Assembly (NCBI GenBank): GCA_028699085.1
Contig: JAQVVF010000002.1
Coordinates: forward strand, 68,557 to 132,556
Length of the DNA: 64,000 bases
Source of the DNA: Patescibacteria group bacterium
GTDB taxonomy: Bacteria; Patescibacteriota; JABMPQ01; JAQVVF01
Direction of reading: 5' to 3'
The notes under the pieces: generated by a model
Database searches by the model: none
What the model was told of the DNA's origin: nothing
Seen by the model: only the letters and a program-made list of their open reading frames with translations
Program-made: the position numbers and the translations under genes
Shown: positions 1 through 64,000 of the stretch, one piece after another
How the letters are laid out: each line of letters begins with the position of its first letter
Position numbering within the stretch: position 1 is the first letter of the stretch

Positions 1-209
1 GCACGAGTCTTAACTGGGGACTGTCCGCTGATTCTTTTTAGATTATCAATCATTATATCAATAAGTTTTGGATCTTTCAAGGTCTTTCCGGCACCAATAT
101 TCAAAACAACTTTAGTGATCTTTGGAATTTCATTTACATTTTTATAACCAAACTTCTCCTTCATAAAAGGCACAATCTTCTCATTATATTTTTTTTGTAG
201 TTCTGTCAT
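1..209 (-). CDS. rplE: 50S ribosomal protein uL5, N-terminal part (gene runs off the left edge)
   Basis: Hand translation from the ATG at 209-207 gives MTELQKKYNEKIVPFMKEKFGYKNVNEIPKITKVVLNIGAGK..., a uL5 N-terminus. It sits in the canonical position after rplX. Confidence 0.9.
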   Translation of the reverse strand, partial: MTELQKKYNEKIVPFMKEKFGYKNVNEIPKITKVVLNIGAGKTLKDPKLIDIMIDNLKRISGQSPVKTR

Positions 210-227
210 TACTTTATTACTTTATAA

Positions 228-536
228 TTAAATAGTTTCTTTGCATTTCTTGCAAATTCTAAATTTTTTCTTGTTTTCACCAATCTTTATTCCTGTTCTA
301 ACAGCCTTATTGCATTTTGGACATTTAAACAAAACATTAGAAATATCAATTGGCATATCTACTTGTATTTTCTGACCTTTCTTATCTTGTCTTTTAGATT
401 TTGCATGCTTTGACAATTTATTAACATTCTCAACAACAATTTTATCTTTTTTTGGCAAAACCGAAAGAACTTTGCCAACCTTGCCTTTGTCTTTGCCTGA
501 TATTACTAATACATTATCGCCTTTTTTAATTCTCAT
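228..536 (-). CDS. rplX: 50S ribosomal protein uL24
   Basis: KOW motif GDNVLVISGKDKGKVGKV; located between rplN and rplE. The C-terminus carries CPKC...CKKC (zinc-ribbon type). Confidence 0.95.
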   Translation of the reverse strand: MRIKKGDNVLVISGKDKGKVGKVLSVLPKKDKIVVENVNKLSKHAKSKRQDKKGQKIQVDMPIDISNVLFKCPKCNKAVRTGIKIGENKKKFRICKKCKETI

Positions 537-583
537 AAAATTCTTATTTGTAAATATTATCTACAGAACAACATTATTTATTC

Positions 584-949
584 TTATAATACTTCAACTG
601 CTAAAGATATAATCTTAGAAAAATCGCCCTTTCTTAATTCACGAGCTACTGGACCAAAAATTCTAGTCCCTTTTGGCTCCTTGCCATCAATAATTACCGC
701 TGCATTTTCATCAAACTTAATATATGTTCCATCTTCACGTCTTAATTCTTTATTTTGTCTGACGATAACAGCTTTTACTACTTCCTTGTTCTTAACAACT
801 CCGCCTGGAATAGCTTCTAATACAACAGCTGTAATAGTATCTCCAATTCTAGCGTATCTTCTTTTAAATCCTCTATGTACTCTAACACAACGGATAATCT
901 TTGCTCCGGTGTTATCAGCAACTTTCAATTTTGTTTGAGTCTGTATCAT
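584..949 (-). CDS. rplN: 50S ribosomal protein uL14
   Basis: [17 protein letters not shown]... is a typical uL14 N-terminus; operon position fits. Confidence 0.97.
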
Positions 950-950
950 C

Positions 951-1214
951 TTATTTAGCTAATATTTTCTTTAATCTATAATGTTTATCTTTGCTCAAAG
1001 GCCTGCATTGCTCAATCAAGACAACATTACCAACTTTAGCTTTATTATTCAAATCATGAGCTTTTACTTTCAAAGAAACATAATATCTCTTTTTATAAAC
1101 AGGATGAGCCTTAATTCTTTCAACCTCAACAACAATGGATTTATCCATTTTATCAGATACAACTGTACCTTCTAATTGGCGTGGCATTTTTTTCTTATCT
1201 AAATTTTTTTCCAT
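951..1214 (-). CDS. rpsQ: 30S ribosomal protein uS17
   Basis: [18 protein letters not shown]...HPVYKK motif; operon position. The start could instead be the internal Met (MPRQLEG). Confidence 0.93.
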
Positions 1215-1233
1215 ATAATTTATAATACTGTAA

Positions 1234-1434
1234 TTAAGCTTCTTTAATTAATAATCTTTCTTTCATGACTGTCAGAACTTTTGCAATATCTTTCTTTAAC
1301 AAAGAAATTTCTTTTACATTCTTATGTTGATTTGAAGCAATCTTAAATCTAACTTCACGCAGGCTTTCTCTTTTTTCAGCCAACATTTTCACTAACTCTT
1401 TATCCTTTTTTTCTCTGATTTCTTTAACTTTCAT
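1234..1434 (-). CDS. rpmC: 50S ribosomal protein uL29
   Basis: 66-aa helical Lys-rich protein lying between rplP and rpsQ. Confidence 0.9.
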   Translation of the reverse strand: MKVKEIREKKDKELVKMLAEKRESLREVRFKIASNQHKNVKEISLLKKDIAKVLTVMKERLLIKEA

Positions 1435-1461
1435 ACTTTAAAACTTTATAACTTTAAAACT

Positions 1462-1869
1462 TTATAACTCCATTATAAACTTAGTCTTAATCGGTAATTT
1501 GTTAGCAGCCAAACGTAATGCCTCTCGTGCGACTTTCTCCGTTACTCCGTCCATTTCAAATAAAATCTTTCCTGGTGCAACAGAAACAACAAAATGATCA
1601 ACTGCACCCTTGCCTTTACCCATTGGAGTTTCAGCTCCTTTTGTAGTTACTGGCTTATCAGGAAATATTCTAATCCAAACTTTTCCACCACGTTGGATAA
1701 ATCTAGTCATAGCACGTCTAGAAGCTTCAATCTGTCTTGCTGTCAACCACTTACCTTCCATCGCTTTAATACCAAACATACCAAAACTTAATTGACTTCC
1801 ACGAACCTCAAGTCTTTTATTGCTTCCTTTTTGCCATTTTCTATGTTTTACTTTTTTCGGCATTAACAT
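1462..1869 (-). CDS. rplP: 50S ribosomal protein uL16
   Basis: [13 protein letters not shown]...[12 protein letters not shown]...[11 protein letters not shown] are uL16 motifs. Confidence 0.97.
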
Positions 1870-1898
1870 ATATTCGAAATTAGCTTAATTCTTAAAAA

Positions 1899-2540
1899 TT
1901 ATTTCTGAAAAACTTCACCTTTATAAATCCACACTTTGACACCGATTGTTCCCATTGTAGTTTGCGCATTTCTTTTAGCAAAATCAATATTAGCTCTCAA
2001 AGTATGTAAAGGTAATTTTCCTTCTGCAACCCATTCTCTTCTCGACATTTCCGATCCATCTAATCTGCCAGAAACCATAATCTTGCAACCTTTGACATGT
2101 CTATTCTGCATTGTTCTCTCTAATGCTCTCTTAATAACTCTTCTAAATGAAATTCTTTTTTCAAGTTGTTCTGCAATTAATACTCCAACTGTAGCTGCAT
2201 CTGCTTCTGGCTCTTTTATTTCTTTAATATTAATATCAACCTTTATTCCATTACCAACAATTTTTGCAATATCTTTTTTCATATCTTCAATTTCTGTTCC
2301 ACCACGACCGATAATAATTCCAGGTCTTGAAGAATGCAAAGTAAAAATTATTGATTGTGCAGTTCTTTCAATTTCAACTATAGACAAAGCAGCATTTTTC
2401 AATTTCTCAAAAATCATCTTTCTCAACTTTACATCACTAATCAAATAATTTTTATATTTTTGATTATCAGAAAACCACTTCGATGACCAAGTCTGCAATC
2501 CCCCTATTCTCAAACTGATTGGACTTATCTTATGTCCCAT
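1899..2540 (-). CDS. rpsC: 30S ribosomal protein uS3
   Basis: MGHKISPISLRIG...KH-domain GRGG...GRLDGSEMSR are uS3 motifs. Confidence 0.97.
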   Translation of the reverse strand: MGHKISPISLRIGGLQTWSSKWFSDNQKYKNYLISDVKLRKMIFEKLKNAALSIVEIERTAQSIIFTLHSSRPGIIIGRGGTEIEDMKKDIAKIVGNGIKVDINIKEIKEPEADAATVGVLIAEQLEKRISFRRVIKRALERTMQNRHVKGCKIMVSGRLDGSEMSRREWVAEGKLPLHTLRANIDFAKRNAQTTMGTIGVKVWIYKGEVFQK

Positions 2541-2583
2541 ATGTTTAAATAAAAATACTTAATAACTTTATAAAACCTTTAAA

Positions 2584-3087
2584 CTACATTGCTTTTCTTT
2601 GGAAGATCTTATTACCACCGCTTGTCTTTCTTCCAAAAAATCCCCGTTTCTGATCATTATTCTTGCCCCATTTCTTTTTTTTCTTTACTTTCTTTTCTTG
2701 TTTTTCTACAATTTTAGCTTCTTCTTTCTTAATTTTCTTAGCTTTTTTTCCTTTTACTTTTTCTTCCAATTCAATTTCAATATGGCTTGTTCTTCTTCTA
2801 ATAGTATAAGCTCTACCAAATGCTCGAGGACGAAATCTCTTCAATGTCGGTGCTTCATTAACAAAAACCTTAAAAACAAACAGATTATCTTTCTCCATAT
2901 TAAAGTTATGAACTGCGTTACTTGTAGCAGATAATAACAATTTCAATACTAAATCTGAAGATTTTTTATTCAAAAATCTCAATTGATTTTCTGCATCAAT
3001 CACATCTAAACCTCGAATTAGATCAACTACTAATTTCGCTTTTCTCGGAGCAATATGTAAATGTCTTAATGTTGCTTTAACTGACAT
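2584..3087 (-). CDS. rplV: 50S ribosomal protein uL22 with a Lys-rich C-terminal extension of about 55 aa
   Basis: LRHLHIAPRKAKLVVDLIRG...RAFGRAYTIRRRTSHIEI is the uL22 core. The protein is 167 aa, against about 110-120 aa in typical bacteria. Confidence 0.95.
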   Translation of the reverse strand: MSVKATLRHLHIAPRKAKLVVDLIRGLDVIDAENQLRFLNKKSSDLVLKLLLSATSNAVHNFNMEKDNLFVFKVFVNEAPTLKRFRPRAFGRAYTIRRRTSHIEIELEEKVKGKKAKKIKKEEAKIVEKQEKKVKKKKKWGKNNDQKRGFFGRKTSGGNKIFQRKAM

Positions 3088-3098
3088 ATATAGATTAA

Positions 3099-3446
3099 TT
3101 ATTCTTTAACTTCTTTTTTTTCACCTTCTTGCGCAGCTGCTAACTTTTGCGTCTCTGCTGCTTGAGCTGCTGCTGCTTCTTCCTTAGCAATTCTACCACC
3201 ATGAACTTCAAATCTTCTTGTCGGAGAAAACTCACCCAATCTATGTCCAACCATTTCTTCTGTTAAAAATACTGGAATGTGTTCTTTTCCATTATGTACT
3301 CCAATTGTAAAACCTACCATTTCTGGAAAAATAGTTGAGGATCTAGACCATGTTTTAATGATAGTCTTATCTCCTTGTCTCAATTTCTTTAATTTCTTTA
3401 AAAGTTTTGGATCACACCACAAACCTTTCTTTAAACTTCGTGACAT
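3099..3446 (-). CDS. rpsS: 30S ribosomal protein uS19 (Ala/Glu-rich C-terminal tail)
   Basis: MSRSLKKG...[31 protein letters not shown]...[11 protein letters not shown] matches uS19. Confidence 0.97.
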
Positions 3447-3473
3447 AATATATGTAACTTAGTATCTTATAAA

Positions 3474-4304
3474 TTATTTTCTTCTTCTAAGTATCAACTT
3501 ATCCGATAATCTATGAGGTTTTCTAGTCTTGACACCCATTGCTGGCTTGCCCCATCTTGTCTTTGGATGAATCATACCAATTGAGTTTCTTCCTTCACCA
3601 CCACCATGTGGGTGATCTTTTGGATTCATCGCTTTACCTCTTACTTCTGGTCTTCTGCCCATTTTTCTGCTTCTACCTGCGCTACCAATTATGATATTTC
3701 CATGATCAATATTGCTAATTCTACCAATCGTTGCACAAGAATCAATTAAGATATTTCTTACTTCACCAGAAGGAAATTTTAATTGAGCAAACTTGCCTTC
3801 AATTGCTAAAAGTTGAGCAGCTGCACCAGCACTTCTAACCATTTGTCCGCCTCTATTAGGCGCAAATTCAACTTCAGAAATAAAAGTACCCGTAGGAATA
3901 TATTTCAATGGATATCTATTTCCAACGGTTGCTTCAAGCTTTTTCAATGAACTCTTGACTTTATCACCAACCTTCAAATTTTCTTGAGCTAAAATATATG
4001 CCTTAGAACCATCAGTGTATTCAATCAATGCAACAAAAGCAGATCTATTTGGATCATATTCCAAGCTTTTTACTTCACCTTCAACATCATAATTTGATCT
4101 TCTAAAATCAATCATTCTATATTGTCTTTTGCTGCTTCCACCACGATGACGAATCGTAATTTTTCCTCGATGATTTCTACCACTATGTTTTTTTAATGCT
4201 ACAATCAAACCTTTTTCAGGTTCTTTTTTTGTTAACATTGAAAAATCAACGGTCGTAATATATCGTCTTGATGCTGTAACTGGTTTGTAGGTCTTAATTG
4301 GCAT
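3474..4304 (-). CDS. rplB: 50S ribosomal protein uL2
   Basis: GRNHRGKITIRHRGGSSKR...MNPKDHPHGGGEGR are uL2 motifs. Confidence 0.98.
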   Translation of the reverse strand: MPIKTYKPVTASRRYITTVDFSMLTKKEPEKGLIVALKKHSGRNHRGKITIRHRGGSSKRQYRMIDFRRSNYDVEGEVKSLEYDPNRSAFVALIEYTDGSKAYILAQENLKVGDKVKSSLKKLEATVGNRYPLKYIPTGTFISEVEFAPNRGGQMVRSAGAAAQLLAIEGKFAQLKFPSGEVRNILIDSCATIGRISNIDHGNIIIGSAGRSRKMGRRPEVRGKAMNPKDHPHGGGEGRNSIGMIHPKTRWGKPAMGVKTRKPHRLSDKLILRRRK

Positions 4305-4349
4305 TATCGAAAATTATTACTTTATAAATTTTGTAACTTTAAAACTCCG

Positions 4350-4754
4350 TTATACTCCTTCATAGATCTGGATGCTTTTTCCTGCTGGCAATGTTACAAT
4401 CGCTTTCTTTTTTGCGGAAGTCTGTCCAACTGTTTTTCCATATCTTCTTGATTTTCCAGATAAATTTATAACATTAACTTTTATTGGTTTAATTCCATAA
4501 ACTGCATAAATTGCTCTTGCAATCTCTTGCTTTGAAGCTGAGCTCTTTACTTGAAAAACATATTTATTAGAAATATTCAAATCTGCGCCTTTTTCTGAAA
4601 CTACCGGTTTTAACAAACATCTATGTGCTGCGCTATAAATATTTACAGCCTTTTTCGACTTTTCAGTATTTTTAGCAACTGAATCTTTCTTCTTAATAGA
4701 AGTTTCTTTTTTCTCATCTTTCTTTCCTTTTTTGAATACATCTAATAAAGCCAT
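4350..4754 (-). CDS. rplW: 50S ribosomal protein uL23 with a Lys-rich N-terminal extension of about 40 aa
   Basis: Core sequence LLKPVVSEKG...YVFQV...KPIKVNVIN...KKAIVTL; operon position between rplD and rplB. Confidence 0.93.
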   Translation of the reverse strand: MALLDVFKKGKKDEKKETSIKKKDSVAKNTEKSKKAVNIYSAAHRCLLKPVVSEKGADLNISNKYVFQVKSSASKQEIARAIYAVYGIKPIKVNVINLSGKSRRYGKTVGQTSAKKKAIVTLPAGKSIQIYEGV

Positions 4755-4770
4755 ATATTTAACTTGAAAA

Positions 4771-5382
4771 TTATTTAATCATTGCTAAAGATTTCTTATC
4801 TACAACCAATGTATCATATTTAACAACGTCATAAACGTTCAATAAATTTGATAATAATGGTTTTACACTTGAAACATTTCTGATAGACTTCATTGTCTTT
4901 TCATCATTTTCATTCAGCATTACCAAGGCGTTTTTTTCTACTTTAATATTCCTTAAAATCTTTACAAACTCTTTAGTTTTAATTGCTTCCATTTTTAATT
5001 CATCAAGAACAACTAATTTCTTTGAATTGTATTTATCAGAAAGCGCCATATGCAAAGCTTTTCTTTTTTCCTTCTTGTTTATTCTTTTTACATCATTCTT
5101 AGTCGCAACAGGACCAAATGTCTTACCTCCGCCCTTCCATAATGGAGAACGAATAGAACCAACACGAGCACGTCCTGTACCTTTTTGCTTCCATGGCTTA
5201 ATACCGCCACCTCTTACCTCAGCTCTATCTTTTGATTTGGAAGTAACTTCTTTTTTGCTCAATTGGGCAACAACTGCACGATGTACAACAGAATTTTTAA
5301 CTTCAACACCAAAAATATTTGGATCTAAATCCACTGTACCAACTTTCTTTCCTTCTTTGTTCAATATATCAACTTTTAACAT
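4771..5382 (-). CDS. rplD: 50S ribosomal protein uL4
   Basis: RGGGIKPWKQKGTGRARVGSIRSPLWKGGGKTFGP is a uL4 motif. Confidence 0.97.
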   Translation of the reverse strand: MLKVDILNKEGKKVGTVDLDPNIFGVEVKNSVVHRAVVAQLSKKEVTSKSKDRAEVRGGGIKPWKQKGTGRARVGSIRSPLWKGGGKTFGPVATKNDVKRINKKEKRKALHMALSDKYNSKKLVVLDELKMEAIKTKEFVKILRNIKVEKNALVMLNENDEKTMKSIRNVSSVKPLLSNLLNVYDVVKYDTLVVDKKSLAMIK

Positions 5383-5400
5383 ATGTAGCTAAAATAATCT

Positions 5401-6012
5401 TTAATTTCCACGAATTCTTAACCATGTTCCAACTTTGCCAGGCAAAGCTCCTTTTACGGCTAATACGTTTTCATTCACATTTATATCTAAAACTGATGAA
5501 TTCTTTGAAGTTACATTTTCTCCACCCATTCTTCCACCCATTCTTCTACCTTTCATAACGTGTTGAGGATGACCGGAGTTAATAGAACCAGGAGCTCTCC
5601 AATCGTGCTTATGACCATGCGAATGTGGTGCTCCATGAAAACCATGCCTCTTCATAACTCCAGCAAAGCCCTTACCTTTTGAAACGCCTGAAATAGACAA
5701 AGAATCACCAATTTTGAACTGTGAAATATCAATTTTATCACCAATTTTAAATGGAGTCAAGTCTTCAATTCTGAACTCTGCGAAACTACTTAAATTTTCT
5801 TTGATACCCGCCTTATTTAACGATCCTTTTACTCTACCATCGCCCTTTTTAACAATTTTATAGCCAACTTGAATAGCAGAATAGCCATCCTTTTTAGCAT
5901 CCAAAAGCCTAGTAACAAAACAATTACCAATTCTAATTAAGGTAACAGCTTCAAGTTTACCTTCTTTGTACATTCTACTCATTCCAATTTTTTCGCCAAA
6001 AATGAATTTCAT
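5401..6012 (-). CDS. rplC: 50S ribosomal protein uL3
   Basis: GEKIGMSRMY...GKGFAGVMKRHGFHG...HKHDWRAPGSIN are uL3 motifs. Confidence 0.97.
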   Translation of the reverse strand: MKFIFGEKIGMSRMYKEGKLEAVTLIRIGNCFVTRLLDAKKDGYSAIQVGYKIVKKGDGRVKGSLNKAGIKENLSSFAEFRIEDLTPFKIGDKIDISQFKIGDSLSISGVSKGKGFAGVMKRHGFHGAPHSHGHKHDWRAPGSINSGHPQHVMKGRRMGGRMGGENVTSKNSSVLDINVNENVLAVKGALPGKVGTWLRIRGN

Positions 6013-6243
6013 TGCTTAAAAATATATATTAACAATATTTATCTATTTCTAAAAAATAAATAAAGACCTAGATAAATTAGGTTAACAAACCTCAAGCGAA
6101 CTAGTCGCCATCTTATTTGCTAAACTTAGTCTATATCTAAAACTATATCTAAACTCGTAACAAATACCTTTAAAACATTCACAAAATCTTTCTCAAGCAT
6201 TCAAATACTCACTCGATTTATTCGAAAAAGCATTCGAGTAAGA

Positions 6244-6585
6244 TTACATCTTTATTTCAACATCAACACCTGCTGGTAAATTAAGGTTCGACAAAGCATC
6301 AATAGTCTTTGGAGTTGGCTTTACAATATCAATCAATCTCTTATGAATTCTAATCTCAAATTGTTCACGAGCGTCTTTATGAACAAATGTAGATTTCAAA
6401 ACAGTATCCCTATGCTTTTCAGTAGGAAGTGGAATCGGGCCGATAACTTCTGCACCGGATCTCTTTGCAGTTTCAATTATCTGCTCTGCTGATTGATCAA
6501 TAATCTTATGATCAAATGCCTTAATTTTAATTCTTATTCTTGGAGAAGATGTTTCTTCTTTCTTTTCTTGATTCTTTGTCATCAA
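6244..6585 (-). CDS. rpsJ: 30S ribosomal protein uS10 (short N-terminal extension)
   Basis: [40 protein letters not shown]...[12 protein letters not shown] matches uS10. Confidence 0.97.
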
Positions 6586-6596
6586 AAGGACTTATT

Positions 6597-6630
6597 TATT
6601 AAAACCCGACTCAAGTTTGATGAGTCGGGT
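6597..6630 (-). terminator. Strong hairpin plus U-tract after tuf, ending about 11 nt before the rpsJ start
   Basis: ACCCGACTCA (6604-6613) pairs perfectly with TGAGTCGGGT (6621-6630) around a 7-nt loop. On the minus strand the hairpin is followed by TTTTAATA. Confidence 0.75.
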
Positions 6631-6643
6631 CTTACTTAATCAT

Positions 6644-7837
6644 TTATTTAATAATCTTAGTTACAACACCAGCACCAACTGTTTTTCCGCCTTCGCGGAT
6701 AGCAAATTTCATCTTTTCTTCCATAGCAACTGGAGCAACTAATTTAACTTTCATTCCATTTACAGTATCGCCAGGCATAACCATTTCAGTTCCAGAAGGT
6801 AATGTTACTTCACCAGTAACATCAGTAGTTCTGACATAGAATTGTGGTTTATAGCCATTTGTAAATGCTGTATGGCGTCCGCCTTCTTCTTTCTTCAAAA
6901 TATAGGATTCTGCTTCAAATTCAGTATGAGGAGTAATTGAACCTGGTTTTGCTAATACTTGTCCTCTTTCAACATCTTCTTTCTTTGTACCACGTAACAA
7001 GATACCAGCGTTATCACCAGCTCTACCTTCATCCAAAGATTTATTGAACATTTCAATGCCAGTAGCAACAGTTTTTTGAGTAGGTTTTAAACCAACAATT
7101 TCAACAGCATCATTAATTTTAACCATGCCTCTTTCAATTCTACCAGTTACAACAGTTCCACGTCCTTCAATTGAGAATACATCTTCAATAGGCATTAATA
7201 ATGGTTTATCAACATCTCTTTTTGGATCAGGGATATATGAATCTAATTTTTCCAATAATTCTAGAATTGGTTTTCCTGCTTCACCTGATGGATCTTCCAA
7301 AGCTTTTAAAGCTGAACCTTTTACAATTGGAACTTCATCGCCAGGAAAATGATATTTCTTTAATAATTCTCTAACTTCTTCTTCAACCAAAGCAACCATT
7401 TCTGGGTCGTCAACTTGATCAACTTTGTTTAAAAATACAACAATTGATGGAACACCAACTTGATAAGCTAAAAGAATATGCTCTCTTGTTTGAGGCATTG
7501 GTCCATCAGCAGCAGATACAACCAAAATAGCACCATCCATTTGAGCTGCACCAGTAATCATATTCTTAATATAATCAGCGTGTCCTGGGCAATCAACGTG
7601 TGCATAGTGTCTTTTGTCTGTTTCATATTCACAGTGAGCTGTAGCAATAGTAATACCTCTCTCATGCTCTTCTGGAGCTGAGTCAATTTGATCAACTGAT
7701 CTTTCTTGTGCTTTACCTTTTCCAGTAGCATTGATAACTTTCAAAATAGCTGCTGTTAAAGTAGTTTTACCATGATCAACATGGCCAATTGTACCTACGT
7801 TTAAATGTGGTTTTGATCTGTCAAATTTTTCTGCCAT
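6644..7837 (-). CDS. tuf: Elongation factor Tu
   Basis: [18 protein letters not shown] and NKVD GTPase motifs; full-length 397 aa. Confidence 0.99.
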
Positions 7838-7863
7838 TTTTTTATAGTTTAATTATTATTTTA

Positions 7864-7892
7864 ATTATATACGCAAAAAATTATAATGTCAA
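7864..7892 (-). promoter_or_regulatory. Sigma-70-type promoter for tuf
   Basis: On the minus strand, TTGACA (7892-7887), a 17-nt spacer, then TATAAT (7869-7864). Confidence 0.6.
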
Positions 7893-8021
7893 ATCTAAAT
7901 CCTCTATTTTTACAACTTAAAAAAAATTATGCAAAAATAAAAAATAATATTTCAAAAATCTATTTTGCAAGAAGCATTATAACAACATTTATGATATAAA
8001 GCAAGACCTTTTTGTTGATAA

Positions 8022-8432
8022 CTATAAGTCAAATCTCTCATCTTCTTGCTCACAATCAACATCATAATAATAGCTCAAATCTTCCTCAACAAAATTATCT
8101 TTCTTACTATTTTGCTTAAGCGATTCATAATCAATACATTGCTTATCTTCTATCCAATTCTTTTTTGGCAAGTATTCTGAATAATCTTTTTCTGCTTCTT
8201 CGTTTTCTAATTTCCAACTAGCTATGTCAGAATTTATTTTATCAATCAACATTTTTCCTGAACAACACTTATCAGTTTTTTCTTTTTTGCTCAATATTTT
8301 TTCATATTCAGGAATAGACATTAAAACAAAAGAAGGTTTTCCATTTTCTACAATAATATATTTTCCGCCAGTAGATTTAAATAATCTCAAAATTGCCGGA
8401 AATTCTTTTGGATCTAAAACATTGATTGTCAT
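8022..8432 (-). CDS. Hypothetical protein with a Phd/YefM-antitoxin-like N-terminal segment and an acidic C-terminal half
   Basis: KYIIVENGKPSFVLMSIPEYEKIL resembles the Phd/YefM fold signature. The start is taken at the ATG for MTINVLD. No toxin partner lies adjacent. Confidence 0.5.
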   Translation of the reverse strand: MTINVLDPKEFPAILRLFKSTGGKYIIVENGKPSFVLMSIPEYEKILSKKEKTDKCCSGKMLIDKINSDIASWKLENEEAEKDYSEYLPKKNWIEDKQCIDYESLKQNSKKDNFVEEDLSYYYDVDCEQEDERFDL

Positions 8433-8524
8433 AATATTTTTATTTTTAATTATTAGATTATTCAATTATCCAATTACTAAATGTTTTCAATTAACATTTA
8501 GTAATTAAGAATTTAATAAACTTT

Positions 8525-10648
8525 TTATTTTCCTTCTTTTTTGCCAGTTCTTCCTTCAACAATCTGCAATTCTACATTCTTTGGAACTTGTTCATAATGA
8601 TCAAATTCCATTACGAAATTTCCACGTCCAGAAGTAATTGATCTGATTGTTGTTACATAGCCAAACATTGATGCAAGAGGAACCATGGCAGAAATAATTT
8701 TTAAGTTATCTCTATCTTCCATTTTTTGAATTTGTGCTCTTTTTGAATTTAAATCTCCAACAATATCACCCATGAACTCAGCTGGCATCATAGCTTCAAT
8801 TTTCATTATTGGTTCAAGTAAAATTGGTTTTGCTCTTCTCTCGCCTTCTTTCATCGCCATAGATGCAGCAATTTTGAAAGCAGCTTCAGAAGAATCAACA
8901 TCATGGAAAGATCCATCATATAATGTTGCTTTGATATCAATTACTGGATAACCAGCAATTACGCCTTCTGTTAATGCCTCTTTACAACCTTTTCCTACAG
9001 CAGGAATAAATTCTTGAGGAATGACACCACCTTTAATTTCATTAATAAATTCAAAACCTTTATTTCTTTCATTTGGTTCTAATCGGAGCCAAACATGTCC
9101 ATACTGACCATGACCACCTGATTGTCTAATATATTTTCCTTCAGCCTCAGCAGTACCCAAAATAGTTTCTTTATAAGCAACTTGTGGATTGCCAATATTA
9201 GCTTCGACTTTAAATTCTCTTTTCATTCTATCGACTAAAACATCCAAGTGTAATTCACCCATACCAGAAATAATTGTCTGCATTGTTTCTTCATCAGTAT
9301 GAACTTTAAAAGTAGGATCTTCTTCCGACAAAGCACGCAAAGCCATCGACATTTTTTCCTGATCAGCTTTTGTTTTTGGTTCAATGGCAATTGAAATAAC
9401 TGGTTCAGGAAAAGTAATTTTTTCCAACATAACAGGATGTTCCATATCACATAAAGTATCGCCAGTAGTAGTACCCTTTAAACCAACAATTGCTGCAATA
9501 TCACCAGCATAGACCTCATCCACTTCCTCTCTTTTATTTGCATGCATACGAATAATTCTACCGACTCTTTCTTTACTATCAGTTGAAGAATTCAAGACAT
9601 AAGATCCAGCTGTTAGAATACCTGAATAAACTCTAAAATAAACTAATTTTCCAACAAACGGATCAGTTGCTACTTTAAAAGCTAAAGCTGTAAATGGTTC
9701 AGTATCACTAACCTTTCTTTCAATTTTTTTTGTCTCGTCTTTTGGATCAAATGCAACTATTGCCGGCACATCTAAGGGGCTAGGCAAACAATCAATTACA
9801 TAATCTAATAACTTTTTGATAATTGCTTTTCTACCATCGCCACCCAAAACTGGAAAAAACTTTCCTGTCAAAGTTGCTTTTCTCAAAGCTGCTCTAATCT
9901 CTTCTTCAGTCAATTCTTGTCCTTCTAAATATTTCTCCATTAATTTATCATCAAATTCAACTATTTTTTCAATCATTTCAGCTCGATATTTTTCACACTT
10001 TTCTTTCATATCAGCAGGAATTTCTTTTGGCTCAGATAATTCCATACCCTCTTCTTTTGCATCGACATTAAAATAAGCCTTCATCATAATAAGATCTACA
10101 GCGCCTTTAATATCTTCGCCAGAACCAATTGGCAACATTACTGGATGAGCATTTTTTGATAATCTGCTGTGAATTGAATCTAAGCTTCTATAAAAATCAC
10201 CGCCAACTAAATTGATCTTATTCAAAAAACAAATTCTTGGAACATGATATTTGTCAGCTTGATGCCAAACAGTTTCCGATTGAGGCTCAACTCCCATTTT
10301 GCCATCAAAAACTACAACAGCTCCATCTAAAACACGCAAGGATCTTTCAACTTCTACTGTAAAATCAACGTGTCCAGGAGTATCAATAATATTAATACGA
10401 TGCTTGTCTTGTTCTTTTTTCCAAATTGGAGACCAAAAACAAGTTGTTGCAGCTGAAGTAATCGTAATTCCTCTTTCTTGTTCTTGTTCCATCCAATCCA
10501 TAGTAGCAGCGCCTTCATGAACTTCACCAATCTTATGTGAAATTCCAGTGAAAAACAAAATACGCTCAGTGATAGTTGTTTTACCAGCATCAATATGAGC
10601 TATAATTCCAATATTTCTTGTTTTTTCAAGTGAGTATTCTCTTGGCAT
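8525..10648 (-). CDS. fusA: Elongation factor G
   Basis: [17 protein letters not shown] and the GELHLDV region; 707 aa. Confidence 0.99.
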
Positions 10649-10721
10649 AATAAAAATTTAAAAATAAAAATAAATAATAAAAAACACCTACTTAAATATA
10701 TAAAATATCTAAAATCAACTG

Positions 10722-11474
10722 TTATCTTACATCAAAAGGCAGAGTTAAAGGCTCTGAAAATGGCACTGTCACTTCTTCCAATAAGTATCTTTCAGCAATT
10801 CCTACATTAGATTCACATGCTCCCCCATTGGGCGTAAATGAAGCAATGGAAACAGATTGCTTTTGATTTCCATTTTTAACAAAATACCTATCTCCAAACA
10901 CTCTAAGAACTCTAAAATCATCAAGTGGACCATCTGTAATAAAAGCACTTCCTGTGCAATTTGCATCACTGAAATAGACTGTCAAAGAAGAATTTAAGTC
11001 AGCATCAATGTATAAAAATTTCTTCAACGACGGAATATAAATATCAAAAGTCCTTACACCAACATTATTATAAAATCTTAAACTAGCATCTACCAGTATT
11101 CCTAAATCTTGATTATTTGCATCATAAACATGCAATTGCATTCCAGGAACACCCTGTTCACCACGATCTCCTTTTTCTCCCCTTTCGCCTTGGATGCCTT
11201 TAATACCTTGCTCACCTTTATCACCCTTTTCACCTTGAGGTCCCTGATCTCCTTTTACTCCTTGTGGTCCTGTTGGCCCAACGACTGATTTGCTTCCTGC
11301 TTTTAATTTTGCGACATCAACACTTAAAGTATTTACTTTTTTCTTCAAATTTTTTACTAATGTCCAAATTGAAACTTTATTAGCAGCCTGAACAATTGTT
11401 ACACCAGATAATAAAAATAATACAAGAGATACCGCAACAATCGCAACTAAAAACTTTTTGTTTGATTCTTGCAT
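10722..11474 (-). CDS. Membrane-anchored or secreted collagen-like (Gly-X-Y repeat) protein
   Basis: N-terminal hydrophobic segment, then 15 uninterrupted GXY triplets GPTGPQGVKGDQGPQGEKGDKGEQGIKGIQGERGEKGDRGEQGVPG (nt 11142-11279), then a globular C-terminal domain of about 140 aa. Confidence 0.85.
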   Translation of the reverse strand: MQESNKKFLVAIVAVSLVLFLLSGVTIVQAANKVSIWTLVKNLKKKVNTLSVDVAKLKAGSKSVVGPTGPQGVKGDQGPQGEKGDKGEQGIKGIQGERGEKGDRGEQGVPGMQLHVYDANNQDLGILVDASLRFYNNVGVRTFDIYIPSLKKFLYIDADLNSSLTVYFSDANCTGSAFITDGPLDDFRVLRVFGDRYFVKNGNQKQSVSIASFTPNGGACESNVGIAERYLLEEVTVPFSEPLTLPFDVR

Positions 11475-11504
11475 ATTTTTTTATAATTAAATTCTATCGT
11501 TCTT

Positions 11505-11532
11505 ATTATAATATAAATTATTTTTTTTGCAA
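11505..11532 (-). promoter_or_regulatory. Sigma-70-type promoter for the collagen-like gene
   Basis: On the minus strand, TTGCAA (11532-11527), a 16-nt A/T spacer, then TATAAT (11510-11505). Confidence 0.55.
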
Positions 11533-11576
11533 GCTTCTTTCTGCTTTATAACTTTAAAAACTTTACAACTTTACAA

Positions 11577-11602
11577 ACTAAAACCTCCGTTTACTACGGA
11601 GG
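11577..11602 (-). terminator. Rho-independent terminator after the 11630..12052 gene (hairpin could act on either strand)
   Basis: CCTCCGT (11584-11590) pairs with ACGGAGG (11596-11602). T-runs flank the hairpin on both strands. Confidence 0.7.
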
Positions 11603-11629
11603 TTTTTTATTTATAGACTTCCTAAAATC

Positions 11630-12052
11630 TTATTGCTTTGGTGCAGCTGGAGCAGATGGAGCAGCAGGATTTGATCCACCCTTCATTGTTCCAACATTTT
11701 TTTTCTTAACCATGAAATAATATAAGATTGATGCTAACCAAGACCATCCAACAAAGAATGTGATGATCAAAACAGCCAACCATACGCCTCTATTTGGAAA
11801 TTCTCTTTTGATACAATCAACTAACATCATAATCCAGAATACCAAGAAAAATAGACCGATCAGTCCACCAATAATTGCGATGATAATTCCAAAGATACCC
11901 ATTCCCATTCCTAATCCTGCCAATGCTTCTGCATCGCTTTCGTTCAATGTTGTAGTAGTTGTATAATTAAAATCTAAATCATTTTGCGCAAAGGCAAAAT
12001 TTGCTCCCAATGTAAGTACGCATACTGTAAGAAAAGCAAAAATTTTCTTCAT
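11630..12052 (-). CDS. Small membrane protein with signal peptide and a PLD-N-terminal-like transmembrane motif
   Basis: Signal peptide MKKIFAFLTVCVLTLGANFAFA; hydrophobic segments; the pattern WIMMLVDCIKREFPNRGVWLAVLII...ILYYF recalls the small cardiolipin-synthase-N type domain (from memory). Confidence 0.6.
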   Translation of the reverse strand: MKKIFAFLTVCVLTLGANFAFAQNDLDFNYTTTTTLNESDAEALAGLGMGMGIFGIIIAIIGGLIGLFFLVFWIMMLVDCIKREFPNRGVWLAVLIITFFVGWSWLASILYYFMVKKKNVGTMKGGSNPAAPSAPAAPKQ

Positions 12053-12175
12053 AATTTTTTTATTAATTAATTATTGTTTTGTTTTAAATAATTCTTATTG
12101 ACAGTCGACCTGCATCTGTCTACTTATCTGTAATATATCATCTTAAAAAAAACATGCAAGATTAATAATACACAG

Positions 12176-12205
12176 GACAAAAAAATATGCGAGCAAGTCG
12201 CATAT
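12176..12205 (-). terminator. Rho-independent terminator after rpsG
   Basis: ATATGCGA (12185-12192) pairs with TCGCATAT (12198-12205). On the minus strand the hairpin is followed by a run of 7 T. Confidence 0.75.
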
Positions 12206-12249
12206 TTGTGTTTTAGTAGTCTTAAAAAATTAGTAAAATTCGTAACTGA

Positions 12250-12720
12250 TTATCTTGCAAAGTGAGCAAAAGCTTTATTTGCTCTTGCCATTCTATGGGA
12301 ATCTTCTTTCTTTCTAACAGCTGATCCTTGATTCTTTGCCGCATCAATTATTTCTGTAGCTAATCTGATTGACATTGGCTGACCTTTTTTAGCTTTTGCA
12401 GCCTCAATAATCCATCTGAAGGCTAAAGTTTGTTTTCGATCGCCTCTTACTTCATAAGGGATCTGATAATTAGCGCCACCGATTCTTCTACCTTTTATTT
12501 CCAAATCTGGAGCTACATTTTTTAAAGCTAAATCAAAAATTTCAATTGGATCTTTTTTTAGTTTTGTAGAAATAAAACCTAATGTATTATAAATTGTTTT
12601 TCTAGCTGCGCCTTTCTTACCTCTTTCCATAATACTGTTGATAAATTTGGATACAACTAAATTACCATATTTTGGATCTGGTTTTAATTCTCTTTTATAT
12701 TGTCTTTTTCTTCTTGCCAT
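12250..12720 (-). CDS. rpsG: 30S ribosomal protein uS7
   Basis: PDPKYGN...VSKFINSIMERGKK...EVRGDRKQTLAFRWI matches uS7. Confidence 0.97.
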   Translation of the reverse strand: MARRKRQYKRELKPDPKYGNLVVSKFINSIMERGKKGAARKTIYNTLGFISTKLKKDPIEIFDLALKNVAPDLEIKGRRIGGANYQIPYEVRGDRKQTLAFRWIIEAAKAKKGQPMSIRLATEIIDAAKNQGSAVRKKEDSHRMARANKAFAHFAR

Positions 12721-12730
12721 AAATGATTAA

Positions 12731-12823
12731 ATTCTCAATTTACAATTCTCAATTTTCAAATTATCTAATCCAGCTTTGGAAATTGATTATTGAAAATTTA
12801 TTGTAAATTGATCATTGAAAATT
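12731..12823 (-). promoter_or_regulatory. Long imperfect inverted repeat in the rpsL-rpsG intercistronic region (candidate S7 translational operator)
   Basis: TCAATTTACAAT (12735-12746) is perfectly complementary to ATTGTAAATTGA (12800-12811). AATTTTCAA (12751-12759) is complementary to TTGAAAATT (12790-12798, repeated at 12815-12823). Confidence 0.45.
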
Positions 12824-12828
12824 AGTAA

Positions 12829-13272
12829 TTATTTTGTTTCAGCCTTCTTCTTTCCGGAAGCTGATTTCTTCGCGCCATATTTGCTTCTTTGTTGCATTCT
12901 ACCTTCAACACCAGCAGTATCTAAAATACCTCGAACAATATGATATTTTACACCAGGCAAATCCTTAACTCTTCCGCCACGAACAACAACGATTGAGTGC
13001 TCTTGCAAATTATGTCCTTCACCAGGAATATAAGCAGTTACTTCCATTCCGTTTGTTAATCTAACTCTAGCGATTTTTCTCAAAGCAGAGTTTGGTTTCT
13101 TTGGAGTAGTTGTTGTAACTTTTGTGCAAACACCTCTTTTGAAAGGATTGCCTTCTTCTAAAACAACATATCGTTTTTTAATCTTATTAAAATCCCTCTG
13201 CAATGCAGGTGCTTTAGATTTTCTTTTTCCAGATTTTCTTCTTCTCTTAACTAATTGATTTATTGTCGGCAT
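12829..13272 (-). CDS. rpsL: 30S ribosomal protein uS12
   Basis: [13 protein letters not shown]...[10 protein letters not shown]...GHNLQEHS...[15 protein letters not shown]. The start is taken at the MPTINQ Met rather than the longer ORF-track start. Confidence 0.97.
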
Positions 13273-13298
13273 ATATAATAATTTTTTATGATAAACAA

Positions 13299-13327
13299 AT
13301 ATTATCAAATAATAATTTGATTGTCAA
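13299..13327 (-). promoter_or_regulatory. Sigma-70-type promoter for rpsL
   Basis: On the minus strand, TTGACA (13327-13322), a 17-nt spacer, then TAATAT (13304-13299). Confidence 0.55.
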
Positions 13328-13348
13328 CAGTTATTAATAGTTTCTAGA

Positions 13349-13975
13349 CTATGCTAAAAACTTATCTATTATTCCAATCACCCAATAGAAATATCTAGAA
13401 AATAAACTGCCACCAATTAACAACAATCCGATCAAAACAAAAAAACCATACTTGTCTAAAAACATTTTGACATTTTCTGCAGAAGGAGGAAGCAAGGCAA
13501 ATAACAATTTTGATCCATCCAAAGGCGGAACTGGAATAACATTAAATGATAGTAACAAAGCATTGATCAATATGAATGTATACAAAAAATCAAACAAGGC
13601 ATTTCCTTCACCTAATCCTGTCAAAGGATAAACAAATTTCAATAACAAAACAAAAATAACAACCAAAATCAAATTAGAAAATGGTCCAGCCAAGGCAACA
13701 ATTGCCGGCCCGATCCTTTGATTCTTAAGATTATATGGATTAAATGGTACTGGTTTGCCCCAACCAAATCCAACAAAAAGCATCAACAATGTTCCCCATA
13801 TATCCATGTGCTTTAGAGGATTCAAAGTCAGCCTTCCTTGATTTTTTGCTGTTGGATCTCCTAATAATGTCCCTGCTAAAGCATGTGAAAATTCATGGAT
13901 CGTAATAGCAAAAATCATTGAAACTGCCCAAGCAAAAAACATTATTGGATTAGTTAAAAGCAATGAAATTATCAT
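13349..13975 (-). CDS. Site-2-protease-like (M50 family) membrane zinc metalloprotease
   Basis: HEFSH zinc motif in the first transmembrane region, multiple transmembrane segments, and NVIPVPPLDG downstream. Confidence 0.8.
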   Translation of the reverse strand: MIISLLLTNPIMFFAWAVSMIFAITIHEFSHALAGTLLGDPTAKNQGRLTLNPLKHMDIWGTLLMLFVGFGWGKPVPFNPYNLKNQRIGPAIVALAGPFSNLILVVIFVLLLKFVYPLTGLGEGNALFDFLYTFILINALLLSFNVIPVPPLDGSKLLFALLPPSAENVKMFLDKYGFFVLIGLLLIGGSLFSRYFYWVIGIIDKFLA

Positions 13976-14119
13976 ATTTTAGTAATTAATTAGAATTATC
14001 GGCAACTAGTAATTTAGTTATTTTGTTATTTATAATTTTGTTATTCGAAATTCGCTTGTCAAAACAATAATACTCTGTTATTATTACAAATACAAATTAA
14101 CTTTAATTATCTAAATCAT

Positions 14120-14293
14120 ATGGCAAAACGTTGTGATATCTGCAAACGCGGACCAAGAAAATCAGTTTCACGTTCTCATTCTAACATCGCCAATAAAAGA
14201 AGGCAATATTTAAATTTGCAAAAAATTGAGTATAAAGGCGAAAGTTTGAAGGCCTGCACAAAATGCATTAAAACACTATATAGAACAAAGTAA
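14120..14293 (+). CDS. rpmB: 50S ribosomal protein bL28 (57 aa, below the ORF-track cutoff)
   Basis: Hand translation gives MAKRCDICKRGPRKSVSRSHSNIANKRRQYLNLQKIEYKGESLKACTKCIKTLYRTK. The motif C.ICGK.P..G..VSHSN...KR....NLQ is bL28-like. Confidence 0.85.
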   Translation: MAKRCDICKRGPRKSVSRSHSNIANKRRQYLNLQKIEYKGESLKACTKCIKTLYRTK

Positions 14294-14302
14294 TAAGACA
14301 AC

Positions 14303-16228
14303 ATGACAAAAACAAAAATAAAAACTAAACCAAAAACAAAGACAATGATTTCCATTGCCTTACTCGCATTTATAATTTCCGGCTTAGGTCTCGCTGCCGG
14401 AATTTTTTATAATGTAAATTATCCAAAATCAAAATGCAAAAATGCGTTTAAGATTGTCAAATCAAGCAAATGCCAAGGATCATACAAAAAATATACTGTT
14501 GTATCTTTTTGTTCAAAAAATAAAACAGTCCAAAAATTAGCAATAAAAAAATTAAAGAAAAATAAAAAGTGCTATAAATCTTATAAAATTATTAAGAAAA
14601 AAGCCTGCAAATCTTACTACAACAAAACAATTAAATTGTACTGCCCAAAACAAACTGAAAATAACATTAATCAAAATATTAATCAGCCAAACGAATCAAA
14701 TAATAGCACTAATTCACCAATAGGCGAGAATGCCAGCTTGAATCAAAATGAATCAACAGATAACACAGATGACAATGTATCAATTGACGATCCGATTGAT
14801 GAAGAATTCGAAGATATCGAAGATGAGTTGCCAGCAGAACCTATTACAGATTTAGAAGATAATTTAGCTGACATTAATCTAATCAACAAACCAGGATGGC
14901 CAAAAAATAAAAATCATGACAATGAAAAAATCCAATCCATTATTGCTGCAAATATCGACAATCAAGGATCAAAAGAAATAATCAACCAATCTCTAATTGA
15001 TGGCTATAGCACCTTAAGACTTTATGCTTGGCAAAATAATGGACAGCTCTTTAATAATAATTGGCCGATAGAAATTACCAATTGTCCAGCAGGCTGTGTT
15101 CCAAATCAACAAATCATTTCACATAATTTTAAAGCTGTAAATTTTCAAAATAGAGTCTCCAACTTTGCAACTCCTATTTCCATTGGAAAAAGCAATGAAA
15201 TAATTACTAGTATCTATAAAGCCGGACCTCCAGGTTTTTGGTTTCATGATTTATTCAGTTTCAATAAAGACGGACAGAATAATTCCTTCTGGCCAAAAAC
15301 AAAAGAAAAAAATACTACAAATCTAATTATCTCCAACTTAGAAAACAATCAAAATACAAATGTTCTTTTTGGCAGTTCCAATAATACCTACATTCTCAAT
15401 AATCAAGGTGCTGATATTTTTAATAATCTTTCTAATAAAAAAAGTTTTGCACTAACTATTGATGATTCAATTCAAGCTAATCCTAAATTAATTTCATTAG
15501 GCTTTGACTCTGGATCTCCTACATTGCAAATATATGATACAGCTGGAAACAATTTACCAAGTTTTCCTAAACAATTACCTGAACTAAAATCATACTCATC
15601 TTCTCCTTCTTTGACTCTTTCTGATCTCAATAACGACGGATCAAGAGAAATAATTATTCTTGGCGAACATACTCAAGATGGCCTATATTTAAATGCAATC
15701 CAAAATAACGGAAATTCTTTATCTGGATTTCCAATTCAGATTTCTGCTAACCTTACTTCAGATAGCGGTTTAAAAATTTCTAGTGCTGACATTGATCAAG
15801 ACAACAACAATGAAATAGTTTTATTTTTTAGAAATACTGATGAAAACATTATTACTTTTAAAATAATCAATTACAATGCTACGGTCTCGCTCACTAGCCA
15901 ATTGCCTGGAAACAAATTTAGCGAGCCTTTGCTAGCAAATCTAAACAACGATAATAATTTAGAGATTGTCACCACAATCGACAACTCACTATACATTATT
16001 GATACCGCTGAATTAGCTTTTAGAAAAATTGATGCAGCAGGCGATGATCCAAACGAATTTGGCTATTTTCCAACTGTGTTCTTAACTGATTTAGATAATA
16101 ATAATCGCATTGATTTTGTTTCCAACATTGGCAACAAAACAAATGCTTGGGAATTAAATTTCTCAACTAATAACATGCCTTGGCCAATGCCAGATCAAAA
16201 CAATCAGCGCACCAGAATCGCACCATAA
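14303..16228 (+). CDS. Large N-terminally anchored, Asn-rich surface protein with FG-GAP/VCBS-like repeats
   Basis: N-terminal transmembrane segment (ISIALLAFIISGLGLAAGIF), a Cys/Lys-rich stalk, an acidic linker, then repeated D.(D/N).(D/N)G..EI motifs (LSDLNNDGSREIII, SADIDQDNNNEIVLF, LANLNNDNNLEIV, LTDLDNNNRIDFV). Confidence 0.7.
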   Translation: MTKTKIKTKPKTKTMISIALLAFIISGLGLAAGIFYNVNYPKSKCKNAFKIVKSSKCQGSYKKYTVVSFCSKNKTVQKLAIKKLKKNKKCYKSYKIIKKKACKSYYNKTIKLYCPKQTENNINQNINQPNESNNSTNSPIGENASLNQNESTDNTDDNVSIDDPIDEEFEDIEDELPAEPITDLEDNLADINLINKPGWPKNKNHDNEKIQSIIAANIDNQGSKEIINQSLIDGYSTLRLYAWQNNGQLFNNNWPIEITNCPAGCVPNQQIISHNFKAVNFQNRVSNFATPISIGKSNEIITSIYKAGPPGFWFHDLFSFNKDGQNNSFWPKTKEKNTTNLIISNLENNQNTNVLFGSSNNTYILNNQGADIFNNLSNKKSFALTIDDSIQANPKLISLGFDSGSPTLQIYDTAGNNLPSFPKQLPELKSYSSSPSLTLSDLNNDGSREIIILGEHTQDGLYLNAIQNNGNSLSGFPIQISANLTSDSGLKISSADIDQDNNNEIVLFFRNTDENIITFKIINYNATVSLTSQLPGNKFSEPLLANLNNDNNLEIVTTIDNSLYIIDTAELAFRKIDAAGDDPNEFGYFPTVFLTDLDNNNRIDFVSNIGNKTNAWELNFSTNNMPWPMPDQNNQRTRIAP

Positions 16229-16254
16229 AAATTTAAAAACATAAGAATATAAAA

Positions 16255-16281
16255 ACGAGACCAACAAGTCTCGTTTTTTTA
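16255..16281 (+). terminator. Rho-independent terminator
   Basis: ACGAGAC (16255-16261) pairs with GTCTCGT (16268-16274), followed by TTTTTTT. Confidence 0.8.
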
Positions 16282-16359
16282 CTTTTTTGATAATTCAATA
16301 ATTAAGCAATCTAGCAATAAAACAATGAAACGATTTATCATTTAACCAGTCTAACTAAT

Positions 16360-16626
16360 TTATTTTTTATCTTTCTTAAACAATCGAACTAAGAATACAG
16401 CACCAATTACCATCAACAAAGTTAAAAAACCAGCATAAATAAATTTCGCCCAAATATTATCTCTTTGCGGAAAAATATAATCAATAAATGACTTAATCGC
16501 ATCATTCCATGCTAAACCAACAATCAAACCGAAAGCAGCAGCAATATAACCGCTCACTTTCTTCAATGCTTCATCTCTTAATTTTATACTCTGCTCTTTA
16601 ATTTTATTTAAAGCCATTTTTACCAT
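16360..16626 (-). CDS. Small two-transmembrane-segment membrane protein, unknown function
   Basis: Amphipathic N-terminus plus two hydrophobic segments (GYIAAAFGLIVGLAW and FIYAGFLTLLMVIGAVFLV). Confidence 0.6.
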   Translation of the reverse strand: MVKMALNKIKEQSIKLRDEALKKVSGYIAAAFGLIVGLAWNDAIKSFIDYIFPQRDNIWAKFIYAGFLTLLMVIGAVFLVRLFKKDKK

Positions 16627-16711
16627 ATTTTAATATGCTAATTAATCAATCAAACAAACTAGCATATTTTCGAAATAAAATCAATCTTTAACAATTTAAC
16701 AATAAAAATTT

Positions 16712-16984
16712 TTATTTCTTTCCTTCCCAATAAGCATCTCCTTCTTCTTCCATTTTTTCTAATCTATCATAATAATCAGGAAATTCATTCAAATGTGCTA
16801 GAGCAATTTTTCCAGTCATTACAGGATCATCATTAGTCACATTAGTATGCATATCAACAGTTCCATGCTCTAATTCGACATCTAGACCTCTTCGAAATTG
16901 ATCGACGTCAAATTTTGTCCAATCAATTCCCAATTTTTCACCAATTTGCTTAGTTTCTTCTACTGTAAAATTTTGTTTTGACAT
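16712..16984 (-). CDS. Conserved hypothetical soluble protein (ELEHG...IALAHL.E.PDYY motif)
   Basis: A 90-aa ORF. From memory the motif set resembles a DUF family seen in phage and CPR genomes; not verified. Confidence 0.55.
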   Translation of the reverse strand: MSKQNFTVEETKQIGEKLGIDWTKFDVDQFRRGLDVELEHGTVDMHTNVTNDDPVMTGKIALAHLNEFPDYYDRLEKMEEEGDAYWEGKK

Positions 16985-16989
16985 ATTGT

Positions 16990-17130
16990 TTAATTAATAT
17001 TTTTATGTTTTTTTATTCTTATATAATCTCTTTCTCTTTTTAATTTTAAAGGAGGAGCAACTCTCAGCCTATGTGATGTTCGATAGGCTACCTTTCCATG
17101 ATGAGTTTTGCTAGAAGCGTAATTTTTCAT
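16990..17130 (-). CDS. Candidate 46-aa highly basic protein (weak bL32-like N-terminus)
   Basis: Hand translation gives MKNYASSKTHHGKVAYRTSHRLRVAPPLKLKRERDYIRIKKHKNIN. The local GC is higher than the surroundings. It is not in the ORF track because it is under 60 aa. Confidence 0.35.
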   Translation of the reverse strand: MKNYASSKTHHGKVAYRTSHRLRVAPPLKLKRERDYIRIKKHKNIN

Positions 17131-17206
17131 AAATTTATTTTAACACAAAACCCTGTTATAATATAGTAGTAATAATAACTATTAATCTATATTTAATAAA
17201 TATTTT

Positions 17207-18034
17207 ATGAAAAGATTTTTACTCGCCATCACTTCAACGCTTTTTTTACCAACTCTTGGTTTAGCTTTTTTGTTTCTCAATATCACCCACACCATGCTCT
17301 CGCCAAATATTTACAAAAAAGCTTTGACTGATGCCAATGCTTATGAACGTTTATCAAAAATTAATATCAATCAATTATTGTCTATTTTTTCCAAAAACAA
17401 AAATTTAGATATAATGCAAAAAGTCAAAATTAAAGTTTCCAAAGAAACATTGCAAAAAACAGTTGAGCCAACTATCGATTTCTTTTTTGTTGATGTTTTA
17501 AGAAATGGCAAAAAAACAATTATCATTGATTTATCTGATTTTCAAAAAGATTTTTTAGGCCAATATAATATTCCTATTTATCTTTTTCCAGAAGGAATTA
17601 TTCCGCAAAATTATTCTATTCCCATTCCTGGAACAATCTTGCTATTTCAACCATTTATTGCCATCTTGCCAATTCTAACTTATTTATTTTTTGCACTCTC
17701 TTTCTTTTATTTATTTTTAATAATTCTTTTCAAAAAAAATAATCGCGGAAAATTAAGATTGCCAGCCTATCTTATTTTTAGCTTAGGATTAACTTATCTA
17801 ATTATTTATTTTGTTGCTTGGTTTTTAGATCCATCCAAATATATCTCATTAGGATCGCAAAATTTTGCCCAGATTGCTCTAGATGTTTTAAATAATCTAA
17901 AAGTTGTTTTTATCAGACCTTATTTAATTGAAGGCATCATTTTAATAAGCATCAGTATAATTGCATTTATTATTTCTTTTTTTATTCCTCAAGAAAAAAA
18001 TAAATTAATTTTGCCCAACAAACCAATCAAATAG
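17207..18034 (+). CDS. Polytopic membrane protein, unknown function
   Basis: Several long hydrophobic segments; no recognisable catalytic motif. Confidence 0.6.
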   Translation: MKRFLLAITSTLFLPTLGLAFLFLNITHTMLSPNIYKKALTDANAYERLSKININQLLSIFSKNKNLDIMQKVKIKVSKETLQKTVEPTIDFFFVDVLRNGKKTIIIDLSDFQKDFLGQYNIPIYLFPEGIIPQNYSIPIPGTILLFQPFIAILPILTYLFFALSFFYLFLIILFKKNNRGKLRLPAYLIFSLGLTYLIIYFVAWFLDPSKYISLGSQNFAQIALDVLNNLKVVFIRPYLIEGIILISISIIAFIISFFIPQEKNKLILPNKPIK

Positions 18035-18042
18035 TTTGAAAC

Positions 18043-18075
18043 AAAAAACGGATCTTTCCAGAATCCGTTTTTTTA
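18043..18075. terminator. Bidirectional terminator between convergent genes
   Basis: ACGGAT (18048-18053) pairs with ATCCGT (18063-18068), flanked by an A-run on the 5' side and a T-run on the 3' side. Confidence 0.75.
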
Positions 18076-18096
18076 TTTAAAATAATCCTTTTAATA

Positions 18097-18879
18097 TTAC
18101 ATCGGCCTCAATGTTCCAGAAAAAATTTGCCAAGCCAAAGCTGATTTTGCAATCAAACTTAATAGAATATAAATTGATTCGCCATACAAATAATTTTTCC
18201 AAGGCCCAACTTTCCTATACTGCAAAAACATATTTAAAGCAAAGATATCAAAAAACACAAATATCGAAATCAAAATTCCATAAACAAATTTTGGAATTAC
18301 ATCACCAACGGAAGAAACTGCTCCAGCAAAATAAAGATAAATCACAATCCATGGCACGATTCCCATAATGCAACCAAAAACAAAAGCAGTCCAATTGATC
18401 TTCGTCGTCAATTGATTATATTTTTCCATCATTAGCCCAAATAAAATCATTGCCGAATTAACAGTAAACATTAATATCAAGCTTGATAAGTCATACATAC
18501 CGCATAGCATTGAAATAATCACAATCATTAATGAAGAAGAAATAGCATATTCATACCATCTGATATAATTGATGTGCTTTTTTAAATTTCTTTCATAGAA
18601 TTTAAATAATACTGTTGCAGTCAAAAAATGAGCTAATGCTGAAAGAAATAAGAACATCGCTACCATCGGACCAATTCTCAATTCTGCAACTTCCTTTATA
18701 ACTGTTGTTATTGCTTTTGTTGCCAAATCAAAACTCAAATAAGATGTCGTGATTGGCAATTTAAAATCATTGCTCAACCACAACATTAAGCAAGCTTGAA
18801 TCAAATGGAAAAAACCCATCACTGCATTATAAATCCGCAGCTTGCGATAAGTTTTTTCAGAACCTGTTTTTGTTGTCAT
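18097..18879 (-). CDS. Heliorhodopsin
   Basis: 260 aa with 7 transmembrane segments. Near-collinear match, from memory, to heliorhodopsin 48C12: GFFHLIQ (H25), SALAHFL (H84), RWYEYAISSSLMIV (E110), FGCIMGIVPWI, YILLSLIAKSALAWQIFSGTL (K245 as the Schiff-base lysine). Confidence 0.9.
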   Translation of the reverse strand: MTTKTGSEKTYRKLRIYNAVMGFFHLIQACLMLWLSNDFKLPITTSYLSFDLATKAITTVIKEVAELRIGPMVAMFLFLSALAHFLTATVLFKFYERNLKKHINYIRWYEYAISSSLMIVIISMLCGMYDLSSLILMFTVNSAMILFGLMMEKYNQLTTKINWTAFVFGCIMGIVPWIVIYLYFAGAVSSVGDVIPKFVYGILISIFVFFDIFALNMFLQYRKVGPWKNYLYGESIYILLSLIAKSALAWQIFSGTLRPM

Positions 18880-18928
18880 TTTTATTTTTAAATTATTTTA
18901 TAAAGAAGCAATTTATGTATCTCTATTC

Positions 18929-19096
18929 TTATTTGCAATTTTCTTTTGGCATTTCCATATTTGGGTTGCCATGCTTCACCCACTTACCTTTTTCACAAAC
19001 CCAAGAATCTTCTGGAGTAGAAAATCTTAATATTAAAACAATTCCAATTCCTAAAATAATTATTGCCCCAATAATAATTAAAAGTGTTTTTTTCAT
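18929..19096 (-). CDS. 55-aa single-pass membrane/secreted protein (W.C.KGKWVKHGNP...C motif)
   Basis: Hand translation gives MKKTLLIIIGAIIILGIGIVLILRFSTPEDSWVCEKGKWVKHGNPNMEMPKENCK. It starts 9 nt after the stop of the upstream gene. The plus-strand ORF 18870..19109 is its antisense shadow. Confidence 0.6.
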   Translation of the reverse strand: MKKTLLIIIGAIIILGIGIVLILRFSTPEDSWVCEKGKWVKHGNPNMEMPKENCK

Positions 19097-19105
19097 TAAT
19101 TATCA

Positions 19106-20038
19106 TTAAACTTTAATAAGCTTTTCTTGTTTACCATGCCTGTAAGACAAATATAAAAAGAAAACTAAAAGCGAAATTGTAGATACCGGAGCAATCCAGA
19201 ATGGGAATTCTTTGCCAAAAGATTCTAGAATCATAATTGCGCCAAGAACTCCAATCGAATACATTGCGCCATTTTTTAAATAAGCAAATTTTGCAATCAC
19301 ATCTATTCCTTTGATTGTAAGCTCTCTAACTACAAGCGCGCCCAAACCATTACCAATCAAAATCAAAGGCACATAAATAGTAAAAGCAAAAGCACCAATT
19401 ACACCATCAATAGAAAAAGAAGCATCTAATACTTCTAAATAAAATATCTTGCTCCATGCGCCAACACTGCTTGATTTCAGCAATGTTTTGCCTTTTTCTT
19501 CGGCATTTTTCTTCAAACCATCAGTAATAAAAAAGGCAGTTGCGCCGATTGAAGTCGATAATGCCATTGCCGGATTTCCAGCGCTAACAGACAATCCAAT
19601 CATTACTGTAAAAAATACTGAGGCAATTGCATAAAACCAAACTCCTTGATGAAATATAATATGTTCAACTAAAAAAGCATATTTCTTTTTTTCCAGAAAT
19701 AGCCAAGACAAAGCAACAAACAGCAAATAAATTCCACCACCAGATAATAATAATGGCTTTGATTCTTCCAACGCATCTTTTATAGCTGGATCATTTGAAA
19801 AAGCAAATGTTATAACTTCAAAAAATCCTAGATCAGTATTAGCTAGCCAAACAATCAAAAAAGGCAAGATACCTCTAACCAAAAATACTGCAATCAACAA
19901 TCCCCAAAACAAAAATATTTTCCGAAATCTTTTCGGTAAAGTTTGTAAAACATGAGCATTAACAATTGCATTATCAACACTTGAAATGATTTCAAAAACA
20001 CACAAACCTAAAACAATAACTAGATCTTGTAATAACAT
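19106..20038 (-). CDS. TerC/DUF475-like integral membrane protein
   Basis: N-terminal EIISSVDNAIVNA motif typical of the TerC/DUF475 superfamily; 8 or more hydrophobic segments. Confidence 0.65.
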   Translation of the reverse strand: MLLQDLVIVLGLCVFEIISSVDNAIVNAHVLQTLPKRFRKIFLFWGLLIAVFLVRGILPFLIVWLANTDLGFFEVITFAFSNDPAIKDALEESKPLLLSGGGIYLLFVALSWLFLEKKKYAFLVEHIIFHQGVWFYAIASVFFTVMIGLSVSAGNPAMALSTSIGATAFFITDGLKKNAEEKGKTLLKSSSVGAWSKIFYLEVLDASFSIDGVIGAFAFTIYVPLILIGNGLGALVVRELTIKGIDVIAKFAYLKNGAMYSIGVLGAIMILESFGKEFPFWIAPVSTISLLVFFLYLSYRHGKQEKLIKV

Positions 20039-20105
20039 TCTTAAGTATTAAAAAAGTAATATTAATATATTATGATATTTTTTTGATTTTTGCTAGTTAA
20101 AAATA

Positions 20106-20294
20106 CTATTTTGTCTCACCACGAAAACCATATCCAGGTTTAACCTTTTTCTTAGCATGATGTTTTTTTTCAGCTTTTATTGTCTTGCCGATATTCTGTA
20201 CATCTTTAAATTCACCTGTCCTTTCTCTCTTAGTGTACAATTTTTTACCACGTCTTTCCATTTTTGTCCTAAAGACACCTTTTCTTTTTGGCAT
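20106..20294 (-). CDS. Small highly basic hypothetical protein
   Basis: A 62-aa Lys/Arg-rich ORF with no recognisable motif. Confidence 0.4.
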   Translation of the reverse strand: MPKRKGVFRTKMERRGKKLYTKRERTGEFKDVQNIGKTIKAEKKHHAKKKVKPGYGFRGETK

Positions 20295-20344
20295 AATTTT
20301 AAATTATTAATACTTATCCGCCAAAGTTCAATAGAACAAAGACG

Positions 20345-20376
20345 GAAAAAAATATACCTAGATAATCTAGGTATAT
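20345..20376 (-). terminator. Rho-independent terminator after the DEAD-box helicase gene
   Basis: 11-bp perfect stem: ATATACCTAGA (20352-20362) pairs with TCTAGGTATAT (20366-20376). On the minus strand it is followed by TTTTTTT. Confidence 0.8.
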
Positions 20377-20403
20377 TCTAACATAATATTTAAAAAATAT
20401 TAA

Positions 20404-21771
20404 TTACCAGCCAAGCCCATAATTAAATTGTCCGCCATTTCTTTTTGGAAAACGTCTGCTTCCTTGTCCGTCAGTTTGCTGACGTCCACGTCTTTGTCCT
20501 TGAAAATTAGATCTGCCTCTTCCTTGGAAGGAAGTATTAGTTCTAGCTTGTATTGGACGAAAAGAATTGAAAGCAGGCTGGATTGATTGCTCTAATTCTG
20601 GAGTTTTCGAAATACTAATGCTATTTCTAATTAGTCTTTCTATTTGAACAACTTTATATTTTTGATCTGACATAGCAAATGAAATTGCTCGTCCACCTTT
20701 TCCAGCTCTGCCAGTTCTACCAATTCGATGAACATAATCTTCTGGATCATCAGGCAAATCATAATTGATAACTAACTCAATACTTGAAACATCAATACCT
20801 CTTGATGCAACATCAGTTGCAACCAAAATTCTTGATCTGCCTTGCTTAAATAAATTTAAAGCTGCTTGTCTTTGAGCAAAGCTCTTATTGGAATGTATTT
20901 CAGAAGCATTGAATCCAGAAGTAATCAAAAATCTACATAATTTGCTTGCACCAAATTTAGTTCTAGTAAAAATTAATACAGTTCCTTTGTATTGTTTTAA
21001 CAATTTTGATACTAGTAATCTTTTTTGATGAGGATTTACAACAAACAATTCCTGATCAACATTTTCAGCTGCAGTGCCAGCTTGAGCTACTTCAATCCTG
21101 ATTGGACTTTTCATATATTTTGCTGCAATTGCAACTATTCTTCCAGGCATTGTTGCTGAAAACAACATCGTTTGCCTATTTGTTGGTACAGTTTCCAATA
21201 TTTCTTTAATTTGAGGCGCAAAACCCATATCTAGCATTCTGTCAGCTTCATCCAAAACTAAAGTATTAACTTTGCTTAAATTCAAATTGCGTCTTTGTAA
21301 ATGATCAATTATACGGCCTGGAGTGCCGATAATAATGTGTGGATGGCTATAGATTCTTTGTCTTTGCATGCTCATTGATGCGCCACCGACCAATATCGCA
21401 GTTTTGAGACCAAGAGTCCTGCCAATTTTTAATAATGATTCATCAACCTGCATCGCCAATTCTCTTGTTGGCAAAAGAATTAAACCTTGACCATTTGTCT
21501 TGGCAATTCTTTGCATCATTGGCAAACCAAAAGCCATTGTCTTACCAGTACCAGTTTGAGCTATGCCGATAATATCTTTTTCAGAAATAGCAACTGGAAT
21601 AGCCTTTTCTTGAATTGGAGTTGGAATTGTAAATTGTTGTTTTTTCAACGAATTTAAAAGATCTGGGACTAATCCTAGATTTAAAAACGACGCTTTCTTT
21701 GAAAGCACTGCTTCATTTGACATAAATATGTGATCCGATTCCTGCGACGTCACATATTTAGGTAAATGCAT
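20404..21771 (-). CDS. DEAD-box ATP-dependent RNA helicase with an Arg/Gly-rich C-terminal tail
   Basis: Q-motif region, AQTGTGKT, DEAD, SAT and HRIGRTGRAG motifs. The start is uncertain (Met at 21771 or 21723). Confidence 0.93.
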   Translation of the reverse strand: MHLPKYVTSQESDHIFMSNEAVLSKKASFLNLGLVPDLLNSLKKQQFTIPTPIQEKAIPVAISEKDIIGIAQTGTGKTMAFGLPMMQRIAKTNGQGLILLPTRELAMQVDESLLKIGRTLGLKTAILVGGASMSMQRQRIYSHPHIIIGTPGRIIDHLQRRNLNLSKVNTLVLDEADRMLDMGFAPQIKEILETVPTNRQTMLFSATMPGRIVAIAAKYMKSPIRIEVAQAGTAAENVDQELFVVNPHQKRLLVSKLLKQYKGTVLIFTRTKFGASKLCRFLITSGFNASEIHSNKSFAQRQAALNLFKQGRSRILVATDVASRGIDVSSIELVINYDLPDDPEDYVHRIGRTGRAGKGGRAISFAMSDQKYKVVQIERLIRNSISISKTPELEQSIQPAFNSFRPIQARTNTSFQGRGRSNFQGQRRGRQQTDGQGSRRFPKRNGGQFNYGLGW

Positions 21772-21822
21772 GAGCGAGGCTCGAATCTATGGGTGAAAAC
21801 ACCCTAATTTCTAATTACTCTA

Positions 21823-21851
21823 AGTATAGCAAAAAATTAATCTTTTGTCAA
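21823..21851 (-). promoter_or_regulatory. Sigma-70-type promoter for the helicase gene
   Basis: On the minus strand, TTGACA (21851-21846), a 17-nt spacer, then TATACT (21828-21823). The 5' UTR contains the hairpin GGGTG-TTTT-CACCC. Confidence 0.55.
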
Positions 21852-21888
21852 TAAATAAAAAATCTAGTTGAATAAATTAACGTTAAGA

Positions 21889-22407
21889 TTAAATTTTTCG
21901 ACTATCATATGCCCAATGCAACACTGCCTGTCTTTGTCTTTTCCGGCAATCCCAATCACCCTTAAAACAATTTTTCTTAATCTGAGCAATATGGCGCTTT
22001 ATTGCCTTCCAACGCTTTATCTGACGCTGATCATCGTTGTGTCTTCTTCCCAAATAGTATCTACAATACCATTGAAACCAACCTCTAGGATCATCAACAT
22101 GAATCCATCCTTTAGCTCTCCAAACTGACAAAGGCTGACTAGCATTAATGCCAAAATAATTCAATTTTGGATCATGAAATTCATGACAAAGCTTTGCTTT
22201 TTTATACCAATCTACTGGAAATTCTTTTTTACAATCAGTCATATACTTTCCGCCAAAAACACCCATTTCTAACATTTCTTTCGGCGTAAGTTCGGGCCGA
22301 AATTCAGGATCAAAATTTTTACCCATTGGTTCTGTCAAATAATATCGATAATTCTTCTGCATTAAATCATTAACTACCACCAATTTTTTATACTTTTTAT
22401 TTTTCAT
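21889..22407 (-). CDS. Conserved hypothetical protein (Trp/Cys/Arg-rich, DPRGWFQWYCRYYLGRR motif)
   Basis: A 172-aa ORF. I recall the motif from uncharacterised proteins but cannot name the family. Confidence 0.6.
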   Translation of the reverse strand: MKNKKYKKLVVVNDLMQKNYRYYLTEPMGKNFDPEFRPELTPKEMLEMGVFGGKYMTDCKKEFPVDWYKKAKLCHEFHDPKLNYFGINASQPLSVWRAKGWIHVDDPRGWFQWYCRYYLGRRHNDDQRQIKRWKAIKRHIAQIKKNCFKGDWDCRKRQRQAVLHWAYDSRKI

Positions 22408-22565
22408 ATTAATATATTTTATTTTTCTTCAAAGACACTTCTTAATTCATCTTTTCTCTCCTTAAAATTTTCTTTCGGTTCCTTACTTTTTTTTATGCTC
22501 TTTATATCTAAAGTATATCAAAAATCTAATCAACAAAAAATCCCCACACAGGAGGATTTTTAATT

Positions 22566-23579
22566 TTATTTTATTTTTAAAATCTTACTCGGCGAATTAA
22601 ACATCGCATTCATCAAAGATTCAGCCACATGAAAAGGCTTGCCTCGATATGGCACTTCATGAATATCAAAACCAGGCATGTAATTTATTTCAATTATTCC
22701 AAATTTTTCAAACTTTTTAATATCAGAAGCAATCAAATCAATCGCGCAAAATCTTAATTGAAAAATTTCCGCAATTTCTACTGCCAACTTTTTATATTTT
22801 GGATTTACTTCACTATCACATTCAAATGATCTTCCTCCAGTACTAACATTAGCATTCTGTCGCAAAAAAACTTTGTCATCTTTCACAACAACATTATCCT
22901 CAGTTAATTTCTTTTCTCTCAAATTTCTTCTGAATTCAAAATCATTTACAATTGGACATAATGGCTGATCTTTGCCTACTCCTGGCTGATCATTATATTC
23001 GTCAATTAATTGTCTGATTGTTTGCTTACCATCTCCATCAACATAGGCAGGCTCACGTCGCAATGATGTTAACACTTTTCCGTCCATCACCAACAATCGA
23101 TAATCACAACCAAAAAGATATTCTTCAATCAGAAAAGAATTCGGTCTGCCTTTTTTACGACGATTATATTTGTAAACCTCTTTAATTGCTCCAATCAAAC
23201 ATTCCTTATCTTTTATTCCAACAGTTACTGCATGTCCTTGACTGCCATCTATTGGTTTGACCACAACAGGAAATTTAATAATTTTCTGATCAACCATCTG
23301 CAAAGTCTTGCGCATATTTTTCAAAATCCAACCCTTTGGATTCGGAATTTTATGTTTATTCAAGATCAATTTTGCCAAAGCTTTATTACCAGAAACAGTG
23401 CAAGAAACATGGCTATTCAAATCAGGCACATGCCATTTTACATAGACATTTTTACCTTTTTTACTGAATATTCTTAAACCTCTAGCTTTATCAACTAGCT
23501 CAACATCAACACCATTTTTCTCGGCTGCCGATAATAACGCTCCCGTGCAATTAAATTTCGAATACGGTATTTTTTCCAT
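22566..23579 (-). CDS. Stand-alone ATP-grasp ligase resembling the cyanophycin synthetase G (ATP-grasp) domain
   Basis: FPVVVKPIDGSQGHAVTVGI, LIEEYLFGCDYRLLVMDGKV, REPAYVDGDGKQTIRQLIDEYN, LRQNANVSTGG and IIEINYMPGFDIH all parallel CphA segments recalled from memory. There is no Mur-ligase-like domain. Confidence 0.75.
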   Translation of the reverse strand: MEKIPYSKFNCTGALLSAAEKNGVDVELVDKARGLRIFSKKGKNVYVKWHVPDLNSHVSCTVSGNKALAKLILNKHKIPNPKGWILKNMRKTLQMVDQKIIKFPVVVKPIDGSQGHAVTVGIKDKECLIGAIKEVYKYNRRKKGRPNSFLIEEYLFGCDYRLLVMDGKVLTSLRREPAYVDGDGKQTIRQLIDEYNDQPGVGKDQPLCPIVNDFEFRRNLREKKLTEDNVVVKDDKVFLRQNANVSTGGRSFECDSEVNPKYKKLAVEIAEIFQLRFCAIDLIASDIKKFEKFGIIEINYMPGFDIHEVPYRGKPFHVAESLMNAMFNSPSKILKIK

Positions 23580-23717
23580 GATTTAAAACTTTCTTTATAT
23601 TTTTATATAAAAAGACACTCTGTCCAGACTGTCTTTTTAGAAAAACTTGATTATTTGATTATTATGATATAATAACAAAAATTAAATAATATGTCAAGTT
23701 TGCAACTTTTTATCACT

Positions 23718-23788
23718 TCGGGGACCCGGGAATCGAACCCGGTCTACATCCACCCCATGGACGCGTACTACCGGTATACTAGTCCCCG
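23718..23788 (-). tRNA. tRNA-Pro (anticodon GGG)
   Basis: Manual cloverleaf: acceptor CGGGGAC/GTCCCCG with discriminator A, anticodon stem CGTCC/GGATG, loop AUGGGGU, T-arm CCGGG-TTCGATT-CCCGG. No encoded CCA. A TTGATT-17-TATAAT promoter lies just upstream. Confidence 0.9.
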
Positions 23789-23828
23789 ACTTAAACATTA
23801 TTATATGCTTTAACAACCGCAAAATCAA

Positions 23829-23858
23829 CAAAAAAAAAGAAGCTATATATAACTTCTT
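23829..23858 (-). terminator. Terminator after the lipoprotein gene
   Basis: AAGAAG (23837-23842) pairs with CTTCTT (23853-23858) plus inner A/T pairs. On the minus strand it is followed by a long T-run. Confidence 0.55.
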
Positions 23859-23901
23859 ACATAAAAAAACAAAAAATATCATAGATCAAAATTAGAATTT
23901 T

Positions 23902-24555
23902 CTATTCGATTACTTCACATCTTATTGTCGGCTTGTTGCTCCATACGTACACCGCAGTAAGTGTAATATCAGCAACTGTCTCACTACCAACTGTTTGATA
24001 AAAACTAGTTTGGTACACATTGAAACGCAAAGAATCACTTCCTATAGACCTTTTGCTTCCATCATCTTCAATAATAAAACATTCGGAATCAACAAATTTA
24101 CTTTCTTTCCCATTGAGCGGAGCTTCTACTTTGACCTCATAACCACCAATCAATAAATTAGAAAAAGAATATGTCCCATCAAAATCTGGCGTATCAATTC
24201 CTTCATATTGGCAAAGAGGATTAGATCTACAAGCATCTATTAAATCGCTGTTATTGCCCTTATAGCTATACCGTATTCTCAGTTCCGTTTCAAAATCATT
24301 ATATTGCCCATTACATTCATGTTTATAAGTGTCTTCAACAAATACGCATTGTATTTTTCTACCTTCTTTCATGGCAGAATAAGGAATAACGCCTCCTCCC
24401 GGAAACCTGATATATATACTACCAGACACGCTTCCAAACTGATCTTCTGACAAAGTAATGGTTTGATTTTGACTCTGATCTTGTTCACAAGACAACAAAA
24501 CGCTTATCAAAACAAATATCACGACACTGAAAAATCGAGTCTTGTTCTCTAACAT
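23902..24555 (-). CDS. Predicted lipoprotein with a carboxypeptidase-regulatory-like beta-sandwich segment
   Basis: Start chosen at the ATG preceded by GAGGAGGG. Signal peptide MLENKTRFFSVVIFVLISVLLSC with a lipobox-like LLSC. GTYSFSNLLIGGYEVKV resembles the CarboxypepD_reg pattern. Confidence 0.6.
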   Translation of the reverse strand: MLENKTRFFSVVIFVLISVLLSCEQDQSQNQTITLSEDQFGSVSGSIYIRFPGGGVIPYSAMKEGRKIQCVFVEDTYKHECNGQYNDFETELRIRYSYKGNNSDLIDACRSNPLCQYEGIDTPDFDGTYSFSNLLIGGYEVKVEAPLNGKESKFVDSECFIIEDDGSKRSIGSDSLRFNVYQTSFYQTVGSETVADITLTAVYVWSNKPTIRCEVIE

Positions 24556-24644
24556 TCTCCCTCCTCTTTTGGGTTTCAACTATCACGAAATAATTTTCTA
24601 AAGATCTTTCTTTACATAAATTAATTTTCTTTAAACATTAATTT

Positions 24645-24672
24645 ACATTACAACACTTTTCTATTTTGTCAA
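24645..24672 (-). promoter_or_regulatory. Candidate promoter for the lipoprotein gene
   Basis: On the minus strand, TTGACA (24672-24667), a 16-nt spacer, then TAATGT (24650-24645). Confidence 0.45.
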
Positions 24673-24673
24673 T

Positions 24674-24697
24674 AAAAAAAGCCACATTGCTGTAGCT
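24674..24697 (-). terminator. Terminator closing the CC/CDC operon
   Basis: The minus-strand RNA AGCUACA-GCAA-UGUGGCU forms a 7-bp stem with one G-U pair, followed by UUUUUUU. Confidence 0.65.
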
Positions 24698-24713
24698 CTA
24701 CAAAAAGAACAAA

Positions 24714-24911
24714 TTAACCACGAAGTTTCAAAAAATTCAATCTCTTATCTTTCGTTTTTCTCTGAATCGGAACTGTCAAAAATTTTTTCTTACAATGCTC
24801 AAAAGGAATACCTTCGCCTCGTCTTGTTTGATTTAACATAAAAACAGAATCTACCGACAAATGGTTGCTGAACAAAGTAATGAGCAATGCTTCAAAAAGT
24901 CTGCTTCCCAT
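24714..24911 (-). CDS. 65-aa hypothetical protein overlapping the 3' end of the upstream gene by 20 nt
   Basis: Start chosen at ATG 24911 because AGGAGA lies 6 nt upstream. The protein begins MGSRLFEALLITLFSNHLSVDSVFMLNQTRRGEGIPFEHCKKKF... and has no recognised family. Confidence 0.45.
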   Translation of the reverse strand: MGSRLFEALLITLFSNHLSVDSVFMLNQTRRGEGIPFEHCKKKFLTVPIQRKTKDKRLNFLKLRG

Positions 24912-25308
24912 CTTGATCTCCTGTATCATCGAATATCCCTGAGAATCTGACCAAATCAGTCCTTAAATCACCAGGTCTCTTTCTTTCATCCTGCAATAAA
25001 AAATGGAAACCTTTGCCTTCAGATTCAACAGGATTACTATCATGTGGCAAAATCACCAAGTTCCAATTCTGAATACAGGTAGTATCTTGAAAAGGATTGA
25101 AATTCCTCAAGATCTCACAATCACATTTGATTTTCAAAGCCATGAAAAAAATGGTTACCCTTCCGAAATGAATTCTGCCAATTCCATTTTTTTGCATTTC
25201 ATTATATTCAGCGATCACTTCTCTGGTCTTTTCCAAACTATGAATTCCACCTTCACAACAACCAGCACGTCGCGCATTCAATTCTTGGTAAAAAGTTCCT
25301 ATCTGCAT
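24892..25308 (-). CDS. Hypothetical protein, CC...CDC motif, paralog A (138 aa)
   Basis: Start at the ATG preceded by GGAGGGGG (7-nt spacing). It is a paralog of the gene immediately upstream, shows higher GC than the host, and matches no recognised family. Confidence 0.65.
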   Translation of the reverse strand: MQIGTFYQELNARRAGCCEGGIHSLEKTREVIAEYNEMQKNGIGRIHFGRVTIFFMALKIKCDCEILRNFNPFQDTTCIQNWNLVILPHDSNPVESEGKGFHFLLQDERKRPGDLRTDLVRFSGIFDDTGDQDGKQTF

Positions 25309-25309
25309 T

Positions 25310-25702
25310 TCACACCCCCTCCGATCCGACACAGCACTGCGGCATCATCGGATCGCATACGCCACGCACGTAATCTAAATTGATTACACCCAAATCACCA
25401 ATCGAAATTCCCTTTCGCACTCCCTTAATAGACAAATCCCACTGCTCAGACAGCCACCCATTGCCCATATTCAAACATTCCACCTGGCAATCGCATCTCG
25501 CTCCAATTTCCATCAAAAATTCAATCGCCCAATCAGCACGAATTGAAAACTCCAAAGACAGCTCCTGCACTCTGCTAAAAGAATGAACATCATTGCTGCA
25601 ACATTTACGGCCTTCGCGCATCAACTTTACAAAACCAATCAAATCCAAACTGCCTTTTTCAATAGAAAAACCAGAATCGTAAATAGAGCTCATTGGACTC
25701 AT
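25310..25702 (-). CDS. Hypothetical protein, CC...CDC motif, paralog B (130 aa)
   Basis: Start at the ATG preceded by GGAGGA. Its TGA stop is separated from the ATG of paralog A by 1 nt (TGA-A-ATG). Both share CC..(G/D)(I/V)HS(L/F), CDC, W(N/D)L(V/S)I and GDL. Confidence 0.65.
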   Translation of the reverse strand: MSPMSSIYDSGFSIEKGSLDLIGFVKLMREGRKCCSNDVHSFSRVQELSLEFSIRADWAIEFLMEIGARCDCQVECLNMGNGWLSEQWDLSIKGVRKGISIGDLGVINLDYVRGVCDPMMPQCCVGSEGV

Positions 25703-25830
25703 TTCCTTTTCCTCCATCACCAGCATAACTTTTGCTGGTTGCCTGCCAAAATTGGCAGGTCTTTTTTACCTTTTGGGCGTCAAATTTAAGAACAAAAAAT
25801 TGACATCAAAATGTCAAAAGAACATATCTA
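25703..25830 (-). promoter_or_regulatory. Structured 5' leader of the CC/CDC operon (three hairpins/palindromes)
   Basis: On the minus strand: TTGACAT-TTTG-ATGTCAA followed by TTTTTTG (25800-25817), CCTGCCAA-TT-TTGGCAGG (25742-25759), and ACCAGCA-6/7 nt-TGCTGGT (25719-25739) ending 3 nt before the SD. Confidence 0.5.
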
Positions 25831-25832
25831 CT

Positions 25833-25860
25833 AATATATACTATTTTAATATTTTGTCAA
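25833..25860 (-). promoter_or_regulatory. Sigma-70-type promoter of the CC/CDC operon
   Basis: On the minus strand, TTGACA (25860-25855), a 16-nt spacer, then TATATT (25838-25833). Confidence 0.55.
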
Positions 25861-25906
25861 TAAAAACAAATCACAAATCATGAACTGTATGTAATCTTAT
25901 AATATC

Positions 25907-26977
25907 TTAATTTATAGCTATATTCTCAATAATTCTTACAATATTTACCAAATCAGCTATTTTAATTTTCTCTTTTACACTATGACATTTTTCCCGACCA
26001 TAACCAATACTCAAAGACTCAATTCCTTTTTCACAAAAAACATTTGCATCTGTCGCTCCCATTCTCTTTTCATATGCTACTTTCAATCCCGACTTTCTAA
26101 TACCCTTTGAAATCATTTCGACTAAAGCGCTGTCTTTTTTATAATTATATCCAACAACTTCCTGCATTTTTTTCAATTCATATTTAGCATTGAATTTTTT
26201 ACAGCTATTTTTTAATTTTTTTTCTAATATTCCAATTTGTTTTTTAAAAATATTTTTATCAATCGCCCGAATCTCACCAACAAAATTTATTTCATCACAG
26301 ATTACATTTCCGCCTCTGCCACCAGAAACAACACCAATATTTGAAACACAATATTTGCTAATCCTGCCCGGCTTCCACATATTAATAAATTCTGCAAGAC
26401 AATTAATCGAATTCACGCCTTCTTCTGGCGCGCGCGAGTGCGCCATTTTTCCAATTACCTTACCCGAAAAACTCTGAATATATGGAGCGCCACAAGTTAT
26501 AAAGCCACAACGCGATGAACTATCAATAATTACTGCTCTCTTTGATTTCAAATTTTCGAAAACTAAATTCCTTGCTCCAACGCATCCAATTTCCTCCTGC
26601 ACTGTAAAAATCAATTCCAATGGCCGTACATTTTTTTGTTTTCGTAAATTTTTAACTGCCAACAAAATACCTGCAACACCGGCTTTATCATCAGCTCCCA
26701 AAATTGTCCTCCCATCGCTTCTGATAACACTATTTTTAATTATTGGCTTAATATTTTTTCCCGGCGAAACTGTATCCATATGAGCCGACAAAATTATTGG
26801 CTCGCCTCTGCCTTTTGTTTTTGCAATCACATTGCCGATTTTATCTTGCTTTGCTTTAATTTTAATTTTTTTTAAATAATCAATAATAAAATCAGCAACC
26901 TTTTTTTCATTGCCAGTTTCACTATTAATTTTTACTAGTTTCAAAAAAACTCTTACAACTTCAAGATCTCTCTTCAT
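25907..26977 (-). CDS. M20-family metallopeptidase/amidohydrolase (PepT/ArgE/DapE-like)
   Basis: SAHMDTV, LGADDKAGVAGIL and TVQEEIGCVGA metal-ligand motifs. Host-like AT-rich composition and no SD. Confidence 0.8.
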   Translation of the reverse strand: MKRDLEVVRVFLKLVKINSETGNEKKVADFIIDYLKKIKIKAKQDKIGNVIAKTKGRGEPIILSAHMDTVSPGKNIKPIIKNSVIRSDGRTILGADDKAGVAGILLAVKNLRKQKNVRPLELIFTVQEEIGCVGARNLVFENLKSKRAVIIDSSSRCGFITCGAPYIQSFSGKVIGKMAHSRAPEEGVNSINCLAEFINMWKPGRISKYCVSNIGVVSGGRGGNVICDEINFVGEIRAIDKNIFKKQIGILEKKLKNSCKKFNAKYELKKMQEVVGYNYKKDSALVEMISKGIRKSGLKVAYEKRMGATDANVFCEKGIESLSIGYGREKCHSVKEKIKIADLVNIVRIIENIAIN

Positions 26978-26993
26978 AAAAAATAATTAAATA

Positions 26994-27021
26994 ATTATAT
27001 CTTAAATTTAATAATTCTCAA
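26994..27021 (-). promoter_or_regulatory. Candidate promoter for the M20 gene
   Basis: On the minus strand, TTGAGA (27021-27016), a 16-nt spacer, then TATAAT (26999-26994). Confidence 0.4.
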
Positions 27022-27045
27022 AAAAAGGATTAACTAATTTCTTAA

Positions 27046-28767
27046 TTAATCCATAAAAGAACAACTTGTCATTGCCGAATTAGATCGGCCATGAACAATA
27101 TAACCATCAGAGATTGGAATGCAAGTCACTGTATTTCCGCCAAAACTAGAGCTATTTGCATCATTATCAAGCCAATACCAAACACAAATTCTCGTCCGCA
27201 CATTTTCTTTGTCCGCCTTTTTATTAGCTGGATCAAAAATCATCATTTCATCAATTACCATCTCGCAATATTCTTGAGCAATAACAGTTCGTTGTTTTGC
27301 CATTTCCGCAAATGTTTTCACTAGCTTTCTCCATGTACTCCGCATCATCCCCTTACTAATTGCCACAGCATGTCCGCCAGCAGCTTTGTTATCACCACCC
27401 GACAACTTCAGCACTACTTCCGCATCCAATCTTTTTCTAGCCTGTCTAATTTTTACAAACCAATTTTCTCGACCAGACATCACAAAAATTTCTCGCCCAA
27501 CATTTTTAAACATTGTTACCATCTTTGTGGATTCAGGATCAGCCATTTTCCATCCTCTCGTTGACTTTGCCAAAGCCATCAAAGACTTCAAATCTCCCAA
27601 TCCTAAAAATATCTTTTTTCCTAGTTCCAAATCTTTTTTATCTCCCAACTCACGAAAACCAATCAGTTGCAAATTATTATCAAAAGCAAACCAATATTCC
27701 CGAATCTGCATATCTGAAAGTTCCTGCATTGATTCATTAGAATATTCAACGCCCTTCCAAATAAAATTGTTTCCTTTCCAAACAACTGTATAGGCAAAAA
27801 AATTTTTCAATTCAACAAAACCATCGCTTCCCAAAAATTTGATCCATTCTTCATTCAAACGCTCATCAAATAACCATGCCATCAATTCTTTATAATCCAA
27901 AAAAGTCAGCAGATTTGGATGCAGTAAAACTTTGCCATCAAAATAGGCATCAATAATCTTCTTTTCAATATCTGCTGCAAATACTGCCATCCTGTTTTTC
28001 TGTAAATCATTTTTGTCAATTTCAGAATATTCTTTGAAGACTCTTTCCACCAAATCAAGTTTTTTGCCTTTCAAATAAACTCCATCATCTTTGACTTCTG
28101 CCAGAAAAGATATCCCAAACAAAAAAGTCAAACCAAATTCTTTTCCGTATTCTTCAAACAGCTTTGTCAAAGCCTGCTGTTCCGGACCATAACCATCGCG
28201 CCAAGGAGTCAAAAGAATTCCCACATTTCCGCCATTTGGCAACAAATCATGGATAGCTTCGACATACTTTTTGGCAATTGGCTCAAAAAATTTTTTGTCA
28301 GGGAAAAAATTACGCGAAATAATATCAATTACTGCTCCATAACCAGAACCAGTTGCACCCAAAGTAAATTCATTAATCTTCAATCCTTCAGCAGTTCTGA
28401 TTGCATCAATCCGAATTCTTTTTGCCAAAATTACGTTTTTTCTTTCCAATTCTTTTTTCCAAATCTCAATCTGCAATTTTGACCGACCGCAACACAAATC
28501 CTGCCACAGCCAAGAATATTCGCCATTGCTTGATCTCCTCGCCAAATCAACACAACCTCTCAAAAATCTTGGAATCAGATCTTCAAGCCTTTTCAAAGTT
28601 GCAATCTCTCCACAAGTCAAAGCATAAGTTTCCAGCCCAATTCTTGCCGTATAATTTTTTGGCATAGTCCCAATTTTTCCCCAATAAAGACCTTGTTCCA
28701 AATATTCCTTTTCCATTTGCCTACCCAAATCATCATAATCAAACAGCTGTCTGCTCGTTCCCTGCAT
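27046..28767 (-). CDS. Glutathionylspermidine-synthetase-like / circularly permuted ATP-grasp amide ligase (573 aa)
   Basis: RIRIDAIRTAEGLKINEFT parallels R.D......G..KLLE.N. HPNLLTFLDYKELMAWLF parallels P.......NKALL.LLW. VVLKLSGGDNKAAGGHAVAI parallels V.KP...REG..V. VIAQEY parallels the hinge. All parallels are to GSP-synthase family members (E. coli YgiC/Gss) recalled from memory. AGGAGAG lies 6 nt upstream of the ATG. Confidence 0.55.
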   Translation of the reverse strand: MQGTSRQLFDYDDLGRQMEKEYLEQGLYWGKIGTMPKNYTARIGLETYALTCGEIATLKRLEDLIPRFLRGCVDLARRSSNGEYSWLWQDLCCGRSKLQIEIWKKELERKNVILAKRIRIDAIRTAEGLKINEFTLGATGSGYGAVIDIISRNFFPDKKFFEPIAKKYVEAIHDLLPNGGNVGILLTPWRDGYGPEQQALTKLFEEYGKEFGLTFLFGISFLAEVKDDGVYLKGKKLDLVERVFKEYSEIDKNDLQKNRMAVFAADIEKKIIDAYFDGKVLLHPNLLTFLDYKELMAWLFDERLNEEWIKFLGSDGFVELKNFFAYTVVWKGNNFIWKGVEYSNESMQELSDMQIREYWFAFDNNLQLIGFRELGDKKDLELGKKIFLGLGDLKSLMALAKSTRGWKMADPESTKMVTMFKNVGREIFVMSGRENWFVKIRQARKRLDAEVVLKLSGGDNKAAGGHAVAISKGMMRSTWRKLVKTFAEMAKQRTVIAQEYCEMVIDEMMIFDPANKKADKENVRTRICVWYWLDNDANSSSFGGNTVTCIPISDGYIVHGRSNSAMTSCSFMD

Positions 28768-28814
28768 TTTTTTCTCTCCTGCCTACATTTTTGTAGGCCC
28801 TGGTTGTAAAGAAC

Positions 28815-28841
28815 AATCAAAAACCGGCTTTTAGAGCCGGT
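28815..28841 (-). terminator. Rho-independent terminator (module 1), 47 nt upstream of the ligase ATG
   Basis: ACCGGCT (28823-28829) pairs with AGCCGGT (28835-28841). On the minus strand it is followed by TTTTTGATTG. Confidence 0.7.
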
Positions 28842-28868
28842 CTTTGCACAATATAATTTCTTTAAAAA

Positions 28869-28955
28869 TTATCTTATATAATACAAAAATCGACTCATAA
28901 AAATGAAATGATAATGCCATGAATAAAATTTAAATTGTTGACTGATACTTAACAT
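28869..28955 (-). CDS. Candidate 28-aa mini-ORF (module 1)
   Basis: Hand translation gives MLSISQQFKFYSWHYHFIFMSRFLYYIR. It is paralogous to the mini-ORF at 29082..29156. There is no SD, so coding status is unproven. Confidence 0.3.
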   Translation of the reverse strand: MLSISQQFKFYSWHYHFIFMSRFLYYIR

Positions 28956-29028
28956 ATATATACTTAATTGCTTATATTCGTACGATTAGTTGCAGTTGCA
29001 GTTGCATTCGCAATATTAATAAGATGAA

Positions 29029-29057
29029 AACAAAAACTGGCCCAGATATTGAGCCAG
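29029..29057 (-). terminator. Rho-independent terminator (module 2)
   Basis: The minus-strand CTGGCTC-AATATCT-GGGCCAG forms a 7-bp stem with one G-U pair, followed by TTTTTG. Confidence 0.65.
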
Positions 29058-29081
29058 CTTTTTAAAAAAATTATTTAAAAT

Positions 29082-29156
29082 TTATACAATAAAAAGTCGA
29101 CTCAATAATCTTGAATGCCAGTAATGTGTATAAAATTGTCGGCTAATATTTTTCAT
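29082..29156 (-). CDS. Candidate 24-aa mini-ORF (module 2)
   Basis: Hand translation gives MKNISRQFYTHYWHSRLLSRLFIV. The ATG lies 8 nt after a consensus -10, so the transcript would be near-leaderless. Coding status is unproven. Confidence 0.3.
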   Translation of the reverse strand: MKNISRQFYTHYWHSRLLSRLFIV

Positions 29157-29164
29157 AATAATAT

Positions 29165-29192
29165 ATTATATAACACCTACATCTTTTGTCAA
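29165..29192 (-). promoter_or_regulatory. Consensus sigma-70-type promoter driving module 2
   Basis: On the minus strand, TTGACA (29192-29187), a 16-nt spacer, then TATAAT (29170-29165). Confidence 0.6.
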
Positions 29193-29210
29193 TATAACTT
29201 ATCAACAGGC

Positions 29211-29693
29211 CTATTCTGTTCCTTTTTCTTTTTCAGAATATAAATAATCATAATCTATTTTTTTGTATTTAAATAATTCATCATTATTAAAAAATCTGAA
29301 TACTTCTTTCTCCGTATTTTCAGGACTATCGGAAGCATGAACAATGTTGCTTGAACCAGATATACATAAATCGCCTCTGATACTTCCAGCATCAGCTTCA
29401 TAGCCCTTTGTTGGTCCAACTAGCAAGCGAACAGCTGATATCGCATTATAACCTTCCAAAACTGCAGCAACACAAGGCGCACTTTTCATAAAACCCTTTA
29501 AGTCATTAAAAAAAGGCTTGTCCTTATGATGAGCATAATGTTCATCTAATAATACATCGCTTAATTGCATCATTTTCAATGCTGTAATTTTCAATCCTTT
29601 TTTTTCAAAACGAGAAATCACTTCACCTAAAAGATTTCTTTGCAAACCATCTGGTTTTATGATAACTAATGTTCTTTCAATTTTGTCTGGCAT
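29211..29693 (-). CDS. ndk: Nucleoside diphosphate kinase (with a short C-terminal extension)
   Basis: ERTLVIIKPDGLQRNLLGEVISRFEKKGLKI...NIVHASDS (active-site His region). Confidence 0.93.
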   Translation of the reverse strand: MPDKIERTLVIIKPDGLQRNLLGEVISRFEKKGLKITALKMMQLSDVLLDEHYAHHKDKPFFNDLKGFMKSAPCVAAVLEGYNAISAVRLLVGPTKGYEADAGSIRGDLCISGSSNIVHASDSPENTEKEVFRFFNNDELFKYKKIDYDYLYSEKEKGTE

Positions 29694-29711
29694 AAAATTG
29701 TTTTATTTAAT

Positions 29712-31016
29712 TTAACCTTTAATTTTGTCCATTAATTTTCTTAACTTTTTCAAAATCCTGAACTGTCCATCTTCCATAAAAAAATCTTTCAAATTTATTT
29801 CTTTATTCAATCCTCTTTTTATTCTCTTTCTCCAAGAAGACTGCTCATGTGATTCTATTGTTTCAAGATACAGATTTAATAATTTCTGAGTTTGATTTTG
29901 GATCGAAAATAATTTTGCTAGTTCTAAAGACTTTGTCGACATTTTAGCACGTAAATCTGGATTTCGCAACAACTCTAAAACTTTTTCAGAATATAAATCT
30001 GAATCATCATTTGGAATTTCAAAACCATTCTCTAAATCCGCCACAACTGAAGTCAAACCTTCATCCTTCAACATTACAATTGGCAAACCAGAAGCTGCTG
30101 CTTCCAACAAAACCAAACTTTGAGTATCAGTCTTCGATGCAAAAACAAAAAATTCTGCATCTGCAAAACATTTTGGCACTTCATCTCGATTCGCAAATCC
30201 GCCAAAAATAACTCTGTCTTGCAATTTCATTTTTTCAAATTCATTTTTTAAATCATCTAAACTTGGTCCAGAACCGATTATCGCCATCACGCAATTTTCA
30301 TCTTCTTTAGCTACTTTTTCAAACATCTCCGCTAAAAACATCGGATTCTTGGGAAGAGCCACTCTGCCCAAATACATTATTATTTTCTTGTCAGCTGGAA
30401 TATTAAACTTTGATCTTAAATATTTTTTTTCAACATTACTAAATTTATCCAACTCAATTCCAGTCTGAATAACTGAAATATCATTTTTTACTCCATATTC
30501 TTGCAACATTTTTTTAACTTTTTCCGAAGGCGAAATTAAAGCATCGCATCTTTGGCTATAAAAAACTGAGATATCTTTTGCCAAGCTCATCACTGCTTTA
30601 TCCATCCTATACCAATTTTTAAATAATGAATGACCTGTATATTTTTCATAAAGCGTATGATAAGTATGGACAACTGGAATATTATAAAATAATGCTACAA
30701 TACTTGCATACATTCCCATATAAAATGGCGTATGAGAATGAACTATGTCAATTTTAAATTTATAAAAATCATGAAAAATCGGAGGTAGATTTGGAAGCGT
30801 CATTGTGAATTCCGAAAATACATCTTGCTTCAATGATTCAATACGATAAACTCTTGGACCATCTTTTGGAACATTTCCATTTTCATCTTTTAATAATGGC
30901 GCAAAAATAAAAACCTGATGACCTTGTTTTTCCAGTTCATCTTTGAATAAATCTATTGAGTTCGCAACACCAGAGACATAAGGATGATAGGTGTCTGTAA
31001 AAAATGCTATATTCAC
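29712..31016 (-). CDS. Family 4 (GT-B) glycosyltransferase; GTG start
   Basis: NIAFFTDTYHPYVSGV N-terminus and a C-terminal E..GL...EA...G.P motif (LLEAAASGLPIV). The start codon is GTG at 31016-31014. Confidence 0.85.
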   Translation of the reverse strand: MNIAFFTDTYHPYVSGVANSIDLFKDELEKQGHQVFIFAPLLKDENGNVPKDGPRVYRIESLKQDVFSEFTMTLPNLPPIFHDFYKFKIDIVHSHTPFYMGMYASIVALFYNIPVVHTYHTLYEKYTGHSLFKNWYRMDKAVMSLAKDISVFYSQRCDALISPSEKVKKMLQEYGVKNDISVIQTGIELDKFSNVEKKYLRSKFNIPADKKIIMYLGRVALPKNPMFLAEMFEKVAKEDENCVMAIIGSGPSLDDLKNEFEKMKLQDRVIFGGFANRDEVPKCFADAEFFVFASKTDTQSLVLLEAAASGLPIVMLKDEGLTSVVADLENGFEIPNDDSDLYSEKVLELLRNPDLRAKMSTKSLELAKLFSIQNQTQKLLNLYLETIESHEQSSWRKRIKRGLNKEINLKDFFMEDGQFRILKKLRKLMDKIKG

Positions 31017-31109
31017 GTTAAAAAAGTTAAAAGTTAAAAGTTAAAAGTTAAAAGTTAAAAGTTAAAAGTTAAAAGTTAAAATTAAAAAGTTAAAAGTTAA
31101 AAGTTACAA
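31017..31109. repeat. Heptanucleotide tandem array (GTTAAAA)n of about 13 units, abutting the GT4 start codon
   Basis: 8 perfect units at 31026-31081, flanked by degenerate units (31017-25, 31082-88, 31089-31109). A partially complementary T/A-rich segment (TTTTTACTT-type) lies at 31132-31172. Confidence 0.9.
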
Positions 31110-31174
31110 ATCGAAAGTCGTCATCATTCCTTTTTATTTTTTACTTGCAGTTTTTTACTTTTTACTTTTGACTT

Positions 31175-31891
31175 CTATCTTATGTCGACAAAATCACTTG
31201 GCTGTTTTTTTAAAATAAAAACATTCCAATAATTTTTGATGTGAAACCATAAAAATTTAAAAAATCCCTTCTGAAAACGTCTTGGAGATGTATACACAAA
31301 AATCTTTGGATCAAAAACAACTTTACCATATTTTTTTAATTTCTGGCCTAGATATATATCTTCTGCTGATTTTAGATTCAAATCATATCCGCCAGCTTTT
31401 TCAAAAAAATCTTTTCGATATGCAAAATTCATTCCCGTCACATTATCTTTTCCAAATAATCTCGATATGTGCAAAAACAAAGTATAAATATATCTTGCTA
31501 GAAATCTTAAATAAAATGGACCACCGTTCATTCTTACACTGCCATAAAACAAGACCGCATTATTTTCTTCAAAATATTTGCTAATTTGACTAAGCCAGTT
31601 TTTTGGATAAACCGTGTCAGCATCGCAACTAACAATAATATCACCTTGTGCAATTTTAGCTCCAGATTGCCTAGCATAAGACACGCCTTTTCTGTTTTCT
31701 TTAACAATCTTTAAATTAGAAAAATTATGTTTTTTTGCTACATCCAAAACAACGCCTTCAGTATTATCAGTGCAAGCATTCAAGCTAATAATTAATTCAT
31801 AATCAACAAAATCTTGACTGACCAATGATTCAACGCAAGGTCTAATATATTTTTCTTCATTATATGCTGGAACAACAATCGAAATTTTCAT
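31175..31891 (-). CDS. Family 2 (GT-A) glycosyltransferase
   Basis: ISIVVPAYNEEKYI...DCDADTVYP (DxD region). Confidence 0.88.
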   Translation of the reverse strand: MKISIVVPAYNEEKYIRPCVESLVSQDFVDYELIISLNACTDNTEGVVLDVAKKHNFSNLKIVKENRKGVSYARQSGAKIAQGDIIVSCDADTVYPKNWLSQISKYFEENNAVLFYGSVRMNGGPFYLRFLARYIYTLFLHISRLFGKDNVTGMNFAYRKDFFEKAGGYDLNLKSAEDIYLGQKLKKYGKVVFDPKIFVYTSPRRFQKGFFKFLWFHIKNYWNVFILKKQPSDFVDIR

Positions 31892-31903
31892 GATCGAAAT
31901 TAA

Positions 31904-32761
31904 TTATAATTTGTTGCAATTAATTTTAATTCCATCTCCAACACATTTTATATCTTCATCCAGATCAGTCCTAAAAACTTTAATGCCTGAATTATTCAAG
32001 TTATCCAAAGTAGTTTGATGCGGATGATGATAAGAATTTTTCAAACCTACCATAATTATACCATAATTCGATGCAACTTTTTCCAAAAAATCCACTGAAC
32101 TTGAATACTTGCTTCCGTGATGCCCAACTTTCAAAATATCACTCTTTAAATCTGCGTTATTATTCAAAATTTCTTTTTCAATTTCCATTCCTGCATCACC
32201 TGTCATCATAATCGAATTTTGTCCATAAATCAACCTTAAAACAATTGAAGAATTATTCAAATCATCACTTTCAACATTATTGATTGGCGCTAATATTTTT
32301 ATTGTTGTTTGACCCAACAAAACCTCATCTCCAGCTTTAACATTCTTTGAAACAATATTTTTTTCTTTAATTAAATTTAATAGTTCCAGATATCCAGCAT
32401 AATCATTTTTAGTTCCATAATATAACACCTCGCCAACATCATATCTTTTTAAAATATCAACTAAACCATCGACATGGTCGCTATGTCCATGACTTAGAAT
32501 TACTAATTCAATTTTTTTATCATAATATGGCATTATTTCTCCTAATTTTGACAGCACTTTACTACCCGGCCCACCATCAATCAAAATATCTTGAGAATCA
32601 GCAGTTCGAAAATAACTAGCATCACCTTGTCCTACATCAAAAAAATAAGCAGTTAATTTTTGATCATTACCTTTAAATACCATTGGCCACAAAACAATGT
32701 TTAACAATCCAAATACCACCATTACGCTATATGCAAATTTTTTATTTTTAATTTTAACCAT
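31904..32761 (-). CDS. comEC: ComEC C-terminal metallo-beta-lactamase module encoded as a separate ORF
   Basis: LSHGHSDHVDG motif and the GHHGS region. Its ATG overlaps the stop of the upstream ComEC membrane module (TAATG). Confidence 0.8.
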   Translation of the reverse strand: MVKIKNKKFAYSVMVVFGLLNIVLWPMVFKGNDQKLTAYFFDVGQGDASYFRTADSQDILIDGGPGSKVLSKLGEIMPYYDKKIELVILSHGHSDHVDGLVDILKRYDVGEVLYYGTKNDYAGYLELLNLIKEKNIVSKNVKAGDEVLLGQTTIKILAPINNVESDDLNNSSIVLRLIYGQNSIMMTGDAGMEIEKEILNNNADLKSDILKVGHHGSKYSSSVDFLEKVASNYGIIMVGLKNSYHHPHQTTLDNLNNSGIKVFRTDLDEDIKCVGDGIKINCNKL

Positions 32762-34227
32762 TATTTTTTTCTTAATGCCCTCCAGATAATATAAATAATA
32801 ACATAATATATAATAACTAACCCAAACCAAATTTTTTTTACTTCAATTGCTGCCCAATTAAATTGCGAAAAAAATTCCACAATCTTAATCATATATGACA
32901 CAAACAACCAGGCAATCAATCCTAATAATTTTCCTAAAGGAAAAAATATTATTCCAGCTAATCCTCCCAAAAAACCAACTAGCATTGTAATCGGAATTAT
33001 CGGCAAGATCAACAAATTTGCTAAAGGTGAAATTAAAGATAATCTTTCAAAATTATTAAATATTATTGGTAAAACCAAAAATTGTGCAGCAAATGTTGTT
33101 GCTAATACCTCTCTCAACTTAAAGACATTCGGCATTTTTTTCAAATATCTCAAAATAATTGGCGTAAAATAAACAATTCCGATCGTTGCCAAAAATGATA
33201 ATTGGAATCCGACATCAAAAGACAAAAACAATGGATTAACTGTAACTATTGCAATTGCCGAAAACAATAACACATTGCGAATATTCGACATCCTGCCAAA
33301 ATTCAATGCCACAACAACTAATCCGCCCATAATTGATGCTCTAATCGCCGACGCTTGGATTCCAGTCAATAATACAAAAAATATTAAACCCAAAACAGCT
33401 AACCAAAACGCCTTTTTGCGATCAAAAACCATTATCCCAAGATATAACAGTATAGAAGAAATCACTGTCACGTGATAACCTGAAACAACAATTACATGAG
33501 ACACGCCAACTAAATTGAATTTATCCAATAATTCCTTCGGCAAACCGCTTTTATTTCCTAACAATAAACCATCAATCAACGATGCCTGAGGTTCTGGCAA
33601 AATTTTATTTATGCTGTCTCTAAAATAATATTTAATTTTCAAAACAAAATTAAATATAAAATTTCCTTTATTCTTATCAGCTAGAATAATCTCTGGATTA
33701 TATACTACAGAATAAATACCTGACTTTGCTAAATAATCACGATAATTAAATTCATTAAACTCTCCAGGATCTTTTAATTTAGCTTTTACTTCCAATAGAT
33801 CGCCATAATTAAAAACTGGATATCTTGGCACTGTAATCAAAATTCTGCCTTTTAAATTTTTATCAAGCTCTTTTGATCTTAAATTGCCAAGCACTAATTT
33901 TGTGTTTTCTATTCGTAAATCAGGTTCAACAATTACCGTTCCAACCAACACAATTTCCCTTTTTTCATTATAATATTGAATCCAATCACTATTTATTTTT
34001 GGCAAAGCTAATTCATATCGAAGCATACCAAGAAAGAAAACGATGATCCCAAATCCAATTACTAAACACACCTTAAATTTATGCCAAATAAAAATCAAAA
34101 TAAAAGCGCAATTTAAAAGCGCTAATTTTATTATTAAATCAATCAAAAAAAATTGAGATAAAAAAATCCCTCCTAAAAATGACACTCCAAGCCAAAAAAA
34201 TATTTTTGCTTTAGACAATTTGAACAC
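32761..34227 (-). CDS. comEC: ComEC/Rec2 DNA-uptake channel, membrane (competence) module
   Basis: 488 aa, polytopic. An OB-like N-terminal region (DUF4131-type) is followed by a competence-domain pattern. Confidence 0.8.
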   Translation of the reverse strand: MFKLSKAKIFFWLGVSFLGGIFLSQFFLIDLIIKLALLNCAFILIFIWHKFKVCLVIGFGIIVFFLGMLRYELALPKINSDWIQYYNEKREIVLVGTVIVEPDLRIENTKLVLGNLRSKELDKNLKGRILITVPRYPVFNYGDLLEVKAKLKDPGEFNEFNYRDYLAKSGIYSVVYNPEIILADKNKGNFIFNFVLKIKYYFRDSINKILPEPQASLIDGLLLGNKSGLPKELLDKFNLVGVSHVIVVSGYHVTVISSILLYLGIMVFDRKKAFWLAVLGLIFFVLLTGIQASAIRASIMGGLVVVALNFGRMSNIRNVLLFSAIAIVTVNPLFLSFDVGFQLSFLATIGIVYFTPIILRYLKKMPNVFKLREVLATTFAAQFLVLPIIFNNFERLSLISPLANLLILPIIPITMLVGFLGGLAGIIFFPLGKLLGLIAWLFVSYMIKIVEFFSQFNWAAIEVKKIWFGLVIIYYVIIYIIWRALRKK

Positions 34228-34349
34228 TATATCTGTTCATGACTAAATAAAAAATAAATCAATGATCTAAATATTTGTTCAAAATTTATTATAACAAAAA
34301 GTCCGTGACATTTCACGGACTTATATTTTATACCTTTAATCTATTTTGT

Positions 34350-35498
34350 TTATTTATTCAATTTTCTTCTAATAAAAGCTGGCACATCTAATTCATCATC
34401 ATCTGCCTCAATTGGTCTGCGAGGCTCTTGAATTTTAGGTTTATTATTATCTACTGATTGATAGCTAAATCCCTTAAAAACATCATTTTGGATTGAAGAA
34501 GAAGACGTTGATAATGGCATAGAATCATCTAAGCTCTTTTTCTTTTTCTTAGATGAGAATCCAGTTGCAATTACTGTAATCTTAATTTCATTATTTAAAC
34601 TTTCATCTCTAACAGCGCCAAAGATAATTTTTGCTTTTGGATCAACAGACTCAGTAATAACCTTTGCAGCCTCATCAATTTCTAACATTCCCAAATCATC
34701 ACCGCCAGAAACATTGAATAATACACCAGTCGCACCATCAACAGATTGTTCAAGCAATGGACTATCAATCGCTTTCTTTGCAGCTTCTGCGGCTCTATTC
34801 TCGCCAGATGCAACACCAATACCCATCAATGCTGAACCAGTACCTTCCATAATTGCTCGGACATCTGCAAAGTCAACATTAACAACTCCAGGAATTGTAA
34901 TCAAATCAGATATACCTTGAACACCTTGTCTCAATACTTCATCAATAACCTTGAAAGCATCGGTTAAAGCAGTTTTTTTATCAATTATCTGTAACAACTT
35001 ATCATTAGGAATTGTAATTAATGTATCAACTTTGCTTTCTAATTCTTCATGTCCTTTTTCAGCAATTTCATTTCTTTGAGCGCCTTCAAAAGCAAACGGT
35101 TTTGTTACTACTCCGACAGTCAAAGCACCAGCTTCTTTTGCAATACTAGCAACAACTGGAGCTGCACCTGTACCAGTTCCACCACCAAGACCGCAAGTAA
35201 TAAAAACCATATCACTGCCTTTTACAGCTTCTTGAATTTCTTCTTGATCTTCCTCAGCTGCCTGTCTTCCAATTTCTGGATTCATGCCTGCTCCTAATCC
35301 TCGAGTTAAAGTCTTTCCAATATTAATTCGCGTTTTAATATTTGATACCTGTAATGCTTGTGCGTCAGTATTAACAATAATAAAATCTACACCCTTCATT
35401 GACGAAGAATGCATTCTACTCACCGCTGAACATCCACCTCCACCAACACCGATTACTTTAATTCTTGCAAATGTTTCAATTTCCGGTTTTATCTCCAT
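34350..35498 (-). CDS. ftsZ: Cell division protein FtsZ
   Basis: [21 protein letters not shown] and NVDFADV motifs. Confidence 0.98.
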
Positions 35499-35650
35499 AA
35501 ATTTATTTTAAATGCTAAAAAAATATCTTAAACAAAAATGAGCTTATCTAATAGCTCATTATAGGTTAAAAAATTTTATTCATCAAGAATCAATGTGGAT
35601 AAGTTGAACAAGACTATTGTTCAAACCGACCAAATTTTGTTTACAGCAAT

Positions 35651-36886
35651 CTAGGGAAGAAATGTTTTAAACCAACCTTTTATCTTATCGACTGTATTAC
35701 CCATCGAAGAAATTCCAGGGATATCTTTTCTTTCTTCAACATGAGAGAGACCCCACATAATTAAACCTTCTGGAGTTGCATATGATGGATCATCCATCTT
35801 GTCAACGACTCCTGGGATACTTTCTGGAAAGCCTATTTGAGCAGGAAGTCTCAATTCTTTTTTAGCCAAATCAACAATGTTTGGCAACTTCGCACCACCG
35901 CCACATAATACTATTCCTGCCGGCAATTTTCCTGATCGATCAATCTTTCTTAATTCTTTATCTACCATTGAAAACATTTCTGAAAGTCTTGCTTCAATTA
36001 TTTCAACAATTTTTTTTCTAGCAACTAATTGTGGCTCACCGCCAACAATTTTTGATAAATCAACCTCATCTCTTTTATCAACATCAGATGTAGCCGCAAC
36101 TCCATATTCTAATTTAATTCTTTCAGCATCTTCGATTGAGGTTCTTAATCCAATCGCTAAATCATTTGTAATATGTTCTGAACCAATTGGCAAAACAGAA
36201 ACAGTCATTAAGTCACCTTCCTCATAGACAACTAATCCTGTTGTTCCTCCGCCAATATCTACCAAAACAACACCAAGTTCTTTTTGTTTTTTTGACAAAA
36301 CAGAATAACTTGCTGCCAAAGGAGATACAATCAGATCGTCAATTTCGATTCCTGCTCTAGCAATACATTTAGTTAAATTTTTAATATATGATGTAGCACC
36401 TTCAACTATTACAGCCTCAACTTCTAATCTAACGCCATTCATCCCGATTGGATCCTTAATGCCTTCCTGATTGTCAACAATAAAATATCTTGGCACAACA
36501 TGTAAAATTTCATGATTAGGTGGCAATGAAATAGCTGATGCCGCATCAATTGCTCTAGAAACATCATCATTAGTAATTTCATTATCAGCACGACCAACAG
36601 CAATAACACCTTTGCTATTTTCAGAAATAACATGACTGCCGCCAACAGAAACAAAGGCATGCTCAATTGGCACACCACTTGTTCTTTCTGCTTTTTCAAT
36701 AGACGAGGATATACTACTTGTTGCTTCTTCAACATCAACAACAACACCACGTCTTATCCCATTAGAAAAAGATTCCCCCAAACCAATAATTTGCGGTTTT
36801 TCTGTTTCAAAATCAACTCTTGAAACAATTGTTCTAATTTTGTGAGACCCTATATCTAGTCCAACAATAATTTCTTCTTTAGGCAT
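35651..36886 (-). CDS. ftsA: Cell division protein FtsA
   Basis: Actin-like ATPase motifs VGLDIGSHKIR, VDIGGGTT and LCGGGAKLP; adjacent to ftsZ. Confidence 0.95.
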   Translation of the reverse strand: MPKEEIIVGLDIGSHKIRTIVSRVDFETEKPQIIGLGESFSNGIRRGVVVDVEEATSSISSSIEKAERTSGVPIEHAFVSVGGSHVISENSKGVIAVGRADNEITNDDVSRAIDAASAISLPPNHEILHVVPRYFIVDNQEGIKDPIGMNGVRLEVEAVIVEGATSYIKNLTKCIARAGIEIDDLIVSPLAASYSVLSKKQKELGVVLVDIGGGTTGLVVYEEGDLMTVSVLPIGSEHITNDLAIGLRTSIEDAERIKLEYGVAATSDVDKRDEVDLSKIVGGEPQLVARKKIVEIIEARLSEMFSMVDKELRKIDRSGKLPAGIVLCGGGAKLPNIVDLAKKELRLPAQIGFPESIPGVVDKMDDPSYATPEGLIMWGLSHVEERKDIPGISSMGNTVDKIKGWFKTFLP

Positions 36887-37002
36887 TTAATTTTGATTTT
36901 GTTTTGTAAATATAATACTTTTCAATAATAGATTTATTGTAACAAAAAAATCAATAAATTGTAAGATTAGTTTGTTGATAATTAGATCTAAAAAATTTCT
37001 AA

Positions 37003-37380
37003 TTAAATATTAAATAAATTTAAAATTCTTGGCAAGAATATAATCACTCCAATTGCAACAGCCGCTACTGCTGCAACAAGTACAGTTGCTGCCATCATAT
37101 CTTTAATTACCATTGCATAAGAATGAATTCGAGGCTTCAAAATATCAACGATTCTTTCAAAAATTGAATTAACAAGTTCAGCAAAAATAACCAATGTCAT
37201 TGCAATTATCAATACTAAGGATTCTAATCTTGATACTTTAAAAAATACCATCAAAATTATCACTATCACGGCAAAAAATAAATGGATTCTAAAATTCTGT
37301 TCTTCTTTAAATGTATAAATCAAACCCTTAAAAGAATAACCAAAACTTTTTATCAATCTTTTTAAATCAATTATTTTCAT
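37003..37380 (-). CDS. dgkA: Diacylglycerol/undecaprenol kinase family protein
   Basis: 125 aa, 3 transmembrane segments, EQNFRIH and ELVNS.IE motifs. Confidence 0.85.
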   Translation of the reverse strand: MKIIDLKRLIKSFGYSFKGLIYTFKEEQNFRIHLFFAVIVIILMVFFKVSRLESLVLIIAMTLVIFAELVNSIFERIVDILKPRIHSYAMVIKDMMAATVLVAAVAAVAIGVIIFLPRILNLFNI

Positions 37381-37781
37381 TTTATTTTTTTTAATATCTG
37401 ATTTTGCATAAAAACCATTTTTTTATAACCATTTTCATCTTCATCCGAATAGTCAAAAAGATGTAAAATCCCATGTATAAGAATTTCTGCTAACTCTTCT
37501 TTTTGATTTCTTTTAGCCTTTTTTGCTTGTTTGCTAACTTGATCCAGACAAATAAAAATCTGACCTAAAAATTTCTCTTCTTTAATGTTAAAAGTCAGAA
37601 CATCAGTAATTTTATCAATTTTACGATATTTTCTATTTAAATATCTTATCTCTTTATTTTTAACCAAAACCAGATCAAAGTCATAATTACTTTTTTCATT
37701 CAGATAGCTAAAAGTATTTTTAGCTATCTTTTCAAAAAAGTCTTTACTAATTATTCTCTTTGTGCGATTAATTAAATTCAT
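37377..37781 (-). CDS. ybeY: rRNA maturation endoribonuclease YbeY (variant metal motif)
   Basis: HGILHLFDYSD corresponds to the consensus HG.LHL.GYDH, with the third His position occupied by Asp. Confidence 0.8.
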   Translation of the reverse strand: MNLINRTKRIISKDFFEKIAKNTFSYLNEKSNYDFDLVLVKNKEIRYLNRKYRKIDKITDVLTFNIKEEKFLGQIFICLDQVSKQAKKAKRNQKEELAEILIHGILHLFDYSDEDENGYKKMVFMQNQILKKIK

Positions 37782-38023
37782 TATTGTTTGAATGCTTGAC
37801 TATCTAATTTTCCAATCCTACGTAAATAATCTCTTTCTTTTCTAAATTCACTGCGCTTAATAGCGCTTCTTCTTGTTAAATTCTTACTTTTCTTTCTTTC
37901 AAATCGTTTTTTGCTTCTTGCCAAAACTAAAACTCCACTTCTCTGAAGTTGTTTTTTAAACCTTCTTAGCATGCTTTCAATTTTCTCATCGCCTCTTTTG
38001 GTTACATCAACCATTAGATTCAC
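37781..38023 (-). CDS. rpsU: 30S ribosomal protein bS21
   Basis: ESMLRRFKKQLQRSGVL...RFERKKSK matches bS21. Confidence 0.9.
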   Translation of the reverse strand: MNLMVDVTKRGDEKIESMLRRFKKQLQRSGVLVLARSKKRFERKKSKNLTRRSAIKRSEFRKERDYLRRIGKLDSQAFKQ

Positions 38024-38053
38024 CCACCTTTCTAATAAATAATATTTAATAAA

Positions 38054-39388
38054 CTAATTCTTTTGATTTAACTTCTTTTTGATTTCAATAGCTAGATTAT
38101 CTTGACTTAATACTTCCTGAATACCACTTTGCATATCTCTAATTAAAACACTTTTATCTAGAACTTCTTTTTGACCCAAAATTAATGCATATCTAACACC
38201 TTGGTTGCTTGCATATCTTAATTGCGATTTAATACTATCTTTATGCATATTTTCAATAACAAAAATACCATTATCCATTAATGTATTGATAATTCCTAAA
38301 GCTTTTTTTCTAGCCATATCTCCCAACTGTACTAACATTATATCAGCTTTCTTTCTAGGCAAATCTTTCCTTTCTCTGTTCTCTTTTAAATAATTAATTA
38401 TTCTTTCTACACCTAATGCCATGCCTATCGCTGGAGTTTCTCTTCCACCCATAATTTCAACTAAATCATCATATCTGCCTCCACCACCGAAACTTCCTTG
38501 TGAAGCAGATGCCTTTTCAGAAGTTGGCCAAAATTCAAAAGCAGTTTTTGTATAGTAATCTAAACCACGAACTAATTTAGAATTCAAATTATAAGGAATT
38601 TTAGCTTCATCCAAATATTCAAGTACTTCTTTAAAATGATTGTGGCATTCATCACACAAATAATCAATAATTTGAGGTGCTTCATTTACTACTTCCTGGC
38701 ATCTTGAATTTTTGCAATCCAAAATCCTTAAAGGATTCTTTTTTAATCTTTTTTTACAATCAATGCACAATCTTTGTTTTTTACTAGACAAAAAATCAAC
38801 AAGCATTTCACGATATTGTTCACGACAGACTCTACAACCAACACTATTAATCTGAACCTCAAAATTGTTCAATCCAATTTTCTTCAAAACTTTCCATGCA
38901 ATAAAAATAACTTGCGCATCAATAACTGGTTTTGAACTACCCAAAGCTTCAATATTAAATTGATGAAATTCTCTTTGTCTTCCTGCTTGAGGCTTTTCTC
39001 TGCGAAACATCGGACCAACGTAATATAATTTTACTGGTTGAGGATAGGTATGCATTCCATTTTCTATATAAGCTCTAACAACACCGGGAGTACCCTCTGG
39101 TCTTAATGTTAAATCATCTCCCCCTTTGTCTAGAAAAGAAAACATTTCCTTCTGAACAATATCTGTGTTCTCTCCAGTCGATCTTTGGAACAACTCAGTC
39201 CTTTCTAAAATAGGGGTTTCTACTTTACTAAAACCAAAAGTTGCAGTAGTTTTTTCTACAGCATCTAAAAATAAATCCCAATATGGCATTTCTGAAGGCA
39301 ATATATCATGCATCCCTCTAACTTTTTCAACTAATTTTTTCTTTACTCTTAATTTAGGTTTCTTTAATGTTTTCTTAGGTCTGCCCAT
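38054..39388 (-). CDS. hisS: Histidine--tRNA ligase
   Basis: GMHDILP, LRPEGT, FRRE.PQ.GR.REF and NPLRILDCK motifs, plus the anticodon-binding domain. Confidence 0.96.
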   Translation of the reverse strand: MGRPKKTLKKPKLRVKKKLVEKVRGMHDILPSEMPYWDLFLDAVEKTTATFGFSKVETPILERTELFQRSTGENTDIVQKEMFSFLDKGGDDLTLRPEGTPGVVRAYIENGMHTYPQPVKLYYVGPMFRREKPQAGRQREFHQFNIEALGSSKPVIDAQVIFIAWKVLKKIGLNNFEVQINSVGCRVCREQYREMLVDFLSSKKQRLCIDCKKRLKKNPLRILDCKNSRCQEVVNEAPQIIDYLCDECHNHFKEVLEYLDEAKIPYNLNSKLVRGLDYYTKTAFEFWPTSEKASASQGSFGGGGRYDDLVEIMGGRETPAIGMALGVERIINYLKENRERKDLPRKKADIMLVQLGDMARKKALGIINTLMDNGIFVIENMHKDSIKSQLRYASNQGVRYALILGQKEVLDKSVLIRDMQSGIQEVLSQDNLAIEIKKKLNQKN

Positions 39389-39397
39389 AGTTAATAA

Positions 39398-39982
39398 TTA
39401 ATTTTTAACACTAAAATAAAGCGGCGTTTTAAAAATACCAACTTTTGCCAATGGCCAGCCTCGCAGCCAAACACGTCCTATCAAATTTTTTTCTGGCAAA
39501 GGACCCCATATTCTCGAATCACTACTGGCTTTTCTATTATCACCCAAGACAAAATATTCATCATCATTGACTTTATAATCGATTTTACCTGGAGTTTTCA
39601 AATCTGCTGGCAAATAACTCTCGTCAACCAAAACTCCTTCCGGATGATCTTGGTTATATATTTTAACACTTCCATCAAAAATTTCAAGTCTTTCACCTGG
39701 CAAAGCAATAATTCTCTTTATAAAATATTGAGATGGATCTTTTGGATATTTTAAAATAACAACGTCTCCTCGCTTAGGTTTTTCGAAACGATAGCTTATT
39801 TCATCAACGATAAGATATTGACCATCAGAAAAATTCGGCTCCATGCTATCACCTCTTACAAAAAAAGGTTGAAACAAAAAATATCTTATTGGAACAATAA
39901 TTGCTAGAGAAATCAAAATAATCTTTACCAATTCAACAACAAATTCTTTTGTTGAGGTCTTTTGCACTGTTTTTGTTTCCAT
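39398..39982 (-). CDS. lepB: Signal peptidase I
   Basis: GDSMEPN (catalytic Ser), KRIIALPGE and GDNRKASSDSR boxes. Confidence 0.93.
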   Translation of the reverse strand: METKTVQKTSTKEFVVELVKIILISLAIIVPIRYFLFQPFFVRGDSMEPNFSDGQYLIVDEISYRFEKPKRGDVVILKYPKDPSQYFIKRIIALPGERLEIFDGSVKIYNQDHPEGVLVDESYLPADLKTPGKIDYKVNDDEYFVLGDNRKASSDSRIWGPLPEKNLIGRVWLRGWPLAKVGIFKTPLYFSVKN

Positions 39983-40117
39983 TTTAAAACCTCCATCGCT
40001 TTTTTAAAAAAGCAAATTAGTATTTTTTTAATTAATATAATTATACCACAACTAAAGATTTGTTAGCAAGACCAATTGACATCAATAAACAACAACTTAT
40101 ATAATACATTATATATT

Positions 40118-41497
40118 ATGTTAAATCATAACAGCGAAAAAAATAAAAACTGGAAAGATAAAATTGTCCCAACATTCTTGATTATTTTTTTATTGATTGC
40201 TTCACTTATTTCATATAAGTTTTTTTCAATTGGCAAAACAATTTTCAAAATAACAGCTGCAAATACGTCGTTATTAGGACAGCTTCAAAAATTTGCAATA
40301 CCTAACAAAAAACTAAAAGGCGAAAAAGAAAAAAGAACAAACATATTACTTCTTGGAGTTGGCGGAGAAGGTCATGATGGCGCAATGCTTACTGACACAA
40401 TTATTATTTTCAGTATTAAATATGAAGATGATAAACCTAGAGTTGCTCTGATTTCTATCCCTCGAGATCTCTATGTTGATCTAAAAAATTTTGGCAACAC
40501 AAAAATTAATAGCATTTATGCTTTAGACAAAGATAGCAGTCCTGATTCAAATCGCATTATTAAATCAATCGAAGATATCACTGGTCTGCCAATCCATTAT
40601 TATGTTCAAGCTGACTTTGAAGGTTTTAAAAAAGCCGTTGATGCTATTGGCGGAATTAATGTTAATGTAGAACACAGTTTTATCGATGAAGAATACCCAA
40701 CTGATGACTTCGGATATGAAACAATTTCTTTTGAAAAGGGGTTAAATCACATGAATGGAGAAACAGCACTAAAATATTCTCGATCTCGACATGGCATTGT
40801 TACTGATGGCTCAGAAGCATACGAAGCAAACGACAGTGCTAGAGCAAAAAGGCAACAACAAATTCTTTACGCTTCAAAAGAAAAAGCAATGTCTCTCTGG
40901 ACTATTAGTAATCCTAAAAAAATTAATGATCTTTTAGGAATTCTTGGAGAACATATAAGAACGAATTTAGAGCTATGGGAAATGTTAAAACTTGGAGAGC
41001 TTGCCAAAAATATTGATTCAAGCGATCTAAAAAATCACGTTCTAGATGATTCTCCAAATGGCTTGCTCTATGCTTCAACTAGTCCGGACGGTGCATTTAT
41101 TTTTCTGCCAAAAACAAATAACTTCACAGAGATCCATCATTACTGCAAAAATGTTTTTGAGCCAAAACAAGAAGATATTGAAACAGCAAATATTAAAGTC
41201 CTGAATGGAACAGAAATTCCAAATCAAGCGCAAGAAGCAGCCGCAATGATCGCCTATGATAATATCAAAATATTAGCTCTTGACAATGCATCGAAAATAG
41301 ATTATAACAAAACGATAGTCTATGATTATTCAAATGGCAAAAAACCAAATACTATCGAATTTTTAAAAAACAGATTTGATGCTAAAGTCATTAAATCAAC
41401 AACCATTCCGAAAGAATATATTGATAATAATAATCAAATAGACATTATTATGATTATCGGTAAAAATTTTTCGCAATTACCTCGCTATGAATACTAA
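40118..41497 (+). CDS. LytR-CpsA-Psr (LCP) family cell-envelope transferase
   Basis: NILLLGVGGEGHDGAMLTDTIII and SIPRDLYV motifs. The start is taken at the first ATG (the ORF track begins at an upstream TTG). Confidence 0.88.
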   Translation: MLNHNSEKNKNWKDKIVPTFLIIFLLIASLISYKFFSIGKTIFKITAANTSLLGQLQKFAIPNKKLKGEKEKRTNILLLGVGGEGHDGAMLTDTIIIFSIKYEDDKPRVALISIPRDLYVDLKNFGNTKINSIYALDKDSSPDSNRIIKSIEDITGLPIHYYVQADFEGFKKAVDAIGGINVNVEHSFIDEEYPTDDFGYETISFEKGLNHMNGETALKYSRSRHGIVTDGSEAYEANDSARAKRQQQILYASKEKAMSLWTISNPKKINDLLGILGEHIRTNLELWEMLKLGELAKNIDSSDLKNHVLDDSPNGLLYASTSPDGAFIFLPKTNNFTEIHHYCKNVFEPKQEDIETANIKVLNGTEIPNQAQEAAAMIAYDNIKILALDNASKIDYNKTIVYDYSNGKKPNTIEFLKNRFDAKVIKSTTIPKEYIDNNNQIDIIMIIGKNFSQLPRYEY

Positions 41498-42821
41498 TGT
41501 CGTTATAATTGGCAGACCAAACTGTGGCAAATCAACACTTTTTAACAAACTTGTTGGACGTAGTAAAGCTGTTACATCACCCATTGCTGGTACAACAAGA
41601 GACGTTGTCAAAGGTTCTACTAGTTGGAAAGGAAAAGTATTTACGCTTTTTGACACTGGAGGATTCGAATACAAAGTCAAAGAACAAGATGTTATAAGTA
41701 AAAGTGTTCAAGACCAAATCCAATTCGCTTTAAAAAAAGCGGATATTATTTTATTTATAACAAATATTAAAACAGGCATTACTGCCCCAGATATTAGTTT
41801 TTCTCAAGAACTTAAAAAAGTAAAAAAACCAATAATTCTTGTTGCAAATAAAGCTGACAATGAAGATTTAAGACAAAGAGGATCAGAGATGTTAAGCCTT
41901 GGACTCGGACAACCACAAGTAATTTCAGCCTTAACTAGCGTTGGCGTTGGAGATTTGCTTGATAAAATATCTGCCTTAATAGAAAAAACAGAAGAATCAG
42001 AAAATGAAGACAATGAAATTAAACCAATTAGAGTGGGTTTTTTTGGCAAACCTAATGTCGGAAAATCTTCAATAATTAATGCTTTAACTGGTGAAGAAAA
42101 AGTTATTGTTTCTGATATTCCAGGAACAACAAGAGATGCAATCGAAAATACTATTAATTATAAGAATAAAAAATTAATTGTAATTGACTCTGCTGGAATA
42201 AAAAGAAAAAGAGAAGCCAGATTTGATATTGAAAAATTTTCTATCAGAAAAAGCTTGCAAACAATTTTAGATTGTGATGTTATCTTGTTTGTTGTAGATT
42301 GCGAGGACTTTTTATCAAGACAAGATAAAAGAATTTCCGAAAGAATTCTAGAAAGTAAGGCTAGTGTCATCATTGTCGCCAACAAATTTGATTTAATGGA
42401 ACAAAAACAAAATAATATTGATAAAATAGTAAACTCACTACGTTTCCATTTTAATTTCCTTTATTTTGCTCCAATTATTTTTACTTCCGCAAAGACAAAT
42501 CAAAATATTAAAGAAATTTTAGATTTAATACTTTTAGCTGATGAAAAAAGAAAAAAAGTTGTTAATCAAGAAGAATTAACAAAATTTTTATTAGACATCT
42601 TAAAAAATTATCCTCCTCATCGCAATAAAAAATCAAAGAAAAGACCAAAGCTAATTAGGCTAATTCAATTCAGAACTGATCCGCCAAAATTTAATCTTTA
42701 TTTAGAAGGACCAGAAACAATCGCTCCTCAATATTTAAGATTTTTAGAGCGAAAAATTCACGAAAAATATGGATTTGAATGCGCTCCACTTCATATTTCA
42801 GTAGCACGTGAAGACAAATAA
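41487..42821 (+). CDS. der: Ribosome-associated GTPase Der/EngA
   Basis: Two G domains (GRPNCGKST and GKPNVGKSS) plus a KH-like C-terminus. It overlaps the LCP gene by 11 nt. Confidence 0.95.
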   Translation: MNTNVVIIGRPNCGKSTLFNKLVGRSKAVTSPIAGTTRDVVKGSTSWKGKVFTLFDTGGFEYKVKEQDVISKSVQDQIQFALKKADIILFITNIKTGITAPDISFSQELKKVKKPIILVANKADNEDLRQRGSEMLSLGLGQPQVISALTSVGVGDLLDKISALIEKTEESENEDNEIKPIRVGFFGKPNVGKSSIINALTGEEKVIVSDIPGTTRDAIENTINYKNKKLIVIDSAGIKRKREARFDIEKFSIRKSLQTILDCDVILFVVDCEDFLSRQDKRISERILESKASVIIVANKFDLMEQKQNNIDKIVNSLRFHFNFLYFAPIIFTSAKTNQNIKEILDLILLADEKRKKVVNQEELTKFLLDILKNYPPHRNKKSKKRPKLIRLIQFRTDPPKFNLYLEGPETIAPQYLRFLERKIHEKYGFECAPLHISVAREDK

Positions 42822-42896
42822 TTTAGCATTATATTTTTAAAATCCGATTCAAATAATTTCCTAAAATAAAAAAAACAAAAAATAACAACTTCAATT

Positions 42897-43094
42897 ATGA
42901 TAAACATTTGCCGGGCAATAGGAAAAAGAATTGATCAAAAATTTCTAGATGATTTTTCAAAAGAAGGTATCCTTTATGATTCAAAAAAAATCTGGCTTAC
43001 TATTACAGGCAATAGTGTGCGAACTCCTCGTTTTATCTGCGGAATTTCAAAACAATTAACACGCGGACAATTAATTAAAACCAAAAAAAATTAA
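42897..43094 (+). CDS. Hypothetical 65-aa ORF
   Basis: ORF only, no motif. It may be half of a disrupted gene together with 43100..43282. Confidence 0.25.
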   Translation: MINICRAIGKRIDQKFLDDFSKEGILYDSKKIWLTITGNSVRTPRFICGISKQLTRGQLIKTKKN

Positions 43095-43099
43095 TTATC

Positions 43100-43282
43100 T
43101 TGGCTGGAAGTTTTAAAATTGTTGATATTCCTTTAGAGCATCCTCTATATCAAGAAATAATAATTGATCGCACAAAGCCAAAAAGATTTGTTATTACGCT
43201 TGATCTATCTAAATTTCCTGCTGGCTATTCAGGAAATATAAAATTATCTTTTCATTTAGATCCTAAAAGCGTTCTGATCTAA
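43100..43282 (+). CDS. Hypothetical 60-aa ORF (TTG start)
   Basis: ORF only. It lies in a different frame from the preceding ORF. Confidence 0.25.
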   Translation: MAGSFKIVDIPLEHPLYQEIIIDRTKPKRFVITLDLSKFPAGYSGNIKLSFHLDPKSVLI

Positions 43283-43314
43283 ATCTTATTAAAAAAATAA
43301 ATAATATTTAATTT

Positions 43315-43836
43315 ATGAAAATAATTATTGGTCTAGGCAATCCAGGTGAAAAATATAATAACACTCGTCACAATGTTGGCTTTCAAACTTTAAACATATT
43401 AGCAAAAAAGCTGGATCTAAATTTTAGTTTAGAAAAAAAATTCAATGCTGAAATTGCTCAGACTACTCTAAAAGACGAAAAAACAATTCTTGCCAAACCA
43501 CAAACTTTTATGAATAATTCCGGTCTTTCAGTTCAAGCTCTTGTTTCATTTTACAAAATTGATCCTAAAAAAGATCTAATTATAATTTACGACGACATTG
43601 ATTTGCTAATTGGTGAAATCAGAACTTCTGGACAATCTTCTGGCGGTCATAACGGCATGCAATCAATTATTCAATCATTAGGAACAAATGAAATAAAACG
43701 CTTTAGAATCGGTATTTTAAATTTGCCAAAAGAACAGATTTCCAAAACTTCTAATTATGTTCTTGGAAATTTTTCGAAAAAAGAGCAAGACATTATTAGT
43801 AAAAGTATAGGCCAAGTCATTGAAGAAATTGTTTAA
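43315..43836 (+). CDS. pth: Peptidyl-tRNA hydrolase
   Basis: IIGLGNPGEKYNNTRHNVGF and GGHNGM motifs. Confidence 0.96.
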   Translation: MKIIIGLGNPGEKYNNTRHNVGFQTLNILAKKLDLNFSLEKKFNAEIAQTTLKDEKTILAKPQTFMNNSGLSVQALVSFYKIDPKKDLIIIYDDIDLLIGEIRTSGQSSGGHNGMQSIIQSLGTNEIKRFRIGILNLPKEQISKTSNYVLGNFSKKEQDIISKSIGQVIEEIV

Positions 43837-43845
43837 AACAGAATA

Positions 43846-43873
43846 AAAAATCGCAATAATGCGATTTTATTTT
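43846..43873 (+). terminator. Rho-independent terminator after pth
   Basis: ATCGCA (43850-55) pairs with TGCGAT (43860-65) around loop ATAA, followed by TTTTATTTT. Confidence 0.75.
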
Positions 43874-43900
43874 ATAATTTAATCATGCTTTATCCATTTT

Positions 43901-43988
43901 CCTGTCTGCAAGCCTAAGCAAAAGCTTAAATTATAGCTACTCACAAAACTTAAGGAGGGATAGTTTTGCTTTGGCAACTCGCAGACAG
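43901..43988 (+). ncRNA. Candidate structured RNA element (about 88-nt extended hairpin) in the pth-mfd spacer; identity unknown
   Basis: CTGTCTGC (43902-09) pairs with GCAGACAG (43981-88). AAGCAAAA (43915-22) pairs with TTTTGCTT (43965-72). CTTAA pairs with TTAAG near the apex. An AAGGAGGG sequence is embedded in the 3' arm. Strand is unproven. Confidence 0.3.
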
Positions 43989-44088
43989 AAAAATGAAAAA
44001 AACTTTTTCATAACATATTAGCAAATGGAAAAAAAATGTCAAGATTCGAAATCTTGCCAAAAAGATAAAAATATGCTATCCTCTACCC

Positions 44089-47000
44089 ATGCTAGAACAA
44101 CTAGCCAAAACGCTTTCTTCAAACAAAAAAACGGTTTTTACCGGCATTTGTGAACAAGCAAAGCCATACATTATTACCAAGCTGATACCCCCAGAAAATC
44201 AAAATCAGCCGATTTTTTATTTTGTAAAAAATCATCAACTTGCATTATTCACATATTATAATCTAAAAAACTGGCAACACAATACCATAGCCAGAATTTT
44301 CAAACCAATCGAAGAAAAATCACTAAATCTAGACAATGAAAAAATACGACAAAATTTCATAGAAAAACAAAATTTTTTATCAGATATATCAGAAAATAAG
44401 CCTGGATTTTATGTTATTCCAATCGAACATATTGATAGCTCATGTCCAAAGATTAACAATTTTGAAAAAAATTTCTCAAGTGCTACAAAAAATGAGCTTA
44501 TAGATCCAAATGATTTAGCAAAAGATCTAACTTCTCAAGGATATGAACGAGCAACAAATGCCGTCTCAAAAGGATACTTTTCTAAGAAAGGCGGTCTTAT
44601 CGAAATATTTCCAATCAACAAAAAATATCCAGTCAGAATAGAATTTATTGGTAATAGAATTGAAGAAATTCAACTCTTTGATCCAAAAAATAGAAAAGGA
44701 TTAGAAAAAATTGATTTAATATTTATTCCACCTATCAAGACCAATGACAGTAACGGCAAGTTATCTGATTATTTAAAATTAACAAAAAAAGCAATTGCTA
44801 TTATTAACGATCCTCAAAGCTTAAAAGAATCCATCGATCCATTTTCTTACAAACCATACCAGCAATTCGAAAAAACAATCAGTGAATTAACACAAATTAT
44901 CATTCAATCTTTTCCTGAAGAAAAAACAATTGATCTTGATTTTTCATCAATTCCAAATTATAGCAACAATTTATTAGCTCTTAAAAAAGATTTACAAAAA
45001 TATCAAGATTTTAAAATAATTATTTTTACCCAAGAAGAAAAAATAATTAAAAAAATATTTGCTAATTTAAATATTGATCCTTCTGAAATAATTTTTGAAA
45101 AAAAAGAATACTTAAAAAATATTACGGGCTTTAAAAGCAATCAACATAAATTACTATTTTTAACTGACAATGAAATAATTCAAGAAAAAACTGAAAATAA
45201 AAAAAGAATTAATGAAGCTTTTATTTCCGAATTAAAAATTAACGACTTTTTAGTTCATGAAGATCATGGTATTTGTTTATTTAAAGGAACAACAAAAAGA
45301 ATTATTGATAAAATTGAAAAAGAATATTTGATTTTGGAATATGCCAATAACGATAAACTTTTTTTGCCAGTTGAATATTCTGAAAAAATAACTAAATATA
45401 TTGGCCAATCACATCCAAAAATCAATCGCCTTCATACTGCTTCTTGGTTAGAATTAAAAAGTAAAATAAAAAAAAGGACTGAAATTATTGCCAAGGATCT
45501 TCTAAAAATTTATGCCAGTCGCGAAAAATCACAAGGCTTTACTTTTTCAGCTGATACAGAGATTCAAAAAGAATTAGAAAATAGTTTTCCATATCAAGAA
45601 ACTCCTGATCAAATAAAAGTCATTAAAGAGGTAAAAGACGATATGGAAAAGAAAAAATCAAAAAAACCAATGGATCGATTAATTTGTGGCGATGTTGGTT
45701 TTGGTAAAACAGAAATCGCGTTACGTGCTGCTTTCAAAGCTACTCAAGATAAAAAACAAGTTGCTATTCTTTGTCCAACAACCATTCTTGCTAAACAACA
45801 TTTTGATAATTTCAAAAATCGATTAGAAAATTTTGATTTAAAAATTGCAGTTATTTCTCGCTTCCAATCAAAATTGCAACAACAAGATATCTTGGAAAAA
45901 TTATCAACTGGACAAATTGATATCATCATTGGTACTCACCGACTATTATCAACTGATATAAAATTTAAAGATTTAGGTCTTCTAATCTTAGACGAGGAAC
46001 AAAGATTCGGTGTTAAACATAAGGAAACAATCAAAAAATTAAAAGCTAATATTGATATTCTGGCATTATCAGCAACTCCAATTCCCAGAACTTTGAATTT
46101 ATCATTATCCGGACTTCGAGATATTAGTATTATCAGCACTCCGCCTCCAGGTAGACAATCAGTAATTAATTACATAAAGCCATATTCTGAAGATACAATC
46201 TATAATGCTTTCAAAAAAGAGCTTGATCGCAATGGCCAGATTTATTTTCTCCATAATAAAGTCCAAACTATCCAGGCTGCAACAGAAAAAATTAAAAATT
46301 TGTTAAAAAAATATAACAAGCCAATTTCAGTTGCCTTCGCTCATGGACAAATGCCAGAAAACAATCTTGAAAAAATCATGGCTGAATTTTACGACAAAAA
46401 AATTGATATTTTGATTGCTTCATCAATTATTGAGAATGGCCTTGATATTCCAAATGTTAATACCATCATTATTGATAATGCTTCCAATTTTGGTCTCGCT
46501 GATTTATATCAGCTAAAAGGAAGAGTCGGAAGAGGACAAAAACAAGCCTTTGCTTACTTTTTGTATAAAAGCACAGAATTAAAAGAAAAAGCAAGACGCA
46601 GATTAGAAGCATTGCTTGAAGCAAAAGAGCTTGGATCTGGTTTTCAATTGGCATTAAGAGATCTTGAAATTAGAGGTGCAGGAAATATTTTAGGTAAAGA
46701 GCAATCTGGCGCTGTCACAACAGTTGGCTTAAATTTATATTGCCGACTACTAAATCAGGCAATTCAAAATCTAAAATCAGGACAAGAAAAGACAACTGAA
46801 GAAAAAATATCGCCAACTCTTGATTTGCCATTATCAGCTTATTTATCTGAAAAAATATTTCCTAATTTTGAAAAAAGATTAAAACTATACCAACAAATTA
46901 CGAATATCGAAAATATTAATGAACTAGAACAACAAAAAAACAATCTGCTCAAAGACATCGTAAATAATAGCGCTGAAGCAAATACTCAAATAAACTACTT

Positions 47001-47274
47001 AAATAATTTATTCTATATATTAGAACTTAAAATTATTGCCCAAAAAGCAAAAGTTAAATATATCAAGACAAAGCAAATTAATCAGCCAGACGGAAAAAAT
47101 TTTAATCGTTTTGTTATTAACTTCATTGGACAAACAAATTACGAAAAAGCATATCAATTAATCAAAAAAAATCCTCAATGGGATATTGAAGATACTGAAA
47201 TAAAAATAAACCAGTCTGATCTTGGACCAGACTGGAAAAATTCATTAAAACAAAGTTTACAATTTTTTATTTAA
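44089..47274 (+). CDS. mfd: Transcription-repair coupling factor
   Basis: CarD/TRCF RNAP-interacting region (FLVHEDHGIC...), helicase motifs GDVGFGKTE and DEEQRFG, and a TRG-like region. Confidence 0.95.
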   Translation: MLEQLAKTLSSNKKTVFTGICEQAKPYIITKLIPPENQNQPIFYFVKNHQLALFTYYNLKNWQHNTIARIFKPIEEKSLNLDNEKIRQNFIEKQNFLSDISENKPGFYVIPIEHIDSSCPKINNFEKNFSSATKNELIDPNDLAKDLTSQGYERATNAVSKGYFSKKGGLIEIFPINKKYPVRIEFIGNRIEEIQLFDPKNRKGLEKIDLIFIPPIKTNDSNGKLSDYLKLTKKAIAIINDPQSLKESIDPFSYKPYQQFEKTISELTQIIIQSFPEEKTIDLDFSSIPNYSNNLLALKKDLQKYQDFKIIIFTQEEKIIKKIFANLNIDPSEIIFEKKEYLKNITGFKSNQHKLLFLTDNEIIQEKTENKKRINEAFISELKINDFLVHEDHGICLFKGTTKRIIDKIEKEYLILEYANNDKLFLPVEYSEKITKYIGQSHPKINRLHTASWLELKSKIKKRTEIIAKDLLKIYASREKSQGFTFSADTEIQKELENSFPYQETPDQIKVIKEVKDDMEKKKSKKPMDRLICGDVGFGKTEIALRAAFKATQDKKQVAILCPTTILAKQHFDNFKNRLENFDLKIAVISRFQSKLQQQDILEKLSTGQIDIIIGTHRLLSTDIKFKDLGLLILDEEQRFGVKHKETIKKLKANIDILALSATPIPRTLNLSLSGLRDISIISTPPPGRQSVINYIKPYSEDTIYNAFKKELDRNGQIYFLHNKVQTIQAATEKIKNLLKKYNKPISVAFAHGQMPENNLEKIMAEFYDKKIDILIASSIIENGLDIPNVNTIIIDNASNFGLADLYQLKGRVGRGQKQAFAYFLYKSTELKEKARRRLEALLEAKELGSGFQLALRDLEIRGAGNILGKEQSGAVTTVGLNLYCRLLNQAIQNLKSGQEKTTEEKISPTLDLPLSAYLSEKIFPNFEKRLKLYQQITNIENINELEQQKNNLLKDIVNNSAEANTQINYLNNLFYILELKIIAQKAKVKYIKTKQINQPDGKNFNRFVINFIGQTNYEKAYQLIKKNPQWDIEDTEIKINQSDLGPDWKNSLKQSLQFFI

Positions 47275-47999
47275 TTTTTTACTTGAATGTTTTCAAGCAA
47301 AGCATCCATGTGCTTTATATTATTTTCAGTATAATAATCTTCTGCTTCTTTTGTTGGAAAAGCTTGACCAGGAGTAATTGTGAATACTTTATTGCCAGCA
47401 GAAAAGAGATACTTGATTCCTAAAATACCATATTTTTGATCAAATTCATCTGTAACTATAACTTTTAAAGCATTAATTTTTTGATCCTTACCAATCATAA
47501 CACTTTCTAATTCTAACAAATTATCTTGGTCAAAATTATAAGTTATAACATCTCTTAGAGATTCTTTTGCATCGTTATTAATAACGCCAACTCCGAATAT
47601 TCCAAAATCATAAAAATCATATTTTCTTTCACCAGGAATATCAATTTGTCTTACCTTTCGACTTTGTTCTAATACTTCAGGATATAAGAAAGAAATTCCT
47701 TGAACATCAAATTCCAACCAATCAGCAGTTACATTTTTGCTCTCATTTAAATTTACATTTTCATTTACAGCAGTATTTTCATTAACATTTACTTTTTGTT
47801 CATTTACCTTAATTTCTTCTATTTTTTTATCTTTCTTTAAACTAATATAGTTCTTAAATTCAATATCACTTGTAACTAAAAAAGCAATTAAATATCCTCC
47901 TAAACCTAAAACCAAAACACCAAAAATTATTCCCAAAACAATTTTTAATGTTTTTTCTCGATTTTGCTTTTTTTGTTCTTGATTTTGTTCGTTAATCAT
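47271..47999 (-). CDS. N-terminally anchored hypothetical protein
   Basis: Single transmembrane segment (IVLGIIFGVLVLGLGGYLIAFLV) then a soluble domain. Its stop overlaps the mfd stop in a shared TTAA. Confidence 0.55.
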   Translation of the reverse strand: MINEQNQEQKKQNREKTLKIVLGIIFGVLVLGLGGYLIAFLVTSDIEFKNYISLKKDKKIEEIKVNEQKVNVNENTAVNENVNLNESKNVTADWLEFDVQGISFLYPEVLEQSRKVRQIDIPGERKYDFYDFGIFGVGVINNDAKESLRDVITYNFDQDNLLELESVMIGKDQKINALKVIVTDEFDQKYGILGIKYLFSAGNKVFTITPGQAFPTKEAEDYYTENNIKHMDALLENIQVKN

Positions 48000-48118
48000 A
48001 AAAAATGATTTAAAATAAATTATCTAACAGTATAATTTATTTTTGGCTTTTTGTCAACAGTTTGTTTATAACCTACTTTTTTGCTACCATAAAACAAATA
48101 GTCAATTTTGTAAAATCT

Positions 48119-49210
48119 ATGAATAATGACCTCAAATACTGGAATGCTCTAAATCAAAATTTAAAAATTGGTGCCAGAAGATTCAAAAAAATATATAACT
48201 ATTTTTCCGACATGGAACAAGCCTGGCATGCCGATTCATTAGAATTAAGCAAAGCTGGCTTAGAAGATAAAGTCATAGATTATATTCTAGTAAAAAGACC
48301 AACCATTTCAATAGATTTTGAAATGGAAAGATTAGAAAAAGAAAATATCCAAATCATTACAATCAAAGATAAAAAATACCCAAAATTGCTCAAAGAAATT
48401 TATGACCCGCCTGCTCTACTCTATGTCCGAGGCGAATTAAAAGAGCAAGACGAATTTGCCATCAGCGTTGTTGGCACTAGAAAAATTTCTCAATACGGTA
48501 AACAAGTTGTTCCTGATATTGTCCATGAATTAGCAAGCAACAAAATCACAATAATATCTGGTTTAGCACTTGGAACTGATACTTTTGCTCATCAAGCAGC
48601 AATTGCTGCCCAAGGTCGAACTATCGCAGTCTTAGGATCAGGACTCGATCGGCAACATATTTACCCGTATTGCAACAAATCTCTTTCTGAAATTATTTCT
48701 CAACATGGAGCAATAATTTCCGAATATCCATTGGGTACCTTGCCACTAAAACAACATTTTCCTGCTCGTAATAGGATTGTATCTGGCATGTCACTTGGGA
48801 TATTAATAATTGAAGCACCAATGGATTCTGGCGCTTTGATTACAGCTAAATTTGGTTTAGAACATAATCGAGATATCTTTTCGATTCCTGGCAGTATTTA
48901 TTCTGAAAACTCAAAAGGACCAAATAATTTAATTAAACAAGGTGCAAAATTAATTACTTGTGCCCAAGATATCTTAGATGAACTTAATCTATCGCTTGCA
49001 ACTTCATATCAACAAACCAAAAAAATTGTTCCAGAAAGCAAAGAAGAAGAAATCTTATTAAATATAATTACCAAAGAACCTCTTCACATTGACAAAATAG
49101 TTCAGCAATCCAAAATGCCTGCTTCACAAGTTAGTGCATCTTTAACAATAATGGAGATGAAAGGTAAAGTTCGTAATTTAGGAGCAATGAATTATGTATT
49201 AGCCAGATGA
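48119..49210 (+). CDS. dprA: DNA processing protein DprA
   Basis: Rossmann-like core VVGTRKIS.YG...IISGLALGTDT.AH and FPARNRIVSG. The start is taken at ATG 48119. Confidence 0.92.
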   Translation: MNNDLKYWNALNQNLKIGARRFKKIYNYFSDMEQAWHADSLELSKAGLEDKVIDYILVKRPTISIDFEMERLEKENIQIITIKDKKYPKLLKEIYDPPALLYVRGELKEQDEFAISVVGTRKISQYGKQVVPDIVHELASNKITIISGLALGTDTFAHQAAIAAQGRTIAVLGSGLDRQHIYPYCNKSLSEIISQHGAIISEYPLGTLPLKQHFPARNRIVSGMSLGILIIEAPMDSGALITAKFGLEHNRDIFSIPGSIYSENSKGPNNLIKQGAKLITCAQDILDELNLSLATSYQQTKKIVPESKEEEILLNIITKEPLHIDKIVQQSKMPASQVSASLTIMEMKGKVRNLGAMNYVLAR

Positions 49211-49296
49211 AAATTTGACTTATTCCATAAAAAGATTATTGTAGAAAATATACAATAAAAATATTTTTTACTTTTAAAATTTTACTTTTAAAATTT

Positions 49297-51540
49297 ATGC
49301 CTAAGTTAGTTATAGTTGAGTCGCCTACAAAAGCCAGAACAATAACTCGTTTTTTACCAAAAAAAGATTATATTATCGAATCTTCTTACGGCCATATCCG
49401 CGATCTCCCCAAAGCAGAATTAGGAGTTGATGTTGAAAATAATTTTGAACCAAAATATATTATTCCAACAAAAGCTAAAAAACAAGTCAGCATTTTAAAA
49501 AAAGAAACTAAAAAAGCTGATAGCGTGATACTTGCAACTGATGAAGACCGCGAAGGAGAAGCAATCGCCTGGCATCTCGTTAAGGCTCTCGATCTAGATC
49601 AAGACAAAGCTGATCGTATTGTTTTTCATGAAATTACCGAAAAAGCGATTCTTAATGCTTTAAAAAAGCCTCGAAAAATAAATTTAGATTTAGTCGATGC
49701 TCAACAAGCACGACGTATTTTAGATAGATTAGTTGGCTACAAACTATCGCCTTTTTTATGGAAAAAAATTAGACGCGGATTATCAGCTGGACGTGTTCAA
49801 TCTGTTGCTGTCCGCTTAATTGTTGATAAAGAGAGAGAAAGAGAAAAATTTAAAGAACAAGAATATTGGCAAATAGAAGCAGAACTAAAGAAAAAAAACG
49901 CTAAAGAATCATTTCTAGCAAGATTAATTAAAAAAGACGAAACAATCTTCAAGAAATTAGACATTAAAAATAAAGAACAAGCCGACAAAATTGTTACTGA
50001 TCTTAATAATGCAGAATATTTAGTATCAGATATTATAAAAAAAGAAATCAGAAAATCTCCAACTCCTCCATTTACAACCAGTACTTTGCAACAAGAAGCT
50101 TCAAAAAAATTAGGCTATTCTGCAAAACAAACAATGATGCTTGCTCAACAACTCTACGAAGGTATTAATATTGATGGTAAATCAACAGGCTTGATTACAT
50201 ACATGAGAACAGATTCTGTTAACTTAGCTGAAGATGCTTTAGCTGAAGCAAAAAATGTTATTGAACAAAAATATAGTTCAGAATATTCTCTATCTGAACC
50301 AAGACGTTTCAAAACTAAATCAAAAGGCGCGCAAGAAGCACATGAAGCAATCAGACCGACTTCTTTCACTAGAATCCCGGACGAAATACAAAACAGTTTA
50401 GATCCAAAACAGTACAAACTTTACCGCCTAATTTGGCAAAGAGCTCTTGCCTGTCAAATGCAACAAGCAACCCTAGATTCTGTCTCTGTTGATATCAAAG
50501 CAAAAAATTATACCTTCAGATCTAATGGTTCAACAGTCAAATTCGCTGGCTTTTTAAAAGTCTATGCGCAAGATGGAAAATTACCTTTGAAAGAAGTAAT
50601 TTTGCCAGAATTAACAAAAAACGAAATTTTAGATTTTGTAAAGTTACTTCCAGGCAAACATATGACCGAACCGCCTGCTCGCTATTCTGAAGCAACATTG
50701 ATTAAAGCACTAGAAGAACAAGGTATCGGCCGTCCATCAACCTATGCTCCAACCCTCTCCACAATTCAATTACGAAACTATGTTACTAAAGACGAAAACC
50801 GCAAATTCTATCCTACTGAAGTCGGAATTTTAGTTGATGACCTTCTAGTTAAACATTTTCCACAAATTGTCGATATTAAATTTACAGCTTTAATGGAAGA
50901 AAGCTTAGATAAAATTGCAGAAGGTGAAAAAAAATGGCAACCAACTATCAAAGAATTTTATGATCCTTTTGCTAAAAATTTAAAAACCAAAGAAACTGAA
51001 GTTAAAAAATTTGAAGAAGAAACTGGAAAAAAATGTCCAAAATGCGGAAAACCAGTTGTTATCAAATATGGACGTTTTGGGAAATTCCAAGCTTGCTCTG
51101 GCTTTCCAGAATGTAAATTTGCCGAACCAATCGAATCAGAAAAGAAAGAAAAAGAAGAGCTTGAAAAAAAATATGCTGGAGAAAAATGTGAAAAATGCAA
51201 TTCGCCGATGATTATTAAACAAGGACGTTTCGGCCAATTCTTAGCTTGCTCTAAATATCCAGAATGCAAAACAACTAAGCCAATTGAAAAAACAACTGGG
51301 GTCAAATGTCCAAAATGTGGCAAAGGAGATATTATTGAAAAAAGATCAAAACGAGGCAAAACTTTCTTTGCCTGCAACCAATATCCAAAATGCAAAAATG
51401 CCTATTGGAGCAAACCTACTGGCGAAAAATGTCCTAAATGCCAATCACTATTGATTTATGCTACTGATAAAAAAATAAAATGTTCGAGCAAAGAGTGCGA
51501 TTTTACAAAAGATCAGCCAGAAAAAAAAGAAGAAAAATAA
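49297..51540 (+). CDS. topA: DNA topoisomerase I with four C-terminal zinc ribbons
   Basis: TOPRIM region LVIVESPTKA...ATDEDREGEAIAWH, active-site region YMRTDS, and four C..C...C..C modules. Confidence 0.97.
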   Translation: MPKLVIVESPTKARTITRFLPKKDYIIESSYGHIRDLPKAELGVDVENNFEPKYIIPTKAKKQVSILKKETKKADSVILATDEDREGEAIAWHLVKALDLDQDKADRIVFHEITEKAILNALKKPRKINLDLVDAQQARRILDRLVGYKLSPFLWKKIRRGLSAGRVQSVAVRLIVDKEREREKFKEQEYWQIEAELKKKNAKESFLARLIKKDETIFKKLDIKNKEQADKIVTDLNNAEYLVSDIIKKEIRKSPTPPFTTSTLQQEASKKLGYSAKQTMMLAQQLYEGINIDGKSTGLITYMRTDSVNLAEDALAEAKNVIEQKYSSEYSLSEPRRFKTKSKGAQEAHEAIRPTSFTRIPDEIQNSLDPKQYKLYRLIWQRALACQMQQATLDSVSVDIKAKNYTFRSNGSTVKFAGFLKVYAQDGKLPLKEVILPELTKNEILDFVKLLPGKHMTEPPARYSEATLIKALEEQGIGRPSTYAPTLSTIQLRNYVTKDENRKFYPTEVGILVDDLLVKHFPQIVDIKFTALMEESLDKIAEGEKKWQPTIKEFYDPFAKNLKTKETEVKKFEEETGKKCPKCGKPVVIKYGRFGKFQACSGFPECKFAEPIESEKKEKEELEKKYAGEKCEKCNSPMIIKQGRFGQFLACSKYPECKTTKPIEKTTGVKCPKCGKGDIIEKRSKRGKTFFACNQYPKCKNAYWSKPTGEKCPKCQSLLIYATDKKIKCSSKECDFTKDQPEKKEEK

Positions 51541-51548
51541 TTCAATTA

Positions 51549-51571
51549 CCCTAGCAAAACTAGGGTTTTTT
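51549..51571 (+). terminator. Rho-independent terminator after topA
   Basis: CCCTAG-CAAAA-CTAGGG followed by TTTTTT. Confidence 0.8.
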
Positions 51572-51622
51572 ATTAAATTTGACTTGCTTAAAATTTAGAT
51601 TTATGCTAATAATATCAAGTTT

Positions 51623-53773
51623 ATGAACGAAAAAATATTTTTCGACCAAGCTAAACAACTTTACCAAGATAATGAGCTTGAATTAATCAAGAAGGCTTAT
51701 CTTTTTGCAAATCGCTGCCATATTGACCAAATGCGCGAAAGTAAGGAGCCTTTTATTACTCACCCACTTAATGTGGCTCTTTTTTTAATGAAAATGAATC
51801 TTGACGCCACTACAATCGTTGCCGCACTACTACATGATACTGTCGAAGATACATGCATTAAATTAGAGGACATAAAAAAAGAATTTGGCAACGAAGTTGC
51901 TAAATTAGTTTCTGGTGTTACAAAATTAAAACAAGCCGTAATTTACCAAGAAAATATTAAAAGTTATTCAGCTGAAAATATTAGAAGAATGTTTCTAGCA
52001 ATGGCACAAGATATTCGTGTTGTCTTGATCAAATTAGCTGATCGATATCACAACATGGCTACTTTAGATTACAAAGAACCAAAAAAAAGATTAGAAAAAG
52101 CCCGTGAAACACTTGATATTTATGCTCCTTTAGCAAATCGTCTTTGCATGGGTGAACTAAAAGGCCAATTAGAAGACTACGCCTTCCCTATACTAATGCC
52201 AAATGAATATAATTGGGTCAAAGGCTTAACCCAGAAAAAGATTGAAGAACGAAAAAAATACATTGATAAAGTCATAATTGATATAAAAAGAAAACTAAAA
52301 AAAGCAAATTTTAAATATATTGATATTCACGGAAGAGCAAAACATTATTACAGTCTTTATAAAAAATTATTACGCAATAATAAAAATATCAATGAAATTT
52401 ATGATATCGTTGCTTTACGTATAATAGTTAAAGACATTCCAACATGTTATGCCGTGTTAGGTCTTATTCATCAAAATTGGAGACCTTTAATAGGTAGAAT
52501 CAAAGACTATATTGCGTTACCAAAAACAAACGGCTATCAATCTATACATACTACTGTAATCAGACCAGATGGCGAAATCATCGAAATCCAAATTAGAACA
52601 GCAACTATGCACGAAGAAGCAGAACGCGGTATTGCAGCTCACTGGCAGTACGATGAATTAGGTAAGCCAAAAAATCCAGCGAAACTACCAGCTGAAAAAA
52701 TTGCTTGGATTAAAAAATTGACTGATTGGCAAAAAGAGCTGCCAATCAAAAATAGGTCAGAAAAATTTGCTGAATCTCTAAAAATTGATATCTTTAAAGA
52801 TCGCATCTTTGCTTTCACGCCAAAAGGTGACGTTTTAGATTTACCAGAAAACGCAACTCCAATCGACTTTGCTTATCAAGTTCATACTGAAATTGGACAC
52901 AGATGCAAAGAAGTTTGGATTAACGGCCATATTGCTTCATTAGATTATAAAATCAAAAATGGTGACGTTGTTAATATTGTCACCTCATCAATTGCAAAAC
53001 CAAAAAGAGATTGGCTAACTTTTGCTAAAACTAGCATTGCTCAAAGTAAAATTAAAGATTGGTTTAAAAAGGTAGATAAAGACAAAAATATCGCTTACGG
53101 GAAAAGAATTTTAAATATTGAGCTTGCTCAGTTAGGACACAAGCCAATTGAAACCGTACCTAAAACTAAACTTTCTAATGCTTTACAAAAATTAAATTAT
53201 CATGATTTAAATGGCATGCTCGCTGCATTAGGAGAAGGAGAAATCAATTTAAATCAAATCATCAAAGCTATTTATGAAGAAAAGGAATTCTTAGAAAAAG
53301 ATGACAAAAAATTTATTTTCTTTAAAAAAGAACCACAACCAAGAGCAATAATTTCCGAAACTGGCGGGTTTTTAACCAAAATAGCAAAGTGCTGTAATCC
53401 AACGATTAACGATAAAATCAAAGCTCATATCACCAGATCTGAAGGCGCTAGTATTCATAAATATAATTGCCCAGAGTTGCTAAAAGCAGAACAAGGTAGA
53501 ATTGTTGATGCTAAATGGGATACAGATCTAAAAGAAAATTTTCACGCTAAGATTGAAGTCGAAAGCCTTAATCGCATTGGTATGATCAAAGATATATCAA
53601 CACTCTTATCAAATTTTAATATTAATATTGAAAATTTTCACTCAAAACAAAATCCTAAAAAGGATACTTTTATCCTTTGTTTACACCTTGAAATAAAAAA
53701 CCTCGATCAGTTTTTCGAGGTTTTGCATGAAATTTCTAAAATTGAAGGTATAATTGATGTCAGAAAAGTTTAA
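51623..53773 (+). CDS. rel: Bifunctional (p)ppGpp synthetase/hydrolase (RSH family)
   Basis: HD domain (HPLNVA...LLHDTVEDT), synthetase domain (RAKHYYSLYKK...YQSIHT), and TGS and ACT-like C-terminal domains. Confidence 0.95.
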   Translation: MNEKIFFDQAKQLYQDNELELIKKAYLFANRCHIDQMRESKEPFITHPLNVALFLMKMNLDATTIVAALLHDTVEDTCIKLEDIKKEFGNEVAKLVSGVTKLKQAVIYQENIKSYSAENIRRMFLAMAQDIRVVLIKLADRYHNMATLDYKEPKKRLEKARETLDIYAPLANRLCMGELKGQLEDYAFPILMPNEYNWVKGLTQKKIEERKKYIDKVIIDIKRKLKKANFKYIDIHGRAKHYYSLYKKLLRNNKNINEIYDIVALRIIVKDIPTCYAVLGLIHQNWRPLIGRIKDYIALPKTNGYQSIHTTVIRPDGEIIEIQIRTATMHEEAERGIAAHWQYDELGKPKNPAKLPAEKIAWIKKLTDWQKELPIKNRSEKFAESLKIDIFKDRIFAFTPKGDVLDLPENATPIDFAYQVHTEIGHRCKEVWINGHIASLDYKIKNGDVVNIVTSSIAKPKRDWLTFAKTSIAQSKIKDWFKKVDKDKNIAYGKRILNIELAQLGHKPIETVPKTKLSNALQKLNYHDLNGMLAALGEGEINLNQIIKAIYEEKEFLEKDDKKFIFFKKEPQPRAIISETGGFLTKIAKCCNPTINDKIKAHITRSEGASIHKYNCPELLKAEQGRIVDAKWDTDLKENFHAKIEVESLNRIGMIKDISTLLSNFNINIENFHSKQNPKKDTFILCLHLEIKNLDQFFEVLHEISKIEGIIDVRKV

Positions 53774-54690
53774 TAACTTTTTCCAGAAATTACTTCCATA
53801 ATATTTCCTAATTCTTCTTCAGAAAAGAAATCAACAATCACCTTACCTGTTTTTCCAGTTTTCTTTATTTCTACTTTTGTACCCAAAGATTGAGCCAAAC
53901 GCTCCTCATAATCTAAGATTAGAGGAGTTTTTTGATTGAAAGATCTTAAATGTTTTTTTACTTTTACACTCTTTGCTCCATTTTCAGAATCCCGAACAGA
54001 TAAATTGTTCAGCAAAATATTCTTAAATAATTTCAATTGTTCTTCTTCAGTTTTCAAACTTAAGATTGCTTTTGCATGACCAAAGCTAATTTTCTTTTCA
54101 AAAATAGCCTTTTGTATCTCTTCTGGCAAAGTCAACAATCTTAAAGTATTTGTCACAAAAGCACGGCTTTTAGCAACTTTTTTTGCTACTTCTTCCTGTT
54201 TTAAATTAAATTCATCAATTAAACTGCTGTAAGCCAAAGCTTCTTCCATGGGATTCAAATCTTGACGCTGGACATTTTCGACTAAAGCCATTTCTAATTT
54301 TTGCTGTTCAGTCAACTCTCTAACAATCACTGGAACTTTTTTTAAACCAGCAAGTTTTGATGCTTGAAGTCTTCTTTCTCCAGCCAATAGCTGATACTGA
54401 TTATCAAAAACCTTCGTTGCAATCAATGGCTGTAAAATTCCATGTATTTTAATTGATTCTGCCAACTCTTTTAACTGTAATTCATCAAAATGTTTTCTTG
54501 GTTGATGCGGATTTGGTTCAATAAAATTAGTTTCAACCAAAATTACCGACTCACTCAAAGCAGGCGAAAATTTCTTTAATCTTTCAACTGTTTTCTGACT
54601 GACTTCCTTTTTTTGACTATTTTTAACAAATTGATTCTTTTTTAATGGGATTAAAGATTCCAAACCACGTCCCAAACTCTTATTTAGCAT
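53770..54690 (-). CDS. parB: Chromosome partitioning protein ParB/Spo0J
   Basis: IEPNPHQPRK, GILQPL and LAGERRLQA motifs. Confidence 0.93.
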   Translation of the reverse strand: MLNKSLGRGLESLIPLKKNQFVKNSQKKEVSQKTVERLKKFSPALSESVILVETNFIEPNPHQPRKHFDELQLKELAESIKIHGILQPLIATKVFDNQYQLLAGERRLQASKLAGLKKVPVIVRELTEQQKLEMALVENVQRQDLNPMEEALAYSSLIDEFNLKQEEVAKKVAKSRAFVTNTLRLLTLPEEIQKAIFEKKISFGHAKAILSLKTEEEQLKLFKNILLNNLSVRDSENGAKSVKVKKHLRSFNQKTPLILDYEERLAQSLGTKVEIKKTGKTGKVIVDFFSEEELGNIMEVISGKSY

Positions 54691-55492
54691 AAATAGTTTT
54701 TACTTTTTGTTGTGAATTTTCTAAATTTATTTTATTAATAACGTCTAATGCTTCTTTGCCTAAACTCCGATAAGCACGAGCTCCTTTTGACCAAGAAGCA
54801 TATTGTAGAATTGATTTTCCAAAACTTGGAGCTTCAGCTAATCTAACATTGCGAGGAATAATTGATTCAAAAACTCTAAATGGAAACTTTGTTCTAACTT
54901 CTGATACAACCTCTTCCGACAATTTGATTCTTCGATCATGCATTGTCAGTAATACTCCTAAAATTTCCAAATTAGGCTGTAAATTATCTTTAATCAACTG
55001 AATTGTTTTCAATAATTGGCCTAAACCTTCCAAAGCATAATACTCACATTGTACTGGAATTAAGACATAATTAGAAGCAACTAAACTGTTAATAGTTAAC
55101 AACCCTAAAGAAGGTGGACAATCAATTAATACAAAATCAAAATCAACAAGTTTCTCTAATGCTTTTTTCAATCTATATTCTCTATCCTCCATGTCAACCA
55201 ATTCGATTGTTGCACCAGCTAGAGATTGATTAGTTGGTAACACAAAAAGATTTTTCACCACTGATTCCATAATCACATCATGAATGTCAGCTTTATCAGT
55301 CAGCACTTCATAAATTCCTTTTGTCTCTTCATTAACCAAGACACCAACACCAGAACTCGCATTTCCTTGTGGATCAAAATCAACAATTAATACCCGTTTT
55401 CCCAATTCAGCCAAAGCTGCCGCAAAATTTATTGTTGTGGTTGTTTTACCAGTACCGCCTTTTTGATTTACAATTGATATTATATTTGGCAT
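54680..55492 (-). CDS. parA: Chromosome partitioning ATPase ParA/Soj
   Basis: Deviant Walker A NQKGGTGKTTT and the DCPPSLG motif. Confidence 0.95.
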   Translation of the reverse strand: MPNIISIVNQKGGTGKTTTTINFAAALAELGKRVLIVDFDPQGNASSGVGVLVNEETKGIYEVLTDKADIHDVIMESVVKNLFVLPTNQSLAGATIELVDMEDREYRLKKALEKLVDFDFVLIDCPPSLGLLTINSLVASNYVLIPVQCEYYALEGLGQLLKTIQLIKDNLQPNLEILGVLLTMHDRRIKLSEEVVSEVRTKFPFRVFESIIPRNVRLAEAPSFGKSILQYASWSKGARAYRSLGKEALDVINKINLENSQQKVKTIYAK

Positions 55493-55570
55493 ACTTTTAT
55501 CTTATCATACTATATTTAATTAAAATTGACAACAACGTAAAATCAAGCTAAAATTGATTTAAAGTGACTA

Positions 55571-55651
55571 GCCGAAGTGGCGAAATGGCAGACGCGCACG
55601 ACTCAAAATCGTGTGAGTTTACTCATGAGGGTTCGACTCCCTCCTTCGGCA
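55571..55651 (+). tRNA. tRNA-Leu (anticodon CAA)
   Basis: Manual cloverleaf: acceptor GCCGAAG/CTTCGGC plus A, anticodon stem CACGA/TCGTG with loop CUCAAAA, long variable arm, T-arm GAGGG-TTCGACT-CCCTC. Confidence 0.92.
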
Positions 55652-55675
55652 TTTATATTATACCAAATTTATTCA

Positions 55676-55702
55676 AAAACGGCTCACTCGAGTCGTTTTT
55701 TT
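55676..55702. terminator. Bidirectional terminator between tRNA-Leu and glyA
   Basis: AACGGCTC (55678-85) pairs with GAGTCGTT (55690-97), flanked by an A-run and a T-run. Confidence 0.7.
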
Positions 55703-55729
55703 GTTATTTCATTATTTAGTTATTTCTAA

Positions 55730-56965
55730 TTATTTAAGTCCTGGCATTTCATATTTTCCACACAACTTCTTAACTTCATTCTTTATCCTTTTTAAAACTC
55801 GTTCGTTATTCACATTCTCGCTTACTTCATTCATCCAAAAAGCAATTTGCTTCATTTCTTTTTCTTTCATACCCAAAGTTGTTATTGCCGGTGTTCCAAT
55901 CCTAATTCCAGACGGATCAAAAGGTGAGCGCTTATCATAAGGTACTGTATTTGCATTACATTCAATTCCTGCTTTGATTAAAGCAGACGACATTTGTTTG
56001 CCAGACAAATTCTTGTTTGTCATATCAATTAAAATCAAATGATTGTCAGTTCCACCAGTTACCAAATCAAAATTATAATTTAATAATTCTTTTGCCAAAG
56101 CTTGAGCGTTTTTGATAATCTGCTTAGCATAATTCTTAAATTTTGAAGTATCAGCTTCTTTCAACGCTACAGCAATTGCCGCAGTTGTATTATCATGCGG
56201 TCCCCCTTGAAGACCAGGAAATACGGCTTTATCAATCAATTTAGCATGTTTTTCTTTACACATAATCATCGCTCCTCTTGGACCTCGTAAAGATTTATGT
56301 GTTGTCGTTGTTACAACATCAGCATAAGGAACTGGACTTTGATGCAATCCTGCTGCTACTAATCCTGAAATATGGGCAATATCAGCCAAAAAATAAGCAC
56401 CAACCTCATCAGCAATCTCTTTGAATTTTTTAAAATCAATCTTACGAGGATAAGCAGTTGCACCAGCAACAATAATCTGTGGTTTTTCACGTTTTGCTAT
56501 CTCTAAAATTTCATCGTAATCTAACAGGTTCGTTTTTTTATCAACAGCATATTGAACCGCATTAAAAAACTTGGCAGTTGCTGAAACTTTCCAGCCATGA
56601 GTTAGATGTCCGCCATGAGGCAAGCTCATTCCCATTATTTTTTCTGAAGGTTTAAGTAAAGCAAAATAGACCGCCAAATTTGCTGGAGAACCAGAATATG
56701 GCTGAACATTAACATGATCTGCCCTGAACAACTTTTTTGCTCGGGCTACAGCTTCTTCTTCAATTTGATCAATGTACTCTTGTCCTTCATAATATCTTTT
56801 TCTAGAATAGCCTTCAGAATACTTATTTGTCAAAATAGAGCCAGTTGCTTCTAATACGCTCTTTGAAACATAATTTTCAGAAGGAATTAAACGAATACTC
56901 TCAGCTTGTCTTTTCTGTTCTTTTTTAATAAGATCGTAAATCTTTCTATCTGTTGCTTTTAGCAT
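55730..56965 (-). CDS. glyA: Serine hydroxymethyltransferase
   Basis: LIPSENY, PYSGSPAN and TTTTHKSLRGPRG (PLP lysine) motifs. Confidence 0.97.
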   Translation of the reverse strand: MLKATDRKIYDLIKKEQKRQAESIRLIPSENYVSKSVLEATGSILTNKYSEGYSRKRYYEGQEYIDQIEEEAVARAKKLFRADHVNVQPYSGSPANLAVYFALLKPSEKIMGMSLPHGGHLTHGWKVSATAKFFNAVQYAVDKKTNLLDYDEILEIAKREKPQIIVAGATAYPRKIDFKKFKEIADEVGAYFLADIAHISGLVAAGLHQSPVPYADVVTTTTHKSLRGPRGAMIMCKEKHAKLIDKAVFPGLQGGPHDNTTAAIAVALKEADTSKFKNYAKQIIKNAQALAKELLNYNFDLVTGGTDNHLILIDMTNKNLSGKQMSSALIKAGIECNANTVPYDKRSPFDPSGIRIGTPAITTLGMKEKEMKQIAFWMNEVSENVNNERVLKRIKNEVKKLCGKYEMPGLK

Positions 56966-57019
56966 AATTTAAAATTTAAATATCAAAAATAAAAATTACA
57001 ATGCAAAATTTAAAATTTT

Positions 57020-57643
57020 TTATTTTACATTGTCATTTTCCATTTTGATTTTTGCATTTTCAATTTTCACATCTCCTTGTCTTAACATTTTAATTTTATT
57101 TTCAGTTACATCAACTACTGTTGAGATATGGCCTTCTGTTAATTTTCCGCCATCGATCACTAAATCAGGTTCATTGCTTTTTCCCTCAAACTGTTTCTTA
57201 ATGTCTTCAACAGAATAGCAAGTCTTCTCGCCTGCCAAATTTGCACTTGTTGAAGTTACTGGAAAATCTACCTTCTCCATTATTTTTTTTATTAAATCAT
57301 AACTTGATATTCTAATTCCTAATGTATTTTTTACAAAAGGAATATTTTTTTTATTTTTTAAAACCAAAGTTAAAGGTCCAGGCAAATATTTTTTTGCCAA
57401 TTCCAATGCATTGTTATTAATCTCAACATATTCTTTTGCCATTTCCAAATCTTTCATAAAAACAGATAATTCCTTACTAACATCGCGCTGCTTAATCTCA
57501 AAAACCTTTTTAACAGCATCTTTACTCAAAGCATTAGCCAGTATTCCATAAGCAGTTTCTGTCGGTGCAACAATAACTTTATTATCTTTTAAATATTTTA
57601 TAATCTCATCAATTTTTATTTCATCGATATCAACTATTTTCAT
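57020..57643 (-). CDS. tsaC: L-threonylcarbamoyladenylate synthase (YrdC/TsaC type)
   Basis: VIVAPTETAYGILANA, PGPLTLVL and TSTSANLAGE motifs. Confidence 0.88.
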   Translation of the reverse strand: MKIVDIDEIKIDEIIKYLKDNKVIVAPTETAYGILANALSKDAVKKVFEIKQRDVSKELSVFMKDLEMAKEYVEINNNALELAKKYLPGPLTLVLKNKKNIPFVKNTLGIRISSYDLIKKIMEKVDFPVTSTSANLAGEKTCYSVEDIKKQFEGKSNEPDLVIDGGKLTEGHISTVVDVTENKIKMLRQGDVKIENAKIKMENDNVK

Positions 57644-57761
57644 AGCAATTACTTTATAAACTTTAGAAACTAATTAATTTATCTTATCATAGCCAAAACT
57701 TATTGCAAAGTTTTCTCATCTTGTTAAAATATAATTAAGATTATTAAATAATCCAAAACAA

Positions 57762-57926
57762 ATGGCAAAAGCAAAATTTGTTGGCAACAAAGAAACAAAA
57801 ATGTGCCACGTATCAGGATGCGGTGCTTTGAAAAACATCAAAAAAAGCAATCGCGAGAATTTTTCTTCCTGCAAAATTGCACAAAAAAAAGGCTACAAAT
57901 GCTGCAAGCTTTGTGGTAAAAAATAG
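57762..57926 (+). CDS. 54-aa Ada-like metal-binding (Cys-rich) small protein
   Basis: Hand translation gives MAKAKFVGNKETKMCHVSGCGALKNIKKSNRENFSSCKIAQKKGYKCCKLCGKK. The pattern FVG.K....H...C......N...F.S...A...GY..CK.C resembles Ada-N-terminal-like zinc domains (from memory). Confidence 0.55.
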   Translation: MAKAKFVGNKETKMCHVSGCGALKNIKKSNRENFSSCKIAQKKGYKCCKLCGKK

Positions 57927-57938
57927 TTAAAATATAAA

Positions 57939-57965
57939 AAGACAGCACTGCTGAAGGGCTGTCTT
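57939..57965. terminator. Hairpin terminator between convergent genes
   Basis: AAGACAGC (57939-46) pairs with GCTGTCTT (57958-65). A T-run follows on the minus strand. Confidence 0.6.
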
Positions 57966-57977
57966 TAAAATTAAAAA

Positions 57978-58709
57978 TTATTTTACCATTTGCTTTGCTC
58001 TTTCAAGCTCTTCTGGCCTATTTATTCCAAGTACATTATTTAAATCAGTAGTTACTACAGTATCTAACTTTAATCCTTTTTTATTCATAATCTCAATCAG
58101 ATCAGTCAAATAATATTCTTTCTGAACATTATTATCAGTAATTAAATCTAAATTGTCTAATAATGCTTTTACTTTAAAACAATAAACGCCAATATTCATT
58201 TCTGAAATTTTCAATTCTTCTGCGGTTGCATCTTTTTGCTCAACAATTTTCAAAACATTATTATCTTTATCTCTAATTATTCGCCCCCATTCAGGCGGAT
58301 TTTTTTTGATATCAACTGTCAGTATGCAACCATCTAAATTATTCTTTTCACATTTGTCTAATAACGACAAAAACATTTCTTTTTTCAAAAAAGGCATATC
58401 TCCATAAGAAATCAAAACATATCCATCAGCATGCATTAATAAATCCTTTGCCTGCATTACAGCATGTCCAGTACCCAATTGTTCTTTTTGATATACATAT
58501 TCAACTCTATTTTTTAAATAATCTCTGACTAATTCTTGTTTAAAACCAACAACTAAAATAATTTTTTCAACATTCAGATCTTCCATTGTTCTTACCTGGT
58601 ACTCAATCATTGGTTCCTCGCCTATCTTCATCATCACTTTTGGCATATCAGTACAATTTAATCTTGTCCCTTTTCCTCCTGCCAAAATGACTGAAATAAT
58701 ATTTTTCAT
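57978..58709 (-). CDS. Sugar-1-phosphate nucleotidyltransferase, GlmU N-terminal-domain-like (no acetyltransferase domain)
   Basis: ILAGGKGTRL, EQLGTGHAV and YGDMP motifs; 243 aa. Confidence 0.8.
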   Translation of the reverse strand: MKNIISVILAGGKGTRLNCTDMPKVMMKIGEEPMIEYQVRTMEDLNVEKIILVVGFKQELVRDYLKNRVEYVYQKEQLGTGHAVMQAKDLLMHADGYVLISYGDMPFLKKEMFLSLLDKCEKNNLDGCILTVDIKKNPPEWGRIIRDKDNNVLKIVEQKDATAEELKISEMNIGVYCFKVKALLDNLDLITDNNVQKEYYLTDLIEIMNKKGLKLDTVVTTDLNNVLGINRPEELERAKQMVK

Positions 58710-58751
58710 AAATTTAAATAAAATAAAAAGTGAAACTAGTTCACTTTAATT

Positions 58752-59327
58752 CTAACCCAAAGTTCGAAACCATTCAAGAATTGCCTGTGCATTTTGTTCC
58801 GCTGATTTACCAGTTGTATTCAGCAACAATTTCTTTTTCATTCTACTACTTGCAAATGCTTCTCGATATGCATCACGCTTTCGAAAAATACTTTTCAAAT
58901 CTTTGTCCCAATTACCAGTTTTTCCTAAAATCCGCCTTTCTTCCATCCTTCTATGCAATTCATCGTCATCAACATCTAACACAATCAAACAAACTCCAAT
59001 ACTATTCAGATATTCTTCCAACTCGTCATGCTCTGTATCAATTCCATGGAACAGTTTCAAATACACGATATCGGTCAGATGCAAACGCAACATTAATACT
59101 TCCTCATGTTCAGCAGCTTCAAAAACAGGCAAAAGAGATTCCATCTTTGTCCTTCCATATTCAACCATTTCCCACAACTTACCTTCATAAGACGCAACAA
59201 CAGCTGGATGATAATACCCATGAACAGTTACTGACACACATTCAGTGAATAACCTCTCCAATTCTGCCATAATGCTCGATTTTCCAGATTGATTACAACC
59301 TTCAAGAATACCCTTGAACAGCTGCAT
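58752..59327 (-). CDS. P-loop NTPase/kinase-like protein, GC-richer and SD-bearing (probable horizontal acquisition)
   Basis: Walker A-like LEGCNQSGKSS at residues 8-18. AGGAGGG lies upstream of ATG 59327. It has its own TTGACT-16-TATAAT promoter and flanking hairpins. Confidence 0.6.
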   Translation of the reverse strand: MQLFKGILEGCNQSGKSSIMAELERLFTECVSVTVHGYYHPAVVASYEGKLWEMVEYGRTKMESLLPVFEAAEHEEVLMLRLHLTDIVYLKLFHGIDTEHDELEEYLNSIGVCLIVLDVDDDELHRRMEERRILGKTGNWDKDLKSIFRKRDAYREAFASSRMKKKLLLNTTGKSAEQNAQAILEWFRTLG

Positions 59328-59428
59328 TCCCTTCCCTCCTTGCAAAGTACGTTATCTTAAGATTATATAATAAAAATAAAAAAAGTCAAGATTACTTGGC
59401 TTTATTTTTTAACCATTTTTTTATAATT

Positions 59429-60082
59429 CTACAATATACATTTTACAATATTTGTTGCTTGATAAAGGCCTTTTACAGTAAAATTATTCAGTTCTGCTTT
59501 CTCTTCTGAATATTTACCGCCTGGTCTTTCAATCTTGATTGCTACAATATATGGAAAACCTCTTTTTATATAATCAATGTTATCAGGCACATCTTCTATG
59601 ATTGCAATTTTTTTATCTCGATGCTCATTAATCACATCTTTCAATACATCTTTCATAAAACTGCCATCGCCTTCAGTCACAATAATTTTTGAGAAAAAAC
59701 CATTTATTTGGCAACTATTAATTTTTGCCTCTTGGAATCTTTTTGTCCCTAATGAAACTAAAAATAGCTCACATTCATCCTTGATACTCTCCAAGAATGA
59801 AATGACATCATCGTACAAATAAGTTTTTGAATTTGAAACAAGACCGTTTACTTCAGCCATTAGGCTTTGAATATCCGTAATCTCACCTTCCAAAAGTCTC
59901 AAATGCAAAGCAGGATCATAAGGCCTTTTTAACTTTTTTTTAATATATGTGTAAGTTTGTTCATATCTTTCAGAAGACACATTATAACGCATAAAAATAG
60001 TCTTCAAATGCCTCTTGAAAAGCTCGGTATTGAATATGGTATGATCAAAGTCTAATATTACTAATTTATCCTTTTTTAACAT
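59429..60082 (-). CDS. HAD-superfamily hydrolase
   Basis: The N-terminal motif DFDHTIF is HAD motif I (D.D.T). Confidence 0.7.
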   Translation of the reverse strand: MLKKDKLVILDFDHTIFNTELFKRHLKTIFMRYNVSSERYEQTYTYIKKKLKRPYDPALHLRLLEGEITDIQSLMAEVNGLVSNSKTYLYDDVISFLESIKDECELFLVSLGTKRFQEAKINSCQINGFFSKIIVTEGDGSFMKDVLKDVINEHRDKKIAIIEDVPDNIDYIKRGFPYIVAIKIERPGGKYSEEKAELNNFTVKGLYQATNIVKCIL

Positions 60083-61056
60083 AATTTTAACAAAATCTTA
60101 GCTAACTTATTTGGATCATGATGAATCAGACTTCGCTTCAAAATATCGCCTTTTTTCTTTTCTTTAAGCTTGCCCAATAAATCTGCACCAACAAATCCCA
60201 ATTTGGATTTACTAGCTGAGTATTCAACAAAGCTTTCCTTTCTTTTTTTGTATTCTGTAAGGACTTTTTCATCAGGTCTCACATTATTATATAACACAAA
60301 ATCTATTTTTGAGCCAGAATATTTTTTGACAATACTAACATGTTCCTGAACACTAAAATTGTTCGTCTGCCCCCACTTGGTCATTAAATTACAAACATAT
60401 ACTTTTTTAGCTTTACTAATCTTTAAAGCATTAGCAACTCCAGGAACACACAAGCATGCCACAACCGATGTATACAAATCTCCAGGTCCAATTACAATTA
60501 GATCAGCATCCAAAATTGCCTTCACAACCTTAGAATTAACCTTAATTTTCGGCTCAATCCAAGCTTTTTCAATCTTCAATTTGCCCTCAAATCCAACAAC
60601 TTCATCAATTAAAGTTTCAGACTTTATAATTTGCCTATTTTCAAGCTCAATACATAAATTAGCTCTCTTCAAGGCAACAGGAAATATATCAGCCTTAATT
60701 TTTAATTCTTTTTTCAATTCATCAATCGCTTTTTCAATATTGTTATTTTTTTCCTGCAAATTAGCAATGATAATATTCCCCAAATTATGGCCTGCCAATT
60801 TTCCTTTTTCAAAACGTAAATCCAAAATCTCTTGCCATTTTTTATTTTCTGGCATCAAAGCCAAAATCATCTTTCTCAAATCTCCCATTGGCAACAAATC
60901 TATATTTTCTTTCAATAATCTACCAGTTGATCCCCCATTATCAGTAATTGGATAAATTCCTGTTAGTTCACAATTTTTTGCATTTTTCAAACCACCTAAA
61001 ACAACGCTTGCTCCTGTTCCACCGCCGAGATAAACAATTTTCTTGACTTTTTGCAT
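60076..61056 (-). CDS. YvcK/CofD-family protein (gluconeogenesis-factor-like)
   Basis: YLGGGTGASVVLGGLK N-terminus and the GPGDLYTSV motif. Confidence 0.85.
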   Translation of the reverse strand: MQKVKKIVYLGGGTGASVVLGGLKNAKNCELTGIYPITDNGGSTGRLLKENIDLLPMGDLRKMILALMPENKKWQEILDLRFEKGKLAGHNLGNIIIANLQEKNNNIEKAIDELKKELKIKADIFPVALKRANLCIELENRQIIKSETLIDEVVGFEGKLKIEKAWIEPKIKVNSKVVKAILDADLIVIGPGDLYTSVVACLCVPGVANALKISKAKKVYVCNLMTKWGQTNNFSVQEHVSIVKKYSGSKIDFVLYNNVRPDEKVLTEYKKRKESFVEYSASKSKLGFVGADLLGKLKEKKKGDILKRSLIHHDPNKLAKILLKLC

Positions 61057-61113
61057 AGAAATGTAATTATGTAGAAAGTTAACGATTCCACCTTAGACAG
61101 AAGGAGAGAAAAA

Positions 61114-61338
61114 ATGCAAACGCGCAAAAATCTCCAGATATTTCTTCTCGTAATTGAAATCCTCTTAATAATAGCAGTCATATACCCAATCGCCCTTTCA
61201 ATCTTTAATTTCGTAACAAAGAACGAAAGTATCTATCAAATCGCCAGCAACAATAGTAATTTAATACCTTTGTACGGTTCTTTTATCCTCTTAATTTGTG
61301 GAATTTTTTATGCAAGATACGATCTAAAAAAACAATAA
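61114..61338 (+). CDS. Small two-transmembrane-segment membrane protein
   Basis: AAGGAGAG lies 6 nt upstream of the ATG. Two hydrophobic segments. The terminator AACCTC-ATCC-GAGGTT plus a T-run lies at 61352-61372. Confidence 0.55.
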   Translation: MQTRKNLQIFLLVIEILLIIAVIYPIALSIFNFVTKNESIYQIASNNSNLIPLYGSFILLICGIFYARYDLKKQ

Positions 61339-61417
61339 CCAGCCCTTTCTCAACCTCATCCGAGGTTTTTTTGTATTCGAAAATAAATTTGATTTATTCG
61401 AAAAATTATTAGAGTGA

Positions 61418-63235
61418 TTATTCCACTGTTACGCTCTTTGCCAAATTCCTCGGCTTATCAACATCCAAGCCTTTTATTTCTGCCATATGATAAGCCAAAA
61501 GTTGTATTGGAATTACTGTTAGCAAAGGCTCCAACATTTCCAAAGTTTCTGGAATATAAATCACATCATCAACATATTTTTCGATTTCATAATTATCTTC
61601 TGTTGTTACAGCAATAATTTTTCCTGATCTTGCTTTAATTTCCTGCATATTGCTAATTGTTTTATCATAAACACTATCTTTTGGCGCTACAAAAACGCAT
61701 GGAAATTTTTCATCAATCATTGCAATTGCGCCATGTTTCATCTCGCCAGCAGAATAACCTTCGGCATGCACATAAGAAATTTCTTTCATTTTCAAAGCAC
61801 CTTCCAAAGCTAATGGATAATTGAATCTTCTGCCTAAATAAAGGAAATTTTTATAATCACGATATTTTTCCGCCAAGTTTTTTATTTTATCATTTTGTTC
61901 TAAAATCTTTTTGATCTTTTCTGGAATTTTTTTAATCTCGGAAGCTATTTCTTTTCCTTCCATAAAAGACAAATTTCTCACTCTACCAAATTCCAATGCC
62001 AAAATTGCTAAAACTGTAATTTGCGCTAAAAATGCTTTTGTAGAAGCAACTCCAATTTCTGGTCCAGCATGAACAAACACTCCGCCATCAGTCTCACGCG
62101 CAATTGTTGATCCAACAACATTAGAAATTCCTAACACCTTAATTCCTTTTCGCTGAATCTCTCGCATTGCTGCAATCGTATCAGCTGTCTCACCAGATTG
62201 CGAAATCACAAAAACCAAAGTATCTTTATCTAGTAAAATTCTTTTGTAACGTAATTCTGATGCGCATTCTGCCTCGCAAGGGATAGAAGCACATTCTTCA
62301 ATCATATATTTCCCAACCAATCCAGCATGCAAAGCAGTACCACAAGCAATAAAAATAATTCTTTTAACCTTCAATAATTCTTCTGTTGTTAAATTCAAAC
62401 CGCCTAAATGCGCAATACCTTCTGAAGGAATAATTCTTCCAGCAAAAGCATTTTCCATTATTTTTGGTTGTTCAAAAATTTCTTTCAACATGAAATGATT
62501 GAATCCTTTCTTTTCTGCTAAATCAGCTTCCCAATCAATTTCATGTATTTTTGAATCAACTTTTTTATCATCAATTGTAATTGTATAGAAACCATCTTTT
62601 GTGATTTCCACAATTTCATTTTCCTCAATAAAAACTACTTTTTTTGTGTATGGCATCAAAGCCGTCGCGTCAGAAGCAAAATAATTTTCGCCCTCGCCAA
62701 CTCCCACGACTAATGGACTGCCATGACGGGCTGCTACAATTCTATCAGGTTCTTTAGATGAAATTACAACAATTCCATATGTTCCATCAACACAAAGTAG
62801 TGCACGCCTTACTGCCTCTTTTAGATTTCCTTCATAATATTTTTCAATCAAATGCGATAATACTTCTGTATCAGTTTCTGACCGAAATTTATGGCCTTCG
62901 TTAATTAATTGTTCTTTCAATTTCGCAAAATTTTCAATAATGCCATTATGAATTACTGCAATTTTTCCTTCACAATCTAGATGCGGATGAGCGTTTTGAT
63001 CAGTCACTCCACCATGAGTTGCCCATCTTGTATGACCCATACCAATTGTTCCAACAAGATTTGTCATTTCCAAATTTTGCCCAATTCTTCCAACACTTTT
63101 TACAAAATTAATTTTACCAGAATCTACAGTTGCCAATCCCCAAGAATCATACCCGCGATATTCTAATTTTTTCAAACCATCAACCAAAATTGGCGATGCT
63201 TTTTTATCTCCGATATAAGCAATTATTCCACACAT
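61418..63235 (-). CDS. glmS: Glutamine--fructose-6-phosphate aminotransferase
   Basis: MCGIIAYIG N-terminal nucleophile, two SIS domains, and a C-terminal KSVTVE. Confidence 0.98.
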   Translation of the reverse strand: MCGIIAYIGDKKASPILVDGLKKLEYRGYDSWGLATVDSGKINFVKSVGRIGQNLEMTNLVGTIGMGHTRWATHGGVTDQNAHPHLDCEGKIAVIHNGIIENFAKLKEQLINEGHKFRSETDTEVLSHLIEKYYEGNLKEAVRRALLCVDGTYGIVVISSKEPDRIVAARHGSPLVVGVGEGENYFASDATALMPYTKKVVFIEENEIVEITKDGFYTITIDDKKVDSKIHEIDWEADLAEKKGFNHFMLKEIFEQPKIMENAFAGRIIPSEGIAHLGGLNLTTEELLKVKRIIFIACGTALHAGLVGKYMIEECASIPCEAECASELRYKRILLDKDTLVFVISQSGETADTIAAMREIQRKGIKVLGISNVVGSTIARETDGGVFVHAGPEIGVASTKAFLAQITVLAILALEFGRVRNLSFMEGKEIASEIKKIPEKIKKILEQNDKIKNLAEKYRDYKNFLYLGRRFNYPLALEGALKMKEISYVHAEGYSAGEMKHGAIAMIDEKFPCVFVAPKDSVYDKTISNMQEIKARSGKIIAVTTEDNYEIEKYVDDVIYIPETLEMLEPLLTVIPIQLLAYHMAEIKGLDVDKPRNLAKSVTVE

Positions 63236-63398
63236 AATAATAAAATTTAAAATTAATACTCAACCTGTTAATTCATAATATTATATTTTTTCATCTATTT
63301 CAAGACACTTGTCCGCCAAAAATTTTTGACAAAAACAAATAAAAACCGGCCAAAAACCGATTTTTTTAATTTTCTTCAAAATTTTTTATTTTTAAGTT

Positions 63399-64000
63399 TT
63401 ACTTTTTTATCACAACCATCGCTTTTCTGCCATTCAAAATCGGATAAGGATTTGATTTGCTAGTTCCATCAATAAAATCATGAATTGAATCAAACAAATT
63501 ATCAAAAGTATATCTGAATTTAAATCCTTGCCATACTCCTGGATCATTAGTAATAAAACCATTCTCATCAAATCCTACAACCACTAAATTATGATAAACA
63601 GGTCCTGGAGCTGTAAAATGTGGATTAGCTAGCAATTGACCAGCAGTTGGCACTAATACTGGATTGCCTTTTGCAACTTCTTCTTTAATATCATCAATCA
63701 TAATATCATATTTAACTTCCACATTCTTATAACCATAATATTCCTTAGCTAATTTGGCAATATTTTCAGCCTTCAAATCATAATGTCCGCCCCAATTCTG
63801 CATTTGCCAATCTACCATATCTAAAATTTCCTGATTTGCCACATTCTTTGGCATTTCTTGATTAAAATATTCACCTTTTAGATAATGATCGATCATCATT
63901 AAAGAGGCTTCCTCACAAGCTTCTTGCCATGGTTCTGCCCAATTTTGATAAGGCGCTTGACAAGTAAAAGGCACCTCTAAATCACAAGCTTCTGGAATCA
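63399..64000 (-). CDS. C39-like (papain-fold) peptidase-domain protein, probably 5'-truncated by the window edge
   Basis: FTCQAPYQNWAEPWQEACEEASLMMIDHYL is a Q...C catalytic-type motif. The reading frame stays open upstream of the GTG at 63974 to nt 64000. Confidence 0.6.
   Translation of the reverse strand, partial: IPEACDLEVPFTCQAPYQNWAEPWQEACEEASLMMIDHYLKGEYFNQEMPKNVANQEILDMVDWQMQNWGGHYDLKAENIAKLAKEYYGYKNVEVKYDIMIDDIKEEVAKGNPVLVPTAGQLLANPHFTAPGPVYHNLVVVGFDENGFITNDPGVWQGFKFRYTFDNLFDSIHDFIDGTSKSNPYPILNGRKAMVVIKK

Follow-up and report, generated by a model that had tools for sequence, protein, structure and literature searches.

Probable ribosome-mediated transcription attenuators in tandem ahead of an orphan ligase and M20 peptidase operon of a Patescibacterium

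The leader of a two-gene operon in a Patescibacteria group bacterium probably contains two complete ribosome-mediated (leader-peptide) transcription attenuators, arranged in series, that gate the expression of an orphan ATP-grasp-like ligase and of an M20 peptidase. The window, that is, the whole stretch of 64,000 nucleotides that was analysed, carries the attenuator element and both genes on the minus strand, in the order promoter, distal module, proximal module, gene for the 573-residue protein and M20 peptidase gene (Table 1). The element with its two modules occupies positions 28815-29192, an interval that had been delimited in an earlier reading of the letters alone (the sequence-only reading) and that takes in all of it. 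The two modules are approximately 67% identical over their length, and each has a leader ORF, an intrinsic terminator, an antiterminator, an anti-antiterminator and the codon and stop geometry of an attenuator.

Table 1. Features of the tandem leader and of the genes that follow it (positions are those of the window).
Feature	Position	Strand	Description
Promoter	29165..29192	-	-35 TTGACA 29192-29187; 16-nt spacer; -10 TATAAT 29170-29165; 12/12 consensus
Distal leader ORF	29082..29156	-	24 codons + stop; MKNISRQFYTHYWHSRLLSRLFIV; ATG at 29156
Distal region 1	29138..29144	-	AGCCGAC, codons 5-6; alignment A3 columns 13-19 pair with 62-68
Distal control-codon block	29115..29135	-	Codons 8-14, F Y T H Y W H; Trp codon 29120-29118
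Distal region 2	29090..29107	-	TATTGAGTCGACTTTTTA; 5' antiterminator arm, inside the ORF; inverted repeat
Distal region 3	29047..29064	-	TAAAAAGCTGGCTCAATA; common to antiterminator and terminator
Distal intrinsic terminator	29026..29062	-	Hairpin 29062-29032, 13-bp stem, 5-nt loop, T tract; -17.0 kcal/mol
Inter-module spacer	28975..29017	-	GCGAAT/ACGAAT motifs + (GCAACT)x3 at 29005-28988
Proximal leader ORF	28869..28955	-	28 codons + stop; MLSISQQFKFYSWHYHFIFMSRFLYYIR
Proximal region 1	28937..28943	-	AGTCAAC; 6/7 positions pair in the window
Proximal control-codon block	28905..28934	-	Codons 8-17, F K F Y S W H Y H F; Trp codon 28919-28917
Proximal region 2	28884..28896	-	GAGTCGATTTTTG
Proximal region 3 + intrinsic terminator	28815..28846	-	CAAAGACCGGCTC 28846-28834; hairpin to 28818, 12-bp stem, T tract; -14.7 kcal/mol
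Small GC hairpin + Shine-Dalgarno	28774..28798	-	GCCTACA/TGTAGGC, then strong Shine-Dalgarno AGGAGAG for the ligase
Ligase gene (putative regulated gene 1)	27046..28767	-	573 aa, orphan ATP-grasp-like amide ligase; ATG at 28767
Peptidase gene (putative regulated gene 2)	25907..26977	-	PepT-like M20 metallopeptidase or amidohydrolase

The promoter is the sole good minus-strand match within 28500-29500, and the promoter scan of that interval, together with inspection, yielded no convincing promoter from which either the proximal module or the ligase could be transcribed separately. In this the sequence-only reading, which had described a consensus TTGACA-16-TATAAT promoter, a distal ATG located 8 nt past the -10 and no convincing separate promoter for the ligase, proved correct on each count. 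The TTGACA hexamer and the 16-nt spacer are kept in the six loci compared (6/6). In four of these loci the -10 and the ATG are separated by 6-8 nt (8 nt in the window), and the distal transcript is therefore predicted to be leaderless or nearly so; the gap is 19 nt in L006 and 11 nt in L011, and a leaderless start is thus not universal. Between the modules lies a spacer that is dispensable for the attenuator model. Its (GCAACT)x3 repeat reads AGTTGC on the plus strand and is the triplicate repeat that had been recorded at 28988-29005. Spacer-like motifs also occur in L005, L006 and L009 and are absent from L001. The spacer motif YGCGAATR was considered as a genome-wide repeat; it is found 3 times in the window vs 5.7 expected, and therefore, there being no enrichment, this idea was discarded.

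The leaders were compared across 11 module copies from six loci (those of L002-L004, L007, L008 and L101 are identical to analysed ones and add no variation). The ATG is present and frame 1 is open in all 11 copies, with no frameshift and no stop, whereas frames 2 and 3 contain 1-4 stops in each of them. Within the conserved part of the ORF the sole indel is one of 6 nt, while indels elsewhere are not multiples of three. The sequence-only reading had proposed ORFs of 24 and 28 codons, with synonymous differences at codons 4-5 and an in-frame 6-nt indel between them, and had named frameshifts or stops in homologous mini-ORFs as what would speak against coding; both ORFs and their differences are found on the minus strand as described, and none of the 11 copies has such an interruption. 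The lack of a Shine-Dalgarno sequence ahead of the mini-ORFs was weighed and set aside as an argument against their translation, because 41 of the 47 long genes of the window lack one as well (it is present in 6/47).

The position of the codons for Phe, Tyr, Trp and His (F/Y/W/H) is the most regular property of these ORFs. Trp is codon 13 (nt 37-39) in 11/11 copies, L011 included, and in nine of them it is surrounded by 3-5 successive F/Y/W/H codons; in L006_d and L011 these runs are shorter and interrupted. The distal control block ends 13 nt upstream of region 2, and the proximal ORF has five successive F/Y/W/H codons (13-17) that end 11 nt upstream of it; in every copy the last codon of the run begins 11-16 nt before region 2, and the stop codon follows 17-29 nt past the start of that region. 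The control codons are mixed: Tyr and Phe codons accompany a single Trp and 1-3 His. The F/Y/W/H content given by the sequence-only reading (7/24 distal, 12/28 proximal) was reproduced, and its caution that such richness may be an artefact of AT bias holds in part. Since frame 3 of the leader DNA is likewise rich in these codons, part of the aromatic richness is due to AT bias, but this bias accounts neither for the location of the run nor for Trp13, which is invariant.

The rest of the peptide is much less constant. Beyond the constraints imposed by RNA pairing, the only conserved residues are M1, W13 and a nearby His or Tyr, and the two module types differ by a 1-nt indel that puts their last codons in different frames. 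The conserved R6 and the Ser-Arg (SR) codons use rare CGA/CGG triplets (CGA makes up 9% of the Arg codons of the window), which fall exactly where regions 1 and 2 require G+C, and RNA pairing explains them better than a peptide function does. There is no clear excess of third-position substitutions among the distal orthologues, and the distal peptide is not under strong purifying selection except in the control block and the helices.

Each module can form three mutually exclusive helices, 1:2, 2:3 and 3:4. The anti-antiterminator joins region 1 (codons 5-6) to region 2, which consists of the SR codons; regions 2 and 3 constitute the antiterminator, and regions 3 and 4 the terminator. The hairpin terminators that the sequence-only reading had placed after both ORFs are well founded, with two terminator-like sites found vs 0.3 ± 0.6 in shuffles, and folding energies lie between -13 and -19.5 kcal/mol in 11/11 copies; the proximal terminator ends about 50 nt ahead of the ligase ATG. 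The antiterminator alternatives for which the same reading had suggested a search are present in every copy and use the 5' arm of the terminator: the corresponding segment has z = -3.2 to -6.3 in all 11, and at most 1 in 200 shuffles folds as well.

On alignment A3, the proportion of paired cells is 94% for helix 1:2, 91% for helix 2:3 and 94% for helix 3:4, vs 25-58% in slid controls (30-58% for helix 2:3). Helix 1:2 is predicted by RNAalifold unaided, and helix 2:3 once region 1 is removed; in single-sequence minimum-free-energy (MFE) folds, helix 1:2 is present in 7/11 copies and absent from 4/11. The two 1:2 helices of the window itself each carry a mismatch (in the distal one, a single C.A), and in orthologues proximal region 1 reads AGTCGAC or ACCGAC, with full pairing. 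In L006, region 2 has changed from CGA/CGG to TGG (Arg to Trp) and its pairing with regions 1 and 3 is kept, and L011, whose sequence is unrelated, retains all three helices. Covariation support for the helices is thin, with double changes in just two pairs per helix and effectively six independent lineages. The ATG is fixed 12 nt upstream of region 1, and CGACAAUUU and UGGYAU are conserved as nucleotide sequences. Base pairing of UGGCAU (Trp-His) was examined as the cause of the conservation of Trp13 and rejected, given that the distal CUGGC can pair with region 4, the proximal copy offers 4 bp only and the context in L011 differs.

In four other genomes, too, the tandem pair stands upstream of a homologue of the ligase (protein identity 80-52%), at loci L001, L005, L006/L007 and L009/L101, whose upstream neighbours differ. 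In a fifth, the more distant L011 (a 37% ligase homologue) has a single module, of unrelated sequence and matching design. A lack of conservation, which the sequence-only reading had listed among the observations that would count against its modules, is thus not what was found, and with such retention the feature goes beyond chance. Identity is 82-95% among distal modules and 79-89% among proximal ones, and 63-73% between distal and proximal; because orthologous copies are closer to each other (79-95%) than the two modules are (63-73%), the module was duplicated long ago and both copies have persisted. The ligase and M20 genes are adjacent in L001, L005, L006 and L101, the four loci with sequence beyond the ligase gene. 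A search of GTDB genomes with the leader motif gave about 100 matches, of which two are real, L026 (the L006 genome) and L101 (an L009-type genome), both upstream of the ligase, and no other members of a regulon were found in those genomes; in JGI metagenomes the same motif gave six matches, all of them random GC-rich coding sequence. The clade that carries the tandem modules is very small.

From these features we infer that the mini-ORFs are translated, that ribosomes pause at their Trp, His, Tyr and Phe codons and that RNA polymerase can read through past the terminators. One strong promoter would drive the operon and both modules would gate its transcription, which would start at the distal AUG or a few nucleotides from it. 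With no ribosome on the leader, region 1 would pair with region 2, leaving region 3 free for region 4, and the terminator would form. Smooth translation to the stop codon would have the same outcome: the ribosome at the stop would cover region 2, because the stop lies 17-29 nt past the start of that region. If the ribosome paused within the F/Y/W/H run, which has Trp codon 13 at its centre, it would instead mask region 1 and leave region 2 exposed; region 2 would then pair with region 3 as the antiterminator and allow RNA polymerase to read through. Placed in series, the modules would multiply two termination decisions, which should keep the OFF state tight and make the response steeper.

The nature of the pause signal is less clear than the anatomy. 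We tentatively favour, at somewhat below an even chance, a scarcity of charged tRNA (Trp, His, aromatics) in an auxotrophic Patescibacterium, which would induce an operon that contains a peptidase. The mixed control codons count against a classical attenuator, in which the run is of one amino acid, and the regulatory codons do not match the products of the downstream genes (an ATP-grasp ligase and an M20 peptidase); no gene for aromatic or His biosynthesis and no tRNA-synthetase gene is present. A match between codons and downstream pathway defines the classical amino-acid subclass of attenuators, not the mechanism. The ligase has a Trp content of 2.6% vs 0.74%, and a Trp-rich enzyme is awkward for induction by Trp starvation. 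As to its identity, the structure model (pLDDT 71) points, at the level of the fold only, to a three-domain ATP-grasp protein like glutathione and glutathionylspermidine synthetases, with Gly-rich and Ala-rich loops. Its sequence has no matches in Pfam, NCBIfam or the PDB, one distant relative matches PF03738 weakly, and the family, in which a SGGDNxAAGxH motif is invariant, falls into only two clusters at 50% identity when 1.8 billion representative proteins are considered.

Another way of looking at the pause is to assign it to the nascent chain. With the same attenuator anatomy, each leader could be an arrest peptide that senses a small molecule in the exit tunnel or the peptidyl-transferase centre, its trigger being a metabolite that is substrate or product of the ligase, or a ribosome-targeting antibiotic, and a stall near codons 13-16 exposing region 2. 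We regard this as unlikely. In its favour, Trp13 keeps a constant distance to the AUG in 11/11 copies, even in the otherwise unrelated L011, and the positions beside it accept only His, Tyr and Phe swaps, which suits a constraint at the level of the peptide. Induction by substrate would also fit a ligase and hydrolase pair and would sidestep the paradox of a Trp-rich enzyme induced under Trp starvation, and uORFs that sense drugs or metabolites are documented (PMC12121999). The chain would, however, be merely 12-16 residues long at the stall site, the conserved R6, Q7 and S-R are accounted for by RNA pairing, and L011 shares with the main clade just M1, W13 and a nearby His; no known arrest motif was recognised in the leader peptides, and their sequence suggests no ligand. 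In a more specific form, which is more doubtful still, Trp13 and the flanking His, Tyr and Phe would build, together with the exit tunnel, a pocket that accepts a substrate or a product of the ligase. The modules would then be serial sensors through which substrate induces the operon, and the peptides might in addition be carboxylate substrates.

That the mini-ORFs encode functional peptides, either as paralogous precursors of a RiPP-like kind or as carboxylates that the ligase uses as substrates, with trimming by the M20 enzyme and with leaky terminators setting the ratio of peptide to enzyme, is very improbable. The C-termini differ among copies (IV, IA, IR, RL, LY) and their last codons are frameshifted between module types, there is no Asp or Glu in 9/10 main-clade peptides and no conserved core, the peptide of L011 is unrelated despite a homologous ligase, and the conserved codons, rare ones included, lie in RNA helices; the conserved antiterminator that overlaps the end of each ORF would, moreover, be superfluous. 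What speaks for such peptides is that tandem paralogous short ORFs beside a ligase and a peptidase resemble clusters of precursors and enzymes, that the peptides are cationic and aromatic, and that the structural relatives YgiC and YjfC are described as peptidyl-polyamine synthetases (cited in PMC12568646); the role is also compatible with attenuation alongside. A graspetide or microviridin-type RiPP with its ATP-grasp enzyme, for which a precursor with Asp/Glu and Ser/Thr/Lys acceptors in a conserved core would be expected, was rejected on the same variable C-termini and missing acidic residues, and on a fold that resembles glutathione and glutathionylspermidine synthetases and not RimK or microviridin-type enzymes. 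The sequence-only reading had offered three roles for the modules, namely tandem attenuators, peptides that the ligase uses or makes, and small RNAs; tandem attenuation is well supported, while the role of peptide substrates is weakened by the variable tails, the want of acidic residues in 9/10 peptides and the rare codons. A switch made of RNA only, in which the 1:2 helix closes an aptamer for a ligand, protein or tRNA whose binding stabilises 1:2 and favours the terminator, with incidental ORFs, is very improbable. A P1-like helix that shares its 3' strand with the antiterminator is the standard layout of an OFF riboswitch, the nucleotide-level conservation of the two motifs named above would agree with it, and the distal CUGGC of the Trp-His codons could pair with region 4 too. 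Yet regions 1 and 2 are separated by 42-48 nt that vary freely, carry the 6-nt indel and contain no conserved internal helix, and an RNA switch leaves unexplained the fixed ATG, the frame that is open in 11/11 copies with the others closed and the stop just past region 2; the ATG, furthermore, coincides with the predicted transcription start. The Rfam search of 27500-30500, at an E-value threshold, returned only sub-threshold matches driven by the terminators (for example L20_leader, 25.8 bits vs a gathering threshold of 58.7), and five homologous loci gave no matches at the gathering threshold.

Leader-peptide attenuation is textbook knowledge in Proteobacteria and Actinobacteria, and a literature search found no description of it in Patescibacteria, which are auxotrophic episymbionts with tiny genomes whose nutrient sensing is little known. 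If the tandem attenuators are real, these bacteria use the translating ribosome as a sensor, in a compact design with a leaderless start, no Shine-Dalgarno sequence and an ORF of 24-28 codons. The serial duplication would be a natural test of whether attenuators in tandem sharpen a response, and the Trp, His and aromatic codons would be a regulatory clue to the role of the orphan ligase and M20 operon. Were the leaders metabolite-sensing arrest peptides, they would form a new family and give a direct handle on the chemistry of the ligase and M20 enzymes.

The mechanism proposed is a known one, and what is unusual is the tandem layout, the start at the 5' end, the mixed codon run and the target genes. 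The leaders trpL, hisL, pheL and ilvL of E. coli, and trpL and aroR of C. glutamicum, have the same short ORF, mutually exclusive 1:2, 2:3 and 3:4 helices and intrinsic terminator, with control codons that free region 2 upon a stall and a stop that lets the ribosome mask it. Unlike these classical attenuators, here there are two modules in series, the distal ORF lies at the 5' end of the transcript, and the run combines Trp, His, Tyr and Phe codons around one invariant Trp; the targets are non-biosynthetic, and the host, an auxotrophic Patescibacterium, has no Shine-Dalgarno sequence ahead of most of its genes. Mixed runs have precedents, and ilvL is a mixed-codon (multivalent) leader. Another is aroR, with Phe-Tyr-Phe (PMC11802643).

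The mgtCBR leader of Salmonella (mgtM, mgtP) similarly couples two short ORFs, within a single long leader, to alternative stem-loops that govern transcription of the operon; these ORFs are mutually unrelated, sense ATP and proline-tRNA and lack two canonical intrinsic terminators (PMC3641672), whereas the two modules described here are paralogues that arose by duplication, each ends in a terminator of its own and both probably respond to one signal. Mycobacterial polycysteine sORF attenuators also have a leaderless sORF at the 5' end, in which codon-specific pausing remodels the downstream RNA, but they exert translational control by unmasking a ribosome-binding site and use a homopolymeric Cys run (bioRxiv 10.1101/834739). 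In the present case the output would be intrinsic termination and the run is one of aromatic residues and His.

TnaC, which senses Trp, has an invariant Trp, as the mini-ORFs have here, and SpeFL senses ornithine. In tnaC, speFL, the erm leaders and toiL, as would be the case here, a ribosome stalled on a uORF blocks premature termination or remodels the leader (PMC12121999). The leaders described here differ from them in that no known arrest motif was recognised and the nascent chain at the stall would be very short. Finally, the duplicated layout brings to mind a different class of regulators. Tandem riboswitches and T-boxes place two sensor and terminator units in series, for which a steeper, more digital response is expected, and here too two complete units share one leader. 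Their sensor is an RNA aptamer or a tRNA; in the modules described here, which have no Rfam match, the sensor would be the translating ribosome.

The region between ndk and the gene for a 573-residue protein holds a sigma-70-type promoter followed by two homologous leader modules, distal and proximal, each made of a mini-ORF and a terminator (table). The promoter begins 18 nt past ndk, and a promoter scan of 28500–29500 returned no other good match on the minus strand; terminator-like sites number two, against 0.3 ± 0.6 in shuffles. An earlier, sequence-only reading had given both mini-ORF peptides correctly, with their F/Y/W/H counts (7/24 and 12/28), the synonymous codons 4–5 and 6-nt indel between the two ORFs, and a hexamer repeat, which is present as (GCAACT)x3.

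Features of the leader region, related spacer sites in other loci, and helices in the module alignment
Feature	Sequence	Position	Strand	Remark
ndk	window	29693-29211	-	PF00334
Promoter -35 (TTGACA)	window	29192-29187	-	16-nt spacer; promoter score 12/12
Promoter -10 (TATAAT)	window	29170-29165	-
Distal ORF	window	29156-29082	-	24 codons; ATG 8 nt past -10
Distal intrinsic terminator	window	29062-29032	-
Inter-module repeat (GCAACT)x3	window	29005-28988	-
Proximal ORF	window	28955-28869	-	28 codons
Proximal terminator	window	28846-28818	-
Small hairpin and strong Shine-Dalgarno sequence	window	28798-28774	-	before ligase gene
Ligase gene	window	28767-27046	-	573 aa
M20 peptidase gene	window	26977-25907	-
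Spacer motif sites	window	29017-28975	-
Spacer motif sites	L005	645-700, 1010-1050
Spacer motif sites	L006	3700-3755, 3885-3975
Spacer motif site	L009	1855-1890
Helix 1:2	10-copy alignment	columns 13-19 with 62-68		94% of cells paired
Helix 2:3	10-copy alignment	columns 59-72 with 114-127		91% of cells paired
Helix 3:4	10-copy alignment	columns 114-127 with 133-146		94% of cells paired

The 573-residue protein matched no Pfam, NCBIfam or PDB sequence model and is extremely rare: it has six homologues among 5.8 billion clusters, and at 50% identity its family falls into only two clusters among 1.8 billion representatives. Its AlphaFold model (pLDDT 71, medium confidence) resembles, in structure comparison, ATP-grasp amide ligases of the glutathione/glutathionylspermidine-synthetase type (Cp1B, 16.4; YgiC, 14.6; GspS, 13.7; glutathione and homoglutathione synthetases, 12–13.5), so that the name ligase, already used in the sequence-only reading, is right at the level of fold. 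Cp1B couples a carboxylic acid to an L-amino acid, and YgiC and YjfC have been described as peptidyl-polyamine synthetases (PMC12568646). The ligase contains 15 Trp residues (2.6% vs 0.74% in the window proteome), many of them invariant across the family, but just 4 His (0.7% vs 1.5%). The M20 protein, PepT-like (TIGR01883, 244 bits, slightly below the cutoff), is His-poor too (0.84%). About 2.3 kb downstream of its gene, on the same strand, a RimK-like second ATP-grasp protein is encoded (22566–23579, minus; PF08443, E = 5e-14), with three small ORFs lacking a Pfam match and a tRNA-Pro (23717–23789) in between.

The contigs encoding each ligase homologue were retrieved and compared; L009 and L101 (from GTDB) have the same sequence. 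Ligase identity to the window is 80% in L001, 68% in L005, 61% in L009, 52% in L006/L007 and 37% in L011. In the first four, a spacer of 440–610 nt precedes the ligase and carries the promoter and both modules, as in the window; L011 has the same promoter and one module only, of unrelated sequence. The M20 gene lies downstream of the ligase in L001, L005, L006 and L101, and the L009 contig stops ~330 nt past the ligase stop, holding only a 60-residue gene fragment there. The genes upstream of the leader differ between loci, and the modules therefore travel with the ligase, not with ndk. Distal copies are orthologous (82–95% identity), proximal copies likewise (79–89%), and distal and proximal copies share 63–73%, a pattern which shows that the tandem state is old and has been kept; in L006 the two copies match at 90% over their 3' halves, suggesting that they have been homogenised. 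A leader-core pattern scan of 185,579 GTDB species genomes found it at these ligase loci only and one of JGI metagenomes found nothing; the element is apparently confined to the ligase operon.

Several further features accompany particular loci. A TrpR-family gene (PF01371; L001 2730–3053) sits two genes 5' of the leader, which could be a coincidence or a tryptophan link; the window has no such equivalent between ndk and the leader. In L006 an ornithine carbamoyltransferase gene follows the M20 gene, with arginyl-tRNA synthetase nearby (6983–7876, 8844–9722), a context not common to the other loci. Two loci with 37% ligase homologues carry a 26-aa hydrophobic ORF, MKKFVILVVLAVILGIVEHLAQRKKS, with its own Shine-Dalgarno sequence (L011 476–556; L010 1–63) and an end that overlaps the ligase start by ATGA, which suggests that it encodes a small membrane partner whose translation is coupled to that of the ligase; this ORF is absent from the window's clade.

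The post-terminator spacers contain several copies of YGCGAAT, ACGAATA, GTGAAT or CACAAAT, with none in L001, and AATATTGCGAATGC is the same in the window and L006 spacers despite ligases only 52% identical. The window's hexamer repeat sits amid these motifs and is not conserved. YGCGAATR is not enriched in the whole window (3 observed vs 5.7 expected), and the motifs may represent a site for protein binding or what is left of a repeat. Directly past the proximal terminator, TTTTTGATTGTTCTTTACAAC (window 28811–28824, minus) is near-identical in the window, L001, L005 and L009, exceeding the conservation expected for spacer, and forms no promoter match. A GC-rich hairpin stands immediately 5' of the ligase Shine-Dalgarno sequence in the window (28798–28781, minus; GCCTACA/TGTAGGC) and L005 (~1208–1240; GTCCACC...GGTGGAC), two of this type occur in L009 (~2058–2125) and none in L001; it may make a processed read-through mRNA more stable at its 5' end, or it may be a small repeat that was inserted there.

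The frame that begins at the ATG is open in all 11 module copies, and in each the two alternative frames have 1–4 stops over the same span; in the conserved part of the ORF the sole indel between module types is of 6 nt, and indels downstream of it are not multiples of three. The distal ORF is predicted to have little or no leader, because the -10 hexamer ends 6–8 nt before the ATG in 4 of the 6 loci (19 nt in L006, 11 nt in L011). No copy has a Shine-Dalgarno sequence upstream of its mini-ORF, which is normal for this genome, since such a motif precedes only 6/47 long ORFs (≥150 aa) in the window; most of these begin after AT-rich tracts, and the ligase is among the few genes with a strong one. 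The final few codons are not conserved (C-termini IV, IA, IR, RL or LY), a 1-nt indel sets the distal tails apart from the proximal and L006 tails, and the C-terminal part is not under selection as peptide. The stop codon nonetheless always lies shortly past region 2.

In every copy, region 2 (GAGUYGRYUUUU; the S-R or S-W codons, inside the ORF) can pair with region 3, which is the 5' arm of the terminator and hence common to antiterminator and terminator. Folding of the segment transcribed before the 3' arm (region 4) exists, with 200 dinucleotide shuffles per comparison, gave an antiterminator in 11/11 copies (z = −3.2 to −6.3; at most 1/200 shuffles equal); the sequence-only reading, with attenuators among its possible roles, had suggested a search for such alternatives. 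The energies, −14 to −22 kcal/mol for antiterminators and −13 to −19.5 kcal/mol for terminators, are comparable. Further upstream, region 1 (AGCCGAC, codons 5–6) forms base pairs with the core of region 2. Slid controls on the alignment have 25–58% of cells paired, and RNAalifold unaided predicts precisely helix 1:2 from input lacking region 4, and helix 2:3 once region 1 is left out too. With only about six lineages to compare, no more than two pairs per helix have changed on both sides, and covariation statistics are modest; weight is added by L006, where CGA/CGG in region 2 has become UGG (Arg to Trp, radical) with pairing to both partners kept, and by L011, where all three helices are rebuilt from different sequence. 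At the conserved Arg positions of regions 1 and 2 the codons used are CGA or CGG, and CGA represents 9% of Arg codons in the genome vs 61% for AGA, which points to constraint at the RNA level.

Each of the 11 copies has one Trp codon, at codon 13 (nt 37–39), and the F/Y/W/H runs read HYWH, YYWH or HFWY in distal copies, WHYHF or WYYHF in proximal ones and WNHF in L011. The run's final codon begins 11–16 nt ahead of the position at which region 2 starts to pair, and the stop codon lies 17–29 nt past the start of that region. A ribosome with this last codon in its A site would have its edge a few nt short of region 2 and would mask region 1, and a pause in this control run would allow the antiterminator to form, leading to read-through; a terminating ribosome, given the position of the stop, would cover region 2. 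Smooth translation, or absence of the ribosome, would result in termination, and two serial modules would multiply two termination decisions. The attenuators of trp, his and phe follow this same logic.

Trp13 and at least one His are universal in the stall window, Tyr and Phe fill the remainder, and His, Tyr and Phe interchange freely between orthologues. F/Y/W/H residues make up 29–43% of the main-clade peptides and 13% in L011, vs 10% of the proteome. The caveat that AT bias could produce this richness holds in part: frame 3 of the same DNA is F/Y/W/H-rich too, so bias contributes. The favoured interpretation is that, in this auxotrophic organism (a Patescibacteria MAG), a shortage of charged tRNAs (Trp, His, aromatic amino acids) would be sensed and would induce the peptidase-containing operon; multivalent and aromatic leaders are known, such as aroR, Phe-Tyr-Phe (PMC11802643). 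The low His content of ligase and M20 protein gives it weak support; against it stand the Trp-rich ligase and target genes that are not biosynthetic.

The main alternative is a ligand- or drug-dependent arrest peptide as the sensor, for which TnaC and SpeFL are comparable cases. A further one is toiL (PMC12121999). A riboswitch made of RNA only is disfavoured: it leaves the fixed ATG, the exclusive open frame and the placement of the stop unexplained, the 42–48-nt loop has no conserved structure inside, and neither the window locus nor the five homologous loci matched Rfam. Functional peptides or ligase substrates, which could coexist with attenuation, are disfavoured as well, given that the C-termini are unconserved and frame-shifted, acidic residues are absent from 9 of the 10 main-clade peptides, the L011 peptide is unrelated and the conserved codons are explained at the RNA level.

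In a small family of few independent lineages, the element probably belongs to the ribosome-mediated transcription attenuators, all of whose structural features it has; the cognate biosynthetic operon of the classical subclass is missing. The mechanism is already known, and no description of leader-peptide attenuation in Patescibacteria was found in the literature searched. The closest systems in layout include the tandem attenuators of mgtCBR, which have two unrelated ORFs, respond to different signals and lack a pair of canonical terminators (PMC3641672), and the leaderless polycysteine sORF attenuators of mycobacteria, whose effect is on translation rather than termination (10.1101/834739).
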